64,000 bases of DNA, from positions 7,151-71,150 of the forward strand of contig JBBRSH010000006.1 in NCBI GenBank assembly GCA_038245555.1. Direction: 5' to 3'. This document shows, one piece after another, positions 1-64,000 of the stretch. Under the pieces are notes generated by a model. The model did not search any database. It was not told the origin of the DNA and saw only the letters and a program-made list of their open reading frames with translations. A program made the position numbers and the translations under genes. Source of the DNA: Pyrinomonadales bacterium (GTDB lineage Bacteria; Acidobacteriota; Blastocatellia; Pyrinomonadales; Pyrinomonadaceae). The stretch's first letter is position 1. Each line of letters opens with the position of its first letter.

Positions 1-1752
1 CGGAAAATAAAGTGGGATCGCGAAAACGTTGTAAATTGCTTCCTGTTCGCTGAGCGTCGGTTCCGGCTGAGGCTCGGATTTGCCCGCGACATTCGTTCCA
101 GGCGTGGTGCCGGCGACTGGCCCCTCGGCCTTTGGAGCGGTTCCCGTCGGCGTACGCTCGGCATGAGTCTCACCAGAGACCTCATTGCTCTTACTCGACT
201 TGGCGGGTTTGTCTTCAGAAGTTGCGAACTTCGCGATTACAGTGCTTAAGTTAACCTGCTCATCCATCGTCGGCATAACGGCTCCGCGCCTGATCAGGTC
301 AAAATCGCCCGCAGCTCGAACTGCTTCCATTTCGGACAATTCTTTTGTAATTACCTGCGTTTCGATGTTCAAGTTCTGTTTCCACATCCTGGCGACCGTC
401 TTGGCGATCCGCTGCTGCGTCTCGTTACGGTTAACGACAAGGCGAATGACCGGGAAATTGGCGCCATTCGAATATCCGGCCTTCTCAAGGATGTCTTTCG
501 CTTGTGCGGTATCGTATAAAAACGATGACTTATTTGGCGTTCCGCCGAACGGCAGGAACGAATACGCGGGCTGACTTGAGCCTTCCAATTCTCCCTCTGC
601 CAGCCGGTCGCGATCGATCGATATCGCGAGGGCTTCGCGGACTCGACGGTCGCTGAAGGGTGGACTTGCCGGGTTGAATTCGTAAAAATTGAGAGCTCCG
701 TGGACCGTTCTTCGAAAATCCTCATACGGCGACAGAAGTTTTAAAGTCAGCGGCTCAAAAGTCGAATTCGTCACCGCGTCGACCGCACCGGTGCGATATG
801 CCTCAAGCGCCTTTTCGGCGCTGTCCATCGGCACAAAACGGACTCGCTCGAGCAATACGGCCTTTCGGTTCCAATACATGTCGGATCGTTCCAACGAGAT
901 GCCGTCGGCCGCGATGGACTTAACCCGAAATGGGCCGTTCGTTACCACGTCACTATCCAGGCCTTTAGTATCGAATTCGACTCCGTCACCATAGATCGGC
1001 CGAAAGATCGGGTTTGCGACAAGCTTTGGCAGATCTTTGTCCGGCGATTCGAGGGTTACGGTCAAGGTGCGATCGTCCAAGGCGACAGCCCCGAAAGCCG
1101 GCTGGGTTTTTGAGCCATCCTTCGATCGGTCACGGACTGCGTCGCCTTTCTTTTTCTCCGAATTTTCCGGGCTCGCCTCGGCTGAGGGCTTCACAGGGGC
1201 GTTGGCATTCGACGGTCGCGAAACCAGTGGACGCTGGTCAGACGGCGACTCGCGCAAAAAGTCGGTCGGCTCGCTGGGGTTTGCCTCAAGTGTTTCCGGT
1301 CGACTTCGCATCCCAACTATATTCTGAAAAAGAAACGGATTTGCCGTCTTTTCGCGAAGGTTGACCAGGCGTTTCCAGGAATTGACAAACTCGTCAGCGA
1401 TGACCGCTTCGCCGGTCGACCAGCGCGCATCTTTTCGCAAATGAAAGGTCCACGTTTTAAGGTCCGGCGAGGATTCCCAGCGTTCCGCGACTCCGGGAAC
1501 TTCCTTTAGGGTTTTGGCATCGATCTCGGTGAGTCCTTCGTAGAGCGTTTGTACAATACTGGTTTCAGGAGCGGCAGCGGCCCTCGCCGGGTCGAGACTC
1601 TTTGGCATTTTGCCATTGCTCCAGCGAAATTCCTGAATAGACGGCGGGGTTGTTTTTGCAAAGAATGGCTCGGTCGTCGGGCGAGTGATCTGATTGCAGC
1701 CAAGCAGAGAAACCGTTAGGCCTATTAATAAGATCCTCGATACGCACAGCAT
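1..1752 (-). CDS. ABC transporter substrate-binding lipoprotein, family 5 (peptide/nickel, OppA/DppA-like); the 3' end runs off the left edge of the window
   Basis: Absent from the ORF track because it has no in-window stop. The minus-strand frame starting at ATG 1752 is open to position 1, and no other ORF is listed in that frame. N-terminus by manual translation is MLCVSRILLIGLTVSLLGCNQ (signal peptide plus lipobox). Later segments are WSNGKMPKSLDPARAAAAPETSIVQTLYEGLTEID, LRKDARWSTGEAVIADEFVNSWKR and FYEFNPASPPFSDRRVREALAISIDRDRL, typical of family-5 binding proteins. Confidence 0.8.
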   Translation of the reverse strand, partial: MLCVSRILLIGLTVSLLGCNQITRPTTEPFFAKTTPPSIQEFRWSNGKMPKSLDPARAAAAPETSIVQTLYEGLTEIDAKTLKEVPGVAERWESSPDLKTWTFHLRKDARWSTGEAVIADEFVNSWKRLVNLREKTANPFLFQNIVGMRSRPETLEANPSEPTDFLRESPSDQRPLVSRPSNANAPVKPSAEASPENSEKKKGDAVRDRSKDGSKTQPAFGAVALDDRTLTVTLESPDKDLPKLVANPIFRPIYGDGVEFDTKGLDSDVVTNGPFRVKSIAADGISLERSDMYWNRKAVLLERVRFVPMDSAEKALEAYRTGAVDAVTNSTFEPLTLKLLSPYEDFRRTVHGALNFYEFNPASPPFSDRRVREALAISIDRDRLAEGELEGSSQPAYSFLPFGGTPNKSSFLYDTAQAKDILEKAGYSNGANFPVIRLVVNRNETQQRIAKTVARMWKQNLNIETQVITKELSEMEAVRAAGDFDLIRRGAVMPTMDEQVNLSTVIAKFATSEDKPAKSSKSNEVSGETHAERTPTGTAPKAEGPVAGTTPGTNVAGKSEPQPEPTLSEQEAIYNVFAIPLYFP

Positions 1753-1792
1753 TGCCGACAGAGCCGGCCAATGTTGCCGCGGGATTCGCTTA

Positions 1793-2413
1793 TTATTGTC
1801 CATCAGTTTGCACGGCCAGTTCACGCAACGTCACGGCCAGTTCGAGAGTCTGTCGTCGAGTGTCGTCAAGTCCGTCGGAGGTATCGATCAGGAAGTCCGC
1901 GTACCGCTTTTTTTCATCCTGCGGCATTTGAGCGTTGATGCGTTTTACGGCTTCGGTTTCGCTCAAATTATCGCGTAACATCAACCGTTTCAATTGTATC
2001 TCAGGTTCGCACCAGACAACAATAAGTTTATCGAACCGAGCGTAGCTACCGGATTCGATCATCAAGGCGGCATCTATAGCGGCGATCCCGTTTGGTTCTC
2101 TTGATTCAACCTCTCGCATCCACTGTTCCTGGGCGGTGTGGACGCGGGGATGAATGATCGAATTGAGAATTTCCCGCTTTGCGTCGTTGGCGAACACGAT
2201 ACTCGCCATCTTTTTCCGGTCGAGGCGGCCGTCCTCGGTCAACATTTCGGAACCGAACACGCTCACAATTTCGGCGAGGCCCGGAGTTCCGGGTTCGACA
2301 ACTTCGCGGGCCGTCTTGTCTGCGTCAAGGACGTGAAAACCGGCTTCGCGTAGGATATCGCAAACCACTGATTTGCCAACCGCAATCGAGCCTGTCAGAC
2401 CGATCTTTAACAT
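1793..2413 (-). CDS. coaE: dephospho-CoA kinase
   Basis: 206 aa. P-loop N-terminus MLKIGLTGSIAVGKS, followed by HVLDADK and IIHPRV segments typical of CoaE. Confidence 0.9.
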   Translation of the reverse strand: MLKIGLTGSIAVGKSVVCDILREAGFHVLDADKTAREVVEPGTPGLAEIVSVFGSEMLTEDGRLDRKKMASIVFANDAKREILNSIIHPRVHTAQEQWMREVESREPNGIAAIDAALMIESGSYARFDKLIVVWCEPEIQLKRLMLRDNLSETEAVKRINAQMPQDEKKRYADFLIDTSDGLDDTRRQTLELAVTLRELAVQTDGQ

Positions 2414-2415
2414 AG

Positions 2416-2443
2416 TGGAAAATGGAAAATGGAAAATGGAAAA
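2416..2443. repeat. perfect tandem heptamer array (TGGAAAA) x4, starting 3 nt upstream of the coaE start codon
   Basis: Read directly: tggaaaa tggaaaa tggaaaa tggaaaa. Lies between the stop of the four-helix-bundle gene (2468) and the coaE start (2413). Confidence 0.9.
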
Positions 2444-2467
2444 TTCATTTGTTTGCTTTTGCAGTTT

Positions 2468-2803
2468 TTATTGAGGATGTAGGAGCTTCTGTAGTTCATT
2501 ACAATCTTCTAATAAGGAATTCGCCTGCTTGCCGCTAATATACTCACTGTCTCGAAGAAGATTTAGCCAGTAATCCGTTTCAAACGATTCTTTAAGGGCG
2601 ATAGCGAGCTTATGTATGAAATCCGCTTTGGATTGGGCTTGATTGGCCTCGGCCACATTCGCACCAATCGAGGTGCCTGAACGCAGGACCTGTTTTGACA
2701 ACACGAACTCCTTTTTCGATTCGGAAAGATGTTTGTAAAGTTTAATGACTCGCAGTGCAAACGCGTAAGATTTGGTTTTCAGGACATTTTCTTTACTTTC
2801 CAT
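2468..2803 (-). CDS. four-helix-bundle protein (23S rRNA intervening-sequence protein family, Avd-like)
   Basis: 111 aa. KSYAFALRVIKLYKHL, LSKQVLRSGTSIGANVAEANQAQSKADFIHKLAIALKESFETDYWLNLL matches the family pattern (QhxRSxxSIxANIAEG..S..DF..KL.IA.KE..ET.YWL). Confidence 0.85.
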   Translation of the reverse strand: MESKENVLKTKSYAFALRVIKLYKHLSESKKEFVLSKQVLRSGTSIGANVAEANQAQSKADFIHKLAIALKESFETDYWLNLLRDSEYISGKQANSLLEDCNELQKLLHPQ

Positions 2804-2831
2804 TATCCGTTATCCATTCTTCATTATTTGC
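2804..2831. repeat. degenerate tandem heptamer array (TATCCGT TATCCAT TCTTCAT TATTTGC) directly upstream of the four-helix-bundle start codon, overlapping the stop of the mazG-like gene
   Basis: Read directly. The reverse complement (..ATGAAGA ATGGATA ACGGATA) is partly complementary to the TGGAAAA array at 2416-2443, so the two arrays form an imperfect inverted repeat around the gene. Confidence 0.6.
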
Positions 2832-3159
2832 CGTGTCGTTTTGCTAATTTTTCGACATTAAATTCGGCTATCTCGGTTAGCGTGAGATCGAGTTCGTCGG
2901 CACATGCCGAGATGTACCAGAGAACGTCACCAAGCTCGTCCTTTAGCTTTGCCCGGATCTCGTCCTTCAAGATCCCGTCGTGGTCGCGTTGGATCTTTTT
3001 GACAATATTGGCAACCTCGCCCGCCTCGCCGGCGAGGCCGAGCGTGGGATATTCGAGATTTTCGAGCCGACGAGGATAAAGTGCCGTTTTACGGGCTTCC
3101 GATTGGTATTCTTCAAAGTTCATAAAGTTTATTCGGCTGCGGACGCCCCCAGAGATCAA
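2824..3159 (-). CDS. MazG-like nucleotide pyrophosphohydrolase (small all-alpha NTP-PPase)
   Basis: EYQSEARKTALYP, LGLAGEAGEVANIVKKIQRD and ELGDVLWYISACADELDLTL are MazG-domain EExxE/D-type motifs. The true start may be the internal MNFEEYQ at 3123. Confidence 0.8.
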   Translation of the reverse strand: MISGGVRSRINFMNFEEYQSEARKTALYPRRLENLEYPTLGLAGEAGEVANIVKKIQRDHDGILKDEIRAKLKDELGDVLWYISACADELDLTLTEIAEFNVEKLAKRHGK

Positions 3160-3220
3160 TTTATATTATCGGCATAGCCAGGATCGTCAGAAAGACAGTT
3201 TATTATCGTTCCAAAGCTGT

Positions 3221-4159
3221 TTATCCAATTGTAACTTTTCTACGGACCATCGCGGCGTCGACGGTGTTTTTCATCAGCATAGCGACTGTCAGCAGGCCCA
3301 CGCCTCCCGGGACGGGCGTAAAGTTGGCGGCCCTTTCGAGCGCTTCTTTAGGGTTGACGTCGCCGACCAGCGTCGAGCCTTTTGCCTGGATCGTCACGAG
3401 TCGTTTTTCGAGATCGTCGCCTGCGAACAATTCCTTCGCGACATCCGGATCGGACAAGTTGTTGATGCCGACGTCGATCACCGTTGCACCTTCGCCAATG
3501 TGCTCGCCGCGGATAAATCCCGCCCGGCCGATCGCCGCGACCAGGATGTCCGCCCGCGAACAAACATCGGCAAGATCTTTTGTCTTCGAGTGACAAATGG
3601 TGACCGTCGCATTCTCCTGCAGCAGAAGCATTGCCATCGGTTTACCGACAATGTTGCTTCGGCCAACGACGACTGCATTCTGGCCGGCGATCAGGATATC
3701 GGCTCGCTTTAGCAATTCGATCACGCCGGCCGGCGTGCACGGAGCGAGTGCGTGTTGCCCCTGCATTAGACGTCCGGCGTTGATGGGGTGAAAGCCGTCC
3801 ACGTCCTTTTTCGGATCGATACGCTCCAGGATCTCCTGTTCGTTCATGCCCGACGGGAGCGGAAGTTGAACCAAAATACCGTCGACGTCATCCCTGGCAT
3901 TCAGTTGGTCCACGATCTCGATGATAGTTTGCTGTGTCGTATCGGGTGGCAAATGGATCTGTTCCGACCTGATCCCGAGATCTTTGGCCGTTTTTATCTT
4001 GCTTCCGACATACACAGCCGAAGCCGGATCTTCGCCGACACGGACAACGACCAGACACGGTGAAATGCCGTTTTGCTTACGAAGAACGGCGACCCTTGAC
4101 GCGACTTCGGCCTTGATCTCTTCGGCGATCGGTTTTCCACTCAGTATCTTTGCTGGCAT
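3221..4159 (-). CDS. folD: bifunctional methylenetetrahydrofolate dehydrogenase / methenyltetrahydrofolate cyclohydrolase
   Basis: 312 aa. LVVVRVGEDPASAVYVGSKIKTAKDLGI, DGILVQLPLP, CTPAGVIELL, VVVGRSNIVGKPMAMLL and PVPGGVGLLTVAML are canonical FolD blocks. Confidence 0.92.
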   Translation of the reverse strand: MPAKILSGKPIAEEIKAEVASRVAVLRKQNGISPCLVVVRVGEDPASAVYVGSKIKTAKDLGIRSEQIHLPPDTTQQTIIEIVDQLNARDDVDGILVQLPLPSGMNEQEILERIDPKKDVDGFHPINAGRLMQGQHALAPCTPAGVIELLKRADILIAGQNAVVVGRSNIVGKPMAMLLLQENATVTICHSKTKDLADVCSRADILVAAIGRAGFIRGEHIGEGATVIDVGINNLSDPDVAKELFAGDDLEKRLVTIQAKGSTLVGDVNPKEALERAANFTPVPGGVGLLTVAMLMKNTVDAAMVRRKVTIG

Positions 4160-4231
4160 ATTGAAGACCGATTTTAACGCAAACGGTTCAACTTTGCTAA
4201 AATCGGCAATATCGACCGTTTTTTTAATAAT

Positions 4232-5146
4232 ATGCGTTACGTAATTGTATTCGTCGCCGTCATTTTTTTGTTTACGTCATGTCAGAAGCCTCCAGCAACG
4301 GTTAATAACGCGTCTTCTCCGGCTGCCGCGTCCGCCACCGAGAAGCGCTATCCGCTAAAGGGCAAGATAATCAGCGTTGATAAGGATGCCAAAAAGGCCA
4401 AGATCGAGCATGAAAGTATTCCTGGCTATATGGATGGCATGACAATGGACTTTCCGATCCACGAAGACTGGGTTTGGAAGGAACTTACGCCGGGCGCCGA
4501 GATACGGGCCGAATTAGTCGTCGATAGCACCGCCAAGGATCCGTTCTGGCTTGAAAAGATCGGAATAATTCAATTGCCCGGCTCGGATCAGCCCAATGTG
4601 CCCGTCAACGAGAAATTTGCGCAAGTCGGACAGCCTGTGCCTGATTTTTCGTTGACCAATCAGGACGGCAAACCCATATCGATCAAGGACTTCCGCGGCA
4701 AGGCCCTCGCGATCACGTTTATTTACTCCAAGTGCCCGCTTCCCGATTACTGCATCCGGATGTCGACCAATTTCAGCGATCTTGCGAATCAGTTAAAGAC
4801 GGACGCCGCGCTGAAGGACAAGATCCGCTTGCTCAGTATTTCTTTCGACCCGGCAAACGACACGCCCGCCAAATTGCGGTCCTACGGCATCGGTTACCTC
4901 GGCAACGACCCAAAGACTAAGTTTGATGTCTGGCAATTAGCAGTTGGTAAAGATGAGGAGGTGCGAAAGATCGCCGACTTTTTTGGCCTGCGATACGAGG
5001 TAGACGCCAAAGACAAGACACAGATCAACCATTCGCTGCGGACGGCCGTTATATCACCCGAGGGCAAAGTCACAAAGATCTTTCCCGGAAATGAATGGAC
5101 GCCAGCCGAGCTGTTGAAAGAACTCGAAGCCGCAAGCAGTAAGTAG
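4232..5146 (+). CDS. SCO1/SenC-family copper chaperone lipoprotein with an N-terminal CusF-like copper-binding domain
   Basis: Lipobox LFTSC. N-terminal domain KGKIISVDKDAKKAKIEHESIPGYMDGMTMDFPI is a CusF-like MxM motif. C-terminal thioredoxin fold: PDFSLTNQDGKPISIKDFRGKALAITFIYSKCPLPDYC, ISFDPANDTP and INHSLRTAVISPEG. Confidence 0.85.
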   Translation: MRYVIVFVAVIFLFTSCQKPPATVNNASSPAAASATEKRYPLKGKIISVDKDAKKAKIEHESIPGYMDGMTMDFPIHEDWVWKELTPGAEIRAELVVDSTAKDPFWLEKIGIIQLPGSDQPNVPVNEKFAQVGQPVPDFSLTNQDGKPISIKDFRGKALAITFIYSKCPLPDYCIRMSTNFSDLANQLKTDAALKDKIRLLSISFDPANDTPAKLRSYGIGYLGNDPKTKFDVWQLAVGKDEEVRKIADFFGLRYEVDAKDKTQINHSLRTAVISPEGKVTKIFPGNEWTPAELLKELEAASSK

Positions 5147-5276
5147 TGATGTCGCGACTGATTCGCCTTCAGTAGCCAGAATTGATCCGTGCACGAATAG
5201 ATGATGGCACCCGCCCCAAACAGGCGGTGCGATATTGAAAGTAAATTTGACTATTTATTAGTAGGAGGCGGGCTTG

Positions 5277-5362
5277 TTTTATAGTCAATGCAACTCAATC
5301 GCAACACCAAAAAACACCATGACGGTGCAGGAGACGGAAGAGCACTTGACTTACGGCTTGTC
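5277..5362. repeat. left arm of an imperfect inverted repeat of about 85 bp (partner at 6310-6392)
   Basis: 5277.. ttttatagtcaatgcaactcaatcgcaacaccaaaaaacaccatgacggtgcaggagacggaagagcacttgacttacggc. Reverse complement of 6310-6392 is ctttattgtcaacgcaactcaagcccaacaccaaaaaagcattatgacggtgcaggagacggtagtacgcttgacttgcagc. Roughly 80 percent identical by hand alignment. Confidence 0.8.
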
Positions 5363-5639
5363 ACCAACGGTGACGAAAATTATAGCGTAGGGTGTGAACC
5401 CTACGTAACCAAATAAAAAGGGGTCGTCGCCGAAGGTGACGAACAAGTGTATGCCACAGTCTCTGGTGAAGATATTGATACATGTTGTCTTCTCGACAAA
5501 GAACCGGGTAGATATGATCGTGCCTGAGATCGAAAGTGGATTATTCGGTTACATACACGGAATCGTTGAATAATAAGTCGAGCGCTTCCCAGTGACCAAC
5601 CAAATAATAGGATTAGGGCATCGAAGTGTTTAATAGCGT

Positions 5640-6269
5640 ATGAGAATGTTTCGAGCGGCGTTAATTGTTGTCCTAGCAATCGGCGCGACAGCCGGACAGA
5701 CAAAGATGACCAAAGAAGAGTACGAGATATACGGCCTCGTACTTACTGAGATTGTTCATTCCGAAAAGCTCGAAAACCCTTACAATCACAATCACTATGT
5801 GATCGCATCAAAGACCATTGAACTCGACCCGAACTTCGAAAAGCGAAGGTCAAGTTTGTACAGGAGTTTTAATAATCGAAATCGAGTGCGGGCCGATGTG
5901 GAGCGGCGGTTTCGGGTACGTTTGTCATACTCGATCGCCGACGAACAAGAAATACTTCTTTGGGCAAAGCAAGATGCCGACGAGTTCAACGCAGAAATGA
6001 AAGCTGCGAAAGAGAGGGCGCTTGCGAATCATACGCCGATGCCGTGGAGCATGTGCGGGGCTTCGTGGAAAAGGTTCTCCGTGCGCTTTCCACAATCAGA
6101 AGGTTACTATCAGATTTCCAGGATCGGTTTCAGCCGCGATCACCGTCGAGGGTATGTCATAATTGTCGGCCAGGGAAGCTCATGGAATCGTACCTATCAA
6201 TATTGGCTTAAATGGACGAGTCACGGCTGGGAAACCGGTCAGGCCGCGGGCTCCTTCGGTGTATGTTAG
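5640..6269 (+). CDS. hypothetical secreted protein (signal peptide; no recognised domain)
   Basis: 209 aa. N-terminus MRMFRAALIVVLAIGATAGQ is signal-like. It is the only sizeable ORF between the two inverted-repeat arms. Confidence 0.6.
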   Translation: MRMFRAALIVVLAIGATAGQTKMTKEEYEIYGLVLTEIVHSEKLENPYNHNHYVIASKTIELDPNFEKRRSSLYRSFNNRNRVRADVERRFRVRLSYSIADEQEILLWAKQDADEFNAEMKAAKERALANHTPMPWSMCGASWKRFSVRFPQSEGYYQISRIGFSRDHRRGYVIIVGQGSSWNRTYQYWLKWTSHGWETGQAAGSFGVC

Positions 6270-6309
6270 TAGGCGTCCTCGAAAAAAATCGGGGTCATCT
6301 ATGAAGAAA

Positions 6310-6392
6310 CGCTGCAAGTCAAGCGTACTACCGTCTCCTGCACCGTCATAATGCTTTTTTGGTGTTGGGCTTGAGTTGCGTTGACAATAAAG
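6310..6392. repeat. right arm of the inverted repeat of about 85 bp (partner at 5277-5362)
   Basis: See the left-arm entry. Confidence 0.8.
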
Positions 6393-6434
6393 GAGAGTTG
6401 AATATGTCTAAATTAATACGTAGCGGCCAGAATA

Positions 6435-6511
6435 GAAATCGGGGCCAGGCCTGTCATATTGATCATTCTGTTTCGACGGTCTTTCGATGAATGAAAGATT
6501 TCCCGGTAATC
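6435..6511 (+). repeat. partial, diverged copy of the intergenic repeat of about 160 nt (first half only)
   Basis: gaaatcggggccaggcctgtcatattgatcatt..cggtctttcgatgaatgaaagatttcccgg aligns with 9231-9300 (gaatcagggtctggcctgttatattgactatt..cggtctgttcgtcgtttggctaaagcccgg). Confidence 0.55.
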
Positions 6512-6652
6512 TACAGTCCGCAAGAACCCGCGATAACGCCCCGCGCAGACTAGATCATCGTTTACCCCGCATTTGACCGTCATACTAACTCTACTCCCTC
6601 ACTAGTCGTTGCCGTCAATACAAAAACCACTAGTAACTGAACTCTCGAAAAT

Positions 6653-6792
6653 GTCAGCATTCGTGGCCTTTTCGTCGTTTGGCTAAAGCCCGGATCCTTT
6701 TTTGATCTCGTATCCAATAACTAAAAAGCTAGTGGCAATTCATTCGCCGATCACGTGCCCTACGTCTGCGTGGCTAGGTGCCCTCGGGAACG
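6653..6792 (+). repeat. copy of the intergenic repeat of about 160 nt, downstream of the stop of the beta-helix/FG-GAP gene
   Basis: 6671-6712 is identical over 42 nt to 9275-9316 (ttcgtcgtttggctaaagcccggatccttttttgatctcgta). It continues with a near-identical segment gtggcaattcattcgccgRtcacgtgccctacRtctgcgtggctaggtgcc. Confidence 0.85.
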
Positions 6793-6853
6793 CGCGAAAA
6801 AGAGGCCGCCTTTTCGGACAGCCCCTTTAGAGTTACAGCAACAATAGGTGCTA

Positions 6854-8905
6854 CTAGTAGACGTATGCGTTAGGGGCAGGCATGTCGCCGTTTGAGCCGA
6901 AGTTGACGGCGGCGAAACCTGTGGTTGAACGCTGTTCGAACCACGTGCCGCTGCTTGGGCGAAACACTGCGACGTCGGCCTTTCCGTCACCATCGTAATC
7001 GCCCGGTGCCGGCAAGTCCGTCGATATGCCAAATCCCGCTCCGTAGAAAGAGAGGTCTTCGCTTCTGAGGACATACCAGATTCCCGTCGACGGTCTCCAG
7101 ACCGCCACATCCGTTTTGCCGTCGCCAGTGTAATCGGCCGGTACGATCTTATCGCCCGCCGCCCCAAACTGGATGGCAGAGAACGATCCATCCCCACTGT
7201 TGAGGAGATACCAATAATGTGTCGACGGCCGGTAGACCGCGATATCGCTCTTGCCGTCGCCGTCAAAATCACCAATGGCCGGCTTGTCCTCGGCAATTCC
7301 AAATTGCACCGCCGAAAAGCCCGCGGTCGATTGCTGCAGGTACCAGGTGCCGGTCGAGGGCCGGAACACAGCCGTGTCCGCCTTTCCATCGCAATCAAAA
7401 TCTCCGGGTGCCGGAATGTCTCCGTTTGATCCGAACTGAGCACCGAAAAACGTGTTGTCCTCGCTCCTCAAAACATACCAGGTCCCGTTCGACGGCCTGA
7501 ACACAGCAACATCCGTCTTGCCGTCACCTGTGTAATCGCCGGGTACGATAGTATCCGCCGCGTCTCCGAAACGAGATGCGACAAATCCGTCCTGCGAGCC
7601 CTGGATATACCATGTACTGTCCGCCGGCCGGTAAACGGATGCATCTGCTCTGCCGTCGCCGTCATAATCGAAAAGAGTGTACGTGAACGTCCGCTCGAAC
7701 GCTCCAATGTCGGACCCGTTGCCCGGAGCCGCGTTTGGAGTTCTGGGATCGTCATAGGGCCGCGTTCGTCCACGCTGGTCGGTCAAGATCGCGGGGCTGT
7801 TGCCCTTATCGATCGCCGGGCTGCGGTTCTGAAGAGCCCGTGTCAAGGTCGCTCCGCCGTTGTCGCGGAGTGCTCCGATACGGGGATCGATCGGGTTTGC
7901 TGTGGTGCCGAGCTGATTTGTCGTTCCGCCCAGGCCTTCGCTGCCATCAGAGTTGCCGACGAGGTTGAATGTTCCGCCGAATGCCAGTCCGAGGCTCGCC
8001 CGTCCCACAAGGTCGGGGCCGTCCGTAGCAAAATTCAACGCGATAAGATCATTGTTGAGCGTGGCGGTAAACGTGTTGAAGACGCCGCCGCCTTTTGCAG
8101 CGACATTGGCCGTCACCGTCGTGTTCGTGAGATTCGCGGTGCCTGTATTGTAAATGCCTCCGCCGCGATTTGCGGCGCTATTTCCGTCGAAGGTGCTGTT
8201 CGCCGTATTGATCGTTGTACTTGTCCCGCCATAGACGGCCCCGCCGCTGCCGCCATTACCGGCGGTGTTAGCGTTGAGCGTGCTCCCCGTGATATTTAGC
8301 GTTGCGCTGTCGAACATGAATATTCCGCCGCCGTCTTGGCCGGTGTTTCCACTGACGGTCGAATCGGTCAGCGTCAACGTCGCACTATCGAGCATGTATA
8401 TGCCGCCGCCGTTGCCCGCGGCAAAGTTGTTTTTGACGGTGCTGTTCGTAAGCGTCAGCGTGCTGCTGTTGCCCATCAGAATGCCGCCGCCAAGGCCGTT
8501 GTTCGCCAGGCCGTCGCTGATCGTCAGATTAGTCATAGTGACGACCGCACTATTGACAAGTGTGAACACGCGAAAACTGCCGTTCCCCTTAATTGTGAGA
8601 GCCTGCGGTTGCGTGTTGTTGATCGTGATCGCCGCGAGCGGGAGATCGGGAAGCGGGGTCAGCAGGCTGATCGTGAACCGATTTTCCGCGACGCTGTAGC
8701 CGGGGTCGGTGGTGAGGATGTTGAACGAGACCGTGTTGGCCGCGGCGTTGGTGGTAGCGTCGATGATGGCCTGCCGGAGTGTTCCGGCGCCGGCATCGGC
8801 CGTTGAGGAAACGGTTAGGGTTGCAGCCTGTATCGCAGCGGCGCCAAAGATAAGGCACAACGCGAACAGACCAATCTTTACGAAGGAGTTTTTAAGTAGG
8901 GACAT
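6854..8905 (-). CDS. secreted repeat protein with an N-terminal right-handed beta-helix (CSLREA-like / polymorphic-membrane-protein-type GGG repeats) and six C-terminal FG-GAP/VCBS-like repeats
   Basis: 683 aa. Signal peptide MSLLKNSFVKIGLFALCLIFGAAAIQA. GTLRQAIIDAT, then repeated NxGGGIxxxxSxxTLTNSTVxxN units. Six units of about 44 aa follow the pattern DYDGDGKxDxAVFRPSxGxWYxxxSxxxFxxxQFG. Confidence 0.85.
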   Translation of the reverse strand: MSLLKNSFVKIGLFALCLIFGAAAIQAATLTVSSTADAGAGTLRQAIIDATTNAAANTVSFNILTTDPGYSVAENRFTISLLTPLPDLPLAAITINNTQPQALTIKGNGSFRVFTLVNSAVVTMTNLTISDGLANNGLGGGILMGNSSTLTLTNSTVKNNFAAGNGGGIYMLDSATLTLTDSTVSGNTGQDGGGIFMFDSATLNITGSTLNANTAGNGGSGGAVYGGTSTTINTANSTFDGNSAANRGGGIYNTGTANLTNTTVTANVAAKGGGVFNTFTATLNNDLIALNFATDGPDLVGRASLGLAFGGTFNLVGNSDGSEGLGGTTNQLGTTANPIDPRIGALRDNGGATLTRALQNRSPAIDKGNSPAILTDQRGRTRPYDDPRTPNAAPGNGSDIGAFERTFTYTLFDYDGDGRADASVYRPADSTWYIQGSQDGFVASRFGDAADTIVPGDYTGDGKTDVAVFRPSNGTWYVLRSEDNTFFGAQFGSNGDIPAPGDFDCDGKADTAVFRPSTGTWYLQQSTAGFSAVQFGIAEDKPAIGDFDGDGKSDIAVYRPSTHYWYLLNSGDGSFSAIQFGAAGDKIVPADYTGDGKTDVAVWRPSTGIWYVLRSEDLSFYGAGFGISTDLPAPGDYDGDGKADVAVFRPSSGTWFEQRSTTGFAAVNFGSNGDMPAPNAYVY

Positions 8906-9230
8906 ATTTTTTGTTCTTATCGACGGTCGAATTAGAATCTTTCAGCAGAATTGACTCAAGCGGTAGACCTAGGTCCTAGACGAAGCCTGTAAAACCACGT
9001 TAGCAGATATTAAACAGATCGCTTTGTGTGTTTGCGTACAAACGAAGAAAATCGTGATCGCATGCAAGTGCCAGGTCAGGTCGTGCCCCGAGATTGAGGA
9101 TCTGGGTAGGATATAGTGGGTTCGCTCGGCTTGTAGACAAGATAATTTTTTTTGATCAGTCGCAGGGTCTATCAGCGGGTTGGCGATACCGTGAGTCGAT
9201 CATTTTCATTGCCAACCGCGGGCCAAAGGA

Positions 9231-9393
9231 GAATCAGGGTCTGGCCTGTTATATTGACTATTTGTGGCGGTCTGTTCGTCGTTTGGCTAAAGCCCGGATC
9301 CTTTTTTGATCTCGTATTCATTAGCTAAAGCAGTGGCAATTCATTCGCCGGTCACGTGCCCTACATCTGCGTGGCTAGGTGCCGTTGGGAATG
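9231..9393 (+). repeat. full copy of the intergenic repeat of about 160 nt, upstream of the beta-helix/FG-GAP gene
   Basis: See 6435-6511 and 6653-6792. Same orientation as both. Confidence 0.85.
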
Positions 9394-9445
9394 TGTCATC
9401 ATTGCAAATATTCTGCGTCCTTGACACACGTGGTAAGATTGAAGG

Positions 9446-9501
9446 TGGTTTTTGGTTTTTGATCTTAGGCCTTTGATGTCTGAAAATTTGATCTTTGGTC
9501 T
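9446..9501. repeat. degenerate array with 7-nt periodicity (TGGTTTT TGGTTTT TGATCTT AGGCCTT TGATGTC TGAAAAT TTGATCT TTGGTCT)
   Basis: Read directly. Eight units in register. Confidence 0.6.
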
Positions 9502-9531
9502 TCGGCCGAAAGTGAGTCTGGAGTCATTCTG

Positions 9532-9587
9532 GAATGATGAAGCTTCATAAATTATGAATGCAGAATATCGAATGATGAATGTAGGAT
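9532..9587. repeat. degenerate array with 7-nt periodicity (NNNGAAT type: ..TATGAAT GCAGAAT ATCGAAT GATGAAT GTAGGAT) containing the palindrome ATGAAGCTTCAT (9536-9547)
   Basis: Read directly. The GAATGATGAA motif recurs (as its reverse complement) at 63584-63612. Confidence 0.6.
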
Positions 9588-9976
9588 CGGTCTTGGTGTT
9601 CCAGCAAAGTTGCTTGTTTAGCGAGGGGCGACGATCTGTTAACCCTTGTAGTTAAGGCACTTACGAAAATTTGTGGGACACGTGTGGTGTGTTTTGTTCA
9701 AACCTCGCCGAACGCACTTAAAATATGGTCGTAACCCTCCTAATGACAACGGTTACAACGTTCGAAGACGTCCGCGAACGTTCACGGAACGCTTCGAACG
9801 GTAAGGGATCGATCATTAGAGGGGACCTTTCCTGTTTCAGACTGTGGCGATCTGTGACACAAGCGGAATTTTGCCACTGATCGACGATATATTGCCGAAT
9901 AGAACACGCTATGTTTGAAATGAATAAACAAACTGCTAACCTAGCCGTCAGATCTAAACTCAAACCCGGAGGCTGC

Positions 9977-12094
9977 ATGCGAAAACTCATTATTCGTCTG
10001 TCGATAGTTGTACTTGTATTTGCCGTGACCGCGTCCGCTCAAAAGCGGAATATGACCGAGAAAGACCTGTTCGATTTCACGTGGGCTGCCGACCCGCAGA
10101 TCTCGCCGGACGGCGGTACGGTCGCCTTTGTTAAGGTGACTGTAAACGCCCAGAAGAACGGCTACGACACGTCCGTTTGGTCGGTCTCCACAATGGGTAC
10201 AGACGAACCACACAGGCTAACGAGCGGCACACGCGATTCGACGCCGCGTTGGTCGCCGGACGGCAAATACCTCGCATTTGTTCGGGCCGGGGAAACAGGA
10301 GCACAACTATATATGCTCTCGATGGCGGGCGGAGATTCGTTTCAATTCACCAGCCTTCCGCGCGGAGCGGGCGGCCCGATCTGGTCGCCGGACGGCAAAT
10401 GGATCGCCTTTGGAAACAGCCAGAACGCCGCCGAGGTCGCACGGGGTGGCAAGCCGGCTCCGCCGCCAGCCGACGGGCACGAGAGTGATGTCCGCGTGAT
10501 AACGCGGGCCGTTTATCGCTCGAATGGCGCCGGCTATCTTGAGTTCAGCCACCCAAATCACCTTTGGATCGTACCCGCTCCTCGTACATCCGAAGACAGA
10601 GTCACACCGACACAGCTTACGAGCGGCGATTATTCAGAGGGCGATTTTGTGTGGGCCAGCGACGGGTCGCAACTTTATTTTACGTCCCGCCGTGTCGTCG
10701 AACAATACTACGAGCTCCCGCAGACCGAACTCTATTCGATCGGAACCTCCGGCGGCACGCCTAACAAGATCACGACCGTAGATCTAGGTTTTGGCGGGAT
10801 GGCTTTGAGCCCGAATGGCAAGCAATTCGCCTTTGCGGCGTCGGTCAATCAGCCGGTCAAATCCTATTCTCAGCCCGATCTCTGGGTACTCGACATCGCT
10901 CCGAATGCACAGCCTCGTAACCTGACCACAGGATTTGACTTCGACGTTTCGTCGGGCGTCGGCGGCGACAACGCCCCGCCCCGCGGCGGTGGTGGTGGAG
11001 GTGTTGCCTGGTCCGCCGACGGCAAGTCACTGATCACCGTCTACGCAAAGGAAGGCAAGGCAAACCTCGGATCGTTTGACGCCGCAAGCGGAAAATTGAC
11101 CGATCTGACGACCGGAAACCAGTCCGTTTCGGGATTCCGATCGACGCCGGACGGATCAAAGACCGTTATCTCGATCTCGACCCCAACGAAGATCGGTGAC
11201 CTGTTCGTCGTTGAGCGCGACGGAAAACCGCGGCAATTGACACGGTTGAACGACACGCTGTTTTCTAAGTTGAACCTGACTGAGCCTGAAGAGATCTGGT
11301 ACACGAGTTTTGACGGCAAAAAGATACAGACCTGGGTGCAAAAGCCGCCCAATTTTGACCCGTCGAAGAAGTATCCCTTGATCCTCAACATCCACGGCGG
11401 GCCGCACGCGGCCTACGGTTACGTTTTCGATCACGAATTTCAATGGATGGCCGCTAAGGGCTATGTCGTCGTCTATCCGAACCCACGCGGATCGACCAGC
11501 TACGGCCAGGAATTCGGCAACATCATCCAGTACAACTATCCCGGCGACGACTACAAAGACCTTATGGCTGGCGTAGACGAGGTGATAAAACGCGGCTACA
11601 TCGACACTACAAAACTCGGCGTGACGGGCGGCAGCGGCGGCGGCGTATTGACCGACTGGACCGTGACCAAGACCGACCGATTTGCCGCCGCAGTATCGCA
11701 GCGTGATATTTCGGACTGGTCGGCTTGGTGGTACACCGCCGATTTTGCGCAGTTTCAGCCAAGTTGGTTCAAAGGTGCTCCGTTCGAAGATCCGGGTTTC
11801 AGGGAGCGATCGGCGATCACGTACGTCGACAAGATCAAGACGCCAATGATGTTCATCCTCGGCGAGGCCGATTACCGGACACCGCCACCCGCGGGCGGCG
11901 AAGAGCTATTTCGAGCACTGAAATACCGGAAAATTCCGACCGTGATGGTCCGTTTCCCCGGCGAGTCGCACGAGCTTTCTCGCTCCGGCCAGCCATGGCA
12001 TCGCATCGAAAGGCTCCAGCACATCGTTGGCTGGTTCGACCACTACCGGATGGGCGTGCCGAAACCGGAATACGAGGTCTCGCCGGTGCATTAG
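9977..12094 (+). CDS. S9-family serine peptidase (prolyl oligopeptidase / acylaminoacyl-peptidase type) with an N-terminal beta-propeller
   Basis: Start chosen at MRKLIIRLSIVVLVFAVTASAQ (signal peptide, GGAGG 4 nt upstream) rather than the track start 9911. WSPDGK propeller repeats. The catalytic region has GVTGGSGGG (GxSxGG) and later GEADYRTP and HELSR. Confidence 0.9.
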   Translation: MRKLIIRLSIVVLVFAVTASAQKRNMTEKDLFDFTWAADPQISPDGGTVAFVKVTVNAQKNGYDTSVWSVSTMGTDEPHRLTSGTRDSTPRWSPDGKYLAFVRAGETGAQLYMLSMAGGDSFQFTSLPRGAGGPIWSPDGKWIAFGNSQNAAEVARGGKPAPPPADGHESDVRVITRAVYRSNGAGYLEFSHPNHLWIVPAPRTSEDRVTPTQLTSGDYSEGDFVWASDGSQLYFTSRRVVEQYYELPQTELYSIGTSGGTPNKITTVDLGFGGMALSPNGKQFAFAASVNQPVKSYSQPDLWVLDIAPNAQPRNLTTGFDFDVSSGVGGDNAPPRGGGGGGVAWSADGKSLITVYAKEGKANLGSFDAASGKLTDLTTGNQSVSGFRSTPDGSKTVISISTPTKIGDLFVVERDGKPRQLTRLNDTLFSKLNLTEPEEIWYTSFDGKKIQTWVQKPPNFDPSKKYPLILNIHGGPHAAYGYVFDHEFQWMAAKGYVVVYPNPRGSTSYGQEFGNIIQYNYPGDDYKDLMAGVDEVIKRGYIDTTKLGVTGGSGGGVLTDWTVTKTDRFAAAVSQRDISDWSAWWYTADFAQFQPSWFKGAPFEDPGFRERSAITYVDKIKTPMMFILGEADYRTPPPAGGEELFRALKYRKIPTVMVRFPGESHELSRSGQPWHRIERLQHIVGWFDHYRMGVPKPEYEVSPVH

Positions 12095-12097
12095 CGT

Positions 12098-12718
12098 ATG
12101 CCTAGCCAGAACCGCGTTACGCCCTTTGGCGAAATAATAGCAACGCCGGAACGCGGGACGATGTACGGCAACCGCGGTTGCCTCGTAAACAGCGATGGTA
12201 GGATCGTCCGCCAGTTTAAAGAGATCCGTTGGCTGATCTGCGTGCTTAAATTCAAAGGACGCCGGCATCCGATAATGGCCCCGGGCCGCTACACCGGGCT
12301 TTTCTTTTTGGACGAGGCGACGGCTTTAGCTACCGGCCATCGTCCCTGTGCCGAATGCCAACGCGAGCGGTTTGAAATGTTCCGTATGAGGTGGGCGATG
12401 GAGAACCCGGAGCGTACAGATTTTCCGCGGCCGCCGGCGCCGGTGATTGATGCGGTTTTGCATGCAGAGAGACTGGGCACAAAACCAATTTGCAAGGATA
12501 TTTACGATCTGCCGGACGGTACTTTTGTTTCGAGTGACGATCGAGACGCCTATCTTTTGAAAGCGGGAAAGCTGTTCCGCTGGACGCCGGGCGGGTATGA
12601 ACTCCCAATAAGCGCCAAAATTGGTTCACCGTTCAAAATATTGACGCCCGCGTCTATAGTCCGCGTTTTGAAAGCAGGTTATCCCGTTGACCTTCATTCG
12701 ACGGTTTTTGGCCCGTAG
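12098..12718 (+). CDS. conserved hypothetical protein with a possible Cys4 zinc site
   Basis: 206 aa, 3 nt after the peptidase stop. GNRGC, WLIC and LFFLDEATALATGHRPCAECQRE; the last block resembles the C-terminal part of the Ada N-terminal zinc-binding motif (AGFRPCKRC). Confidence 0.7.
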   Translation: MPSQNRVTPFGEIIATPERGTMYGNRGCLVNSDGRIVRQFKEIRWLICVLKFKGRRHPIMAPGRYTGLFFLDEATALATGHRPCAECQRERFEMFRMRWAMENPERTDFPRPPAPVIDAVLHAERLGTKPICKDIYDLPDGTFVSSDDRDAYLLKAGKLFRWTPGGYELPISAKIGSPFKILTPASIVRVLKAGYPVDLHSTVFGP

Positions 12719-13008
12719 CGTGCTTTTAACCGACCTGGTCCGTTAAAACTGCCCAATCATTAGTTACAGCAGATTAAGCCCTCACGATCTGAACTGTGGC
12801 TGGCTCGTTCTTCGCCTAGGCACTTACAAATTACTTATCCGGACCGATCCACGTCAGGGATTTCAAGTCAGCGGCCGGCCAACTGCGGGAATGAACAACA
12901 GAGATCGACGAACACTCAACCGTGAGAAATTTCACGTTGAATATCCCCAAAACGGAATCCGAATTGCAGCCGTCGACGAAAGAGTCTTCTTAGTCAACGA
13001 AAGCAAAC

Positions 13009-13593
13009 ATGAAATTAAATACCATACTCATACTCTCGATCGTGATGACTGCGGCTATACTCTCGCTATGCAGCAATGAAGTTGCCGCTCAACAGACGAT
13101 GACCAGCAGTGCCCGGACCGAAATAGTATTTCCGAATGTCAAGGGAAAGAACCTTCTCAAGAAGGAAATGAACCTCCCTCAGGATCTCGGCGGCGAATTA
13201 AATCTTGTGATCGTGGCATTTGAGCGCAAGCAGCAATCAACGATCGATGTCTGGATGCCGCATGTGAAGAAACTCGCCGAACAGTTTCCAAAGCTCCGCT
13301 ACTACGAGATTCCGACGATCGGCAAACAGCCGTTTTTCGTGCGGTCCTTTATCGATGGCGGAATGCGCGGCGGTATCCCCGACCCTAAAGCCCGCGAAGC
13401 GACTATCACGCTTTATCTCGATAAACAAAAGTTTCGAAACAGCTTGGGAATTACGACCGAAAAGAAGATATACCTTTTTCTGGTGGACCCAAAGGGCAAG
13501 GTCTTTGGAACGTGGGAAGACGCGTATTCGGCAGCGAAACTATCGGAGATTGAAAAGAAGATTGGCGAGATGTTTCCGGCGCCTGTGAATTAG
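13009..13593 (+). CDS. hypothetical secreted protein
   Basis: 194 aa. Signal peptide MKLNTILILSIVMTAAILSLCSNEVAAQ. No catalytic motif recognised. Directly upstream of the two permease genes. Confidence 0.65.
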   Translation: MKLNTILILSIVMTAAILSLCSNEVAAQQTMTSSARTEIVFPNVKGKNLLKKEMNLPQDLGGELNLVIVAFERKQQSTIDVWMPHVKKLAEQFPKLRYYEIPTIGKQPFFVRSFIDGGMRGGIPDPKAREATITLYLDKQKFRNSLGITTEKKIYLFLVDPKGKVFGTWEDAYSAAKLSEIEKKIGEMFPAPVN

Positions 13594-13628
13594 ATCACGG
13601 CATTGGCGGTTAAGCCGTTCGGATCTTT

Positions 13629-14945
13629 GTGAAAGCTTCGCAAATTATCGAAAATACAAGTGTGGATCAGTTTGCGAAACAAAATACGATTTCGCAGGAA
13701 TTGAATCTTTTCCGGGAATCAATAAGTATTGCTTTCTCCTCGATCCGCGTTAATCCGACTCAGTCCGGCCTGACGATTGTCGGCATTCTGGTCGGCGTCG
13801 CGGTTGTCGTCATCGTTTCGTCGCTGCTCCAAGGTGCTCAGGATCTAATCGTAAATTCCACCGCAGCTTTCGCTCCAAACGTGGTTCGGATCGAAAAAGC
13901 GTCATTTCAGGATTTCGGTGCGGACGGCCAGGCATTTGCGGAAGCGCAATCAAAACGCCCGGATATATTTGCAAACGATTTGGAGTTCCTGATAGGCAGG
14001 CTTGGCGATACTCTCGAAATTGGTGCTCAATCCGATGCCAGTTTGCCCGCAAGACGAAATGATAAAACCCTCGATGGCGTCTTTATTCAGGGCGTGACAC
14101 CGAATATTACCGAGCTGTCAAATGTGAAGATCGCGGCGGGACGATCCCTGACCGCAACCGACGACCTTTTCCGCCGCCGCGTCTGCATTATCGGACAAGA
14201 CGTTGTAGACGACCTGTTTGGAGGTCGCGTCCCCATCGGCGAAGAGATCAGGATTGGCCAGTTGCCGTATAAGGTTGTCGGCGTTGCCGGGGCCAAAGGT
14301 TCGTCATTTGGCAGTTCGCAGGATGGATTTATCCAGATCCCGCTCGGGACATTCGGGACCATCTTTGGCAGCCGGTCGCGCTCGATCGCTGTATTGGCAA
14401 AAGCCCGTGAACCGGAAAAATTCTCGCTCGAGGAAGTTGAAGAAATGCTTCGCGTCGCAATGCGGATCCGGCATGGCTTAATATCGACCGGAAAGAATGA
14501 CGATTTTAGCCTGGTGACAGCCAAAAGCGTTCGCGCTTTTTCCGGCACCCTGACCGGAATAATCGCTACCATCATATATCCGCTAACCGGCATTTCTCTT
14601 TTTGTTGGCGGCGTAGTCGTGATGAACATGATGCTTTCGTCGGTGACAGAACGTACCCGCGAGATCGGCTTACGGATCGCTTTGGGTGCCCGGAGAGTCG
14701 ATATACTGACACAATTTTTGATCGAAACAACGACCCTCACACTACTTGGCGGCATGATCGGGGTCGTTGTTGCAGCTGGGTTGATCTGGGTGCTGGCTTT
14801 GTCAACGGGACTGCCGCTGACTGTTCCGGTATCATCCGTCTTTTTGGCGATCGGTGTTTCGTGTGTGGTGGGAATAGTTTTTGGCGTAGTGCCGGCTAGA
14901 AGGGCGTCAAAACTCGACCCGATCGATGCATTAAGGTCCGAATAG
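13629..14945 (+). CDS. ABC transporter permease, MacB/FtsX family (periplasmic MacB_PCD plus FtsX domain)
   Basis: 438 aa. N-terminal TM helix, large periplasmic domain, C-terminal FtsX block ERTREIGLRIALGARRVDILTQFLIE..PARRASKLDPIDALRSE. Confidence 0.9.
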   Translation: MKASQIIENTSVDQFAKQNTISQELNLFRESISIAFSSIRVNPTQSGLTIVGILVGVAVVVIVSSLLQGAQDLIVNSTAAFAPNVVRIEKASFQDFGADGQAFAEAQSKRPDIFANDLEFLIGRLGDTLEIGAQSDASLPARRNDKTLDGVFIQGVTPNITELSNVKIAAGRSLTATDDLFRRRVCIIGQDVVDDLFGGRVPIGEEIRIGQLPYKVVGVAGAKGSSFGSSQDGFIQIPLGTFGTIFGSRSRSIAVLAKAREPEKFSLEEVEEMLRVAMRIRHGLISTGKNDDFSLVTAKSVRAFSGTLTGIIATIIYPLTGISLFVGGVVVMNMMLSSVTERTREIGLRIALGARRVDILTQFLIETTTLTLLGGMIGVVVAAGLIWVLALSTGLPLTVPVSSVFLAIGVSCVVGIVFGVVPARRASKLDPIDALRSE

Positions 14946-14960
14946 CGATAAATAAGAGAG

Positions 14961-16223
14961 ATGAACAAACAACTATTTATCGATACTTGGCGAACGGTTT
15001 TGGACTCGATCCATAATCACAAATTGCGAGCGTCTTTAACGCTGACCGGCGTAATAATCGGAACGGCGGTCGTCGCCTTGGTCGGTGCGGTTCTCACGGG
15101 GCTGTCCCAACGCGTTCAGGAGGTTTCGGATAAAAACTCGCCAAACGTGATCTATTTTACAAAGGAAAATCGCATTGGCCCCTCGTTCGAAACGCCAACG
15201 GCTGAGGAGCGTCAACGAAAGGATTTTGAGCTTGCCGATGCGATCGCCGTGTCGGAACTCGGCTCAACTCAGGCGGTTTCGCCGCAAAAAATACGCGGCA
15301 GTTACGGCCCGTCCGCCGATATTCCAAAGGTCACCGCCCGTTCCCGCGAAGGGATAAACCCGCTTATCCTAGGCGTGTGGGAAAATTACCCCAATGTGAT
15401 CAACGTTTCGATCGAAAAAGGCCGGTTTTTCACCGAGGAAGAGCGGCGAGCCCGCGAGTCGGTTGCCGTTATTGGTTCGGGCATCGCAAATCAGATCTTT
15501 CAGGAAAATGACGCTGTCGGCGAAAAGATAAAGATCGACGGAAAGCTCTTCAGAGTAATTGGAGTCTTAAACAAAGCAACCGGCGAAGGAGTGATCGGGA
15601 GCGACGAACTTGTTGAACGGACGATATATATCCCGTTTGAAACGGCCGATAAGTTCTATCCGGGGATCGAAGAAACTCTTATCACGGTACGGGCACCGAG
15701 TGGAAAAGTCGACGAAGTAACTGAGGACGTTACAAACTTGCTGCGCAAAAGACGTGGTTTATCGGCGGGACAAGACAATAATTTCGGCGTAAACCGGTCA
15801 GAGCAGGTCTTTACCCTCGTAAATGATGTCATCAACGGCCTCGGCGTGATCATTGTGCCGATCGCTCTGGCGAGTCTTTTCGTTGGTGGAGTCGGCGTAA
15901 TGAACATTATGCTCGTTTCGGTCAAAGAACGAACAGGAGAGATCGGGATCCGTCGAGCACTCGGGGCGACGCAAACGGCGATACTAACCCAATTCCTGCT
16001 TGAGGCAATGACACTGACCGGACTCGGTGGCATCATAGGCATCTCTACCGGTTTGCTTATGGCTTTTGCCGTCCGGAATATCATCAGCTTTCCCGCCGCC
16101 GTGCCATTTTGGGCAATTCTCGCCGGATTTGGAGCCTCAGTATTGGTAGGTTTGGTCGCCGGAGTATATCCGGCCATCAGAGCGTCAAGGCTCGACCCGG
16201 TCGAGGCAATGCGTAGCAACTAG
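14961..16223 (+). CDS. ABC transporter permease, MacB/FtsX family (second copy)
   Basis: 420 aa. ERTGEIGIRRALGATQTAILTQFLLEA..PAIRASRLDPVEAMRSN. No ATPase gene is adjacent. Confidence 0.9.
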   Translation: MNKQLFIDTWRTVLDSIHNHKLRASLTLTGVIIGTAVVALVGAVLTGLSQRVQEVSDKNSPNVIYFTKENRIGPSFETPTAEERQRKDFELADAIAVSELGSTQAVSPQKIRGSYGPSADIPKVTARSREGINPLILGVWENYPNVINVSIEKGRFFTEEERRARESVAVIGSGIANQIFQENDAVGEKIKIDGKLFRVIGVLNKATGEGVIGSDELVERTIYIPFETADKFYPGIEETLITVRAPSGKVDEVTEDVTNLLRKRRGLSAGQDNNFGVNRSEQVFTLVNDVINGLGVIIVPIALASLFVGGVGVMNIMLVSVKERTGEIGIRRALGATQTAILTQFLLEAMTLTGLGGIIGISTGLLMAFAVRNIISFPAAVPFWAILAGFGASVLVGLVAGVYPAIRASRLDPVEAMRSN

Positions 16224-16235
16224 ATCGCGATCATT

Positions 16236-17555
16236 TTAGTAGGACGACCAGTTCCGTTGGTTGGAATCAGAGCTTAGCTCGGGGCTCTTATAGATCTCGG
16301 TGCCCGAGACTATTGTCAATAGATTGTCGCAGGCGCTTGAGGAAAAGACGAGGGCGGCGTGAATGTTATTGACCGGCTGTTGGGCGCGATTGCCGAGCGA
16401 GAAAACCGCAATGTCGGCCTGTTTGCCGGGTTCGAGCGAGCCCACAAGCGCGTCCAGGCCGAGGGCTTTGGCTCCGCCGAGAGTGGCGGTTTTCAGAACC
16501 TCATCTGCGGCGATGAACCTTGATGAGCCCTCGCGGTTTCTTGCGGCGAGAGAGGCAAAACGCGATTCTTCTAAAATGTCGCAGAGGTTATTGCTCGCCA
16601 CCGAATCGCTGCCGAGACCGACGGCGATCCCCGCATCCAAAAATTGTTCGAACGGAGCGAAGCCGTGGCCGAATTTAGCGTTTGACTTCGGGCAGTGGGC
16701 GATCGTTGCGCCGTATGAGGAGATCCTTTGGATATCTTCGTCGGTCGATTTGGTGCAATGAGTGAGCAGCGGCCGGGCGGAGAGAACGCCGAGACGTTCG
16801 AGGTACGCGATCGGTGTACAATGCGGACTCGACCATTCGACGTCAAATTTCTCGTAAACGTCGGTAAAAAATCCGGTCCCGTGCTGCAGCAGTTCTAGTT
16901 CCTGATCCGATTCGGCGGCGTGGATCGTCAGCGGCAAGCGGTTGATGATCGCGTATTCGGCGATCAGTTCGAAAAGCCGTGAGCTTACTGTATATGGCGA
17001 ATGCGGAGATAGGCCAACCCTCACGAGATCAGTCGCCGAGGCGTGAAGGCTTTCGAATTTGGCGGCTAGTTTGACGAAGTCTTCGTCCGCGGTGCGATTG
17101 TCTGGGGAAAATTCCGTTTCCTGAAAGACTATGCCGCGTAAACCGACTTCTTTTAAGGCCTCGACACCGGCGACTCCGAAACGCCCGATATCACCCATAC
17201 AGGTGACACCGGCAGCCGCGGCTTCGCGAGCACCGGAGATTGCGGCTGTGCGGATGTCGTCGTCGGTGAGGGCGGCACGGAGACCATTGAGTTTGAGCAG
17301 CCAGGAGCGAAAATCGTGCTCGACATCGTCCAAGGCACCACGCATCGACGTGATCTCAAGGTGCGAATGACAATTTACGAGGCCGGGGATGATCGCCGCA
17401 TTGCCAAAGTCACGTGATTCGGAATCAGGAAATCTCTCAGCGATCTCCCTACGAGTACCGACGGCCGTGATGACGTCACCGTCTATCGCGACAGCTCCGT
17501 CGCGGATCGGTTCGGACGAGATCGGCAGGACGTGATCGGCAAAAAGGAGTTTCAT
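16236..17555 (-). CDS. amidohydrolase-superfamily protein (chlorohydrolase / nucleoside-deaminase-like)
   Basis: 439 aa. PGLVNCHSHLE metal-binding motif, later HAAES and GLGSDS. ATGA start/stop overlap with the upstream gene at 17552-17555. Confidence 0.85.
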   Translation of the reverse strand: MKLLFADHVLPISSEPIRDGAVAIDGDVITAVGTRREIAERFPDSESRDFGNAAIIPGLVNCHSHLEITSMRGALDDVEHDFRSWLLKLNGLRAALTDDDIRTAAISGAREAAAAGVTCMGDIGRFGVAGVEALKEVGLRGIVFQETEFSPDNRTADEDFVKLAAKFESLHASATDLVRVGLSPHSPYTVSSRLFELIAEYAIINRLPLTIHAAESDQELELLQHGTGFFTDVYEKFDVEWSSPHCTPIAYLERLGVLSARPLLTHCTKSTDEDIQRISSYGATIAHCPKSNAKFGHGFAPFEQFLDAGIAVGLGSDSVASNNLCDILEESRFASLAARNREGSSRFIAADEVLKTATLGGAKALGLDALVGSLEPGKQADIAVFSLGNRAQQPVNNIHAALVFSSSACDNLLTIVSGTEIYKSPELSSDSNQRNWSSY

Positions 17556-18130
17556 TCGGCCTTTGGCTTTTGTTGGTTTCGATACCTTTCCAGTATCGAC
17601 ATTACGTAGGCACGGGTGGACGGAATCGAAATACGGGTAACAAAATCGGCCTCGGACAAAGTTGCCGCGTTGGCATCACGTGTCCATTCCTCAACCCGGC
17701 TCGGGCCAGCGTTGTAAGCGGCAAGCATCATCGCGGTTTCGGCAAGCCTGCCACGATATGGCTCACGCAGCTTTTCCAGATACCAGCATCCGACCTGTAT
17801 GTTGCGTTCCGGGTCCGAGAGAACGGTTTTGATGTTGTCGGCAGCTTGTTTTTCGATCTCTTTTAGGCCGGTTTCGCGTGCCCATTCCCGGGCGACCACG
17901 GGCGTAACCTGCATCAGGCCGACTTCATCGGCCGCACCGATCTTCCAGGCTCTAAAATAAGTTTCCTGGTAGATCAGACTCCACACCAGCTTTTCATCTA
18001 GTCGATATACGCGGGCGTGACGAGCGATCAATTCGTCGTAGCGGTGAACCCAATAATCGGGGAAAAAAAGCGCTGCCGAGGTAACCGCGACGATCAAAAC
18101 AAAAGTTATAGCGCTGAGGTAGCGAAACAT
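17552..18130 (-). CDS. lytic transglycosylase (SLT domain), membrane-anchored
   Basis: 192 aa. N-terminal TM helix. YQETYFRAWKIGAADEVGLMQVTP and AAYNAGPSRV are SLT motifs. Confidence 0.85.
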   Translation of the reverse strand: MFRYLSAITFVLIVAVTSAALFFPDYWVHRYDELIARHARVYRLDEKLVWSLIYQETYFRAWKIGAADEVGLMQVTPVVAREWARETGLKEIEKQAADNIKTVLSDPERNIQVGCWYLEKLREPYRGRLAETAMMLAAYNAGPSRVEEWTRDANAATLSEADFVTRISIPSTRAYVMSILERYRNQQKPKAE

Positions 18131-18237
18131 CTCAATCGAGTTTCAGGCCGGACCAAGGAGCCTCCAGACAAGCCGTTCCGGTTAGTTCGTTGTTGCGTTA
18201 TTTAATCAGTTTGGGTTGGTATTGACAAGAACAGTTA

Positions 18238-18459
18238 TCAACTACGCACGGTGCTGTTGCTTCGCCCTAAGGGATCAGACTCTGCTCCGCTCTTCTTGAT
18301 CGACCTCGGATTTGTCAGTTTCTTTCGACGCTTTGCGTGTGCACCAGATTCTCCTGTCCGGGCAAGCTCCGCAAACAGGTCAACGTCATAGTCGGCCTCG
18401 TGAGCCATCTCCTCTCTGATCTCCAGCAGAAGTTCTACAAATTTCGCTCGTCGGTACAT
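18238..18459 (-). CDS. small hypothetical protein (possibly non-coding)
   Basis: 73 aa. Helical acidic N-terminus and basic tail. It is only an ORF in an otherwise 520-bp gap. Confidence 0.3.
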   Translation of the reverse strand: MYRRAKFVELLLEIREEMAHEADYDVDLFAELARTGESGAHAKRRKKLTNPRSIKKSGAESDPLGRSNSTVRS

Positions 18460-18650
18460 AGTTTTCGCGGTAGCCGGAGATTTGAGTTTACCAGATGCGG
18501 AAAGGATAGATCATTGCCGGCAATCAGAGGCTCGCCGCAAATTCGCAATGAAACCGTCATTCCGGACTAAGAATGGTTGGGATAATCGGGGACGATCGAG
18601 ACGCTCCAATAGGTGCACCTAAAAAATACGTCGATAGGTATCGCGCTGGC

Positions 18651-21044
18651 TCAGGCTTTCTGCGAGAGCTCTTTTTCGATCTCGTTTATCTGTGTGGCTT
18701 TAAACGCAAGCCTCTCACCATCGCAGAAAACCTCGACCATGCTTTTTTCCTGAACTTCGCCCTGGATCAGCGATTCGGAAAGCTCATCTTCGATATGTCT
18801 CTGAAGCGCCCGCTTTAGCGGACGAGCCCCGTACTTGCGGTCAACACAGGTTTTCTGGATCAGCCACGATTTGGCCTCATCCGACAGCATAATGGTCATT
18901 TCGCGGACCTTGAGGATGTCGTTAAGTTTGGCTATCTGTAGATCGACGATGTTATGAAGGTCCAGATCGTTGAGCTCGTCAAAAATTACGATCTCGTCGA
19001 GACGGTTGATAAACTCGGGAGCAAATGTTTGCTTGACCGTCGCCATTACCTGCTCTTCCATCTTCTCTCTCGACGAGTCAACACTTCCCTGAAAACCAAG
19101 AGTCGCATTTTTCTGAATGATACGTGCCCCGAGATTGGAGGTCATGATAAATATCGCGTGTTTACAATCAACCACTTGGCCGAGTGAGTCCGTTAAAACT
19201 CCGTCCTCAAAGACTTGCAAAAGCAAGTTTACAAGATCGGGATGAGCTTTTTCGATCTCGTCGAAAAGCACAACGGCATACGGCGAGCGACGCAGTTTTT
19301 CCGTCAGCTGGCCTCCTTCTTCATGGCCGACATATCCTGGAGGGGCTCCGATGAATTTCGACACCGAATGTTTTTCCATGAACTCGCTCATGTCGAACCG
19401 GATCAGTGATTGCTCAGAACCAAATAGGAACTCGGCAATGCTGCGAGCGACCTCGGTCTTGCCAACACCGGTCGGCCCGAGAAAAAGAAAGGAACCGACT
19501 GGACGGCTGGGATTCTTTAGCCCGGCTCGCGAACGTCGAATAGCCCGCGCCAGAGCAGAAATTGCCGGCCGCTGCGAAACGATCCGTTCATGAAGGGCCG
19601 TTTCGATATTGAGTAATTTCTGGGCCTCACCGAGTTTGATGGAGGAGACGGGAATGCCCGTCCACCGCGAGATCACGTCTTCCACGTCATCACGAGTCAC
19701 CTCAACGGCATAAAATGAATCTTCGAGTGAACGCAATTCGTACGAGATCAACTGATCTTCGTTAGCAGCAGCGCGTTTCCAATTTTCAACGGTTTCTTTC
19801 CACGAAGACTCGCCGCGATTTTCCTGCTGGTAACGCAGCTTTGCCCGAGCACCCGCCTCGTCGAGCACATCGATCGCTTTGTCGGGCAAGAACCGGTCAG
19901 AAATATAGCGGTTCGATTGCCGAACCGCCGTTTCGAGAGCCTCTTTTGTATAGCGGATCTGATGAAACGCCTCGTATCGTTCTACAATACCCTCGATGAT
20001 AATAAGGGCCTCGGCTTCGCTCGCCGGATCAACCTTGACCGCCTGAAATCTGCGTTCGAGAGCACGATCCTTTTCGATAGTTTTGCGATATTCGCCGGGT
20101 GTCGTTGCTCCGATGCATTGAATCTCACCGCGTGAAAGGGCCGGCTTAAGAATGTTTGCTGCATCAAGTGTGCCCTCGGCTGACCCCGCACCGACGAGCG
20201 TATGAAGTTCGTCGATAAATACGATATTTTCAGGGTTTTCCTTCAGCTCGGCCATGATCTTCTTGAGCCGCTCTTCGAACTGGCCTCGATATTTGGTGCC
20301 GGCAACGATGAGCGACAAGTCTAGCGACAACAGCCGTTTATTTTCAAGAAAAGTGGGTACGTTTCGCTCGACGATACGCTGCGCGAGGCCCTCAATGATC
20401 GCTGTCTTTCCAACGCCCGATTCGCCGATCAGCACGGGGTTATTCTTTGTCCGGCGGCACAGGATCTCGACCAAACGCTCGATCTCTAGTTCGCGCCCGA
20501 TCAACGGGTCCAGAACGCCTTCCTGTGCCTCAGCCGTCAGGTCACGGGTAAATTCGGTCAGGCTCGGTGTCTTTGCGTTCTCCTTGCTCGGCATCGACAA
20601 CATTGGGGACGTGTTTTGCCGCATTACCTCATCCCGAACGTCCTGAAGCCGCAAGCCGTAGCCAAACAGGATCTCGGCAGCAACCGACTTTTCTTCCCTC
20701 ACAAGACCTAGAAGAAGGTGCTCAGGCCCTATGTGGCGATTTTTGGCCTGACGGCTTTCTTCGTTTGCGTAAAATAGTATGCGTTTTGTAACGGGGGAAA
20801 GGTGAAGCTCCGCAGATTGGGGAATGCGGTCGCGAAGTACGATCCGTTCTTCGACGTCGCGGCGGATCGTTTCGACCGTCATCGAATGGCGCAGCGGAAA
20901 ATATCGTACTGCAATCGTCTTATCCTCTCGCATCAGCCCGAGAAGAATATGCTCAGGCGCAATTACGGGAGAACCGTACTGGAGTGCTTCATAGCGTGCG
21001 AAGAAGATCACCCGACGGGACCTTTCCGTATAGCGTTCGAACAT
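18651..21044 (-). CDS. clpC: ATP-dependent Clp protease ATP-binding subunit ClpC-type (class I AAA+ with two NBDs)
   Basis: Start placed at MFERYTERSRRVIFFARYEA (canonical Clp_N start; the track start 21074 is a TTG 10 codons upstream). Two Clp_N repeats. Walker A motifs GESGVGKT and GPTGVGKT. Also HTLVGAG and RPEFINRLDE. Confidence 0.9.
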   Translation of the reverse strand: MFERYTERSRRVIFFARYEALQYGSPVIAPEHILLGLMREDKTIAVRYFPLRHSMTVETIRRDVEERIVLRDRIPQSAELHLSPVTKRILFYANEESRQAKNRHIGPEHLLLGLVREEKSVAAEILFGYGLRLQDVRDEVMRQNTSPMLSMPSKENAKTPSLTEFTRDLTAEAQEGVLDPLIGRELEIERLVEILCRRTKNNPVLIGESGVGKTAIIEGLAQRIVERNVPTFLENKRLLSLDLSLIVAGTKYRGQFEERLKKIMAELKENPENIVFIDELHTLVGAGSAEGTLDAANILKPALSRGEIQCIGATTPGEYRKTIEKDRALERRFQAVKVDPASEAEALIIIEGIVERYEAFHQIRYTKEALETAVRQSNRYISDRFLPDKAIDVLDEAGARAKLRYQQENRGESSWKETVENWKRAAANEDQLISYELRSLEDSFYAVEVTRDDVEDVISRWTGIPVSSIKLGEAQKLLNIETALHERIVSQRPAISALARAIRRSRAGLKNPSRPVGSFLFLGPTGVGKTEVARSIAEFLFGSEQSLIRFDMSEFMEKHSVSKFIGAPPGYVGHEEGGQLTEKLRRSPYAVVLFDEIEKAHPDLVNLLLQVFEDGVLTDSLGQVVDCKHAIFIMTSNLGARIIQKNATLGFQGSVDSSREKMEEQVMATVKQTFAPEFINRLDEIVIFDELNDLDLHNIVDLQIAKLNDILKVREMTIMLSDEAKSWLIQKTCVDRKYGARPLKRALQRHIEDELSESLIQGEVQEKSMVEVFCDGERLAFKATQINEIEKELSQKA

Positions 21045-21239
21045 AAAATTCAAATCAACGGCGTTGGTAAACAAATGTTATTATACCCAAAAGCCGAAGG
21101 TACACGTTAAATTTCCAAGTTTTTCTTAAGAGCTTCAGGGAAAATATAGTCTTAAAGCTCGGCATTATCCAGAAGATCTGAGAAAAAGTAAAGAAATATT
21201 CGACGGTTTGAATTTAGTTTCCAATAACGGCGCACTTGA

Positions 21240-21767
21240 TTAATTCGGCATAGCCGAATGAGAGTCGATCTCACCGTCGTGCTGTGAGATCTCGCGAACG
21301 ACGGCTCCACCTTTTTGGGTAATCCCGGTCAGGATCTTGCCCGCAGGTGCGAGTTCAACGCGTGCGGTAATTATACGGGAGACGCGCTTCGGCAAAAACT
21401 TCGGTGCGATACCAGCGATCGAATCGGCAAGTGCGACTATATCGCCTCCGCCTGACCAATGCTCTCGGACGACCGATTCATCGGTCCGATTTACGAGTCG
21501 CAGTAAAACCAGGGCGACTACGTAAAGGTCGTCAACCTGTCCGATAAAAGGAAAAACGTCCGGAATGAAATCGAGCGGAGAGATCACATATATGATCGCA
21601 GCCGCAAAGAGAGCTTTCTCCGCGGTCGGAACTCGAATGTCTTTCAAGAGGCGTCCGAGGAGCAGGACCATATTCGGGAGAAACATCAAAAAGGAAACCA
21701 TGCGGCCTTTTAGCTCCGACTTCTCGCGGCGTTTCAGTTTTATTTTCGGCTCACTGTTTTTGCTCAT
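21240..21767 (-). CDS. YkvA/DUF1232-family membrane protein
   Basis: ISPLDFIPDVFPFIGQVDDLYVVALVL is the DUF1232 signature. Confidence 0.75.
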   Translation of the reverse strand: MSKNSEPKIKLKRREKSELKGRMVSFLMFLPNMVLLLGRLLKDIRVPTAEKALFAAAIIYVISPLDFIPDVFPFIGQVDDLYVVALVLLRLVNRTDESVVREHWSGGGDIVALADSIAGIAPKFLPKRVSRIITARVELAPAGKILTGITQKGGAVVREISQHDGEIDSHSAMPN

Positions 21768-21868
21768 ATACTATTCCTTAACGGGTGTTCCTTCAGTCTA
21801 AAAACAACCTGAGCTTTGTGCAAGTTTTGATTGATTTAGTTGTATGGTAAATTCGACGTGTCAAGCCT

Positions 21869-22876
21869 ATGATCCTCAAGCAAATCCGTGATCGCGCGGC
21901 GTCCGATCCCAAACATATTATCCTGCCCGAGGGCGAGGACGTTCGAATCGTTCAGGCTGCCGCGATCTGTTCGCGGGACGGCATCGCCAGGATCACGATC
22001 ATCGGCAATGAGGAAAAGGTCCGGTCGGTTGCCGATCAAGCCGGAGCCAACCTGAACGGGGTCGAGATTCTGGACCATCGCAGAGACCATGCCGCCGTCG
22101 GCAAAATGGCCGAGCTATATCATCAACTGCGGCGTGCCAAGGGCACCACGCTTGAGGAAGCCGAGCAGACTGTTAAAGATCCGCTCTATTTCGGTAACTT
22201 GCTGGTTCGCGAGGGCAAAGCCGACGGTTCGGTAGCGGGTGCAACCAACACGACGGCCCACACCGTCGCTGCGGCCCTTCGCTGTATCGGCGTTCGGGCT
22301 GGATTCAAGACCGTGTCGAGTTTTTTCCTGATGGTGGTGCCTGACCGAAAATTTGGAGCCAACGGCGCAATGATCTACGCCGACTGCGGAGTTGTCATCG
22401 ATCCTGATGCGGGTGAACTTGCCGAGATCGCGATGGCTTCGGCCGATTCGTGTCGTGCTCTGCTCCAGGTCGAGCCACGCGTCGCGATGCTTTCGTTCTC
22501 GACAAAGGGGAGTGCCAAACACCAACTGATCGATAAGGTCGTGGAAGCAACCAAAACAGTCCGGGTACGAATGCCCGATCTGGCTATTGACGGAGAACTT
22601 CAGGCCGACGCCGCTCTAGTCGAATCGGTTGCCTTGTCAAAAGCTCCCGGGTCTCCCGTGGGCGGCCGTGCAAATGTCCTCATATTTCCCGACCTAAACG
22701 CCGGCAATATCGCCTACAAACTAACCGAACGCCTAACCGGCGGCACCGCGATCGGCCCGATCCTCCAAGGCCTCGACTGCCCCTGCAACGACCTCTCCCG
22801 CGGCTGCAAAGCCGAAGATATTGTCGACGCTGTTGCTATAACTGCGGTACAGTCGCAATCGAGACAGCACAGATAA
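21869..22876 (+). CDS. pta: phosphate acetyltransferase
   Basis: 335 aa. [36 protein letters not shown]-like YADCGV and [14 protein letters not shown] are typical Pta blocks. Confidence 0.9.
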
Positions 22877-22892
22877 GGTGCCGGCCGAAAGG

Positions 22893-23720
22893 CTACATGC
22901 CCGCAAACTTTCTTGAGCAGCCAGAAGGCTTTCGTTTTTTAAGATCGTAGCATGCACCTGCTCTCAGTACATTTACGATCATTGTTCCGTCGTGGCCCTT
23001 GCCGTCAATGAACATCACCGAAGTCTTGCCGAGGACACGGAGGTCACGATTGTCCGTGATCATGACGGCGTTCGCCTCGTCAATGCCGACGCCGAGGTAA
23101 CGGGGGTTTTGAATGACATATCCGAAGAGCCGGTTGTGTCGTTGACGGATCAGGAAATGCTGGTCGAACATGACTTCCGGTACAGATCCTATCCCACCAC
23201 GCACGCCGACCTTAGCTCCGTCCAATATCTTAAGATCGGCCTCACCCGTCATCATCGGATCGGACAGGACGGCCGCACCGGCACTTGTACCTCCGATCGG
23301 TGTTCCGGCGGCGTACTTGGCGCGGATCATCTTTAAAAGCTCCTCGTCTTTGAGAACGTCCATTATGCGGTTTTGATCACCACCGCCAAAGTAAATGCCC
23401 GTTGCTTCTTTGATCTGGTTGACCAACTTGGTACGCTTCTCTGCATCGAGAGGTCGTGTTGCTGCGTGCTCGACCGACCCGGGACCTGCTTCCAAAAACG
23501 CCTTCTTGGTTCCTTCAAAACTCGAATCCTCTTCAGCTGTTGCCCAAGTGATCACGAGGATCTTTGACTTTGCTCCGCCGCTCCATTCGACAAATTTCTT
23601 AGTCGCCTCGGGTGCACGGAGGCCTCCGCCAACGACCATTAATCTCTGCTGGCCGACGGCCACCAAGGCCATAGCGGCAACCATAAACGCCGCAATTATT
23701 AGCTTCGATCGTAACGTCAT
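22893..23720 (-). CDS. cyanophycinase-like peptidase (S51 family)
   Basis: GIYFGGGDQNRI and PIGGTSAGAAVLSDPMMTG (serine nucleophile context). Start placed at MTLRSKLIIAAFMVAAMALVA (signal-like), which forms an ATGA overlap with the stop of the upstream gene. The track start is 23762. Confidence 0.85.
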   Translation of the reverse strand: MTLRSKLIIAAFMVAAMALVAVGQQRLMVVGGGLRAPEATKKFVEWSGGAKSKILVITWATAEEDSSFEGTKKAFLEAGPGSVEHAATRPLDAEKRTKLVNQIKEATGIYFGGGDQNRIMDVLKDEELLKMIRAKYAAGTPIGGTSAGAAVLSDPMMTGEADLKILDGAKVGVRGGIGSVPEVMFDQHFLIRQRHNRLFGYVIQNPRYLGVGIDEANAVMITDNRDLRVLGKTSVMFIDGKGHDGTMIVNVLRAGACYDLKKRKPSGCSRKFAGM

Positions 23721-24124
23721 CGCTCCTCCGGATCTTTCGTCTTGGCTGATGTGTTTTCCCATTTGATATATGAACTCATGCTGCTCTGTTTTAACAGATT
23801 GCCTCGCTTATCGTAAAAATCGTACATCCCTTCGTGGAAGTTCTGCTGGTCGACTCTAACGGCTCCAGGAACGAGCTCGGTTCTTCCATTCGGATATTTG
23901 ACGATCATCGCCGGTTCCGACGAGTACGACCCGAGACACTTCTGGCAGAGGCATTTGTCGAATTTCTCCTTCATCTCGGTCCTCGCGTCATCGGTCACCT
24001 TGACGTTCATACACCAGCACCCGGTGATCGTCGCGCCGCAGATGAATTCGTCGCCGCACGATTCGCAGACGGATGGCTCCTTATATTTTTCGGAAAATAG
24101 TCCAAGTGCTTTCTTCAATTTCAT
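23717..24124 (-). CDS. cysteine-rich CWC-domain protein with a C-terminal extension
   Basis: 135 aa. CESCGDEFICGATITGCWCMNVKV..CLCQKC is the CWC cysteine pattern. Confidence 0.7.
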   Translation of the reverse strand: MKLKKALGLFSEKYKEPSVCESCGDEFICGATITGCWCMNVKVTDDARTEMKEKFDKCLCQKCLGSYSSEPAMIVKYPNGRTELVPGAVRVDQQNFHEGMYDFYDKRGNLLKQSSMSSYIKWENTSAKTKDPEER

Positions 24125-24143
24125 AGATCATCCCAAAAACTTA

Positions 24144-25073
24144 TTAATATAGCTCTTTTTCACCTGGCGGCCTTGTTTTCCATCGCTTGTGTATCCATAT
24201 CCACTGGTCGGGATATTTTCGTATCGCTCGTTCGAGGGCCGCCGTGTAAAGGGCCGTTGTTTCCTCAATATCGCGTTTGCGGTCGCCGGTTTTGACCGGC
24301 TCGATAATTTCCTCACGATGATAAAAGTACTTCTTTTTCTCGTCGCTCCAATAGGCGAATGTCGGCACAACAACGGCGTTTGCTCGCGTCGCCAGCATCG
24401 CGACGCCGCTCGCGGTACAGGCCTGTATGCCGAAGAACGGAACGAAAACTCCCTCTTTTGGATGCGAATTGACGTCAGCGAGAACTCCGACATTGCCGCC
24501 TTTTCGCAGCAGTCTGATCATCGATCCCGCAACGTTAGTTTTGTCCATCTGGCGATTGCCGAGCCGCGTGCGGATATCAAAGATCATCTCCTCGATCTTT
24601 GGGTTATCTGCTTTTCGCGCAATAAAGTCGAACGGCTCGAAAACCGTCGGGTAGGCGAATGCACCTAGCTCCCAGTTGCCCATGTGGCCGCCGAGAATGA
24701 TCCGCCCGCGGCCATCGGACTTGGTCTTTTGATAAGCATCGTCAAACGCAGGGTTTGGCGTGTATTCGATCAATTCGCCGATCCGTCCGGCGTCCATGCG
24801 TGTAAATTGGCTGACGACGCCGAGAACACGGCCCATATTACCGAACGCACTTTTCAATATCGCTTCGCGCTCCTGCAGCGTGCTTTTCGGAAATGCAAGT
24901 TCGAGGTTCCGGAGGCCGACGCGACGCAAATGGCCGATCAGGTAGTACGCGGCGTGCCCCGTCGATACACCGAGTCTCATCGCCGCCCGACGCGGCAGCA
25001 GCGAGAATGTGCCGACGATCGCCTTCGCGATTAGGTACTCGAACCAGATCTGAGGTTTGCCTTTCTTTGCCAT
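24144..25073 (-). CDS. lysophospholipid / lipid A biosynthesis acyltransferase (LpxL/HtrB family)
   Basis: 309 aa. N-terminal membrane anchor. ILGGHMGNWELG (HX4-type acyltransferase motif) and VGVLADVN. Confidence 0.85.
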   Translation of the reverse strand: MAKKGKPQIWFEYLIAKAIVGTFSLLPRRAAMRLGVSTGHAAYYLIGHLRRVGLRNLELAFPKSTLQEREAILKSAFGNMGRVLGVVSQFTRMDAGRIGELIEYTPNPAFDDAYQKTKSDGRGRIILGGHMGNWELGAFAYPTVFEPFDFIARKADNPKIEEMIFDIRTRLGNRQMDKTNVAGSMIRLLRKGGNVGVLADVNSHPKEGVFVPFFGIQACTASGVAMLATRANAVVVPTFAYWSDEKKKYFYHREEIIEPVKTGDRKRDIEETTALYTAALERAIRKYPDQWIWIHKRWKTRPPGEKELY

Positions 25074-25247
25074 TTAGAAAATCGAATGCAATAGCTACTT
25101 TAGTTTTAAGGACCCGATTATTCAACGGCGTTTGACTCGATTTTAACTCTTACAAAACTCTTACAATCACAGTAATTAAAACCTGTTAGCCTTAAATCAA
25201 GGCGACATACAGCCGAAAGATTTTACGCTACAGAGGGTTAATAACAA

Positions 25248-26117
25248 GTGCAAAACGTAATCGATTTCGCTCCTTCGCGAGCCGAAAAATTAAATTGGAG
25301 CACAATCATCGGAGTCAGTCTGTTTCATCTGGCTGCGGTGGGTGCGATATTTACATTTAGCTGGCAGAATCTTGCCGTGACGCTGGTCCTCTGGTGGATC
25401 GGTGCGAGTTGGGGCATCGGCATCGGGTATCACCGTCTGCTGACGCACCGCGGTTTTACTACCTCCAAATGGATGACGCGCTTCCTCGCGACGTGCGGCA
25501 CAATAGCACTGCAGTCAGGTCCGATCTCATGGGTTACGACTCACCGCCTCCATCATGCCTTCACCGACACGGACCGCGATCCGCATAGCCCGCGTAACGG
25601 TATTTGGTGGTCGCATATGGGCTGGATTTTTAAGGGCACGGCGCAGATACAGCCCGAAGCAGTGATGCAGCGCTACTCGCCCGACTTGATGAAGGACCCG
25701 TATCTGCGGTTTATCGACAAATATTATTACTTTGCGACGATCTTTCTCGCGATCGGTTTATTCGCAGTCGGCGGTTGGTCGATATTGTTCTGGGCGGTCG
25801 CTCTCCGCATCGTCGCCAGTTGGCACTTTACGTGGCTCGTTAATTCCGCGACGCATCTCTGGGGTTATCGCCGTTTTGAGACACGCGATGATTCGCGAAA
25901 CAACGTATTAGTTGCCGCCGTCACCTTCGGCGAAGGCTGGCACAATAACCACCATGCCTTTCCGCGTTCGGCCAAACACGGCCTCACCTGGAAAGAATTT
26001 GATATCAATTGGTATCAACTCCGCATCCTCGAAACATTCGGCCTGATCAAGAACGTCTACGCTTATGACATCGCGACCGAGTCCGAGACGCCGAAAGAGA
26101 TGCGCAAAGCGGCATAG
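25248..26117 (+). CDS. acyl-CoA (delta-9 type) fatty-acid desaturase
   Basis: GTG start. Three histidine boxes: HRLLTHR, HRLHHAFTD and HNNHHAFP. Confidence 0.9.
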   Translation: MQNVIDFAPSRAEKLNWSTIIGVSLFHLAAVGAIFTFSWQNLAVTLVLWWIGASWGIGIGYHRLLTHRGFTTSKWMTRFLATCGTIALQSGPISWVTTHRLHHAFTDTDRDPHSPRNGIWWSHMGWIFKGTAQIQPEAVMQRYSPDLMKDPYLRFIDKYYYFATIFLAIGLFAVGGWSILFWAVALRIVASWHFTWLVNSATHLWGYRRFETRDDSRNNVLVAAVTFGEGWHNNHHAFPRSAKHGLTWKEFDINWYQLRILETFGLIKNVYAYDIATESETPKEMRKAA

Positions 26118-26167
26118 GTCAAAAGTAAAAGAGTAAGCTGGCGAGCCAGCGTCGAGAGCAGTCGAAA

Positions 26168-26222
26168 GGGCAAAACGTAAACCATGTGTTTACTTTTGCC
26201 CTTTTACTTTTTACTTTTAACT
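26168..26222 (+). terminator. probable intrinsic terminator after the desaturase gene
   Basis: gggcaaaacgtaaac / gtttacttttgccc is a stem of about 14 bp with one bulge, followed by the T-rich tract ttttactttttactttt. An A-rich mirror (caaaagtaaaagagtaag, 26118-26138) lies upstream. Confidence 0.45.
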
Positions 26223-26231
26223 TGTTTACTT

Positions 26232-27116
26232 ATGCGCCGCCGTAAAACTGCAATCTTCTTTCTCGTGTTCGGCATCAGCCTGTCGGCGTTGGCCGTCGTG
26301 CTTAACATCACGTGGATACTGCTCAATCTTCGTGAGGTCGCGCTTCTAATATTCGGCGTTATTTTTTTCGCCCTGATCATAACCGGATTGATCCTCAACA
26401 CGATCTTTCTGGTCCGAGAGATCCGCCGCAACGAGCAGCACGACGCTTTTCTGAACGCCATCACGCACGAACTCAAAACGCCGATTGCGTCGATCAAGCT
26501 CTATCTCGAAACCCTCAAAGTTCGCGACCTCGACAAACAAAAGCGTGACGAATTTTATGACATCATGCTTGCCGACAACGAGCGTCTGCTCGGGACCGTC
26601 GAACAGGTCCTGCAGGCGAGCAGCACACGCGAGAAACAGCGGCAGCTAAATCTCGCCGAGATCGACCTCGGCAAAATGATCGGCGATGTCATCACGACGA
26701 TCCGCTCGCAGCGGCACCTCGAGAACGGTGCGATCAAATACACCCCTCCCGCCGAGAGCCTAAAGGTCATGGGGGACCGCAACGAGCTGCGGACCGTCAT
26801 TACCAACCTTATCGACAACGCCATCAAATATTCGCCGGGGACCCCAAAGATCTCGGTCAAGCTACGGGCCAAGGGCGAACGCTCAGCGGAATTCTACGTC
26901 CACGACAACGGCATCGGCATCCCGCGCTCTGACCTCAAACGTGTCTTCAAACGGTTTTACCGCGTCCCAAATCCATCAGCCGACGCCGCCAAAGGCACCG
27001 GCCTCGGCCTCGCCATCGTCCAATCAATAGTAGAAAAGCACGGCGGCCGCGTCCGCGCCCAAAGCCGCGGCGACGGCAAAGGCACCACGTTCTTTATCCG
27101 GCTGCCCACTGTCTGA
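26232..27116 (+). CDS. sensor histidine kinase (PhoR/BaeS-like HisKA plus HATPase_c)
   Basis: Start placed at MRRRKTAIFF (the track start is 26184). Two TM helices. H-box FLNAITHELKTPIASIKLYLETL, N-box NLIDNAIKYS, and G-boxes DNGIGI and GTGLGLAIV. Confidence 0.85.
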   Translation: MRRRKTAIFFLVFGISLSALAVVLNITWILLNLREVALLIFGVIFFALIITGLILNTIFLVREIRRNEQHDAFLNAITHELKTPIASIKLYLETLKVRDLDKQKRDEFYDIMLADNERLLGTVEQVLQASSTREKQRQLNLAEIDLGKMIGDVITTIRSQRHLENGAIKYTPPAESLKVMGDRNELRTVITNLIDNAIKYSPGTPKISVKLRAKGERSAEFYVHDNGIGIPRSDLKRVFKRFYRVPNPSADAAKGTGLGLAIVQSIVEKHGGRVRAQSRGDGKGTTFFIRLPTV

Positions 27117-27219
27117 ATGTGAGTCGCAAGACCCATGTCCCAATTTAAAGGACTAATGGGAAAAACACAGAGCCAATAAATATATTTACAAACCTAAGCC
27201 GATTGGGTAATAATAAAAT

Positions 27220-27453
27220 ATGCCGACTGTGCTGCGCCAAGGCGGATTCAGTTTCTTGATCTACACCCGGGACCACGAGCCAATGCACGTTCATGTTTGG
27301 CATCAGGGCAACGAAGCTGTGATTCGATTTGAAACAGAGATCGTGGTTTTGGAAGTGAACGGCCTTAACCGGCAACAGGTAAGAAAGGCTCTGTCGATCG
27401 TGACGCAAAATCAAAGGTTTTTGATCGACAAATGGAGAGAGATCTATGGATGA
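27220..27453 (+). CDS. DUF4160-domain protein
   Basis: 77 aa. GFSFLIYTRDHEPMHVHVWHQGNEAVIRFE is the DUF4160 signature. Confidence 0.8.
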   Translation: MPTVLRQGGFSFLIYTRDHEPMHVHVWHQGNEAVIRFETEIVVLEVNGLNRQQVRKALSIVTQNQRFLIDKWREIYG

Positions 27454-27904
27454 GAACGAGATAGGAATGACCGAGGTCGAATTTGAGCGTCAATACAAGC
27501 AGGCGATTAAACGCGGCGCGGAGAGACTTGAACGGTTGCCGAGCGCGGTTTCGGCCAAATACGACAAAAAAACAAAGCGAATGGTTTTTGAGATGCTGAA
27601 CGGGGTAACTTTGCTTGTGCCGGTTCGTCTAATACAGGGCCTTCGTACCGACGAAGAGAACCTTCTAAGTGATTTCGAATTGGTGTGCAAAGGTTCACAA
27701 ATTCATTGGCGCGGTTTGGATGTTCAATTCTATATCGAGGATCTGCTAAAGGGTGTTTTCGGCACTCCGAAGTGGATGAGATCGATCACGGAACATCTCG
27801 CAGACATCGGGCGAAAGGGCGGTTCAAGTAAATCCGCGGCCAAAACCGCATCGTCCCGCGAAAACGGAAAAAAAGGCGGCCGACCGTCAAGAAAGGTCGC
27901 CTGA
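27446..27904 (+). CDS. DUF2442-like protein with a basic KGG-rich tail
   Basis: 152 aa, overlapping the DUF4160 gene by 8 nt. KYDKKTKRMVFEMLNGVTLLVPVRLIQGL and IHWRGLDVQF. Tail is RKGGSSKSAAKTASSRENGKKGGRPSRK. Confidence 0.7.
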   Translation: MDENEIGMTEVEFERQYKQAIKRGAERLERLPSAVSAKYDKKTKRMVFEMLNGVTLLVPVRLIQGLRTDEENLLSDFELVCKGSQIHWRGLDVQFYIEDLLKGVFGTPKWMRSITEHLADIGRKGGSSKSAAKTASSRENGKKGGRPSRKVA

Positions 27905-27950
27905 GGTTACCAATGTCGTATCGAAAATTGCAGAATAGGCGGTCTTTGAG

Positions 27951-28664
27951 ATGAAGATCTTAATTGTCGAGGATGAGGAGCATTTGGCGGATGGGTTGCG
28001 ATTTAACCTTGAGGCTGAGGGGTTTGAGGCGGAGATTGCGGGGGACGGCGAGGTTGCGCTTCAGCGGCTCGGCGAAACGGCGTTTGATGCGGTGGTGTTG
28101 GACGTGATGCTGCCGTCGGTGGATGGGTTTGAGGTCGCGAGGACGATGCGGGGTCGCTCGGACTATACGCCGATATTGATGCTGACGGCACGGGGCCGTC
28201 CCGAGGATGTGCTTCAGGGTTTTGAGGCCGGGACGGACGACTACCTGGCAAAGCCCTTCGACCTGGAAATCTTTCTCGCGCGGCTCAATGGGCTATTGCG
28301 GCGTCGACAGTGGTTTCGGACGGAGATGGCACCGGCGGAAGCCGCAAGCATCATTACCGTCAACGGCCGGACGATCGACCTTGAAAATCTCGAACTTCGC
28401 AACGGCGACGAGCTTATTCACCTGACGCTGATGGAGGCTAAACTTCTCAGCTATCTGATCGGACATGAGGGCCGGGCCGTTTCGCGAAAGGTCATTCTCG
28501 AAGAGGTCTGGCAGCTGCAGGAAGACACTGACACGAGGGCGATAGACAATTTTATCGTCCGGCTCCGCAAGCATCTCGAGGATCAGCCGAACGATCCTAA
28601 GATCGTCCAAACCGTCCGCGGCGTCGGCTACAGGTTTGTAAATCCCGATTCAAATCCCGCGTAA
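27951..28664 (+). CDS. OmpR-family response regulator
   Basis: MKILIVEDEEHLA, DAVVLDVMLP, LMLTARG, then a winged-helix trans_reg_C domain (IQTVRGVGYRF). Confidence 0.9.
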   Translation: MKILIVEDEEHLADGLRFNLEAEGFEAEIAGDGEVALQRLGETAFDAVVLDVMLPSVDGFEVARTMRGRSDYTPILMLTARGRPEDVLQGFEAGTDDYLAKPFDLEIFLARLNGLLRRRQWFRTEMAPAEAASIITVNGRTIDLENLELRNGDELIHLTLMEAKLLSYLIGHEGRAVSRKVILEEVWQLQEDTDTRAIDNFIVRLRKHLEDQPNDPKIVQTVRGVGYRFVNPDSNPA

Positions 28665-30118
28665 TTTCGCCGTCCGAGAACTTTGATCGTCGCACGCCAA
28701 TGTTCATGCAGTTCGAACCGCCAGATCTCGATCTCAGGTGCGACGGCCCGGGCAAAAAACTCAAAATCGTAATGAAAGCTGAGTGCCGGTGCGGCGAGGT
28801 AAACCAGAGCCGGCTTATCGAGTATCTCGCGGCCGCCGAAAAGGTCCGCCTCGGCCAGAATGCCGCGGCGACGCTGCAGTTCGATCTTGCGCCAATAGTC
28901 GGCGGCCTGAAACACCATTTCTCGGTCGGGCTGAGTTTTGAGCTCGATCACAACCAACCGGCCGTCTTTGCGAAGCGCGAGCAGATCGATCTTGTCGCTG
29001 GACGATCGAAATTGGTTGTAGATCGGGGCAAGGATGAGATTGGCGTCGAGTGCAACGATATTGCGCCGCAGGATCGATTCGAGCCACGCTTCCGGAGCCG
29101 TGCGGTAAAGCTCGTGGCGTTTGTTCGGCGGGTCGGGACGGCGATGTATAGCGAGGTTGGCGACGAGCAGTCCAAGCTGATCGGCATTTTCTGCCGTCAA
29201 GGCGTGCCGGTGTCGCCCGACGCCGAACCACGCTTTTTCCTGGCTGAACATTGAGCGTATTCGGGCTAGAGGCAGCCCAAGATATCGGATCGTTTCGCCT
29301 TGTTTTGAGTAGACGATGTCCATCTCGTCAGGCGCCAAACGTATTATTCCGGAGGCTGTTTCACTTGGTTCGGCGTCGTGAGGCAATGCCAGCTTTTTCG
29401 CCTTTTCACGCCAGAGATCGCGGATCTTTCGTTTTGGTAGTTCGAGGAGGGAAGCCGGTTCAGCCTTTCGAGAGATCTCGTGGATGGTAAGGATGCTTCG
29501 CCATCTGTCGGTCAACAGGGCGTGGAGTTTTTGAAGGTCTTTTGCCCGTCGCCGTTCGGCGATCAGCCAGATGTCGAGGATCGGCTTCTTTTTACGCAAG
29601 CCAAGCTTGTCGTACCAGAGCATCGCGGCGGTAAACATGGCCTCGGGCGTCAGCGTGCCCGTGACGTCGGCCATGGCGGCGAAATACTTCTTTTCACGGC
29701 CGAAAACGATTTGGGCTATGCGGCCATTTTCCTTGTTGAGGGCGACGCGTTCGAGCTTAGTTCCAGCGAAGCCAGACTCGATCATTCGGGCGATCTCGTT
29801 CGCCTTGTTTAGACGGGCGAGTTCGACCTCGGACGCGAGTTCACGGGCTGTGGTTCTCGGTACGAGTCGCAGGGTTTCGCGTTGGCGGCCGAATGCACCG
29901 GCGACATCCACCGCGATCTCCGAGCCATCGAGTTCGAATCCGTTAAGCCGCCACGAACGAAAACCCATTTCGTCGGGAAAGCCGATAAGTTCGCCGCCGC
30001 TCTCTTTGACAAATTCGATCTCAGTTCGCATCAGCGGAAACGATCGGCCGCCATCGCGGACAAGCAGCCACTCGTGGTGGCCATCGATCAACTCCCGCAG
30101 TGCGTCGGCGTTCACCAT
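28628..30118 (-). CDS. hypothetical protein with a C-terminal PD-(D/E)xK (RecB/Cas4-like) nuclease motif
   Basis: 496 aa. KIDLLALRKDGRLVVIELKTQPDREMVFQAADYWRKI gives D..ELK..QxxxY. The N-terminal 360 aa or so have no domain I recognise. The 3' end overlaps the convergent response-regulator gene by 37 nt. The start overlaps the stop of the SGNH gene by 7 nt. Confidence 0.7.
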   Translation of the reverse strand: MVNADALRELIDGHHEWLLVRDGGRSFPLMRTEIEFVKESGGELIGFPDEMGFRSWRLNGFELDGSEIAVDVAGAFGRQRETLRLVPRTTARELASEVELARLNKANEIARMIESGFAGTKLERVALNKENGRIAQIVFGREKKYFAAMADVTGTLTPEAMFTAAMLWYDKLGLRKKKPILDIWLIAERRRAKDLQKLHALLTDRWRSILTIHEISRKAEPASLLELPKRKIRDLWREKAKKLALPHDAEPSETASGIIRLAPDEMDIVYSKQGETIRYLGLPLARIRSMFSQEKAWFGVGRHRHALTAENADQLGLLVANLAIHRRPDPPNKRHELYRTAPEAWLESILRRNIVALDANLILAPIYNQFRSSSDKIDLLALRKDGRLVVIELKTQPDREMVFQAADYWRKIELQRRRGILAEADLFGGREILDKPALVYLAAPALSFHYDFEFFARAVAPEIEIWRFELHEHWRATIKVLGRRNYAGFESGFTNL

Positions 30119-30906
30119 TCGTAATTGTTTTTGAAATATCGCATCATCGCCGCCGACCAGTCGGCGTAGCCCTGTTCCGAAGGGTGGATGCCATCGGCAA
30201 AAAAGCCCTCGAGCCTCACGTCGACGGGCTGCGGATAGTAGAAGACGCGATCCATCGGCCCAGTAAATTCGCGGATATTGGCATCGTGCATTTGCGACAG
30301 TTCCCAGAGGAGCTGCTTTGCGGGCGGCGGTATCGCGTTCGTGTAGATGATCATCGGGCAGTTCGAGATAAAGATGACCGCCTCAGGGTGTCGTTCACGC
30401 AATGTGCCTATCAGGTCGAGCATGTCATGCCGCCATTTTCTCGGAGTGCTTAGCTTCATAACGTCGTTGCCGCCGATGCCAAGCAGGATGTAGTCGAACG
30501 GTTCGGCCGGCATCTGGGGAACGAGTTCGTCGATAGTGCGGCGGGCCGTGACGCCATTCTTGCCTATCACGTCCCATTTCACCGGGCGGTCGATCTTGCG
30601 GCTTAGCTGGAGTGCAAATTGCCCGGCGAGCGCCAGTTCGTGGGTGCGAGCACCAAGTCCGGCAACAGTTGATTCGCCGATGACAAAAAGTTTTACGGGG
30701 TCGCCGCCCGTTCCGGCAATCCCTGTTTTTGGCCCGGCTGCGTCGGGCAGCACGCCGACTTTCCAACGGGTGATCGCCCCTTGGAGAAACAATAACGGCG
30801 AGATCGGTGCGACTGCCGCAGCTCCGAGAACGAACCTCGTTTGCCATCGCCGCAGATTCCGGTCGCCGTTGTCCGCGTGGTTCGTTATGTTAGAATTTAA
30901 GGACAT
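30112..30906 (-). CDS. SGNH/GDSL-family hydrolase
   Basis: 264 aa. Block I LFVIGESTVAG, block III LLGIGGNDV, C-terminal DGIHPSEQG (DxxH). Confidence 0.8.
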   Translation of the reverse strand: MSLNSNITNHADNGDRNLRRWQTRFVLGAAAVAPISPLLFLQGAITRWKVGVLPDAAGPKTGIAGTGGDPVKLFVIGESTVAGLGARTHELALAGQFALQLSRKIDRPVKWDVIGKNGVTARRTIDELVPQMPAEPFDYILLGIGGNDVMKLSTPRKWRHDMLDLIGTLRERHPEAVIFISNCPMIIYTNAIPPPAKQLLWELSQMHDANIREFTGPMDRVFYYPQPVDVRLEGFFADGIHPSEQGYADWSAAMMRYFKNNYEW

Positions 30907-30908
30907 AA

Positions 30909-31598
30909 ATGCAATTGTTAAATATTACAAGAATTCTGATCTTCTTCGCGATTTCCACGCTCTTTTTTCACGGCTGCGGCGGCGTGAAACCGGCCCAGAA
31001 TACATCCGTGCCGCCGCAGGATGCCCAGCGGACCGAGCCGCCGTATCAGAATGCCGAGCCTGAAACCTATCAGACCGAGGTCTGGCAGACCAATGCCGCC
31101 AGCACGGACAAGTTCCTGATCTCGCGCAAAGGCGACCTGTGGCGGATCGACAGCGCCTACGGTGATCCGACCCAGACAACAGCACTGCATAACGTAAAGG
31201 ACTACGTTCTGTCGATGGCCACGAAGACGTATGCCGAGTATCAGACGGGCCATGGATATGACGACCGAGCGGACACAGTTAGTGCGATCACCATGGGCCT
31301 GATCAACGGCCGCGACAAAGCCGTGTACGAGACAATGGGCCCGATCGACGGGCAGACAAAATACAAGGTCACAGGTGCTCCCGGCAAACCCGTCGAATCG
31401 ATCGTCACCGTCGACGCCAAGATCGGGCTGCCCGTCATGAAAGAGATCTTTAAGATCGAAGGCGAGCGAACATTCGATGTGACCGTAAAACTGACGGGCT
31501 TCAGGACCGATGTCGACACCGCGATCTTTGAACTGCCGAAAGACTTCAAATTGGTCTCGATCGAAGAAATGAAGAAAGTTCTGACCGCTCCAAAGTAG
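30909..31598 (+). CDS. hypothetical lipoprotein
   Basis: 229 aa. ILIFFAISTLFFHGCGG lipobox. The start codon is only 2 nt from the divergent SGNH start codon. Confidence 0.7.
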   Translation: MQLLNITRILIFFAISTLFFHGCGGVKPAQNTSVPPQDAQRTEPPYQNAEPETYQTEVWQTNAASTDKFLISRKGDLWRIDSAYGDPTQTTALHNVKDYVLSMATKTYAEYQTGHGYDDRADTVSAITMGLINGRDKAVYETMGPIDGQTKYKVTGAPGKPVESIVTVDAKIGLPVMKEIFKIEGERTFDVTVKLTGFRTDVDTAIFELPKDFKLVSIEEMKKVLTAPK

Positions 31599-31605
31599 TT
31601 TCCGT

Positions 31606-32037
31606 ATGACCAAACCAGAAAAACTCGCAGAGATCACGGCGGAGCAACGCGCCTTTGCCGCAAATGCTCTCCACAGCCTGCCATTTTCAAAACTCATCGG
31701 GATGAAGCTCGTCGATCTCCGGCCCGACGAGGCCGTACTGAGCATCGAGATGCGGGACGACCTGCGGCAGCCGAACGGCGTCCTCCATGGCGGCGTCACG
31801 GCGACATTGATCGACACCGCGATGGCATTTGCCGTGCGGACGCGCCTTGCGATGACCGAAGCGACCGCGACCATCGATTTGACAGTGCACTATCTCCGGC
31901 CCCATCTAACCGGTGTTTTTACGTGCACGGCAAAGGTCGTTCGGGCCGGAAAACGTATTTTTACTGTATCCGCGGATGTTCACAACGAGTACGGTAAGCT
32001 CATCGCAACGGGGCTATCGACCTACACGAAGGTTTAA
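31606..32037 (+). CDS. PaaI-family (hotdog-fold) thioesterase
   Basis: 143 aa. NGVLHGGVTATLIDTAMAFAV is the PaaI/4HBT signature. Confidence 0.85.
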   Translation: MTKPEKLAEITAEQRAFAANALHSLPFSKLIGMKLVDLRPDEAVLSIEMRDDLRQPNGVLHGGVTATLIDTAMAFAVRTRLAMTEATATIDLTVHYLRPHLTGVFTCTAKVVRAGKRIFTVSADVHNEYGKLIATGLSTYTKV

Positions 32038-32106
32038 CCACATCGGAACATAGAACACAATAGGTCAAAAACTTTGTGTTCTATGATTCTATGTGGTGAA
32101 TTTCTT

Positions 32107-33990
32107 ATGGAGCAACTCAAGAAGTTTGCACGATATTTTAGGCCGTACAAGTGGACGGTCTTGGGCGGAATATTGTGCATCCTCTGTTCGATGGCGTTCG
32201 GGTTGTTTATTCCGTACATGGTCGGCAAAGCGATTGACGACCTCGGTGCGGGCATCACCCGGGACAAGATCATCTATTATCCGCTCGTCATCCTCGGCAT
32301 CAATCTGATGAGCGGTGTGTTTTTATTTTTTCAGCGGCGACTGCTTATCAATACTTCGCGGCATATCGAGTTCGACATGCGGCAAGATTTTTATGCCACG
32401 CTGGTCAACCAGCCGCTTGAGTATTTTCATGCAAATCGCGTCGGTGACCTGATGGCCCGTGCGACCAACGACCTCGCGGCAGTCCGCCAGATCGTCGGGC
32501 CGATGATCCTTTACAGCTTTCAGGCGATATTTGCGCTATGCATAAGCTTACCGATAATGCTCAATATCTCGGTCAAGCTGACCCTCCTGCTGCTGATCCC
32601 GATGCCGCTCGTTTCGCTGACAGTAAAGTACCTCGGTGAGCAGATCCACAAGCGATTCGAAAAGATACAGGAGTTTTTCTCCGACATCACGGCTCGTGCC
32701 CAGGAGAACCTGACCGGAGTCCGTGTCGTCCGGGCATACGCCCAGGAAGACGCTGAGATCGAACAGTTTCAAAAGCTCAATCGCGAATATGCACGCAAGA
32801 ACCTGCATCTCGTCAAATTTGCCGCGGCGATGCGGCCGCTGCTCTTTTTCTTTATCGGTCTTGGTTTTGTGATCATTGTAGCCGTTGGTGTTCCCATGGC
32901 GGTCCGCGGCGAGATCACGGCGGGTGACTTTACGGCCTTTATTCTCTACCTCCAGCGAATGATATGGTATCTGATCGCCCTTGGCTATGTGGTCAATCTC
33001 TACCAACGCGGCACCGCCTCGCTCAAGCGGTTCAACGAGATCCTCGACGCCGAACCCGCGATCAAAGACGCCCAGGACGTCCGCGAGCAGGAGCCGGTCA
33101 AAGGAAAGGTCGAGTTTCGCGACCTGACGTTCGCCTACAACGGCAAACCCGTCTTGTCTGACATCAATCTCGTGGTAGAGCAAGGAATGACGGTCGCCCT
33201 GGTCGGAAAGACCGGCAGCGGCAAATCGACGCTCGTCAGCCTGATCCCGCGATTGATGGACGCTCCCGTTGGCACGGTCCTCGTCGATGGCGTCCCGCTA
33301 AACGAATTTCCGATCGCTCAACTTCGGCGGTCGATCGGCTTTGTCCCGCAGGAGACGTTTCTTTTTAGCGATACCCTAGCCGCGAATATTGCATTCGGTG
33401 TGGAGAATTTTGGACCGCAGAGACACGGAGACGCAGAGTCAGAACCAGGAGCGATAGCGACTGGGTCCGCGACAAATAGAAAAGACGCCTCGATCAGCGT
33501 CTATCCACGTTCATCTGCTGTTAGTGCTTTTTCCTCCGCGTCTCCGCGTCTCCGCGGTGAAATATCCGTCGAGGCCGCAGCCCAGATCGCCGGGCTTGCC
33601 GATGATATTCAGGAATTTCCCGGAAAGTACGAGCAGCTTGTCGGCGAACGCGGCATCACTCTTTCAGGCGGCCAGAAGCAGCGAACGGCGATCGCCCGTG
33701 CCATCATGCGGGACCCGCGGATACTAATACTCGACGACTCCCTTTCGGCGGTGGATACCTACACCGAGGAAACTATCCTTCACAACCTTCGGGACGTTCG
33801 ATCGGGGCGAACAACGATCATCGTGTCTCATCGCGTCTCGACCATCCGCGACGCAGACCTCATTTGCGTGCTCCACGACGGCCAAATTATTGAACGCGGC
33901 ACCCACGACGAACTCCTCGCCCTCGATGGAGAATACGCCGATCTCTACGAACGCCAATTGCTGGAAGAGGAACTAGAAGCAACTGACTAA
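32107..33990 (+). CDS. ABC exporter, fused permease/ATPase (MsbA/lipid-A-exporter-like), carrying an in-frame insertion of about 50 aa in the NBD
   Basis: Start placed at [16 protein letters not shown] (the track start is 32074). Six-TM ABC_membrane domain. Walker [11 protein letters not shown]-loop FVPQETFLF, signature LSGGQKQR, Walker B ILILDD, H-loop VSHR. Confidence 0.9.
33409..33561. repeat. palindromic element of about 150 nt inserted in frame in the ABC exporter gene
   Basis: Arms CCGCAGAGACACGGAGACGCAGAG (33415-33438) and CTCCGCGTCTCCGCGTCTCCGCGG (33534-33557) are reverse complements at 21 of 24 positions. Each arm is a tandem 8-mer. An inner hairpin AGACGC-N8-GCGTCT lies at 33483-33502. 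It encodes [51 protein letters not shown]. Confidence 0.8.
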
Positions 33991-34132
33991 GCTCAATAGA
34001 TACACAGTATTCCGCATGGTTGAGGCGAAAGAGATAAGAAATTTAACGGCGCAAAGCACGGAATCCTATTGCTTTCGGCGGCGGCCCCGCCCGTGTCGCT
34101 TTCGCTAATTTGCTTCTCGATCGGTGAAAAAA

Positions 34133-35119
34133 CTATTGACTGACTTTCTCAAGGTCAATATGAATTTTTTCTGTTGGCTCGATGCTGGGTTTACCGACCT
34201 CAAGATCGACCATGCTCACATTTTTCGGTATGAGGTATGACATCGTGTAGTCCTGGGTTCCGCCGGAATTGAGGGCTGACTCGCTCGAATTTTCAGGCTG
34301 GGATGGGTTGCCGTCCGTCAACAAACGGAAATATTCGGGGAGAAAATACCCGCCGCCGCTGGCTGCGCCCTTGTCAGTAACTCGCACCGTCAAATTAAGA
34401 TAGCGCTTGTCCGATCCGGCACGTTTGCCATAAGCGTCGAGATCGACGGTGGCCTTGATAATATTGTATGTCAGCGTTCCTTCCTTGGTTTTTGTCTCGA
34501 CACCGCTTGTCGCGATATTGAACGGATACGGCGATGGCGCTATGGCACCGTCAAGCATCAAGGTGGCCGGCTCCTTATCCTTTTCGTCAAGTGAGATCTG
34601 GGCTCCCGCCAATTGAGAATTTGCCGCAACACGAAAACTCGCTTTGCGATCCTTCGTGTCCCGGGGACCAAAGGCATCGGAGTACACTTGTTTATAAACC
34701 GTACCGTCCCCGAGCCGCAATTGCCACAACCCATTCTCGATTCTGACCGCGTCTTTCAAGGTATTGACTACCGTAAAGGAAATGTCGGCGATCTCGGGCT
34801 TGGAGTTATCTATGGGCAGCAGATCATCCACGCGGTTGGAGACTACCGCTTTTGTGGCGGTGAATTGCAGATCGGCGTACGTCAATACACGCGGCTGCTG
34901 GAGCGGCAATTGACGTTCTATGGGCGAGGCGGCCGGTTTCGCGCTGTCGGGGGCCTGGTTGCCGCCGGAGCCGCCGCCAGAAATGAGTTTACCGACACTG
35001 CTGCACCCAACCACGACAAAGACGCCGCACAATAGTACGAATGGAAGGATCCGGCTTGCCGGACCGAAAGACTTATTGTTTGATATTTGGCCGAAGACCG
35101 ATCTAAAAATGCGTTGCAT
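34133..35119 (-). CDS. hypothetical lipoprotein
   Basis: Start placed at MQRIFRSVF (the track start is 35149). LLCGVFVVVGCSS lipobox. Gly/Ser/Pro linker followed by a beta-rich domain of unknown family. Confidence 0.65.
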   Translation of the reverse strand: MQRIFRSVFGQISNNKSFGPASRILPFVLLCGVFVVVGCSSVGKLISGGGSGGNQAPDSAKPAASPIERQLPLQQPRVLTYADLQFTATKAVVSNRVDDLLPIDNSKPEIADISFTVVNTLKDAVRIENGLWQLRLGDGTVYKQVYSDAFGPRDTKDRKASFRVAANSQLAGAQISLDEKDKEPATLMLDGAIAPSPYPFNIATSGVETKTKEGTLTYNIIKATVDLDAYGKRAGSDKRYLNLTVRVTDKGAASGGGYFLPEYFRLLTDGNPSQPENSSESALNSGGTQDYTMSYLIPKNVSMVDLEVGKPSIEPTEKIHIDLEKVSQ

Positions 35120-35215
35120 ACTCTCCCCCTTTTCCCCTAGTTTGAACACGGATCAAGCATCGATCCGCAATGATGCCGGCTCGACATTCCTGTCGTAAGC
35201 TGCCGGACCTTCCCG

Positions 35216-35647
35216 TTAGTGTGTTGCGCCGGTAAAGCGCACCGTATAGGTCCCGCCGCCAACCGGGCCGTTTGTTAAATGCAGGATGATCGTCTGCCGT
35301 TTCGCTAATTTGATAGATTTGATGTCTTGCCCGGTACCTCCGTCATCACCTTGCGCAAATTCGCAGCATAAGAGCGGCGTCGAGCTTTTTATCGCAAGTA
35401 ATTCGAAGTTGAGCACGCCGATATCAGCGGGTCTCGCATGAACGTCGACGGTTATTGTCAATTCGCCGGGACCGGCCGTCAACGAATAGTAGTTTTCGAG
35501 CTTATTAGGAGTGAGGTCTCCGGATATTTCGTTCTTAACTACCGGCGTCGGGTGATCGCGGTCTGTGGATTGGGCGAAGGCGGTTACTGCTGAGGTAGCC
35601 AGGATCATTGCAAAAATACCGAACATCAAATAATTCGATCGTGTCAT
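35216..35647 (-). CDS. hypothetical secreted protein (pre-peptidase-C-terminal-like beta sandwich?)
   Basis: 143 aa. Signal peptide MTRSNYLMFGIFAMILATSAVTAFAQ. YYSLTAGPGELTITVD and GGGTYTVRF resemble PPC-type domains. Confidence 0.6.
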   Translation of the reverse strand: MTRSNYLMFGIFAMILATSAVTAFAQSTDRDHPTPVVKNEISGDLTPNKLENYYSLTAGPGELTITVDVHARPADIGVLNFELLAIKSSTPLLCCEFAQGDDGGTGQDIKSIKLAKRQTIILHLTNGPVGGGTYTVRFTGATH

Positions 35648-35808
35648 CTTAATTCTCCCCGGGATTAACAGGCTGCGTAAGTCAGGAGGTCTGGAGGGAT
35701 TCCAAACAAGCTGAAAAAAGAGTAGCTGGTTCGATTCAGCGCAAGTATCTTCCTATTGAAAATTAATGTCAATTAAACGGCAAATCGGGTAGTGTCTTCT
35801 TTTGGACA

Positions 35809-36669
35809 CTATTCTTTTTCGGGGTCTTGTTTGCTGGTGTCGGCCTCGTTCGTGGTCATCCGATTGCCAGTGTTGCACGCCCACCAATCGGCACCGCTTT
35901 CTCGGAATCCGTTCACAAAAGCGAAGTAGGTCTGATGGTGGTCGCCCCACACATCGTCATATTTCAGCCACCCCCAAATATACAGCCGCAACTGTGGATC
36001 GTTCTGGACCGCAACGCGGGTTTCGTGATTCGGAGGCAAATCGGCGGGGAGTCCGCTTTGTACGTTGGGCAGAAGAATGCCTTTATCGGGGAGACCAATC
36101 GGCCAAAACTCCCCCTCCTCGCTTGGTATTTCAGTAAAAGAACTCACTTTTGTATAAATGCGCGTTTGGTAGTTGAGGGCTGGGGTCTTCCCGCAGTTCA
36201 TTACCATGGCCGTAATACGAAGCAGGTTCGAGCCCAAGACAGAATCGGGTATTCCCGCTTGGTTCACCATAATAACGCCGGTAACGCCCACATATGGACG
36301 ATTCTCGATCCTGTGTGCGGCCTCAGACCCTTTCAAGGCTCTTTCAGCAGACCTCGCTTGCCGCTGAGCCGCTCGAATTATACTGTTGGTTTGCCTGACG
36401 GTTTGATTCATGACATCCCATTGCCCTTTATAAATGTAGGCTTGAACGGTGATAGCGATAAAGATCAGAACGTTAACACCAACACTCGCCAACAAGGTCA
36501 TTCCGTCCCTGCTCAGACTGGTGACGTTCGCGGCCATCTCGACTACACCGATAATCAATCCGGTGCTCAAGATGAGCAAAAGCAGCAAGGGACTCCACTC
36601 GTTCCAGCGTATATGCTTGTCTTGGGGATTCTTGCCGGGTTCGCCGGGTTGGGAACTTCGGTCTGGCAT
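35809..36669 (-). CDS. hypothetical membrane protein (two TM helices plus a soluble C-terminal domain)
   Basis: 286 aa. WSPLLLLLILSTGLIIGVV and LLASVGVNVLIFIAITVQAYIY are TM segments. Preferred over the antisense 315-aa ORF (35827-36774), whose composition is Arg/Gly/Pro-biased. Confidence 0.6.
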   Translation of the reverse strand: MPDRSSQPGEPGKNPQDKHIRWNEWSPLLLLLILSTGLIIGVVEMAANVTSLSRDGMTLLASVGVNVLIFIAITVQAYIYKGQWDVMNQTVRQTNSIIRAAQRQARSAERALKGSEAAHRIENRPYVGVTGVIMVNQAGIPDSVLGSNLLRITAMVMNCGKTPALNYQTRIYTKVSSFTEIPSEEGEFWPIGLPDKGILLPNVQSGLPADLPPNHETRVAVQNDPQLRLYIWGWLKYDDVWGDHHQTYFAFVNGFRESGADWWACNTGNRMTTNEADTSKQDPEKE

Positions 36670-36876
36670 ATTTGTAAATTCCTTTTAGGGAAAAATAACC
36701 GTTATCAACACACAAAAAATAGAAAAGGCGTGTCAGACATGCAATACTGCAATTCTCAGTCATATCCACGTTAGTACATCACGCAATAATATTGCATTAT
36801 TGCACGTCTAACCCCGCTCTCAATGACCCTAAATCTTTTACGACTCGCAGGCCAGTGACAACTAATTTAGGCAAAG

Positions 36877-37197
36877 CTAGGGTTTGCGCGGCCGTATTCT
36901 TTTCTCGTTCGAATTTGTTGGGCTGGTGTTCGTGTTTTGCCGAAGCTCATTGGCCAGTTTCATCAGGTTCGCCAACTGTTTTGCAGAATTGGCGGCGGTC
37001 TGAGCTTCATTCGCTGAGTTAAAGCCCATGTTCACGGGAGGCAATTGCGTCCGCGTAGGCTTGACTCCGCATGCTCTCAACATGAAAGGTACGAAGCCCA
37101 GCACGGCCGTTCCTATCAGAACCCAGGTCCTGGCAGTAGGCTTCCATTGCCATTGCTTCCGGTCATCGCTTTCGATCTTTCCGTCGGGCCCTTCCAT
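36877..37197 (-). CDS. small hypothetical membrane protein
   Basis: 106 aa. One TM helix (WVLIGTAVLGFVPFML). AT-richer context. Confidence 0.35.
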   Translation of the reverse strand: MEGPDGKIESDDRKQWQWKPTARTWVLIGTAVLGFVPFMLRACGVKPTRTQLPPVNMGFNSANEAQTAANSAKQLANLMKLANELRQNTNTSPTNSNEKRIRPRKP

Positions 37198-37396
37198 AGC
37201 TTTCCAATTTCTATTCGCTTCTAATGGGAATTATAACACCACTCTTATCGGCAAATTAGATAGCTTCTTCGTAGCCCGCATTGGATTCGTGCGATTCTTA
37301 AACCGATTTTCGCTCGTTTCGGCGAGTGCTCTTTCGAACGTCTGATTTTCGGAGCGATAGCCGTTTGATCGAGTGTCTTAGTTTGAAATTAAGACA

Positions 37397-37798
37397 CTAC
37401 CGGCGGCCGGTGGATTTCCACCTTCCGCGGTTGACCGGTGCGCGGCTTCGCAGTTCGAGGATGAGGACGCCGTCCTCGACGTTGGCGGTGCGAAAGCGGA
37501 CGGTCCCATCGATCTGCAGCTTGTAACGGCTGACGAACGGCCAGCCGCGAACCACGCGGTGGCCGCATTGGCCCTTGAGCTTTAATGGATAGGCGTTCGC
37601 GAACAGCCGCGTCGAGGGTTTTAAACCGATCGTGTCCGTTTCTTCGTCAAATAGCAGAACGACGGCTTCCGGGTGGCCCAATTGCTCGACCGCCAGCCGG
37701 TTCAGGATGATCTCGCCCCTACGATTCATCGATACATATATCTCGTCCCTTGCCGTCTGGGCCGGGCCGGCGTCAAATTCGGTCCAATTTCTCGTCAT
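37397..37798 (-). CDS. hypothetical protein (about 133 aa)
   Basis: Start placed at MTRNWTEFDAG; the upstream part of the track ORF (to 38020) looks non-coding. IYVSMNRRGEIILNRLAVEQLGHPEAVVLLFDEETDTIGLKP. No family recognised. Confidence 0.5.
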   Translation of the reverse strand: MTRNWTEFDAGPAQTARDEIYVSMNRRGEIILNRLAVEQLGHPEAVVLLFDEETDTIGLKPSTRLFANAYPLKLKGQCGHRVVRGWPFVSRYKLQIDGTVRFRTANVEDGVLILELRSRAPVNRGRWKSTGRR

Positions 37799-38135
37799 TG
37801 CTATTTGTAAATGCTCCTCCCTCAAGTCTGTGAATATCCTAGCACAGACAGCATTTTGTTGCAACCATGCGACAAAAGATATAAAAACTCTTTTGTGCCT
37901 CAAAGCGTCGACTGTCGGGTTCGACCGGATTGACGAAACGATCTTTGACAATAGGGGAGATGAGCTTTCCCGAGATTGCGAAAAAACACCTCTACCAATT
38001 CCGGGAAACTCCTCTACCAAATCGCCCTATCTACTCTTACAAACGGGCAAAAGGACTATACCAATTAGTCTGAAATAGTACCCAGGAACCGCTTTTAGGC
38101 TCTGTTCCGGCCGTTTGAGGACTAACGCAGGACCC

Positions 38136-38164
38136 AAAAAAACCGCCCCGATCTCTCGGGGCGG
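38136..38164 (-). terminator. intrinsic terminator of the 3D-domain gene
   Basis: On the minus strand: ccgccccgagagatcggggcgg (9-bp GC stem, 4-nt loop) followed by ttttttt, about 30 nt after the stop at 38195. Confidence 0.8.
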
Positions 38165-38194
38165 CTGTCTGATTATGTATTATCGTCGGTTGGC

Positions 38195-38689
38195 TTATTC
38201 AGTGGAAAAGATCTGAACGCTTCTGCGTCCAAATCGGCGAGCTTCAGAGCAGCTCGGGACCCAAATATCGATCCGTTTTCCTTTGATGGCACCGCCTGTG
38301 TCCGAAACCAGATAGGTTCCGCTCCACGGGCCGGCATTGATCGTTACGCGTGATCCGAGCTTTAATACTCTCGGGTCGGCGGCTATCAAGCCTCGACGGA
38401 CGCCATGGCCCATCGCTGTCCTTCCTGAAAAGCAGTATGCCGTTGCGGAGAATGCCCCGCGGCTGGCACCTTTGCCTATTGCATTGACCGATGCGGTCGT
38501 CTTAACCAACTTCTTATCGTCTGTTTGTTGTACTTCTTCTTCTAAAATAATTTCCGAATAATTGTTTTGTATAACTTCCGAATTATTCGCTATGGCGAGG
38601 GCGGGTTCGGTTTCGATCTGAGCAAATATAAAAACGAATGCTAGACCAACGATTACCAGAACCCAACCTCCTCTAACGAGGTTTTTCAT
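38195..38689 (-). CDS. 3D-domain protein (MltA/RlpA-like double-psi beta-barrel), membrane-anchored
   Basis: 164 aa. ATAYCFSGRTAMGHGVRRGLIAADPRVLKLGSRV..YLVSDTGGAIKGKRIDIWVPS is the 3D-domain pattern. Confidence 0.8.
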   Translation of the reverse strand: MKNLVRGGWVLVIVGLAFVFIFAQIETEPALAIANNSEVIQNNYSEIILEEEVQQTDDKKLVKTTASVNAIGKGASRGAFSATAYCFSGRTAMGHGVRRGLIAADPRVLKLGSRVTINAGPWSGTYLVSDTGGAIKGKRIDIWVPSCSEARRFGRRSVQIFSTE

Positions 38690-39041
38690 TTAATATTCTC
38701 CTAAATTTCCGCCTTCGTTTAGCGCGATATCAGCGTCCGAGACCGGAGGCCGTCAGCGGCCGTATCGCAAATCAATGAAGAAAAACGAAGACTCGTTTCG
38801 GCGAGGGATTTCGCCTATTTTCGACCGAGCGCGATCGAAATATAATATGAGGTTAGCATTGTAAGCCCTCTCTGTCCACCTCTCGAACGACCGCAACCCC
38901 TTATAACATATGCAATTGCTGAATTCTAAGGCGCTTACGCGTGTCATTTTTTTTTGTTTTTGCTAGACTGTTCGTGCGGGGTTCGCCCTTATTTTGGTTC
39001 ATCGGCCGGCAACATCCGGGCACGAAAAACGAGGAAATTCT

Positions 39042-39407
39042 ATGCTGGAAAGACGCGTCGGCGCACGGTTTGTGATCTCATTTCCGGTACGGGTCCGTTG
39101 GAAAGACGAGAACGGAAAGGAAGTGATACAAGAGGGGTTGACCGAGAATGTTGGCATGACGGGTACGCTCATTTATTTACCTAGATTTCTGCCCCAGGTA
39201 GGGGGCAAGGTTACGCTAACGGTAACCGAACATCCGGACGACGAGGTGACCGTTACGGCGTCCGTTATTCGACTCGAGCGAAATGCTTCTCATCCGCAGG
39301 TGGCACTCCTATTGACGGACGGCCTCCGAGTTTGGAAAAAGAAGATTTGGGAGCATGCAGAGGCAATAATAGCTTCACAGAAACCTGAACCTCCGGATGA
39401 ATGGTAG
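39042..39407 (+). CDS. PilZ-domain protein (probable c-di-GMP receptor)
   Basis: Start at MLERR with GAGGA 7 nt upstream (the track start is 38994). RRVGAR is the RxxxR motif. NVGMTG approximates (D/N)xSxxG. Confidence 0.55.
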   Translation: MLERRVGARFVISFPVRVRWKDENGKEVIQEGLTENVGMTGTLIYLPRFLPQVGGKVTLTVTEHPDDEVTVTASVIRLERNASHPQVALLLTDGLRVWKKKIWEHAEAIIASQKPEPPDEW

Positions 39408-39482
39408 TAGCTCGACGTTTGGGATCCGGAAAGAGGCTGCCAGTGCATAACTCCGCCAACCGAGATTTGCTAAAGTAAATTT

Positions 39483-40628
39483 ATGAAAGTATTAGTGCTT
39501 GGCGCCGGTCGAATGGGACACGGCGCCGTTTTTGATTTAATAAAGAATTCGCCTGATGTCGAACAGGTAACGGTCGCGGATTTCGATCTCGCAAAGGCCG
39601 AAGCGGTTGCGACAGCGATAGATCCTTCCCGTGTAGTTCCGCGGCAGATCGACGCTTCCAACTCCACCGATTCGGCCGATCTTATGCGTGGACATGACTC
39701 TGTCATTTCGTGCGTCAACTATTGGTACAACCTCGCCCTCTCAAAGGCAGCTATCGAAACAGGCGCAAATTTCTGCGACCTGGGCGGAAACAATTATGTT
39801 GTCGACGAGCAACTGGGGCTGGATGCGGAAGCACGTGCGGCCGGGATCAATATCATTCCGGATTGCGGCCTCGCACCAGGCATGGTCTCGATTCTGGCGA
39901 TGCACGGTGCCGCGAAATTTGAAAGCTTGGACGAAGTTCATATTCGCGTCGGCGGACTGCCTCAGGACCCGCAACCGCCGTTAAATTACCAACTCGTTTT
40001 CTCGGTTGAGGGCCTGATCAACGAATATATCGAAGTCGCCCGTGTAATCCGTGATGGCAGGATAGCCGAGGTCGAATCGATGACCGAGATCGAGTCCCTT
40101 TCATTCGAAGGGTTTCCTCCGCTTGAGGCGTTTCAGACTTCTGGCGGCACATCGACACTTCCCGACACATTTCTCGGCAAGATCCTCGAGCTCGATTACA
40201 AGACTATTCGTTACGCCGGCCACTGCGAAAAATTCCAAACAATGATCGACCTTGGTCTCTGTTCCAGTGAGGAAATGGTCGTTGATTTTCAAAACGTTAA
40301 GCCCCGAAAGGTCTTCGGCGACCTTCTCCAAAGGCATCTTCCCGCAGACGGCCCGGACTACGTTCTTGTCCGGGTGGATTTTGTTGGCAGGTCAGGCGGC
40401 GAAACCAAAAAACTGCGTTATGACATTGTCGACAAACTCGATGAAGCCACCGGCATGAGTGCGATGATGCGCACCACCGCCTTTCCGGCCTCGATCATCG
40501 CCCAGATGATGGCCAGCGGCGAAGTGCTTACGCGCGGAGCAACCCCGCAGGAAAAGGCGATCGATCCAACCAAGTTTGTCGCAGAACTGGAACGGCGTAG
40601 TATCAAGATCGTTATTCGCGAGTTATGA
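39483..40628 (+). CDS. saccharopine dehydrogenase-family NAD(P)-binding protein
   Basis: 381 aa. MKVLVLGAGRMGHGAVFDL Rossmann start and DCGLAPGM, typical of Sacchrp_dh. Confidence 0.85.
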   Translation: MKVLVLGAGRMGHGAVFDLIKNSPDVEQVTVADFDLAKAEAVATAIDPSRVVPRQIDASNSTDSADLMRGHDSVISCVNYWYNLALSKAAIETGANFCDLGGNNYVVDEQLGLDAEARAAGINIIPDCGLAPGMVSILAMHGAAKFESLDEVHIRVGGLPQDPQPPLNYQLVFSVEGLINEYIEVARVIRDGRIAEVESMTEIESLSFEGFPPLEAFQTSGGTSTLPDTFLGKILELDYKTIRYAGHCEKFQTMIDLGLCSSEEMVVDFQNVKPRKVFGDLLQRHLPADGPDYVLVRVDFVGRSGGETKKLRYDIVDKLDEATGMSAMMRTTAFPASIIAQMMASGEVLTRGATPQEKAIDPTKFVAELERRSIKIVIREL

Positions 40629-41275
40629 AATGGTTTCGGCGAATTTTGCTGACACTACTTTTGACCGGCGTGGCCGGACTTGCGGCGATCTATCTGATCA
40701 ACCGTCACCTTCGGACGTTTACGGGCGGCAGGCTGCATATATCAATTACAGAGATTCCTGCGGAAGATCCGAAGCGGATCGCAATCGTTTTCGGCGCCCG
40801 AGTATGGGACGATGGTTCGCCCTCCAACTCGCTTTATGACCGCGTGATCACGGGTGTCGAACTTTACAAGGCGGGCCGCGTTCAAAAACTACTGATGAGC
40901 GGCGACAAGACAGGTGCGAACTACGATGAGCCGGCAGCAATGAGAAAGCTGGCGTTGCAGATGGGCATTCCCGAAAGCGACATCTATCTGGATAACGACG
41001 GCAAGAAAACGTATGATACCTGTTACCGTGCCAACGCGATATTTGGCGTGAAAAGGGCCATCCTCGTAACCCAGGACTATCACCAACCGCGTGCCCTTTA
41101 TTTATGCAATAACCTCGGCATCGAAAGTGTCGGCATTTCTGCAAACCGACGTGTTTATGATTCAGAATGGTATTACCACCTCCGCGAATTTTTCTCGCGA
41201 GCAAATGCGTGGTTCGAAATCAATTTTCTTTCCCCCAAACCCATCGGTTACGCGAAAACGTCTATCAGTCAATAG
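40625..41275 (+). CDS. SanA/YdcF (DUF218) family protein
   Basis: 216 aa, ATGA overlap with the upstream stop. N-terminal TM helix. IAIVFGARVWDDGSPS, LLMSGDKTGANYDEPAAM and TYDTCYRA. Confidence 0.85.
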   Translation: MKWFRRILLTLLLTGVAGLAAIYLINRHLRTFTGGRLHISITEIPAEDPKRIAIVFGARVWDDGSPSNSLYDRVITGVELYKAGRVQKLLMSGDKTGANYDEPAAMRKLALQMGIPESDIYLDNDGKKTYDTCYRANAIFGVKRAILVTQDYHQPRALYLCNNLGIESVGISANRRVYDSEWYYHLREFFSRANAWFEINFLSPKPIGYAKTSISQ

Positions 41276-41573
41276 AGATGTTTATAAGAAAGCGAATCTA
41301 CGATCGACCTCATACCCGTCGGTACCAGTTTTAGGGAGGTCGCGGTTGCGGTTACTGTCCGGACGACCGACGCCGGACTTTGATTTTGGACAAATGTTGG
41401 ATCGGTTTTGAAGTGGAAAGTCTTCGATCCGGCGGAAGTCGTTGTCTTTAGGTTACTTAACTCATTCCGCCTCATTGTACGCTGAAGGCCTTCGACGACG
41501 CTCGCCAGTTTGCGACATTTTGGTGCCGACTGGTTTGGTATTAGATGTGCGAGTGGAAATACAAAAGAATTTC

Positions 41574-41603
41574 TTGACTTCACCTCTTCGAATTGTGGAT
41601 AAT
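41574..41603 (+). promoter_or_regulatory. candidate sigma-70-type promoter for the 41726 gene
   Basis: TTGACT - 18 nt - GATAAT, about 120 nt upstream of the GTG start, which is preceded by GGAGGA. Confidence 0.3.
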
Positions 41604-41725
41604 TTGAGTGGTGGCGATTTGTGCCGATCGTCGTCCCGTCCAGTATTTATCAATTTCTACACAAATCCACCAATTTTTTTAGCACATCGTAATTGTTACG
41701 TTTTTTCTAATGGAGGAAACACGCA

Positions 41726-43642
41726 GTGAATAGTGAAGAACTCGAAAAAAGTCTCAAAGGCGAATTCGAGAGTTATGTTAACGGACTCCTGGTACAAACG
41801 CGCGCGGATGTATCCGAATTTCAAATCAAGATCGAAGCCGAAATGGAAAAGCATCGTGCCCAACTGGATGCTGCGTTTCAGGGTTTCACTGCGCGCTTCG
41901 AAAACGTGCCGGAGTTCGACGGCGGATTTAAAGAATCCGTTATCGAGCACCTGAGATTGGCTCGCGATGAGGGTGCAAAGATCACTGCCACCGCGATCGC
42001 TGAGGCCGAAGAGCTTGAAAAGGCGTCGGAGCCGAGAGCCAACCTGTCGGATCTAAGGGAAGCCATTTTTGATATCAGCAGCAAGGATTCGCAGTCGGCG
42101 ATCCTCAAGGCACTGATAATCCACGCCGCCAAGTACACACCCCGGGGCGTCTTCTTTATCGTCAAGAATGCTCATTTTATAGGCTGGAAACTCTTTGGCA
42201 AGGAAGCCGGTGACGGCGAGAACGTCGTCCGAGAGATCCACTTTCCGATCGATGCGGATTCGATACTCGGTGCGGCAGCGAAAAAACTTGCGTCGGTCGA
42301 CGGTTCGTTCGGGACATACGCCGAGGATCACGTTTTTCTCGATCCCCTGCGATTTGGAAAGCCGGACCGAATGTACGCTATACCGCTGATCGCCCGCGGA
42401 CGCGGAGTTGCGGTCCTCTACGCAGATTATGGGCACGAAGGCGTTTCCGTTAGTACGGACGCTCTGGAAATGCTTGTCAAGGTCGCCGGTCTGACCGTCG
42501 AACTGCTCGCCTCGGCCAAGACCGTCGAACCGGAAGGCAAACAGCCTGAAAGGGCTGATTTCGCGGAAACACATTTTGAGGAAGAGACAGCGGCGGCCAC
42601 ACCGCCGGCCGCGGACCCGTTTTACGAAACGGTCGCGGAACCACCGGCACCACAGGTTTTCTCGACACCCTTTCCGGAGCCAAATTTCGGGAACACCTTT
42701 ACGCAGGATCAATCGTTCACGCAAGATCGATCGTTTACGTCCGATCAGCCGTCTCCGACCGACCAATCATTTACGGCGGATCCACCGTTTAGGGCAGATC
42801 AGAACTTCACCCCGGATCAGCCGTTCGCGGACTCGCTAACGGAACCCGCGACAAGTGGTTTTGAGTTCAAGCAAAACTTTGATGAGGGAGCCGAATTCAC
42901 TCCGGCCATCGCCGAGGCGCCGATCGAACCGCCATCATCGACTCCATTTGCGGAATTCGAAAGTTCACCGTTGATTACGGATTTCGAGAGCATGTCGCCT
43001 CCGGCAGCTGAATTCGAGACGCCGATACCGACCGCTGACTTTGGTACCATCCCAGATACTGTCCCGCCGCCAATGGACGACGGCGATCTTTCCGCCCAGC
43101 TCCGCGCGTTCGATTTACCAGCTGCCGCGGAACCAGTAGTTCAGGCGGTTCCCGTTAACGAGCCGGCAATGGTATTTGACACGCCGGCACCGGTCGCCGA
43201 GTCGCCGAGTTTTGAGAACTCACCCTTTGGCGGGACCGCCGATCAGTTTCAGCCAGCCGGCATGCCTGCAGCAGCGGCACCAGTAGTTGAACGAATCGTT
43301 GCAAAACCGGCCGGGACTCGGCTGAGTGACCGCCATGTCGATCTGCCGATCGAGGTAGCCGAAGACGAACGACGCCTGCATAACGACGCACGGCGCTTCG
43401 CCCGACTTCTGGTCTCCGAGATCAAGCTATACAACGAAAAGAAGGTACAGGAAGGGCGCGAAAACAACGACCTTTACGAACGCCTACGCGAGGCAATCGA
43501 TCGTTCGCGGGAAATGTACGATAAACGAGTACAGACGCCGGTATCGTCTAAATTCGATTATTTTCACTATGAATTGGTCAATTCACTCGCTGAAGGAGAT
43601 GTGGAACGACTCGGGCCCAGGTACCCGGGACCAAGCTCCTGA
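41726..43642 (+). CDS. hypothetical multidomain protein: coiled coil, GAF-like domain, long disordered Pro/Phe/Asp repeat region, and a conserved basic-helical C-terminal domain
   Basis: 638 aa. Repeats FTQDQS FTQDRS FTSDQP SPTDQS FTADPP FRADQN FTPDQP. C-terminus ERRLHNDARRFARLLVSEIKLYNEKKVQEGRENNDLYERLREAIDRSREMYDKRV. Confidence 0.75.
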   Translation: MNSEELEKSLKGEFESYVNGLLVQTRADVSEFQIKIEAEMEKHRAQLDAAFQGFTARFENVPEFDGGFKESVIEHLRLARDEGAKITATAIAEAEELEKASEPRANLSDLREAIFDISSKDSQSAILKALIIHAAKYTPRGVFFIVKNAHFIGWKLFGKEAGDGENVVREIHFPIDADSILGAAAKKLASVDGSFGTYAEDHVFLDPLRFGKPDRMYAIPLIARGRGVAVLYADYGHEGVSVSTDALEMLVKVAGLTVELLASAKTVEPEGKQPERADFAETHFEEETAAATPPAADPFYETVAEPPAPQVFSTPFPEPNFGNTFTQDQSFTQDRSFTSDQPSPTDQSFTADPPFRADQNFTPDQPFADSLTEPATSGFEFKQNFDEGAEFTPAIAEAPIEPPSSTPFAEFESSPLITDFESMSPPAAEFETPIPTADFGTIPDTVPPPMDDGDLSAQLRAFDLPAAAEPVVQAVPVNEPAMVFDTPAPVAESPSFENSPFGGTADQFQPAGMPAAAAPVVERIVAKPAGTRLSDRHVDLPIEVAEDERRLHNDARRFARLLVSEIKLYNEKKVQEGRENNDLYERLREAIDRSREMYDKRVQTPVSSKFDYFHYELVNSLAEGDVERLGPRYPGPSS

Positions 43643-43669
43643 TACCAATTGACCTAAAAAGATAGTAAA

Positions 43670-43698
43670 GCCGTCAGACAGGGGTCTGGCGGCTTTTG
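43670..43698 (+). terminator. intrinsic terminator
   Basis: gccgtcagac aggg gtctggcggc (10-bp stem, one mismatch) followed by tttt. Confidence 0.6.
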
Positions 43699-43727
43699 TG
43701 ATAATGCGAACTGGAAACTGGAAATGC

Positions 43728-44249
43728 CTATTGTTCGATTTTTTCGGACGGGAACACCGGTCGGGTCGGCCCTGGATTATCGGGAGATGTGTGCCGATGG
43801 GATATCTTCCAATCCTTGCCTACCAACTTGAAGATCAGAGTCATTCGGCCGGAGGCGCTTTCGAGCTTATGATCGTTCTCCTGGGATTGTTTCCATTTGC
43901 AACTTACATAGGCCGCAGTGCGGCCAAGCATTTCTATGCGTAACCCAGTGATCTCGATATTCACATTGGTCAGTTTCGCGTATGTTCGATCGACGTTGGT
44001 CTTTACGCTGTCCCAGCCGATCGTGGCCGAACCGTTATTATTAAAGATCAGCAATCGGGAGCTCTTTTCATAAAGGCTCATGACCTTATCGGCGTCCACT
44101 TGTTTGATACCTTCGATGAGCCTGTCAAATGCATCGTGGACGCCCTTAGCAGGATCCGCCTTCGCCGGGGCGGCCTTCTGCCCAAAGGCGACGGCTGCAA
44201 AAACCAACACTACGGCAACTAATCCAAAGATCTTCCTAATGTTATTCAT
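43728..44249 (-). CDS. secreted SnoaL-like / DUF4440 (NTF2-fold) protein
   Basis: 173 aa. Signal peptide. FDRLIEGIKQVDADKVMSLY, AYVSCKW, WKISHRH. Confidence 0.75.
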   Translation of the reverse strand: MNNIRKIFGLVAVVLVFAAVAFGQKAAPAKADPAKGVHDAFDRLIEGIKQVDADKVMSLYEKSSRLLIFNNNGSATIGWDSVKTNVDRTYAKLTNVNIEITGLRIEMLGRTAAYVSCKWKQSQENDHKLESASGRMTLIFKLVGKDWKISHRHTSPDNPGPTRPVFPSEKIEQ

Positions 44250-44540
44250 ATTTCCCTTTTTTCAGAAGTCACCTGTGAGTTTATTATTGCCCATCTTTGA
44301 AATGCAACACGAGAGTTCGCAAGACAGCCTTTTGCACTATTTCGTCTGGCTGATAACCGAGGTTGCACCTTTTGGTTGCCTGCGATTCTTCGGTCGAGCG
44401 AAAAATGCCCGCTGCGGCCTCTACCAGCTGAAGACCGAGTATTCGGTACGCTTATTGCTTGACGAATCTGCATTGGTTGAAGAACTCCCGCCTCAACTTC
44501 TCTTTCCCCGCTAGAAAAAGCAAATTGTGGAGGGAACTAA

Positions 44541-46583
44541 ATGCATTTCAACAGGATATTTCTAATGGCGACGCTGCTCGCCCTCATCCTTTTCGCTGCT
44601 TCGATCGTCGTTGCAAATCCAGCCCGGACTATCAATCTTCCGGCCGCAGGGTTCGGCCACTTCGAAGACGACGATGAGATCCCCGACGTAACTGATCGTG
44701 TCGCGCGAATCAGTTTTGTTAGAGGTGACGTGAAGATCAAACGTGCCGACAGCGACACGTGGGAACGTGCGTCTCTGAACCTGCCGATCGTAGAGGGCGA
44801 CGAGATCACAACGTCGGCTGACAGCCGGCTGGAGATCCAGTTTAATAACTACCGCCACTTGCGGCTTGCCGAAAACGGCTACATAAAGATCGTCAAGCTT
44901 TTTGACGAGGGCATCGCGGTAAGTGTTCCGCAGGGAACCGTGAATATCCGAATCACGGAATTCGATAAGGACCGCTCGTATTTCGAAATGGATGGTCCTA
45001 ATACGACCATCGCATTACAGCGGGCAGGGTCTTACAGGTTAGACGCCGGAGGGCCGGGCTCACAGGAAATTCGTCTCCGTGTTACGGATAGCGGCGAGGC
45101 ACGCGTATATTCGGAAGCTTCCGGCTTCACCCTCAAAAACGGCCGCAGCGCCCGCGTATTCATCGGCGGGACTAATGCCGGCGAATGGGAACCGGGTGAT
45201 GCCTCGCTTGTCACAGATGAATTTGACACCTGGGCGATCGGCCGCGACGCGACAATAGCAAAATCACTCCAAAAAGCGTACTACGATAGGTATTACGACA
45301 GCGACATTTATGGAGCTGACGATCTCAATGATTTTGGCGAGTGGGTCTACACCCAGAAATACGGTTATGTTTGGCGCCCCTACGGCACAGCGACGAGCCC
45401 GTACGCGAGCTGGTCGCCTTATCGGTACGGCCAGTGGCGATGGGTGCCGCCATACGGCTGGACCTGGGTAAATGACGAACCTTGGGGTTGGGCGACTTAC
45501 CATCACGGCCGTTGGCTATTCGATTCGGGGAATTGGTACTGGTCACCTTACGGCTACTATAGATACAGCCGAAGTTGGTGGTCTCCGGCCCTGGTGATAG
45601 TTTCGGTATTTAATAGCAGCGTCTGCTGGTATCCTCTGCCCTACGATTACGGGTATTTCAATTTCAATCGTTACTATCACTCGCATGGCGGCTGGAACGG
45701 TGGTCACCATGGAGGGCCCGGTAACAACAGTCCTGGCCGCGGCCCCGTCTCGACACCGACACCAGCGGTAGCCATTTTACCAGGTGGACCATTGACCAAA
45801 ATCCGGGGACCAAAGAAATCGCCGTTTGAATCGGTCCCTACGACCGCTGTCGTAAGTGTTCCGGCCGATCAATTCGGCGGCTCGACCAGGAACATTCAGA
45901 AAACGACGCTCGCAACCTCTCCGGCTGTCCTCGCTCAGGTGCCGGACGATCGTAAGGCGACCCCCGTTTTGCCGACGTTCAATGAGACCAGGGGCCCTCG
46001 CCGGTTGGACGTCGCTACGGATAAGCCGCGAATCGCAGAGGTTGCGACGCTCAAAACCGGGGCGACGCCGCGCTCAACCGATGAGCCGCTTGACCAGCAA
46101 CTTCGAACCAACCGGGTCTTTGGCGGGCGACCGCCGGTTACGAACAAAGATGTAAGAAATGATCCAAAGAGCGAATCCCAGCCGAGCAGTATGCCGGTAA
46201 GAACCGGTGCGGTCGATCGTCCCCCTCGGGTGACTCCGAACACGAATTCCGAAGACATTCGCAAACCTACGCGAAAAACTGGCGGCGATGATATCCAAGA
46301 AACCAATGTGCGGGAGACGCCTCGTGACATCAGGCCGCCTCGGCAGGAAACGCCTCGCGAAATAAGGCCACCTCGGCAGGAAACGCCAAAGTACGAGGTT
46401 CCCATCCGAGAGTCGCCACCGCCGAGAAGTGTCCAGCCAACTCGGAATGAGACGCCGACGCCAACAAAGCGGCCGGATGCTCCGTCAAAGTCGGAGCCAC
46501 CGCCGAAGGCCGACTCGAAACCACCGGACAAGCCCCGGCCGACTCCTTCCGAGTCAAAAGTCGAGAAAAAGAAAGATGGTTAG
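44541..46583 (+). CDS. FecR-domain / DUF6600-like secreted protein with a Pro/Arg-rich repetitive tail
   Basis: 680 aa. VARISFVRGDVKIKRADSDTWERASLNLPIVEGDEITT is FecR-like. A W/Y-rich block (YGYVWRPY..WSPYRYGQWRWVPPYGWTWVNDEPWGWATYHHGRW). Tail has ETPRDIRPPRQ ETPREIRPPRQ ETPK (33-nt tandem repeat at about 46313-46390). Confidence 0.8.
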   Translation: MHFNRIFLMATLLALILFAASIVVANPARTINLPAAGFGHFEDDDEIPDVTDRVARISFVRGDVKIKRADSDTWERASLNLPIVEGDEITTSADSRLEIQFNNYRHLRLAENGYIKIVKLFDEGIAVSVPQGTVNIRITEFDKDRSYFEMDGPNTTIALQRAGSYRLDAGGPGSQEIRLRVTDSGEARVYSEASGFTLKNGRSARVFIGGTNAGEWEPGDASLVTDEFDTWAIGRDATIAKSLQKAYYDRYYDSDIYGADDLNDFGEWVYTQKYGYVWRPYGTATSPYASWSPYRYGQWRWVPPYGWTWVNDEPWGWATYHHGRWLFDSGNWYWSPYGYYRYSRSWWSPALVIVSVFNSSVCWYPLPYDYGYFNFNRYYHSHGGWNGGHHGGPGNNSPGRGPVSTPTPAVAILPGGPLTKIRGPKKSPFESVPTTAVVSVPADQFGGSTRNIQKTTLATSPAVLAQVPDDRKATPVLPTFNETRGPRRLDVATDKPRIAEVATLKTGATPRSTDEPLDQQLRTNRVFGGRPPVTNKDVRNDPKSESQPSSMPVRTGAVDRPPRVTPNTNSEDIRKPTRKTGGDDIQETNVRETPRDIRPPRQETPREIRPPRQETPKYEVPIRESPPPRSVQPTRNETPTPTKRPDAPSKSEPPPKADSKPPDKPRPTPSESKVEKKKDG

Positions 46584-46609
46584 CAGTAAGGCTAATTAAT
46601 TAACATGCA

Positions 46610-46640
46610 ACGGCCTCGCGACTAGCTGTCGCGAGGCCGT
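46610..46640. terminator. bidirectional intrinsic terminator between convergent genes
   Basis: acggcctcgcgac tagct gtcgcgaggccgt (13-bp perfect stem) followed by ttatt. Confidence 0.75.
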
Positions 46641-46658
46641 TTATTATGCTCGTATATT

Positions 46659-47969
46659 CTAACTCTTTAAAAATATTGTCCTGTCGATCGCATTCTGGTC
46701 ACCTATCACCACAAAGCGAATGTTCTTCATGTATTTCGTCGCAACCGCGAGGACGTCTGCCGCTTTTACTTTTCGCACGCCATCCAGAAACTTTTCCGAG
46801 TTCCGCCATCCACCTCCGACAAGCTCATATCTCGCTAACTCCCCGACTTGCGCGGAATTTGTCTCCTGGTCTAGGTAATAGGTTGTCAGGAAATAGCCGG
46901 GAACATTTGTAAATTCGTCACTTTCGATCTCGGCGGTTCGCATCTTCGTTATCTCGTTGAGCATTACGCGGACCGCTTGGTTGGCATCGACGGCCGTGAC
47001 ATAGATATCGCCGGAATTTGCTGTCCGATTGTCCATATCCGCATCCGGAGCGTACGAAAGATTGCGCTTGGTCCGCACCTCTTCATAGACGCGGCCCTTC
47101 AATATAGCGATCGCGACCCGCATCGCGTAATAGTCGGGGCTCGAAAGCGACGGTGCCGAGAAAATGCCCTTTATATAATTGGTCGATAGCGGACGGGGCG
47201 TGATCTCAAGGCTCGGCGCGGAAAACGTCAGCTGCGGTAGCGCAGAATCTTTATAATCCCCTTTTGGCAACCCCGAAAATGATGCCGTCACGGCTTTTTT
47301 CAGATCATCTACCTGAATGTCGCCCACAACGATCAGTAACAAATGCGATGTCTGCAAGAGCTTTTGATAATACGCACGCAATTCGACCGGTGTAAACTTT
47401 GTGACGGTTTCGACCGTTCCAGAAGGACTGTTCGCATACGGATGGCCGGCGTAAACGACCTTTTCCTCAAGCGAACCGAGAGCGCTATCGGGACTTGCGT
47501 TAGCGTTTCGGAGGCCAGCCAGAGCGACACTCCTGATACGCTCGACGTCATCGGCGGCAAAGGTCGGATTCAACACGACATCCGTAAACGCATCCCACGA
47601 ACGGACAAAGTGTTCTGACGTAGTCGTCATCGACATGGCTCCAAAATCAAAGCCCGATCCTCCGCCGATCACCGTACCGGTTTGGGCCAGCTCCTTTCGA
47701 AGAGTTTCCCGCGGGTACTTTTTGCTTGCCTCGGTCGCGACGGAGAGCGCAAGATTTTCGATCCCGGCGTTTGGGGCAGATTGATTTCGCACGCCTCCCT
47801 TGACAAACAGTCCCGCGGAGACGGTCGGCGAACTGGACCGCCGCTTGAATATGACCTTCAGTCCATTAACGTCAAACTCCGTCACGTTGGCGGTCGGCGA
47901 GGTTGTTGTCTGCGAATAGCCCGCGAAGACTGAGGTCAAAAGGATAAGCAAAACTAGTAGAAACTTCAT
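46659..47969 (-). CDS. M16-family peptidase, non-catalytic-type subunit
   Basis: 436 aa. Signal peptide. Peptidase_M16/M16_C architecture without an HxxEH motif. Confidence 0.8.
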   Translation of the reverse strand: MKFLLVLLILLTSVFAGYSQTTTSPTANVTEFDVNGLKVIFKRRSSSPTVSAGLFVKGGVRNQSAPNAGIENLALSVATEASKKYPRETLRKELAQTGTVIGGGSGFDFGAMSMTTTSEHFVRSWDAFTDVVLNPTFAADDVERIRSVALAGLRNANASPDSALGSLEEKVVYAGHPYANSPSGTVETVTKFTPVELRAYYQKLLQTSHLLLIVVGDIQVDDLKKAVTASFSGLPKGDYKDSALPQLTFSAPSLEITPRPLSTNYIKGIFSAPSLSSPDYYAMRVAIAILKGRVYEEVRTKRNLSYAPDADMDNRTANSGDIYVTAVDANQAVRVMLNEITKMRTAEIESDEFTNVPGYFLTTYYLDQETNSAQVGELARYELVGGGWRNSEKFLDGVRKVKAADVLAVATKYMKNIRFVVIGDQNAIDRTIFLKS

Positions 47970-47989
47970 ATTAATTCTTTCGGGAAGAT

Positions 47990-49489
47990 CTATTTTCCTA
48001 TCAGATCAGTTTCGGTCAGGTTCGAGGCCTTCTGCGCGGCGGGGGACAACATCGCAAGGCCGATATGCGGTTTTCCGGTTATATAGGTCGAGATATATTT
48101 GTTGATATCATTCCGGTTGATGCCGCGCAAGTTCGTGTAGTAACCGCGATAATAGTCGGTACCCGTCGACGACCACCAGAATCCGAGTGTATGCGAATAA
48201 TCGCTCAGTTTTTCCCGCATAAACAGGTCGCGTGCCTCGACCAGCGTCTTGGCATTCGCGAGTTCCTCGTCCGTGAAATAATTTGGGTCATTAAAATGCG
48301 ACATCTCATTGTAAACCGCTGCCGCTGCAGCCTTTGCCTTGTCCGGTGTTGTTACGAACGTGACCCTAATCGGACCGACATTTCGCTGGGTGAAATAATG
48401 AACGTCAACCGAGACCGCAAGCCCGCTGTCGACAATGGCCCGCTGAAGACGCGAATCGGGCTGAGAGACGATGAATGAAAAGACGTCCGCCGCATATGTC
48501 GACGCATTGTCTTTGCCGATCGACGGGCCCTGCCAGCCAAGCTGCATTATCACGCTTTCAACATCCTGATTTACAAAGATACCTTCGCTTTTGGAGAGCG
48601 GCGGATGGTCGACGAGCGGAAACTTTACAAACGGATCATCGCCCTTTTTCCATATTCCGAACAGTTCCTCTGCCATTGCAAAGACCTTTTCCGGCAGAAC
48701 ATCGCCGCTGACGATCAGTGCTGAGTTATTCGGAACGTAATATCGCGACTGAATGATCCGCATCTTCTCCGTCGTAGCGGTCGCGACCGTTTCGCGGGTT
48801 CCACCAGGGCTCTTTCGCGAAGGGTACTTGTAAAAGAGCTTATCCATCATTGTCCGCTCAAGGTAATAACCCGGTTCGGACTGCTGACGGTCGAGCTCGC
48901 CGAGAACGACCTGGATCTCCTGTCGAAACTCTTCCTCGTCAAAGGTCGGAAATAGCATTGCGTCACGCATAGCCCGCATCATGGTCGAGACGTTCGAACT
49001 GGTCGCGGTGAAGTAGTAGTTTACGTACTCTTCCTGGGTAGAGCCGTTACGGACATACCCGCTCTTATCAAGCTCGTTGAGATAGGCGACATCGCCGATC
49101 TGGGACTTTAGCTTGAGTTGCTCGGAACAGTTCTTACCCATGAAATAGTCCATCTGATTGATGCTCTTGGCATAGTCACAACGAAATATGCCGACCGCCT
49201 TATTGAGCTTGAAGAACATATGTTCATAAAGGTGTGACAGTCCGTTCAATTCGGGCGGCTCGGTAAACGAACCATTCCGGACGGCGATCTCCACCGTCAC
49301 GAGCGGTACGCCCGAATCGGGATAAACGATCACCTCGAGCCCGTTTGCGAGCACCTTACTGACATACGGTATCTTGACCGCTACATGAGTGCGGACGGGA
49401 CGGTCCGCCGAGACAGGGGCGGCCTTTTGACCGAAACCGGCGCCGAGCATCGAGAGGAGAAGAATTGGGACAAAAAGGATTTTTTTCAC
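47990..49489 (-). CDS. M16-family zinc peptidase (pitrilysin-like), catalytic-type subunit
   Basis: 499 aa. Signal peptide. LSHLYEHMFF contains the inverted zinc motif HxxEH. Confidence 0.85.
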   Translation of the reverse strand: MKKILFVPILLLSMLGAGFGQKAAPVSADRPVRTHVAVKIPYVSKVLANGLEVIVYPDSGVPLVTVEIAVRNGSFTEPPELNGLSHLYEHMFFKLNKAVGIFRCDYAKSINQMDYFMGKNCSEQLKLKSQIGDVAYLNELDKSGYVRNGSTQEEYVNYYFTATSSNVSTMMRAMRDAMLFPTFDEEEFRQEIQVVLGELDRQQSEPGYYLERTMMDKLFYKYPSRKSPGGTRETVATATTEKMRIIQSRYYVPNNSALIVSGDVLPEKVFAMAEELFGIWKKGDDPFVKFPLVDHPPLSKSEGIFVNQDVESVIMQLGWQGPSIGKDNASTYAADVFSFIVSQPDSRLQRAIVDSGLAVSVDVHYFTQRNVGPIRVTFVTTPDKAKAAAAAVYNEMSHFNDPNYFTDEELANAKTLVEARDLFMREKLSDYSHTLGFWWSSTGTDYYRGYYTNLRGINRNDINKYISTYITGKPHIGLAMLSPAAQKASNLTETDLIGK

Positions 49490-49608
49490 TGGAAACTCCG
49501 GAAGTTATGTGTTCGAGCCGCTTGTAAGGGCCTGAGTCTTTCTAATAATCTAGCATACAGAATCTAAATTTTCGGCAGAGTCTAAGATATTGCTGGAGAC
49601 CAAAAACT

Positions 49609-49842
49609 ATGGAACGCGACAATATGATGCACGGAGCCCGCACGGCGTTGAATACAGATATGGATATTCGTGCATGGGCTGAAAATTACCTCAAGGAAAA
49701 AACCCGCGAGGAGAATACGCAGATGACTCCGGAAGAGTTTGAGAAATACTGGAAATATCACAAACCTGAAATAATGCATGCAGGAGCGGCCGAAGCAATG
49801 GCTGCCTTCAGAGATGACAAAAGAAACGGGACTGAGTCTTGA
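49609..49842 (+). CDS. small hypothetical protein (possibly non-coding)
   Basis: 77 aa. GGAG about 11 nt upstream. Highly charged, helical. No family recognised. Confidence 0.3.
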   Translation: MERDNMMHGARTALNTDMDIRAWAENYLKEKTREENTQMTPEEFEKYWKYHKPEIMHAGAAEAMAAFRDDKRNGTES

Positions 49843-50178
49843 GTTGTAAGTCGTGAATTCCATTCGTCATCTTGTAATTAATACTTAAGGCGTCCTTCAA
49901 TACTCCCCGCTCCATATTACCGGCGAAAACAGGTGGAACTCTTTTAGCTTGTCGAGTTGGACGAGGACACGTCATGTCACCGACATTTGTTAGCAAGGAT
50001 GAGGCACCACCGCGGGCCGAGTGGCTGACGGACGGTCAAGGGCTTTAACCCAATACATCGCGATTCGTCATCGAAAACGTCGCTTAAAAATGGCCAAGAT
50101 GATAATAATTTCGATGACCAGGTTTTCCCGACTTTATATATCTGACTGACGACAATACTCGTTAGAAACAAAGCGTTC

Positions 50179-51504
50179 TCATCCCCTCCGGTTCGCCAAT
50201 ATTTTAACGAATGAACCTGAGCGGAGCTCGTCGAGCGTAATGCTAGTTCTGCGGGTGGCTTCGTCGGCGGTTATGGCTCCGCAGTTTATAGCCCGGAGGA
50301 AGTAGTTGAGCAGGCCCTGGCCGGTGGCGGCGTCGTCGAAGATGTCGCCGACAAGCGTTGCTCGGGCGGCTTTTTCGATAAAGTTGCTGAGGCGTTCGCT
50401 GGCGGTGTCGAGGCCCTCGAGAAAGAAGGTGAAAACCGCGGCGTACCGCGTGGGAAGCTGTCCGGGGTGAAGGTCCCAGCCCTGATAGAACGCATTCGCG
50501 AGTGAGTGACGGCACTCGTCGTAGTGGAGTTTCCAGGAACGGTGAACTGCCGTGTTGTTTTCGGCTATCTGCTCGGGCGTGAGGGCGTCCCCGCGGTGTG
50601 GGGCGACGGGCATGACATTTGTGGCACCATCGGAGAGCCAAACGCCGGTTCCGCCGAGCGATACCTGCATAAAACTTCGCGCAAAATCGCACGCGGGATG
50701 AAGCATGCCCTGGTACGCCGCGGTGATCTCGCAGCTCGCCGTGTAATCGTAAACGCCGAAATGTGCTGCCGTGCACCGTCCGCGGGCCGCGTCAAGCAAA
50801 TGTGGCATCGCAATACGGCCATCTGCGGCGATGATCGATTGCGGTGTCTCGATCATCATCTCCATCTTCAGCGAGTTTGCGGCGAGACCGAGCTTTGGTT
50901 CGATCTCGTCAAATATATCGGCGAGTGCTGTGACCTGTTCGGGCGTGACGATCTTTGGCAGGGTCACGACAAAGTTTGCGGGGAGCTTTCCGCCCAAGGT
51001 GGTGAGGAATAGATCGAGTGTCCGCATGCTGCGCGAGTGAAGATCTTCGCTAAACGTCTTGATCCGGATCCCAATAAACGGCGGCAGAGTTCCAGCATCG
51101 ATACCTTTCAATACTTCTTCGGCGGCGGTGACTGCGTGGCCGTCCTCCTCAGCGTCGGGGCGTGTGCCGTAACCATCTTCGAAATCGATCCGGAAATCCT
51201 CGACCGCCTCGCGTGCGAGTTTTTCGCGTACACGCTCAAAAACGATATCGCGAATCCTTTCGGGAATATCGAGGGCTGAGCCAAACGTCGCCGCGTCCGG
51301 CGCGAACGTTTCGAAGAAACGCGTCGCAAGCTGGCCAAGCCGGACAGCCGTATCGGCTTTGAACAAGTGTGCCCCGCCGTAAACGGTATGAACCGGCTGG
51401 CGTCGCGGCGTTTCGCCCGGAAAGCGTTTCGCGAACGAAGTAAGTGACGGTCGGAGTCGCGAGGTGATGGTCTCGATGGTTTCAAGTGATAGCGATATTG
51501 TCAT
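50179..51504 (-). CDS. HpcH/CitE/malate-synthase-like TIM-barrel protein (aldolase/lyase superfamily; resembles the DUF6986 type)
   Basis: 441 aa. EDFRIDFEDGYG, MEMMIETPQSI and AAHFGVYDYTAS resemble the metal- and substrate-binding blocks of the CitE/HpcH fold. Last gene of the uricolysis gene string. Confidence 0.7.
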   Translation of the reverse strand: MTISLSLETIETITSRLRPSLTSFAKRFPGETPRRQPVHTVYGGAHLFKADTAVRLGQLATRFFETFAPDAATFGSALDIPERIRDIVFERVREKLAREAVEDFRIDFEDGYGTRPDAEEDGHAVTAAEEVLKGIDAGTLPPFIGIRIKTFSEDLHSRSMRTLDLFLTTLGGKLPANFVVTLPKIVTPEQVTALADIFDEIEPKLGLAANSLKMEMMIETPQSIIAADGRIAMPHLLDAARGRCTAAHFGVYDYTASCEITAAYQGMLHPACDFARSFMQVSLGGTGVWLSDGATNVMPVAPHRGDALTPEQIAENNTAVHRSWKLHYDECRHSLANAFYQGWDLHPGQLPTRYAAVFTFFLEGLDTASERLSNFIEKAARATLVGDIFDDAATGQGLLNYFLRAINCGAITADEATRRTSITLDELRSGSFVKILANRRG

Positions 51505-51564
51505 AGCGAGTGATACTTGTAGCTCTGTTTAACCTGCCTCCAGCTTTAGCTGGAGGTACCGTCG

Positions 51565-52419
51565 TTAAAGGGCCTCTCTTCTCATTCTTCCCTCGATCAG
51601 CCCATGCGGTTCCTCAGTCGGCCAGAAGATCGCGTGGTTCTCTTTTTCGCCAAACCGTGTGACATCGACCGGAATGCAGTGGATATTTGGTAATGAGAAT
51701 GCGATCTCGACCACGTCGGGGTGTTGATCGAGCACGGCTTCGCCCACTGCGTGGAGCGTGTGCTGCACGGACAAACTGTCGTGCTCGGCAAAGGTGTCGA
51801 GTATCGTCTGGCGGACATCATTCCACAGCTCCTCGGTCGCCGCTTCCGGGTGCATATACATCCAGTTTGCCTTGACCGCCGTACAGAATATGCGGTCGGT
51901 AACCTCGGGCAGCGTCGTTAGCTTGTTCTTCTTAAAACCGGCAAAGCCTGAGCGGGTGGTCTTGATGACGGTCAGATCCTCGAGCCCCGACTCGACCGAT
52001 GTTTCGTCGCGGGTCATCCTGATCGCGGTCGTTCGCTTCTCACCGCCGCTTTTTGTAAATGCGTGCGGATGCGGCCGGGCGTTCACCGGAATGCGGGTGT
52101 ATTTATGTTCGATAATATCGATTGATACGCGCGAGACCTCTTTGTTTTCCGCAAGGAAGTAACGCGCCAGCCGCAACCCAAAACTCTCGATCTCCTCGAT
52201 CTCCGCGGTCTGGGCGGCGAGCGCGTAGACCGTGTTTTTCATCGTGTCCGTCGGCAGGCAGTTGCTATTGTCGCCTTCGACGTGGACATCGTCAAAATCA
52301 CCCTCGAACGCGATCTTGACGTTGATATTTTGCAGCTCATGCCAATCGCCCCGTCGAAATACTTTCATCAGGCGAACGCGTGATTTGCCGTAATTGTTGT
52401 GGACCAGTTGAACTGACAT
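51565..52419 (-). CDS. uox: urate oxidase (cofactor-independent uricase)
   Basis: Start placed at MSVQLVHNNYGKSRVRL (GGGAG 8 nt upstream; the track start is 52452). LPTDTMKNTVYA and SLSVQHTLH are uricase signatures. Confidence 0.9.
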   Translation of the reverse strand: MSVQLVHNNYGKSRVRLMKVFRRGDWHELQNINVKIAFEGDFDDVHVEGDNSNCLPTDTMKNTVYALAAQTAEIEEIESFGLRLARYFLAENKEVSRVSIDIIEHKYTRIPVNARPHPHAFTKSGGEKRTTAIRMTRDETSVESGLEDLTVIKTTRSGFAGFKKNKLTTLPEVTDRIFCTAVKANWMYMHPEAATEELWNDVRQTILDTFAEHDSLSVQHTLHAVGEAVLDQHPDVVEIAFSLPNIHCIPVDVTRFGEKENHAIFWPTEEPHGLIEGRMRREAL

Positions 52420-52423
52420 AGAT

Positions 52424-52768
52424 TTAGCTCCCGCGATACGTTGAATATCCAAAAGGGTTCAGCAAAAGTGGAACGTGGTAATGCTGCGACACATCGCTGA
52501 CGACGAAGGTGATCGTGATCTTCCGGTAAAAACTCTCGACTTCGCGGTCGCGGAAATAGGGGCCGACATCGAATGTGAGACGGTGAACCGCGGCCGTCAA
52601 CGGTTCGTCAGTCGAGACCAGATCACGTGCTCGGCCGTCGCTGTCCGTTGCCTGACTGCCCAATTCTTCCCAGTGGCCACTTTCTGTTTGACGATCGAGT
52701 CGCACAACGACGCCTGCGGCCGGGCGGCCGATCGAAATATCAAGAATATGTGTCGTTATAGCACTCAT
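52424..52768 (-). CDS. hiuH: 5-hydroxyisourate hydrolase (transthyretin-like)
   Basis: 114 aa. ITTHILD, HYHVPLLLNPFGYSTYRGS with the diagnostic C-terminal YRGS. Confidence 0.9.
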   Translation of the reverse strand: MSAITTHILDISIGRPAAGVVVRLDRQTESGHWEELGSQATDSDGRARDLVSTDEPLTAAVHRLTFDVGPYFRDREVESFYRKITITFVVSDVSQHYHVPLLLNPFGYSTYRGS

Positions 52769-53277
52769 TGCGATAAAAGCTTCCTTAGCCGGATCTCGGT
52801 TATTTTTTCCTGTTCGCCGGCCGCGATCGCGATCTCGTTATCTCGGTCATTGCCAAGCCGGGCCCGGCAAATTTCCAACATTTCAGCTCCACTTTTGCCG
52901 GTAGCACAGACGATGAAAATGAATCCGAACTTGTCGAAATACTCGCGGTTCCCAGCCGCGAGGTCGTTTTTTAGCTGCTCGTCCGCGGATCTCATTCCGG
53001 CCTGTTCACGCGAGGACCATTGGGCGGATCGTGCCTGCTGTGCCGGAGCCGCTTTGGTCCCGCCGATCATCGGATGAGCCCGAAAGGCCTCAAGTCGATC
53101 CGATGTCTCGACGTCGCTCCAGATCGAAGCGGCAGCCGCGATCAACTCATTTTCAGACGAAAACGGACGACAAGCAGCCATCAGGCTCGCCCATTTTACC
53201 GACCCGCAGCAGTCCCTAAACATCGATTCGGCATCGGCTTCGTGGGCCCGATTGATTCTTTCAAGAGCGTCGTTCAT
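52765..53277 (-). CDS. uraD: OHCU decarboxylase (2-oxo-4-hydroxy-4-carboxy-5-ureidoimidazoline decarboxylase)
   Basis: 170 aa. AFRAHPMIGG, EQAG and FIFIVCATGKSGAEML are typical blocks. 4-nt overlaps with both neighbours. Confidence 0.85.
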   Translation of the reverse strand: MNDALERINRAHEADAESMFRDCCGSVKWASLMAACRPFSSENELIAAAASIWSDVETSDRLEAFRAHPMIGGTKAAPAQQARSAQWSSREQAGMRSADEQLKNDLAAGNREYFDKFGFIFIVCATGKSGAEMLEICRARLGNDRDNEIAIAAGEQEKITEIRLRKLLSQ

Positions 53278-54272
53278 CCGGCGATCCTGCCAAACAGCCG
53301 CAAGCGGCTGACGCCGCCGTCCGGGTAAATGTTTAGCCGGGCGTGTGTCACGTCTCCGAGATCGGCGAGTTCATGAACAAACGTGTGCCGCGTGTGAGGC
53401 AGCAGCTTTCTATTTGGGAGCAACTCCTGCCAAGCGATCGATTCGAGTGCCGTACTCGAGTCGGCGCGTCCGACATCGATCGAACAACCCTCGGGATAGT
53501 TTCCCTTGAAATGGGACGTATCTACCTCGACGCGGGTGAGCGTTCCAGGCGCTCCGAGTTTGACAATGCACCAATCGTGTCCGGGGCCGCGTCGCCGCTG
53601 CGACTCCCAACCGTCGCTCATATCCCTAGCCAGGCCGGGCATTATCAAGTTGTGCCGATGGCCAAAGAACATATCGCTCGCGAGCGGAACATCGCCGCCA
53701 TTTTCCGCAGCCGCGAGATCGATCTCGCTGTTTCGCCTTTTTAGTGCATCCCAGTCGGGCAGCACATTTCCGTGCACACGCAGACGCGCAACCCCTCCGT
53801 CGGGGTAGATCTTGAACCGCAAGTGCGTGAAGCGGCCCGCGTGATCTATCGGAAACTTATTCTGCGAATCGCCCGATAGCGCCGACTCCGGCAAGATCGA
53901 GACCCACCGCGTTTCGGTACCCCGTAACTGATCAATATCCGGCTGCCCATCGACCGCGCAAGCCTCAAGCGAGCAATGCGACGGGTAATTTCCCCTAAAA
54001 AATGCGGTGTCGATCACAACGCCCTTGATCTCGCCGGGCATCCCCAGGCGAATGATGCACCAGTCGAACGTCTCGTCGAGCCGGGGCGAACGCCGCCGCC
54101 GCGATTCCCACCCGTCCATCCATTTTCCCAGATCGGTGTATTTTCCCTCGATCCAGATCGGAGCGGCGGCCTTGAGTAAGTTTTCCTTCGGCGCAAAAAA
54201 ATCGTCGTTGGCAAAAAGCACGGCTCCGCCAAGGTTTTCGGAGGCGAGGTCAATTAGCTCGGTAAAACTCAT
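53274..54272 (-). CDS. alc: allantoicase
   Basis: Start placed at MSFTELIDLASENLGG (the track start is 54311). Two allantoicase repeats: DDFFAPKENLL..GWESRRRR and DMFFGHRHNLI..GWESQRRR. Confidence 0.9.
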   Translation of the reverse strand: MSFTELIDLASENLGGAVLFANDDFFAPKENLLKAAAPIWIEGKYTDLGKWMDGWESRRRRSPRLDETFDWCIIRLGMPGEIKGVVIDTAFFRGNYPSHCSLEACAVDGQPDIDQLRGTETRWVSILPESALSGDSQNKFPIDHAGRFTHLRFKIYPDGGVARLRVHGNVLPDWDALKRRNSEIDLAAAENGGDVPLASDMFFGHRHNLIMPGLARDMSDGWESQRRRGPGHDWCIVKLGAPGTLTRVEVDTSHFKGNYPEGCSIDVGRADSSTALESIAWQELLPNRKLLPHTRHTFVHELADLGDVTHARLNIYPDGGVSRLRLFGRIAG

Positions 54273-54292
54273 AATGGCTACAATAACAAATC

Positions 54293-55543
54293 CTAAAACT
54301 CGACCTTCCAAAGGCGCGCCGTAACGCCATGGCGACCGGTATCTTCATTAAATTCCTTATCGGCTATACGATCGAAAACCAATTGATTATTGTTTACCCA
54401 CCGAAGACATAACGTAGTGTCAACATTCTTTTGCGTCAAGGCGTGTGGTTCTGAATTGGAGGCTAACGAAGTCACCCAAATTGTGGAGCGGCCCCAAAAC
54501 TTCAAATCGGCACGAACCTTCATCGGCGTCGGTTCAAAGGTCAAATAGGCAACGTTCTTTCCGTCCGGCGATGGTACTGGAAGACCAAAAGCTTGTTTGG
54601 GACGAACAATTACATGTTTCGATTTGCCGTCCGGCGAACTGATCACAATTCCGGTTTTTGTGGCGAAGACAAGCTGAGAACTATCAGCAAACCACGGATT
54701 CCACGATGGCTTTGAATAATCCCAACCTTCATCGGGATGAACGATCATTTCACCAAGATTCGACCAGGAAGTCTTCTGTCGGTCGAAAACCAACAAATGT
54801 AGTCCGGGGTAACGATCGGTCGGCGCGACGGCAATATACCTACCGTCGGGCGACGGTATCAAGAGTGCGTTGAAATCGAGTTGCTTATTATATGTAGCAA
54901 TTTCTCGATCTAAACTTTCGATTGTTGCCCTATCAAAGTCACTCGAAATCGAATATCCTCCGGGCGAAGTTTGTGTTTTGATAACGTTCTTATACGAATC
55001 TTTTAACCAGAAAACAGAATCAGTATTTGGAAGAAAAGATACCCGTTCTAACGTTTGTGTTGGCTCCTGCACATTCGGCAACCGCCCTTTGGAAACGACC
55101 GCTCCGTCAAGTGATACCGTCGAATACTCGCCGTCACGAAAGCAATGTACGCTCTTGCCGTCAGATGCCCACCCTTCGAGAAATTGATCCGAAAGAGCTT
55201 TCTTAGTCTGGATATTACCATCCAGATCCATGACCCAAACCTCAGACACCAAATTCGATCTGCCAAACCCGCCGGACCCTCCTTCTCGCCACCAACCAGT
55301 GCGTACATAGGCGATAAGAGAACCGTCCGAATTAGGAATGGGGTTGTACGCATTTTCAGTCTCCGATAGAAGGGTCTCTTTCGGTCCGACCGTACGTTTC
55401 CTTTCCGTATCAGCCTTTATTACGGCTGGAGTCGGAGTCCCGGATGAATTTGCAGAGACCGTATTTTCCCGATAATCACATGCGGTATTACCGAAAGTGA
55501 CAAACACGGTCAACGACATGATTATGACCACAGTCTTCAGCAT
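54293..55543 (-). CDS. secreted TolB-like beta-propeller protein of unknown function
   Basis: 416 aa. Signal peptide MLKTVVIIMSLTVFVTFGNTA. Repeated SPDG(K/R)xIAY/V propeller blades. Confidence 0.7.
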   Translation of the reverse strand: MLKTVVIIMSLTVFVTFGNTACDYRENTVSANSSGTPTPAVIKADTERKRTVGPKETLLSETENAYNPIPNSDGSLIAYVRTGWWREGGSGGFGRSNLVSEVWVMDLDGNIQTKKALSDQFLEGWASDGKSVHCFRDGEYSTVSLDGAVVSKGRLPNVQEPTQTLERVSFLPNTDSVFWLKDSYKNVIKTQTSPGGYSISSDFDRATIESLDREIATYNKQLDFNALLIPSPDGRYIAVAPTDRYPGLHLLVFDRQKTSWSNLGEMIVHPDEGWDYSKPSWNPWFADSSQLVFATKTGIVISSPDGKSKHVIVRPKQAFGLPVPSPDGKNVAYLTFEPTPMKVRADLKFWGRSTIWVTSLASNSEPHALTQKNVDTTLCLRWVNNNQLVFDRIADKEFNEDTGRHGVTARLWKVEF

Positions 55544-55583
55544 TCTTAATTCAACAGCCGCTTGCTTATTACCTCATTGCTTT

Positions 55584-56933
55584 TCACGTAATCACTAAAT
55601 TTCCGGTCTTTACGCCTAACGATCGACCGTCTTTAATAATACTTTGACCTCCAACATACATTTCTTCGATAACGCCGCACAACTCCATTCCTGTATACGG
55701 CGTGAGTTTATGTCGGTGTTCGATGATCTCGGGCGTTACCTTGAACTCGGCGTCCGGGTTGAAAACAACGATGTCAGCGTCGAAACCCGCAGCGAGTTTA
55801 CCTTTTCTGTCGTCAAGTCCCGCGAGTTTTGCCGGGGCCTCGGACATCAAGCGGGTGAGGTGAGTGAGTCCAAAGCCGCGTTCCCGGAAATTTGTCCACA
55901 TGACGGGAAGGCTGAACTGCAGGGCCGAGATCCCTCCCCAGGCGTCCATGAAGTCGCCGGAACCCAACTTCTTGAGTTCCGGTGTACACGGCGAATGATC
56001 GGAAACGATCATGTCGATCGTGCCGTCGGCGACAGCTTCCCAGAGTTTCTCTCGGTTTTCGCGTTCACGTACCGGTGGGCAGCATTTGAAATGCGTGTCC
56101 CCATCGCCGATATCTTCGGCCGCAAAAGTCAGATAATGCGGACACGTCTCGACCGTAATCGGCAGACCCTGGCCCCGGGCCGCACGAAGCAGGCCAAGCG
56201 AATCGGACGATGAATGGTGGACGATGTGGACTCGGGCGCCCGTTTCGCGGCAAAGTCTGACCATCAACGCGATCGCGGCGTCCTCGGCTTCGCGCGGACG
56301 CGAGCGAAGGAATGTGTTGTAAGCTCGGGGATCATCGTGTGCGATGGACGACGCGGCATCTTCGATCGGCCCATCAAGCTCAGCGTGCACAAGCAGCACT
56401 GTGCCGAGGCGAGCAATCTCTGGCATCGCGATCCGCAGATCTGCTTCGGTCACATGCGGAAATTCATCAACTCCGGAATGGATCAGAAAGCACTTAAACC
56501 CTCGCACACCTCGGTCGACGAGCGGCTCTAGTTCATTCACATTTCCCGGAACAACCCCGCCCCAAAACGCCACGTCGACCGAGCACTGGCCCCTAGCCGC
56601 CGCGAGTTTTATGTCGAATGCCTCCGCTGTCGTTGTCGCGGGGATCGAGTTTAGCGGCATATCGACGATCGTCGTGACGCCGCCCGCCGCGGCCGCTATC
56701 GTAGCGGTTTCGTATCCTTCCCAGGCCGTGCGGCCCGGCTCGTTGACATGAACGTGGCTGTCGACAAGCCCCGGCATGACAACCAAGTCGCCCGCATCGA
56801 CAATATTCGCTCCACCGGAGATGGTTGACCATTCGCCAACGGACACGATCTTCCCATTCTCAAAATGGACAGCCGCCGGTTGAACTCCGGACGGTAGCAC
56901 GACTCTTTGACTGCGAATAATATGGAGCGACAT
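55584..56933 (-). CDS. allB: allantoinase
   Basis: Start placed at MSLHIIRSQRVVLP (the track start is 57005). PGLVDSHVHVNEPGRTAWEGYETATIAAAAGGVTTIVDMPLN and later VSDHSP are cyclic amidohydrolase / allantoinase blocks. Confidence 0.9.
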   Translation of the reverse strand: MSLHIIRSQRVVLPSGVQPAAVHFENGKIVSVGEWSTISGGANIVDAGDLVVMPGLVDSHVHVNEPGRTAWEGYETATIAAAAGGVTTIVDMPLNSIPATTTAEAFDIKLAAARGQCSVDVAFWGGVVPGNVNELEPLVDRGVRGFKCFLIHSGVDEFPHVTEADLRIAMPEIARLGTVLLVHAELDGPIEDAASSIAHDDPRAYNTFLRSRPREAEDAAIALMVRLCRETGARVHIVHHSSSDSLGLLRAARGQGLPITVETCPHYLTFAAEDIGDGDTHFKCCPPVRERENREKLWEAVADGTIDMIVSDHSPCTPELKKLGSGDFMDAWGGISALQFSLPVMWTNFRERGFGLTHLTRLMSEAPAKLAGLDDRKGKLAAGFDADIVVFNPDAEFKVTPEIIEHRHKLTPYTGMELCGVIEEMYVGGQSIIKDGRSLGVKTGNLVIT

Positions 56934-57001
56934 CAGCCAAGATGATAGCGCGAAATCATGATCGGACAGAATCGGCGGCCGTGCTCGTTGGGCACGTGCA
57001 A

Positions 57002-57820
57002 TCACGACAGCGTTTGCGCGACGTAGACAGAATTGACTGAAATGGAGCCCGTGTAGGGATTTGGGAACTCGATGTTGTGTGCCTTTGCCGAGTTGAATAC
57101 TTTTCTGAGATGGGCGGTGAAGTCAGAGGTCGCCGGATCGTTGGACCACAGTGCGAAAATGCCGCCGGGTTTTAGCTGGCGGCTGACTCGTGCGAGTCCC
57201 TCCGCAGTATAAAAAGACTCGTTATTCTTGTCGAGAAAATGTTCAGGCGAATGGTCGATGTCCAGTAGTACCGCGTCGAATCTTCGCCCCGGTGCAGCGA
57301 CATCAAATCCCGTCCGGGCGAGTGCGAAAAAATCCCCTTGACGCAGCTCACATCTTGGGTCGTTCGAAAGGATTTCGCCGAGCGGTACCAGACCGACCTG
57401 ATGCCAATCGATCACCGGTTGGAACAGATCGATGACCAGTAACCTGTGTAACTTCTTATTTTTCAACGTTTCGGCGGCGGTATAGCCGAGCCCCAGGCCA
57501 CCGATCACAACATCCAGTTCACCTTCGAGCGGCGAGAGGCCGAGTGTTGCGAGCTGTTGCTCGGCTTCGGTAAAGAGGCTCGACATCAGGTATTCGTCGC
57601 CGAGTTTGACCTCAAAAACCTCGCGGTCATCCAAGCGGGATTCCAGGCGTCGGCGAAGCGTTAGATCGCCAAGCGGTGTTTTTTCATATCCGAGCTCTTC
57701 AACCTTCAAAGTCAGTTCCCTCTCAACCAGATCTCGTTCCGAGTGTACCCGATACGGGTGACGAAAGCCGACGCCATAAAGAAAAAAAGAACGACATCGC
57801 TGCCGCTCTTTTTTTACCAT
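57002..57820 (-). CDS. spermidine-synthase-like class I SAM-dependent transferase
   Basis: 272 aa. VVIGGLGLGYTA (SAM-binding glycine loop) and DAVLLDIDHSP. Confidence 0.7.
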   Translation of the reverse strand: MVKKERQRCRSFFLYGVGFRHPYRVHSERDLVERELTLKVEELGYEKTPLGDLTLRRRLESRLDDREVFEVKLGDEYLMSSLFTEAEQQLATLGLSPLEGELDVVIGGLGLGYTAAETLKNKKLHRLLVIDLFQPVIDWHQVGLVPLGEILSNDPRCELRQGDFFALARTGFDVAAPGRRFDAVLLDIDHSPEHFLDKNNESFYTAEGLARVSRQLKPGGIFALWSNDPATSDFTAHLRKVFNSAKAHNIEFPNPYTGSISVNSVYVAQTLS

Positions 57821-57874
57821 CGATCTTTGTGATCTGCTTATCTAAATGAAAGAGATTCTTAAGCTGGGTATAGG

Positions 57875-58399
57875 TTACTTAAGCTTTGACCCAATGAATT
57901 TTATCCATTCGTAAGGCTTTTTGACGATGGGCATCAACGTAGATACAAGTGACCTGTCGTCTGACCTGAGCTCAGGCCCGTCCTTTTTCAAACGCTCCGG
58001 CAAATCGAGTGGCCGGTCGAACGATGCCGCCTTTGAGGTTGAATTTGTTTGACCGACCGTGATCACTACCGGTTTGAAGAGGGCCTGCTGGTTCAACGAA
58101 CGACGATCATTGCGAACCCGCATGGAGTACCGCCCATTATTGCCAGCATTTCGTGAGGCACGGGCAGCCACAACTTTGCGTTCGACGGCGGACAATTCGT
58201 CGGGTTCGTCGGGTGATTCTTCATTCGAAACGACCGCGAGCTCATCACTGAAGCGCTGATCAGAAAGCTCCGCGACATTACGGGGCCCATAATTTACCGC
58301 CGGATACGCGACTTTGGCTGGCTCGCGAATCCCCGGATATACAATAAAAGCGACGTCCAGACAAATAACAGCTATGATTCCTAATATTAATTTTCGCAT
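57875..58399 (-). CDS. hypothetical membrane-anchored protein
   Basis: 174 aa. N-terminal TM helix MRKLILGIIAVICLDVAFIVY. The rest is charged and low in complexity. Confidence 0.55.
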   Translation of the reverse strand: MRKLILGIIAVICLDVAFIVYPGIREPAKVAYPAVNYGPRNVAELSDQRFSDELAVVSNEESPDEPDELSAVERKVVAARASRNAGNNGRYSMRVRNDRRSLNQQALFKPVVITVGQTNSTSKAASFDRPLDLPERLKKDGPELRSDDRSLVSTLMPIVKKPYEWIKFIGSKLK

Positions 58400-58407
58400 A
58401 TGAAGTG

Positions 58408-58448
58408 TTAAGCATTATTTATCAATGACCAACCATGCTTAAGCATTA
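58408..58448. promoter_or_regulatory. candidate operator: direct repeat TTAAGCATTA (58408-58417 and 58439-58448), the second embedded in the perfect palindrome ATGCTTAAGCAT (58435-58446)
   Basis: Read directly. Lies in the divergent intergenic region between 58399 (-) and 58641 (+). Confidence 0.35.
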
Positions 58449-58640
58449 GTATAACCTTTTCGGACAAAAGTTGTAAAAGAAATCCATCATTCGCATTTAT
58501 TAGGCTCCCGCGCAGTCGCGGGCAAGTCTGCAATCGGGCTTTCACCAATTGGCTCGATAGTCTACAATTCGTTCTGCAACCTGATCACAATTAATACCGG
58601 CAAGGCCCCAAAAAGGGGGCTGTGAAACGCGAGAAAGACG

Positions 58641-59984
58641 ATGGCTACAGATAATAACGATGCTGCTGTTGTTGTACCGGCCCAACCACACCTTGCACGG
58701 CGGCTCGGCCTGTTCGACGCGACGATGATCGTGATGGGCGGCATTATCGGCTCGGGGATCTTTATGAACCCGTATGTTGTCGCCCAGCAGGTGCACACTC
58801 CATTTCTGGTACTCGGAGCATGGGCATTCGGCGGACTTGTGGCCATTGCAGGTGCCTTCGTTTATGCCGAGCTTGCCGAACGGCGTCCGCAGACCGGCGG
58901 TCAATATGCTTATTTTCGCGATGCTTATCATCCTTCGCTGGCGTTTGTTTACGGATGGTCGCTGCTGCTGGTGATTCAGACGGGCGGGATGGCGGCGGTG
59001 GCCGTCACTTTTGCCCGATATTTTATTGAGCTGACAGGGATCGGCCTCAATGACTGGATTGTTGCGCTTATTGCTCTCGGTACCCTGACGGTCATCAACT
59101 GTTTCGGCGTCCGGGTGGGCAGCACGGTCCAGAACATCCTCATGACGCTGAAGATCGCGGCAATCGTCGTGCTTGTCGTGTGCGGATTTGCTCTAGCAGC
59201 ACCGTCCGGTGCACCTTCGGCGGTACTTCTCGACCGACCAGTTTCGCTCGATCTGATCACGGCAATGGGTGCAGCCCTGATACCCGTAATGTTCGCGTAT
59301 GGGGGCTGGCAAACGGCGTGCTTTGTTGCCGGTGAACTCCGGGAGCCGCAGCGTGATCTGCCGCGAGGGCTGCTGATGGGTGTCGTCGGTGTCGTCGTGC
59401 TGTATTTGAGCGTGAATCTTGTTTGTATCTACGTGCTCGGTGTCGACGGCCTCATGCAGACAAAAACGCCGGCGTCGGAAGTTATGCGGATCGCACTCGG
59501 CAAGACGGGAGCAAAGATCATCGCCGTCGGCATCGCGATATCCACGCTCGGTTTTTTGAGCCAGAGTGTGCTGACCGCCCCGCGGGTCTATTTTGCGATG
59601 GCTGACGACGGCCTTTTCTTCAAAAAGGTCGCGTGGGTCAATCCAAAAACGCTCGTTCCGGTGGTTGCGATCGTTTTGCAGGGCGTATGTGCGATGATCA
59701 TCGCCGCCTCGGGCAAGTACGAACAGATCCTCAATTACGTGGTATCCGTCGACTTTATCTTTTTCGGTCTTGCGGCAACCTGTGTATTTATTTTTCGCCG
59801 CCGGGACAGCACGGAGACGAAGTTCAAGATACCGTTCCATCCCTACACGACCATTTTCTTTATTGCGGCATGTTTCTTTGTGGTCGCGAATACGCTTTAC
59901 AAATATCCCGAAAACAGTCTTATCGGACTCGGCATAATGGCTGTCGCGGTCCCTGTCTACTTTCTATGGAAACCAAAAAAGTGA
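58641..59984 (+). CDS. APC-superfamily amino-acid permease
   Basis: 447 aa, about 12 TM helices. N-terminal LGLFDATMIVMGGIIGSGIF is a typical APC motif. Confidence 0.9.
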   Translation: MATDNNDAAVVVPAQPHLARRLGLFDATMIVMGGIIGSGIFMNPYVVAQQVHTPFLVLGAWAFGGLVAIAGAFVYAELAERRPQTGGQYAYFRDAYHPSLAFVYGWSLLLVIQTGGMAAVAVTFARYFIELTGIGLNDWIVALIALGTLTVINCFGVRVGSTVQNILMTLKIAAIVVLVVCGFALAAPSGAPSAVLLDRPVSLDLITAMGAALIPVMFAYGGWQTACFVAGELREPQRDLPRGLLMGVVGVVVLYLSVNLVCIYVLGVDGLMQTKTPASEVMRIALGKTGAKIIAVGIAISTLGFLSQSVLTAPRVYFAMADDGLFFKKVAWVNPKTLVPVVAIVLQGVCAMIIAASGKYEQILNYVVSVDFIFFGLAATCVFIFRRRDSTETKFKIPFHPYTTIFFIAACFFVVANTLYKYPENSLIGLGIMAVAVPVYFLWKPKK

Positions 59985-59989
59985 GGGCG

Positions 59990-61057
59990 ATGCAATCGCC
60001 CTATATGAATTGGGCAAAGCTGCGATCGTCCGCAAAATTCAATCTGGCCACAAGCGGAATGCCGAACGTTCTTCTGTGTGACCTGCCGTTCGAAAAAGAA
60101 GAGCTTGAGCTGACTTACGGCGTTTACGGATACGAACCGCTGATCGAGGCTGTCGCTGAAAAATGCGGTGTCGCGAGCGAAAATGTCGTCCTGTCGTTTG
60201 GAACATCGATGGCAAACCACCTTGCGATGGCGGCGATCATCGAGCCGGGCGACGACGTCCTGATCGAGCGGCCCGCTTACGAACTGATCGTTTCTGCCGC
60301 TGAATATCTCGGTGCTAATGTTATTTTCTTCGATCGTCGCCATGAAAACGGCTACGCCGCGGACGTCGAAGAAATGTCAAAGATCATAACTGGCAAAACC
60401 AAACTCGTTATTCTGACTAACCTGCATAACCCGTCGAGCATCTACGCGGACGAATCAACTATCAAGCAGATCGCGAGTGCCGCCAAACGTGTTGGAGCCA
60501 GACTGCTTGTCGACGAAGTTTATCTCGACACGATGTTTGAGGAGGCACCACGACCGTCGTTCCATCTGGCAGACAACATAGTCGTTACAAATAGCCTCAC
60601 CAAAACCTACGGGTTGTCGGGCCTTCGCTGCGGCTGGATCCTGGCCGACAAAGCGTTGGCTGAGAAAATGCATCGGCTAAATGACCTCTTCGGTGCCACC
60701 AATGTGCACGTTGCCGAACGTTTAAGCATTATCGCTTTAAGGAATCTCGGTGTTTTCCGAGACCGGGCAAAAACGCTATTAGGCACGAATCGGCCGATAC
60801 TCAGGGGTTTTCTTGATTCCCGCAACGATATCGAGGCGGTCCGGACGAAATATGGTACGACGGCCTTTCCAAGGCTTTTGAACGGTAAAAATGAAGCTCT
60901 ATATAACCTCCTTCGCGATAAATATGAAACGAGCGTCGTGCCGGGCAGTTTTTTCTATGCGAATGACCATTTTCGAATCGGCATAACGTGCGATACGGAA
61001 ATGCTGCGCGAGGGCCTCGACCGTCTGGGAATGGCTCTTGACGAGTTGAGCCGATAA
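59990..61057 (+). CDS. PLP-dependent aminotransferase (class I/II fold)
   Basis: Start placed at MQSPYMNWAKL. The track ORF begins at 59633 but that part overlaps the permease. NLHNPSS and SLTKTYGLSGLRCGW (PLP-lysine context). Confidence 0.85.
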   Translation: MQSPYMNWAKLRSSAKFNLATSGMPNVLLCDLPFEKEELELTYGVYGYEPLIEAVAEKCGVASENVVLSFGTSMANHLAMAAIIEPGDDVLIERPAYELIVSAAEYLGANVIFFDRRHENGYAADVEEMSKIITGKTKLVILTNLHNPSSIYADESTIKQIASAAKRVGARLLVDEVYLDTMFEEAPRPSFHLADNIVVTNSLTKTYGLSGLRCGWILADKALAEKMHRLNDLFGATNVHVAERLSIIALRNLGVFRDRAKTLLGTNRPILRGFLDSRNDIEAVRTKYGTTAFPRLLNGKNEALYNLLRDKYETSVVPGSFFYANDHFRIGITCDTEMLREGLDRLGMALDELSR

Positions 61058-61061
61058 AAAT

Positions 61062-62756
61062 TCAGTCTTGCCCGTTTGCATCCAATCCCAATTCCCGGAT
61101 GCTGATTTCGCGCATTTCGACTTTGCGTATTTTTCCGGTGACTGTCATCGGAAAGCTATCGGTAAATCGAACGTAGTGCGGAATCTTGAAATGAGCGATC
61201 TGCCCTTTGCAAAATGCTTTAACGTCGTCGACGGTCAGGGTTTCGCTCTCTTTCACACGGACCCACGCCATCACTTGTTCGCCAAATTTAGGATCAGGCA
61301 CGCCGATGACCTGGACGTCACTGATCGATGGATGCGTGTATAGAAATTCCTCGATCTCTCGCGGATAAACATTCTCGCCGCCGCGGATGATCATATCCTT
61401 GATGCGTCCGACGATCCGGATATAACCTTCGTCGTCCATCGTCGCCAGGTCGCCGCTGTGCATCCATCGGGCCGCGTCAATCGCGTTGTGCGTGGCCTCG
61501 GGGTTGTTCCAATACCCCAGCATCACGTTATATCCGCGAGCGCAAAATTCCCCCGGTGTTCCCCGCGGGACGGTCAGGGCCGAGTCGGGATCAATGATCT
61601 TAATTTCTACATGCGGATGGATCTGGCCAACGGTACTCACTTGTTTCTCGAGCGGCGTTCCGATACGTGTTTGGGTGCTGATGGGACTCGTTTCGGTCAT
61701 CCCGTAGCCGATCTGCATTTCAGGAATATGCATCTGGCTTTGGACTTTTTTCATTACCTCGATCGGACACGGCGAACCGGCCATGATACCCGTTCGCAAG
61801 CTGGTCAGGTCGTATTGCTCAAAATCAGGCAAGCTGAGTTCGGCGATGAACATCGTCGGGACGCCGTACAGAGCGGTGGCCCGTTCACGCTGAACGGCGG
61901 CCAGCGTCGCGGCCGGTTCGAACCCTTCGCTCGCATAGATCATGGCCGCCCCGTGTGTCATGCAGCAAAGATTGCCCATCACCATTCCGAAGCAATGGTA
62001 TAAAGGAACCGGAATCACTAATCGGTCGTTTTCCGTAAAATTCATCAACTCAGCGCCAAAATACCCATTGTTGAGGATATTGTGGTGGCTGAGAGTCGCA
62101 CCTTTCGGAAAGCCGGTCGTGCCACTGGTGTATTGGATATTAATCGGTTCGTCGGCCGACAGGCTGTTTTGCCGATCGGCCAAGGCATCATCGGAAATGT
62201 CTTTGGCTAGTTCCAAAAAGGTGTTCCAGGTCAACATGCCTTGTTTCTCGTCTTCGGCGAGGCGAATGATCGTATGCAGGAGCGGGACCTTTGCGGCGTT
62301 TACGGACCTTTTTTCAATACCGGACAGCTCTGGCGCGAGTTCGTAGAGCATGTCGGCGAAATTTGAGCTTCTGAATTGGTCGGCCATTACAAGGGTTTGG
62401 CAGCCCGATTGATTTAGAGCATATTCCAACTCGTGCACAAAATAACTTGGGTTGATGTTGACCAGGATGGCACCGATCTTAGCCGTGGCGAACTGCGTGA
62501 CCGTCCATTCAAACCGGTTTGGAGCCCACATACCGACACGGTCGCCTTTGTTGACGCCCAACGCTAAAAACGCTTTGGCACAGTCATCCACGGCAGCCTT
62601 AAGTTCCCGATAATTGAAACGGACATTTTGATGCCGCACGATCAAAGCGTCGTTATCTGGAAAACAAGCGGCAGTCTGGTCAAACATGTCGCCGATCGTG
62701 AAACCGAGCAATGGTTTCGAGCTGGTACCGCTTAGATAACTTAGCGAATTAGACAT
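61062..62756 (-). CDS. AMP-dependent acyl-CoA synthetase / ligase
   Basis: 564 aa. [20 protein letters not shown] (AMP-binding motif), GYGMTE and [21 protein letters not shown]. Confidence 0.9.
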
Positions 62757-63522
62757 ATTTGTTTAAGAAATCGACGGCAGCCGTCAACACAATTTCTTTG
62801 GCGTCCCGATGCGGCGTATGGTTACAGTGCGGAATCATCAAGACCTCAGCATTTTTGCCAATTCCCCTAGCGATTCGGATGACCTGTTCCTTTGTCCCGT
62901 ACTCATCGTCTTCGCCCTGGATGATCAAGGCCGGGCAATTGATATTGGCTAGCTCAGCCTCAATGTTCCACTCCAGGAACGACTCGTCCAGCCAGGTATC
63001 GACCCAACTGTTCCACAGATCTTCCGTTTTGTCACCATGATAGCGGCCCAGACGCCCGGTCAGAAACTGTTTCCGAGGCCCAGCTGCCTTGATGCCGTCG
63101 AGTGTCTCAGTCTCGACAAACACATGGGCAGCCTCAGAAACAAGGGCCTTTGTCGGAAATCGTGATGCATGCAATAGCGCGATCGAACCACCGTCGCTAT
63201 GCCCCCAAAGGATCGGGTCGCGGATCTGAAACTGCTCCAGGACATCCGGTAGCACCGTCCAGGCCTCGTAATGCATAAACGTAACGTCTTTTTTTCGATC
63301 CGATGTACCGGACAGGCCGTGACCGAGCCGGTCGTACGAGAAAAGATTGATGCCCAATTTCCCGCATAGAACCTCCGGAAAATCTTTCCATTGGGCCGTC
63401 GAACCCAATGCCTCGTGCAAAAACACAACGGTCGGCTTCTCAGACGCGTCGGCGACCGTTTGAGCAATCGTGTACAGGCGTCCGCCGTCAATTGTTATGT
63501 AGCGCTCTTCCAGATCTTTCAT
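62749..63522 (-). CDS. alpha/beta-fold hydrolase
   Basis: 257 aa. [10 protein letters not shown] and [11 protein letters not shown] (GxSxG nucleophile elbow). C-terminal His in IPHCNHTPH. Confidence 0.85.
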
Positions 63523-63583
63523 ATTACATCAGATTTTCCGTTCGCTGCTGCTCCACACTTCAGCACTGGTTTTCGGCTTTTTG

Positions 63584-63640
63584 TTCATCGTTCATCATTC
63601 TGAATTCATCATTCGCCTTCCCTGTCCCGCTTGTCCCACC
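63584..63640. repeat. short-period repeat block: TTCATCG TTCATCA TTCTGAA TTCATCA TTCGCCT followed by a TGTCCC cluster (left arm of an imperfect inverted repeat)
   Basis: Read directly. The reverse complement (GGGACA..GAATGATGAATTCAGAATGATGAACGATGAA) resembles 63917-63990 and the array at 9532-9587. Confidence 0.6.
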
Positions 63641-63699
63641 GTTCTCCCGCAGTTCGAATACGGTCGATTTTCTGACCACGGCCTCAGACTCAAGACTAG

Positions 63700-63742
63700 C
63701 TCCCTGTCCCACGTGTCCCAAACGCTTTTTGTCCCGCTGACC
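63700..63742. repeat. second TGTCCC cluster (tccctgtcccacgtgtcccaaacgctttttgtcccgctgaccc)
   Basis: Read directly. Same orientation as the cluster at 63620-63640. Confidence 0.55.
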
Positions 63743-63916
63743 CTTTGAAGCGTTTAGGTCAGATGACCATAAATACTTAAAATACAGATGTTTAGCGTGG
63801 CGAAACGCCTCCCAACCTCCGTTCGCCCCGTAAACCAGCAACGGCAAAAGTATGAAGAATTAACAATATTTCATAATTATTGCGACATATTGCGAATTTT
63901 TCCCATTATAGATCAG

Positions 63917-63990
63917 CCTTGGGACAGTTTTGGGGATAGTGCCCGGGTTGAATTTTAGAACCGGAATAATCCGTTGAAGAATATTCGGGG
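63917..63990. repeat. right arm: GGGACAG..GGGGATAG followed by GAAT-type short repeats (ttgaatt ttagaac cggaata atccgtt gaagaat attcggg)
   Basis: Read directly. Inverted relative to 63584-63640. Confidence 0.5.
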
Positions 63991-64000
63991 ATGCGATCGA

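Follow-up and report, generated by a model that had tools for sequence, protein, structure and literature searches.

The 64-kb stretch of DNA analysed here (the window) carries a gene for an ABCB/MsbA/SmdA-like half-transporter composed of a transmembrane domain and a nucleotide-binding domain (Table 1). The open reading frame spans 32074-33990 on the plus strand and is open from 32074; the start codon is likely the ATG at 32107 (MEQLKKF), which matches the conserved N-terminus of the orthologues. A Pfam search with the host protein detected ABC_membrane and ABC_tran, with the match to the 137-position ABC_tran profile stretched across residues 350-545, and every NCBIfam ABC exporter model was split into two stretches near residue 434. 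The gene carries an in-frame insert, on either side of which the ABC motifs are intact.

Table 1. Features of the transporter gene and of its insert, in window coordinates
Feature	Position	Strand	Remarks
ABCB/MsbA/SmdA-like half-transporter gene	32107..33990	+	ORF list, Pfam, NCBIfam, solved-structure alignments
Second insertion hotspot of the ABC gene (FAY-NGK-PVL turn)	33130..33156	+	empty in the window copy
In-frame insert	33409..33561	+	153 nt, 51 codons, stop-free; about 48 residues beyond canonical homologues
Left arm of long inverted repeat	33407..33447	.	core "A"-family arm ACCGCAGAGACACGGAGACGCAGAG at 33414-33438, 8-nt units
"P" unit, 28-nt REP-like stem-loop (TCAGAACC-AGGAGCGATAGCGACTGG-GT)	33439..33466	.	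just inside the left arm
Central small hairpin AGACGC-N8-GCGTCT	33483..33502	.	
Decayed right arm of "K"-family hairpin (ATCAGCGTCTATCCACGTTCATCTGCTGTTA)	33493..33523	.	no intact partner
Right arm of long inverted repeat	33525..33565	.	core "A"-family arm CTCCGCGTCTCCGCGTCTCCGCGGT at 33534-33558

Within the nucleotide-binding domain the insert follows the NIAFG segment, itself located after the Q-loop, and precedes the next helical-subdomain helix. Alignment with solved ABCB structures placed query residues 434 and 489 opposite chain residues 496 and 503, a 6-residue junction, and among 82 half-transporters (50%-identity cluster representatives), 55 have a G...LSGGQ spacing of 39 residues, versus 87 in the window protein. 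Both comparisons agree with an earlier reading of the sequence alone (the sequence-only reading), according to which this junction is normally short. The position thus appears compatible with the host fold, as judged from the short junction in the solved structures and the predicted disorder of the loop.

The same reading had described an in-frame, stop-free palindrome of about 150 nt in an MsbA-like exporter, and the details of this description were reproduced. The arms 33415-33438 and 33534-33557 pair at 21 of 24 positions, with all three mismatches being A:C; they consist of tandem 8-mers with a period of 8 nt (CRCNGAGA), and the central hairpin is present. The inverted repeat can be extended to 33407-33447 and 33525-33565 (41 nt, 76%). 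Among all inverted repeats of the window whose arms are no more than 250 nt apart, this palindrome has the longest arms and ranked first. Blastn detected no second copy of the element, or of its A, P or K components, in the 64-kb window, and searches of the window with Rfam at gathering threshold and with a tRNA scan revealed nothing.

The insert had been taken for a single element; instead, it proved to be a nest of at least three families with the layout A(P, K-remnant)A, in which the outer A arms enclose a 28-nt P unit and a decayed K arm. The P unit starts with (G)TCAGAACC, has the head GTCAGAACC in common with the "B" family and forms a small hairpin in the predicted sense and antisense folds. 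It showed 27/28 and 26/27 identity to intergenic copies just past the ABC stop codon in the relatives L040 and L005, and close relatives of the window that lack the P unit are 11 aa shorter. The K remnant is identical at 24 of 31 positions to an arm of an intergenic K hairpin in L071 (11779-11858).

RNA folding, proposed in the sequence-only reading as a check, supported the palindrome: the sense RNA folded with -67.5 kcal/mol (z -4.2), and none of 200 shuffled sequences was as stable. The antisense RNA reached -84.0 kcal/mol (z -8.1). The 25-bp stem predicted for the sense transcript bears the three A:C mismatches and, together with the weaker fold of the sense compared with the antisense strand, these do not speak for selection of the structure at the mRNA level. 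Comparison across hairpins gave the same picture, with 37 A:C mismatches in the arms versus 22 of the G:T and T:G types and a more stable sense strand in only 16 of 36 hairpins, so that neither the mismatch spectrum nor the strand comparison supports selection on mRNA structure. A G+C-rich hairpin followed by a U-tract, the hallmark of an intrinsic terminator, is absent from the plus strand within the element. A T-rich tail occurs only behind the small central hairpin in the minus-strand reading, where the hairpin is followed by the terminator-like TTTTCTATTTG; without a U-tract after the stem, a terminator role on the sense strand was rejected.

AlphaFold2 modelling yielded pLDDT values of 27-34 across the insert and no secondary structure, which suggests a disordered, hydrophilic loop. 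Ser, Gly, Ala and Pro are abundant in the encoded peptide; Ile, Leu and Phe are few, and Cys is absent. Restoring the pairing of the arms in silico generated 18 stop codons and mostly more hydrophobic residues. The arm mismatches, which are mostly A:C, avoid stops and hydrophobic residues, in line with a weak constraint on the insert at the protein level. No stop interrupts the frame in the window or in any of the approximately 200 orthologues looked at, whichever family or length of insert they carry. The 51-aa insert peptide, used as a query against a protein database, gave no candidates that could be scored, a result that, for a short low-complexity query against a word index, does not imply absence.

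To place the insert among its relatives, we compared the gene in 81 related species (Pyrinomonadaceae/"Chloracidobacterium" MAGs). The segment at the insert position (site 1) is at least 30 aa long, i.e. has at least 13 extra residues, in 63 of the 81 species; it measures 25 aa or less in 12 species, and a bare 17-aa segment is found in two (L073, L077). Distant homologues (at most 56% identity) show no extra residues and have the canonical spacing. The closest orthologue (92% aa identity) shares the 153-nt composite. The proposal of a hairpin inserted into a surface loop therefore holds with regard to the hairpin nature of the DNA and the lack of the loop in distant homologues, but not as one recent private insertion; likewise, the orthologue comparison that the sequence-only reading had called for returned distant homologues without the insert, but also a site that is occupied family-wide and a composite shared with the closest orthologue.

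An inverted-repeat score of 12 or more was reached by 36 of the 81 site-1 segments compared with 8 of 810 control windows of the same length from the same genes; the remaining 45 species have no strong inverted repeat at site 1. Site 1 carries, at the DNA level, inverted arms of 20-35 nt that fall into at least ten families unrelated to one another (A, B, C, D, E, H, I, J, K, L), and nesting recurs, as A(B(J)B)A in L052 and A(B)A in L059. The feature is present in 80 independent assemblies and in about 120 metagenome proteins. The same gene contains a second hotspot (Table 1), at which 17 of the 81 loci have 13-41 extra residues, several of them with arms of families B, C or M. Another hairpin, variable in sequence and conserved in position, is found just upstream of the start codon.

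The arm families at site 1 change between proteins that are 96-98% identical elsewhere, and 36 of 98 orthologue pairs with a flank identity of at least 95% carry unrelated inserts. The unrelated H and B cassettes, for example, replace each other in 98%-identical proteins. Between L043 and L045 the cassettes are wholly different, with flanks identical at 148/150 and 149/150 nt; a local recombination tract around the cassette was rejected with these flank values, the apparent dip in identity reflecting the columns that adjoin the insert. Between species, arms are 81-94% identical where fourfold sites are saturated, with an identity of 45-54%, values that carry an ascertainment bias as the loci had been grouped beforehand by arm family. 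Against the closest relative, the left A arm showed 92%, the P unit 93% and the right A arm 88% identity, compared with 61% for third codon positions; the fastest-changing part of the insert is the K remnant with 71%.

The same hairpin families occur elsewhere. In relatives, copies of P and C directly follow the stop codon of the ABC gene, and copies of B and K were detected in intergenic DNA, a context judged here and below from ORF length only and not from gene annotation. A pattern search for the A arm in metagenomes revealed at least 120 loci, with the partner arm at 59 sites or more. Among the matches listed, none of 122 A-arm sites lies in a frame that carries ABC motifs. These dispersed A hairpins end in ACCGC/GCGGT, have stems of about 25 bp and loops of 7-185 nt, and are mostly found where only short ORFs cover them. 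In-frame A copies were seen in a VWA-domain ORF, a GT2/GT21 glycosyltransferase and a GH92 glycosidase; PurL and TrmFO contain other hairpins in frame. Of 114 strong hairpins in 1.27 Mb, most are covered by short ORFs only and several lie directly past stop codons. The at least ten families at site 1 contrast with two or three in-frame hairpins in about 1000 other genes of the same 1.2 Mb. A count of copies had also been suggested by the sequence-only reading; the window itself yielded no second one (blastn), but the component families were recovered at unlinked places in relatives and metagenomes.

Flanking direct repeats of 50 A-type hairpins, including the window copy, averaged 2.2 nt versus 2.7 nt at random control positions, i.e. 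they are no longer than chance, and target-site duplications are absent. A gene between A arms in L124 was considered as a candidate transposase and rejected: the arms belong to independent intergenic hairpins, and translations of the adjacent ORFs have no transposase-like features. As target-site duplications are absent and no transposase was identified in the DNA covered, 64 kb of this genome and flanks of at most 10 kb in the relatives, it is solely the distribution of the hairpins that argues for their mobility.

Several known systems resemble these repeats. REPIN/RAYT systems consist of REP doublets mobilised by a tyrosine HUH transposase. Similarly, B and C at this site each pair a small palindromic unit with an inverted second copy, target-site duplications are absent and the sequence is conserved across species; in contrast, P is a singlet in the window, and members of the A family contain no palindromic unit. 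Bacterial MITEs, among them Correia, ERIC and Nezha, are mostly intergenic and at times form in-frame fusions with host ORFs (PMC10969869). The hairpins described here share with them the non-autonomous nature, terminal inverted repeats, occasional in-frame fusion and mostly intergenic location, but flanking direct repeats are no commoner than at random positions.

The sequence-only reading had likened the insert to the Rickettsia palindromic elements (RPEs; Ogata et al. 2000, 2002), in-frame palindromic elements that, as summarised in PMC10969869, comprise several families in one lineage. The phenomenon agrees: a palindrome of about 150 nt lies in frame in a housekeeping gene, the frame is kept, the place is compatible with the fold and several families coexist per lineage. 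Target-site duplications and a GTAG/CGTC tag are missing, however, and with an Acidobacteriota MAG as host, we claim an analogy to RPEs and not membership. The host here is an acidobacterium, free-living in soil according to the MAG sources; the arms consist of tandem 8-nt units, whereas an RPE is a long unique palindrome with a conserved peptide as its product; in the window, three families form a nest; in-frame copies elsewhere are rare, two or three in about 1000 genes; and the re-use of one site by at least ten families with rapid turnover is not reported for RPEs in the texts consulted.

Another comparison is with the intragenic GTAG-/CGTC-tagged REPs (Di Nocera et al. 2013), which occur within ORFs as singles, dimers and clusters, contributing 20-82 residues (PMC3733652). 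Two Xanthomonas species carry different REPs at about the same recB site, and the authors argued for neutrality of intragenic REPs in flexible loops (PMC3733652). Like these REPs, the repeats described here are short palindromes located mainly outside genes and downstream of them; a site is re-used as in recB, and neutrality in flexible loops is argued for in both cases. The P, B and C units are imperfect palindromes of 20-40 nt, as REPs are defined, whereas the A arms are not. A, P and B units lack a GTAG or CGTC end tag (within each A unit CGTC can be read on one strand, though not as a terminal tag), A-type stems of about 25 bp with loops of 7-185 nt differ from the 5-13 bp stems of REPs (PMC3733652), and the hotspot is far larger here, spanning 63 of 81 species and at least ten families, with nesting. 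The sequence-only reading knew of no equivalent for this kind of genome. For the lineage this stands, as we found no description of such elements in Pyrinomonadaceae or Acidobacteria in the searchable literature; in general it does not, since in-frame REP-type palindromes outside Rickettsia have been described already (PMC3733652).

Taken together, the insert is a composite of nested hairpins resembling REPs, which the protein probably tolerates in a permissive loop that serves as a landing pad. The segment is built from small, non-autonomous, REP-like hairpin repeats placed one in another, with paired A arms (tandem 8-nt arrays ending in ACCGC/GCGGT) as the outer layer and the P stem-loop and the K remnant within. 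The transporter would tolerate about 48 translated residues as a disordered hydrophilic loop, and host selection may be limited to keeping the frame open, free of stops and the peptide soluble. The site would have been a long-lived landing pad since the ancestor of a Pyrinomonadaceae-level group, at which hairpins were inserted, nested, exchanged and partly deleted faster than point substitutions accumulated in the flanks. The repeats presumably spread as selfish or neutral DNA, existing hairpins may be their target, either via a hairpin-recognising enzyme or via template switching during replication, and the peptide itself would have no function. Tolerance alone does not predict such an extreme concentration at one site, and a selected function or a site-specific mechanism would also fit; similarly, arm conservation well beyond neutral expectation could equally reflect a function at the level of the host.

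A selected cis-acting hairpin, be it a translational pause for domain folding, a determinant of mRNA stability or processing or a protein-bound DNA site, is in our view unlikely; any strong hairpin would serve such a role, so that the sequence could change as long as structure and position persist. A cis-acting role would explain why structure persists in 36 of 81 species despite complete sequence turnover, why arm sequences are conserved above neutral expectation and why the site is enriched more than 100-fold over other genes, and it would accommodate the positionally conserved, sequence-variable hairpin upstream of the start codon. However, the gene is intact in 45 of 81 species without a strong inverted repeat, including the two without an insert, mismatches are mainly A:C and not G:U, the sense strand is not favoured and has no terminator tail, identical families are ordinary dispersed repeats elsewhere, and selection on structure only would not keep the primary sequence. 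Mutation on the spot, in which slippage expands tandem units and intra-strand template switching copies an arm, would require no movement, with look-alikes arising by convergence. Arms made of tandem 7-8-nt units, the absence of target-site duplications, a CAGAG-to-CAAAG change in all four units of one arm in L045, indicating homogenisation within the arm, and a complete K hairpin in L043 where relatives keep only the K right arm are in line with such a process, which we nevertheless regard as quite unlikely: the P unit is 27/28 identical to unlinked intergenic copies in other species, B and C arms are nearly the same from species to species and from site to site, at least 59 unlinked metagenome hairpins share the defined A termini, and the unrelated H and B cassettes, which replace each other in 98%-identical proteins, are not interconvertible by local mutation.

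The predicted 25-bp stem in the transcript could make the insert an RNase III target, comparable to rRNA intervening sequences, or lead the ribosome to bypass it, in which case the extra codons would be missing from the protein. This is very improbable given the stop-free frame in the window and about 200 orthologues, a signature of translation, and a peptide composition that appears filtered for solubility; moreover, the sense-strand stem has three A:C mismatches, and cleavage of the mRNA would part the Walker A half from the half with signature and Walker B. An ordinary variable linker, palindromic by chance, or an assembly artefact has a next to negligible probability. The site does lie in a region of the ABC domain that differs between families, but the fold z-scores on both strands, the comparison of site-1 segments with control windows and the recurrence in independent assemblies and metagenome proteins ruled out a chance palindrome and an artefact. 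A structure-specific mechanism that recognises pre-existing hairpins, be it an enzyme directed at hairpins or ectopic template switching at stalled forks, and overwrites or nests cassettes at fixed boundaries faster than point mutation acts, is a doubtful but conceivable extension.

On the reading of tolerated hairpin DNA at a landing pad, in-frame palindromic repeats, best known from Rickettsia, extend to free-living soil Acidobacteria. What is new is that a single site, defined to the codon, has served at least ten hairpin families, which nest in and replace each other faster than point substitutions accumulate. For annotation this means that peptides such as SPPYEGG or LLRKEGS in metagenomic proteins are translated repeats and not conserved motifs. 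The site offers a natural experiment on how small hairpin repeats choose their target and keep their sequence constant, and on the amount of arbitrary sequence that a loop in the nucleotide-binding domain tolerates. If the structure-specific mechanism were true, a "hairpin-to-hairpin" exchange of cassettes would operate inside an essential-type gene, with arms kept conserved across species, and the ABC site would be a natural reporter of an undescribed behaviour of mobile DNA.

The ABC half-transporter is encoded by an ORF at 32074..33990 on the plus strand, with its start probably at the ATG at 32107, which gives the N-terminus MEQLKKF common to orthologues. Pfam searches revealed ABC_membrane and ABC_tran domains, the ABC_tran match being spread across residues 350-545 although its profile has 137 positions. 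NCBIfam ABC exporter models all broke in two stretches near residue 434, and none of them reached its equivalog cut-off on the window protein. The insert (33409-33561; site 1) adds 153 nt, or 51 stop-free codons, between NIAFGVEN and ISVEAAAQ. Chain residues 496 to 503 of solved ABCB structures match query residues 434 to 489. The G...LSGGQ spacing, 87 residues in the window protein, is 39 in 55 of 82 half-transporters (cluster representatives at no more than 56% identity), and about 48 residues are gained through the insert relative to canonical homologues. These comparisons bear out the sequence-only reading of an in-frame, stop-free palindromic insert at a normally short junction. Within the ABC domain, the insert site belongs to the structurally variable part of the helical subdomain.

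In the window sequence the two proposed arms, 33415-33438 and 33534-33557, were confirmed to pair at 21 of their 24 positions, and the central AGACGC-N8-GCGTCT hairpin is present. An inverted-repeat search extended the arms to 33407-33447 and 33525-33565 and ranked this insert first among window inverted repeats with arms no more than 250 nt apart. Judged by its sequence, the element is a composite of arms of family A (single letters denote hairpin arm families), the REP-like stem-loop unit P and a decayed K arm (Table). The head GTCAGAACC is common to the P unit and family B; close relatives without this unit are shorter by 11 residues. On the minus strand (33502-33483) the small central hairpin is followed by TTTTCTATTTG, and a terminator pattern was matched there.

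Table. Parts of the window element, with nucleotide identity to the closest relative (locus L201), and in-frame hairpins in other genes of related or metagenome loci (L-numbers)
Feature	Coordinates	Basis or match	Gene	Identity to L201
Outer arm, family A, left	33414-33438	inverted-repeat search and family comparison		92%
P unit, 28 nt	33439-33466	27/28 match to copies that immediately follow the ABC stop codon in L040 and L005		93%
Loop	33467-33492			92%
Small central hairpin, AGACGC-N8-GCGTCT	33483-33502	sequence
Decayed K arm (remnant)	33493-33523	24/31 identical to arm of intergenic K hairpin L071 11779-11858		71%
Outer arm, family A, right	33534-33558	inverted-repeat search and family comparison		88%
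A-type hairpin, in frame	L017 14267-14340		VWA-domain ORF
A-type hairpin, in frame	L095		GT2/GT21 glycosyltransferase
A-type hairpin, in frame	L106		GH92 glycosidase
Hairpin, in frame	L074 16433-16503		PurL
Hairpin, in frame	L008 20009-20108		TrmFO (GIDA family)

Alignment with orthologues supported the view of an insertion in part: the extra residues are absent in distant homologues, whereas related species mostly carry some insert. All of the 120 closest proteins (77-92% identical; named Pyrinomonadaceae or Chloracidobacterium where source names are given) have extra sequence at the site, variable in length and content. Its ends resemble reverse-complement translations of one another, as in PQRRGDAE...PPATAGGSD, GSPPYEGGVAA...PLLRKEGS, SKVQSPKSK...DLGLGTLDLG and GKLKIES...SQFSLLNSQ. 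We took the orthologous gene with its flanks from 80 species-level genomes (MAG contigs, together about 1.2 Mb) and located the site in every one of them. The site segment is essentially canonical in two species (17 aa, VDRENGRETISVEKAAA), measures no more than 25 aa in 12, is 30 aa or longer in 63 of 81 species, and reaches a maximum of 82 aa. An inverted-repeat score of at least 12 was found for 36 of the 81 site segments (arms of 13-35 nt, most of 20-35) and for 8 of 810 same-length control windows of the same genes. At least ten unrelated arm families occupy the site (A, B, C, D, E, H, I, J, K and L), and nesting, with new hairpins inside old ones, is frequent, as in L059, A(B)A, and L052, A(B(J)B)A, written with the outer arms outermost.

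Among 98 orthologue pairs that are 95% identical or more when the site is left out, 36 have unrelated inserts, for instance the proteins P0101 (H) and P0118 (B), 98.4% identical, and P0030 (A) and P0062 (C), 98.2% identical. Across families the outer boundaries nearly coincide, on the left after GVE.. and on the right before (K/E)MTVE. The loci L043 and L045 carry cassettes of 165 and 159 nt that are mostly unrelated along their length, between flanks identical at 148/150 and 149/150 nt. Their ABC genes are mosaics, 98-100% identical at the nucleotide level in the 3' two-thirds and 71-90% in the 5' third, which indicates that lineages recently exchanged DNA by homologous recombination. Within the near-identical part, the two loci have wholly different site-1 cassettes. 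Some changes look local. All four 8-nt units of the L045 left arm read CAAAG where family A has CAGAG, while the right arm retains the A-type complement, so that pairing is broken; it seems that homogenisation of the units changed one arm in concert. In L043 the K hairpin is complete, at a place where only one K arm is left in relatives.

Within families, arms are 81-94% identical between species, a value measured after loci had been grouped by family, compared with 45-54% at fourfold-degenerate sites of the same species. The window gene and L201 share 85% of their nucleotides and 61% at third codon positions, and the insert peptide is about 69% identical between the two. Arms and P unit exceed this peptide value (Table), which indicates that they are held at the nucleotide level and not via the peptide. 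As for its own sequence, the peptide bears signs of filtering more than of conservation. Ser, Gly, Ala and Pro abound in the inserts, Ile, Leu, Phe and Tyr are scarce and Cys is absent, with a mean hydropathy of -0.84 versus 0.19 elsewhere in the protein. Among 252 single changes that would restore arm pairing, 18 create stop codons; in the right arm, more of them increase hydrophobicity (55) than decrease it (28), typical replacements being Pro to Leu, Ser to Phe and Arg to Cys. AlphaFold2, run with the 81-sequence alignment, gave the insert no secondary structure and a pLDDT of 27-34, in a model whose modest overall confidence (mean pLDDT 64.6) weakens but does not remove the case for disorder.

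RNA folding supported the pairing of the arms that had been proposed for the mRNA, with -67.5 kcal/mol (z -4.2) for the sense insert and -84.0 kcal/mol (z -8.1) for the antisense strand of the whole element. The antisense fold is much the better one, which does not favour selection on the mRNA structure. A hairpin structure required in cis is made less likely by the 45 of 81 species that have no strong inverted repeat at the site and keep an intact ABC gene. The sense strand is more stable in only 16 of 36 hairpins, and the commonest arm mismatch is A:C (37), compared with 22 for G:T plus T:G. Read on the sense strand, the stem of the window element has no U-tract behind it, and only the minus-strand reading of the small central hairpin looks terminator-like.

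The ABC gene has a second hotspot of in-frame insertion where its nucleotide-binding domain begins, in the FAY-NGK-PVL turn (window 33130-33156). It is empty in the window and occupied by 13-41 residues in 17 of 81 loci, several of the inserts having B, C or M (GCCACAGAGAACACAGAGAAC) hairpin arms (loci including L002, L003, L008, L018, L034, L047 and L075). The gap that separates the hotdog-fold thioesterase gene from the ABC start codon holds a hairpin at 32034-32100 with 27-nt arms, TTAACCACATCGGAACATAGAACACAA and TTGTGTTCTATGATTCTATGTGGTGAA. Most of the 80 related loci have a hairpin just upstream of the ABC start with differing arm families; turnover there is the same as inside the gene. 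Elsewhere in the window, an intergenic hairpin at 26118-26214, with a desaturase-like ORF (25248-26117) on one side and a sensor-kinase-like ORF on the other, has arms of tandem AAAAGT-type units, a style common among hairpins of related loci. A small perfect palindrome, CCTCCAGCTTTAGCTGGAGG, at 51537-51557 between two minus-strand ORFs shares the build of B and P units (stem, 4-nt loop, stem) with a different sequence.

The 153-nt insert had been regarded as a selfish element, and a blastn search for further copies detected none within the 64-kb window. Arms of families A, B, C, D, K and P also occur off-site in the fetched loci, after stop codons, between genes and at the second site of the same ABC gene. 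A de novo scan of 1.27 Mb identified 114 strong hairpins, most of them where only short ORFs cover (intergenic status was decided by ORF length) and many with arms of 7-8-nt tandem units. The A-arm pattern was found at at least 120 loci in metagenome contigs; among the 122 sites listed, a partner arm lies no more than 220 nt away in 59 (loops of 7-185 nt, termini ...ACCGC/GCGGT...), and no site is part of a reading frame with ABC motifs. In-frame copies in other genes exist and are rare (Table); in the VWA, GT2/GT21 and GH92 genes family A uses the frame that gives RRDAE...SAS.RL.GE. In L033 a minus-strand gene for a DUF559 protein (Vsr-like endonuclease fold; 13811-14511) has C-family palindromes (GCTCCCCTCCTTACGAAGGAGGGG) on both sides, one versus two, and may hint at what the C family travels with. 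One 15-kb metagenome locus, L124, has A-type arms in two separate intergenic regions (4860-5310 and 8160-8690), where they give spurious ORFs with peptides such as LRLGVSAVKNF; hairpin repeats thus seed false database proteins.

The best-supported reading is REP-like, non-autonomous hairpin DNA that a permissive loop of the protein tolerates in frame. Tolerance by itself fails to account for the crowding of ten or more families at a single codon-level site against two or three in-frame hairpins in about 1000 neighbouring genes. From the nesting we infer that an existing hairpin may be the target of a new one. For the replacement of cassettes within shared outer boundaries and for the conserved arm sequences, candidate mechanisms are a HUH-type enzyme that recognises hairpins and, during replication, template switching from one hairpin to another.

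Rickettsia is the classic case of in-frame palindromic elements (RPE; reviewed in PMC10969869), REPs inside genes are known in several phyla, and in Xanthomonas recB different REPs occur at about the same place (PMC3733652); the kind of phenomenon is therefore already known. The present families lack the tag that defines the GTAG/CGTC-tagged REP superfamilies. Direct repeats at the flanks do not exceed in length those of random positions, which indicates that there is no target-site duplication, in contrast to what is expected of MITEs. No account of such repeats in Pyrinomonadaceae or Acidobacteria was found in the searchable literature. What is new is the lineage, the tandem-unit architecture of the arms and, above all, a persistent nested hotspot with rapid turnover.
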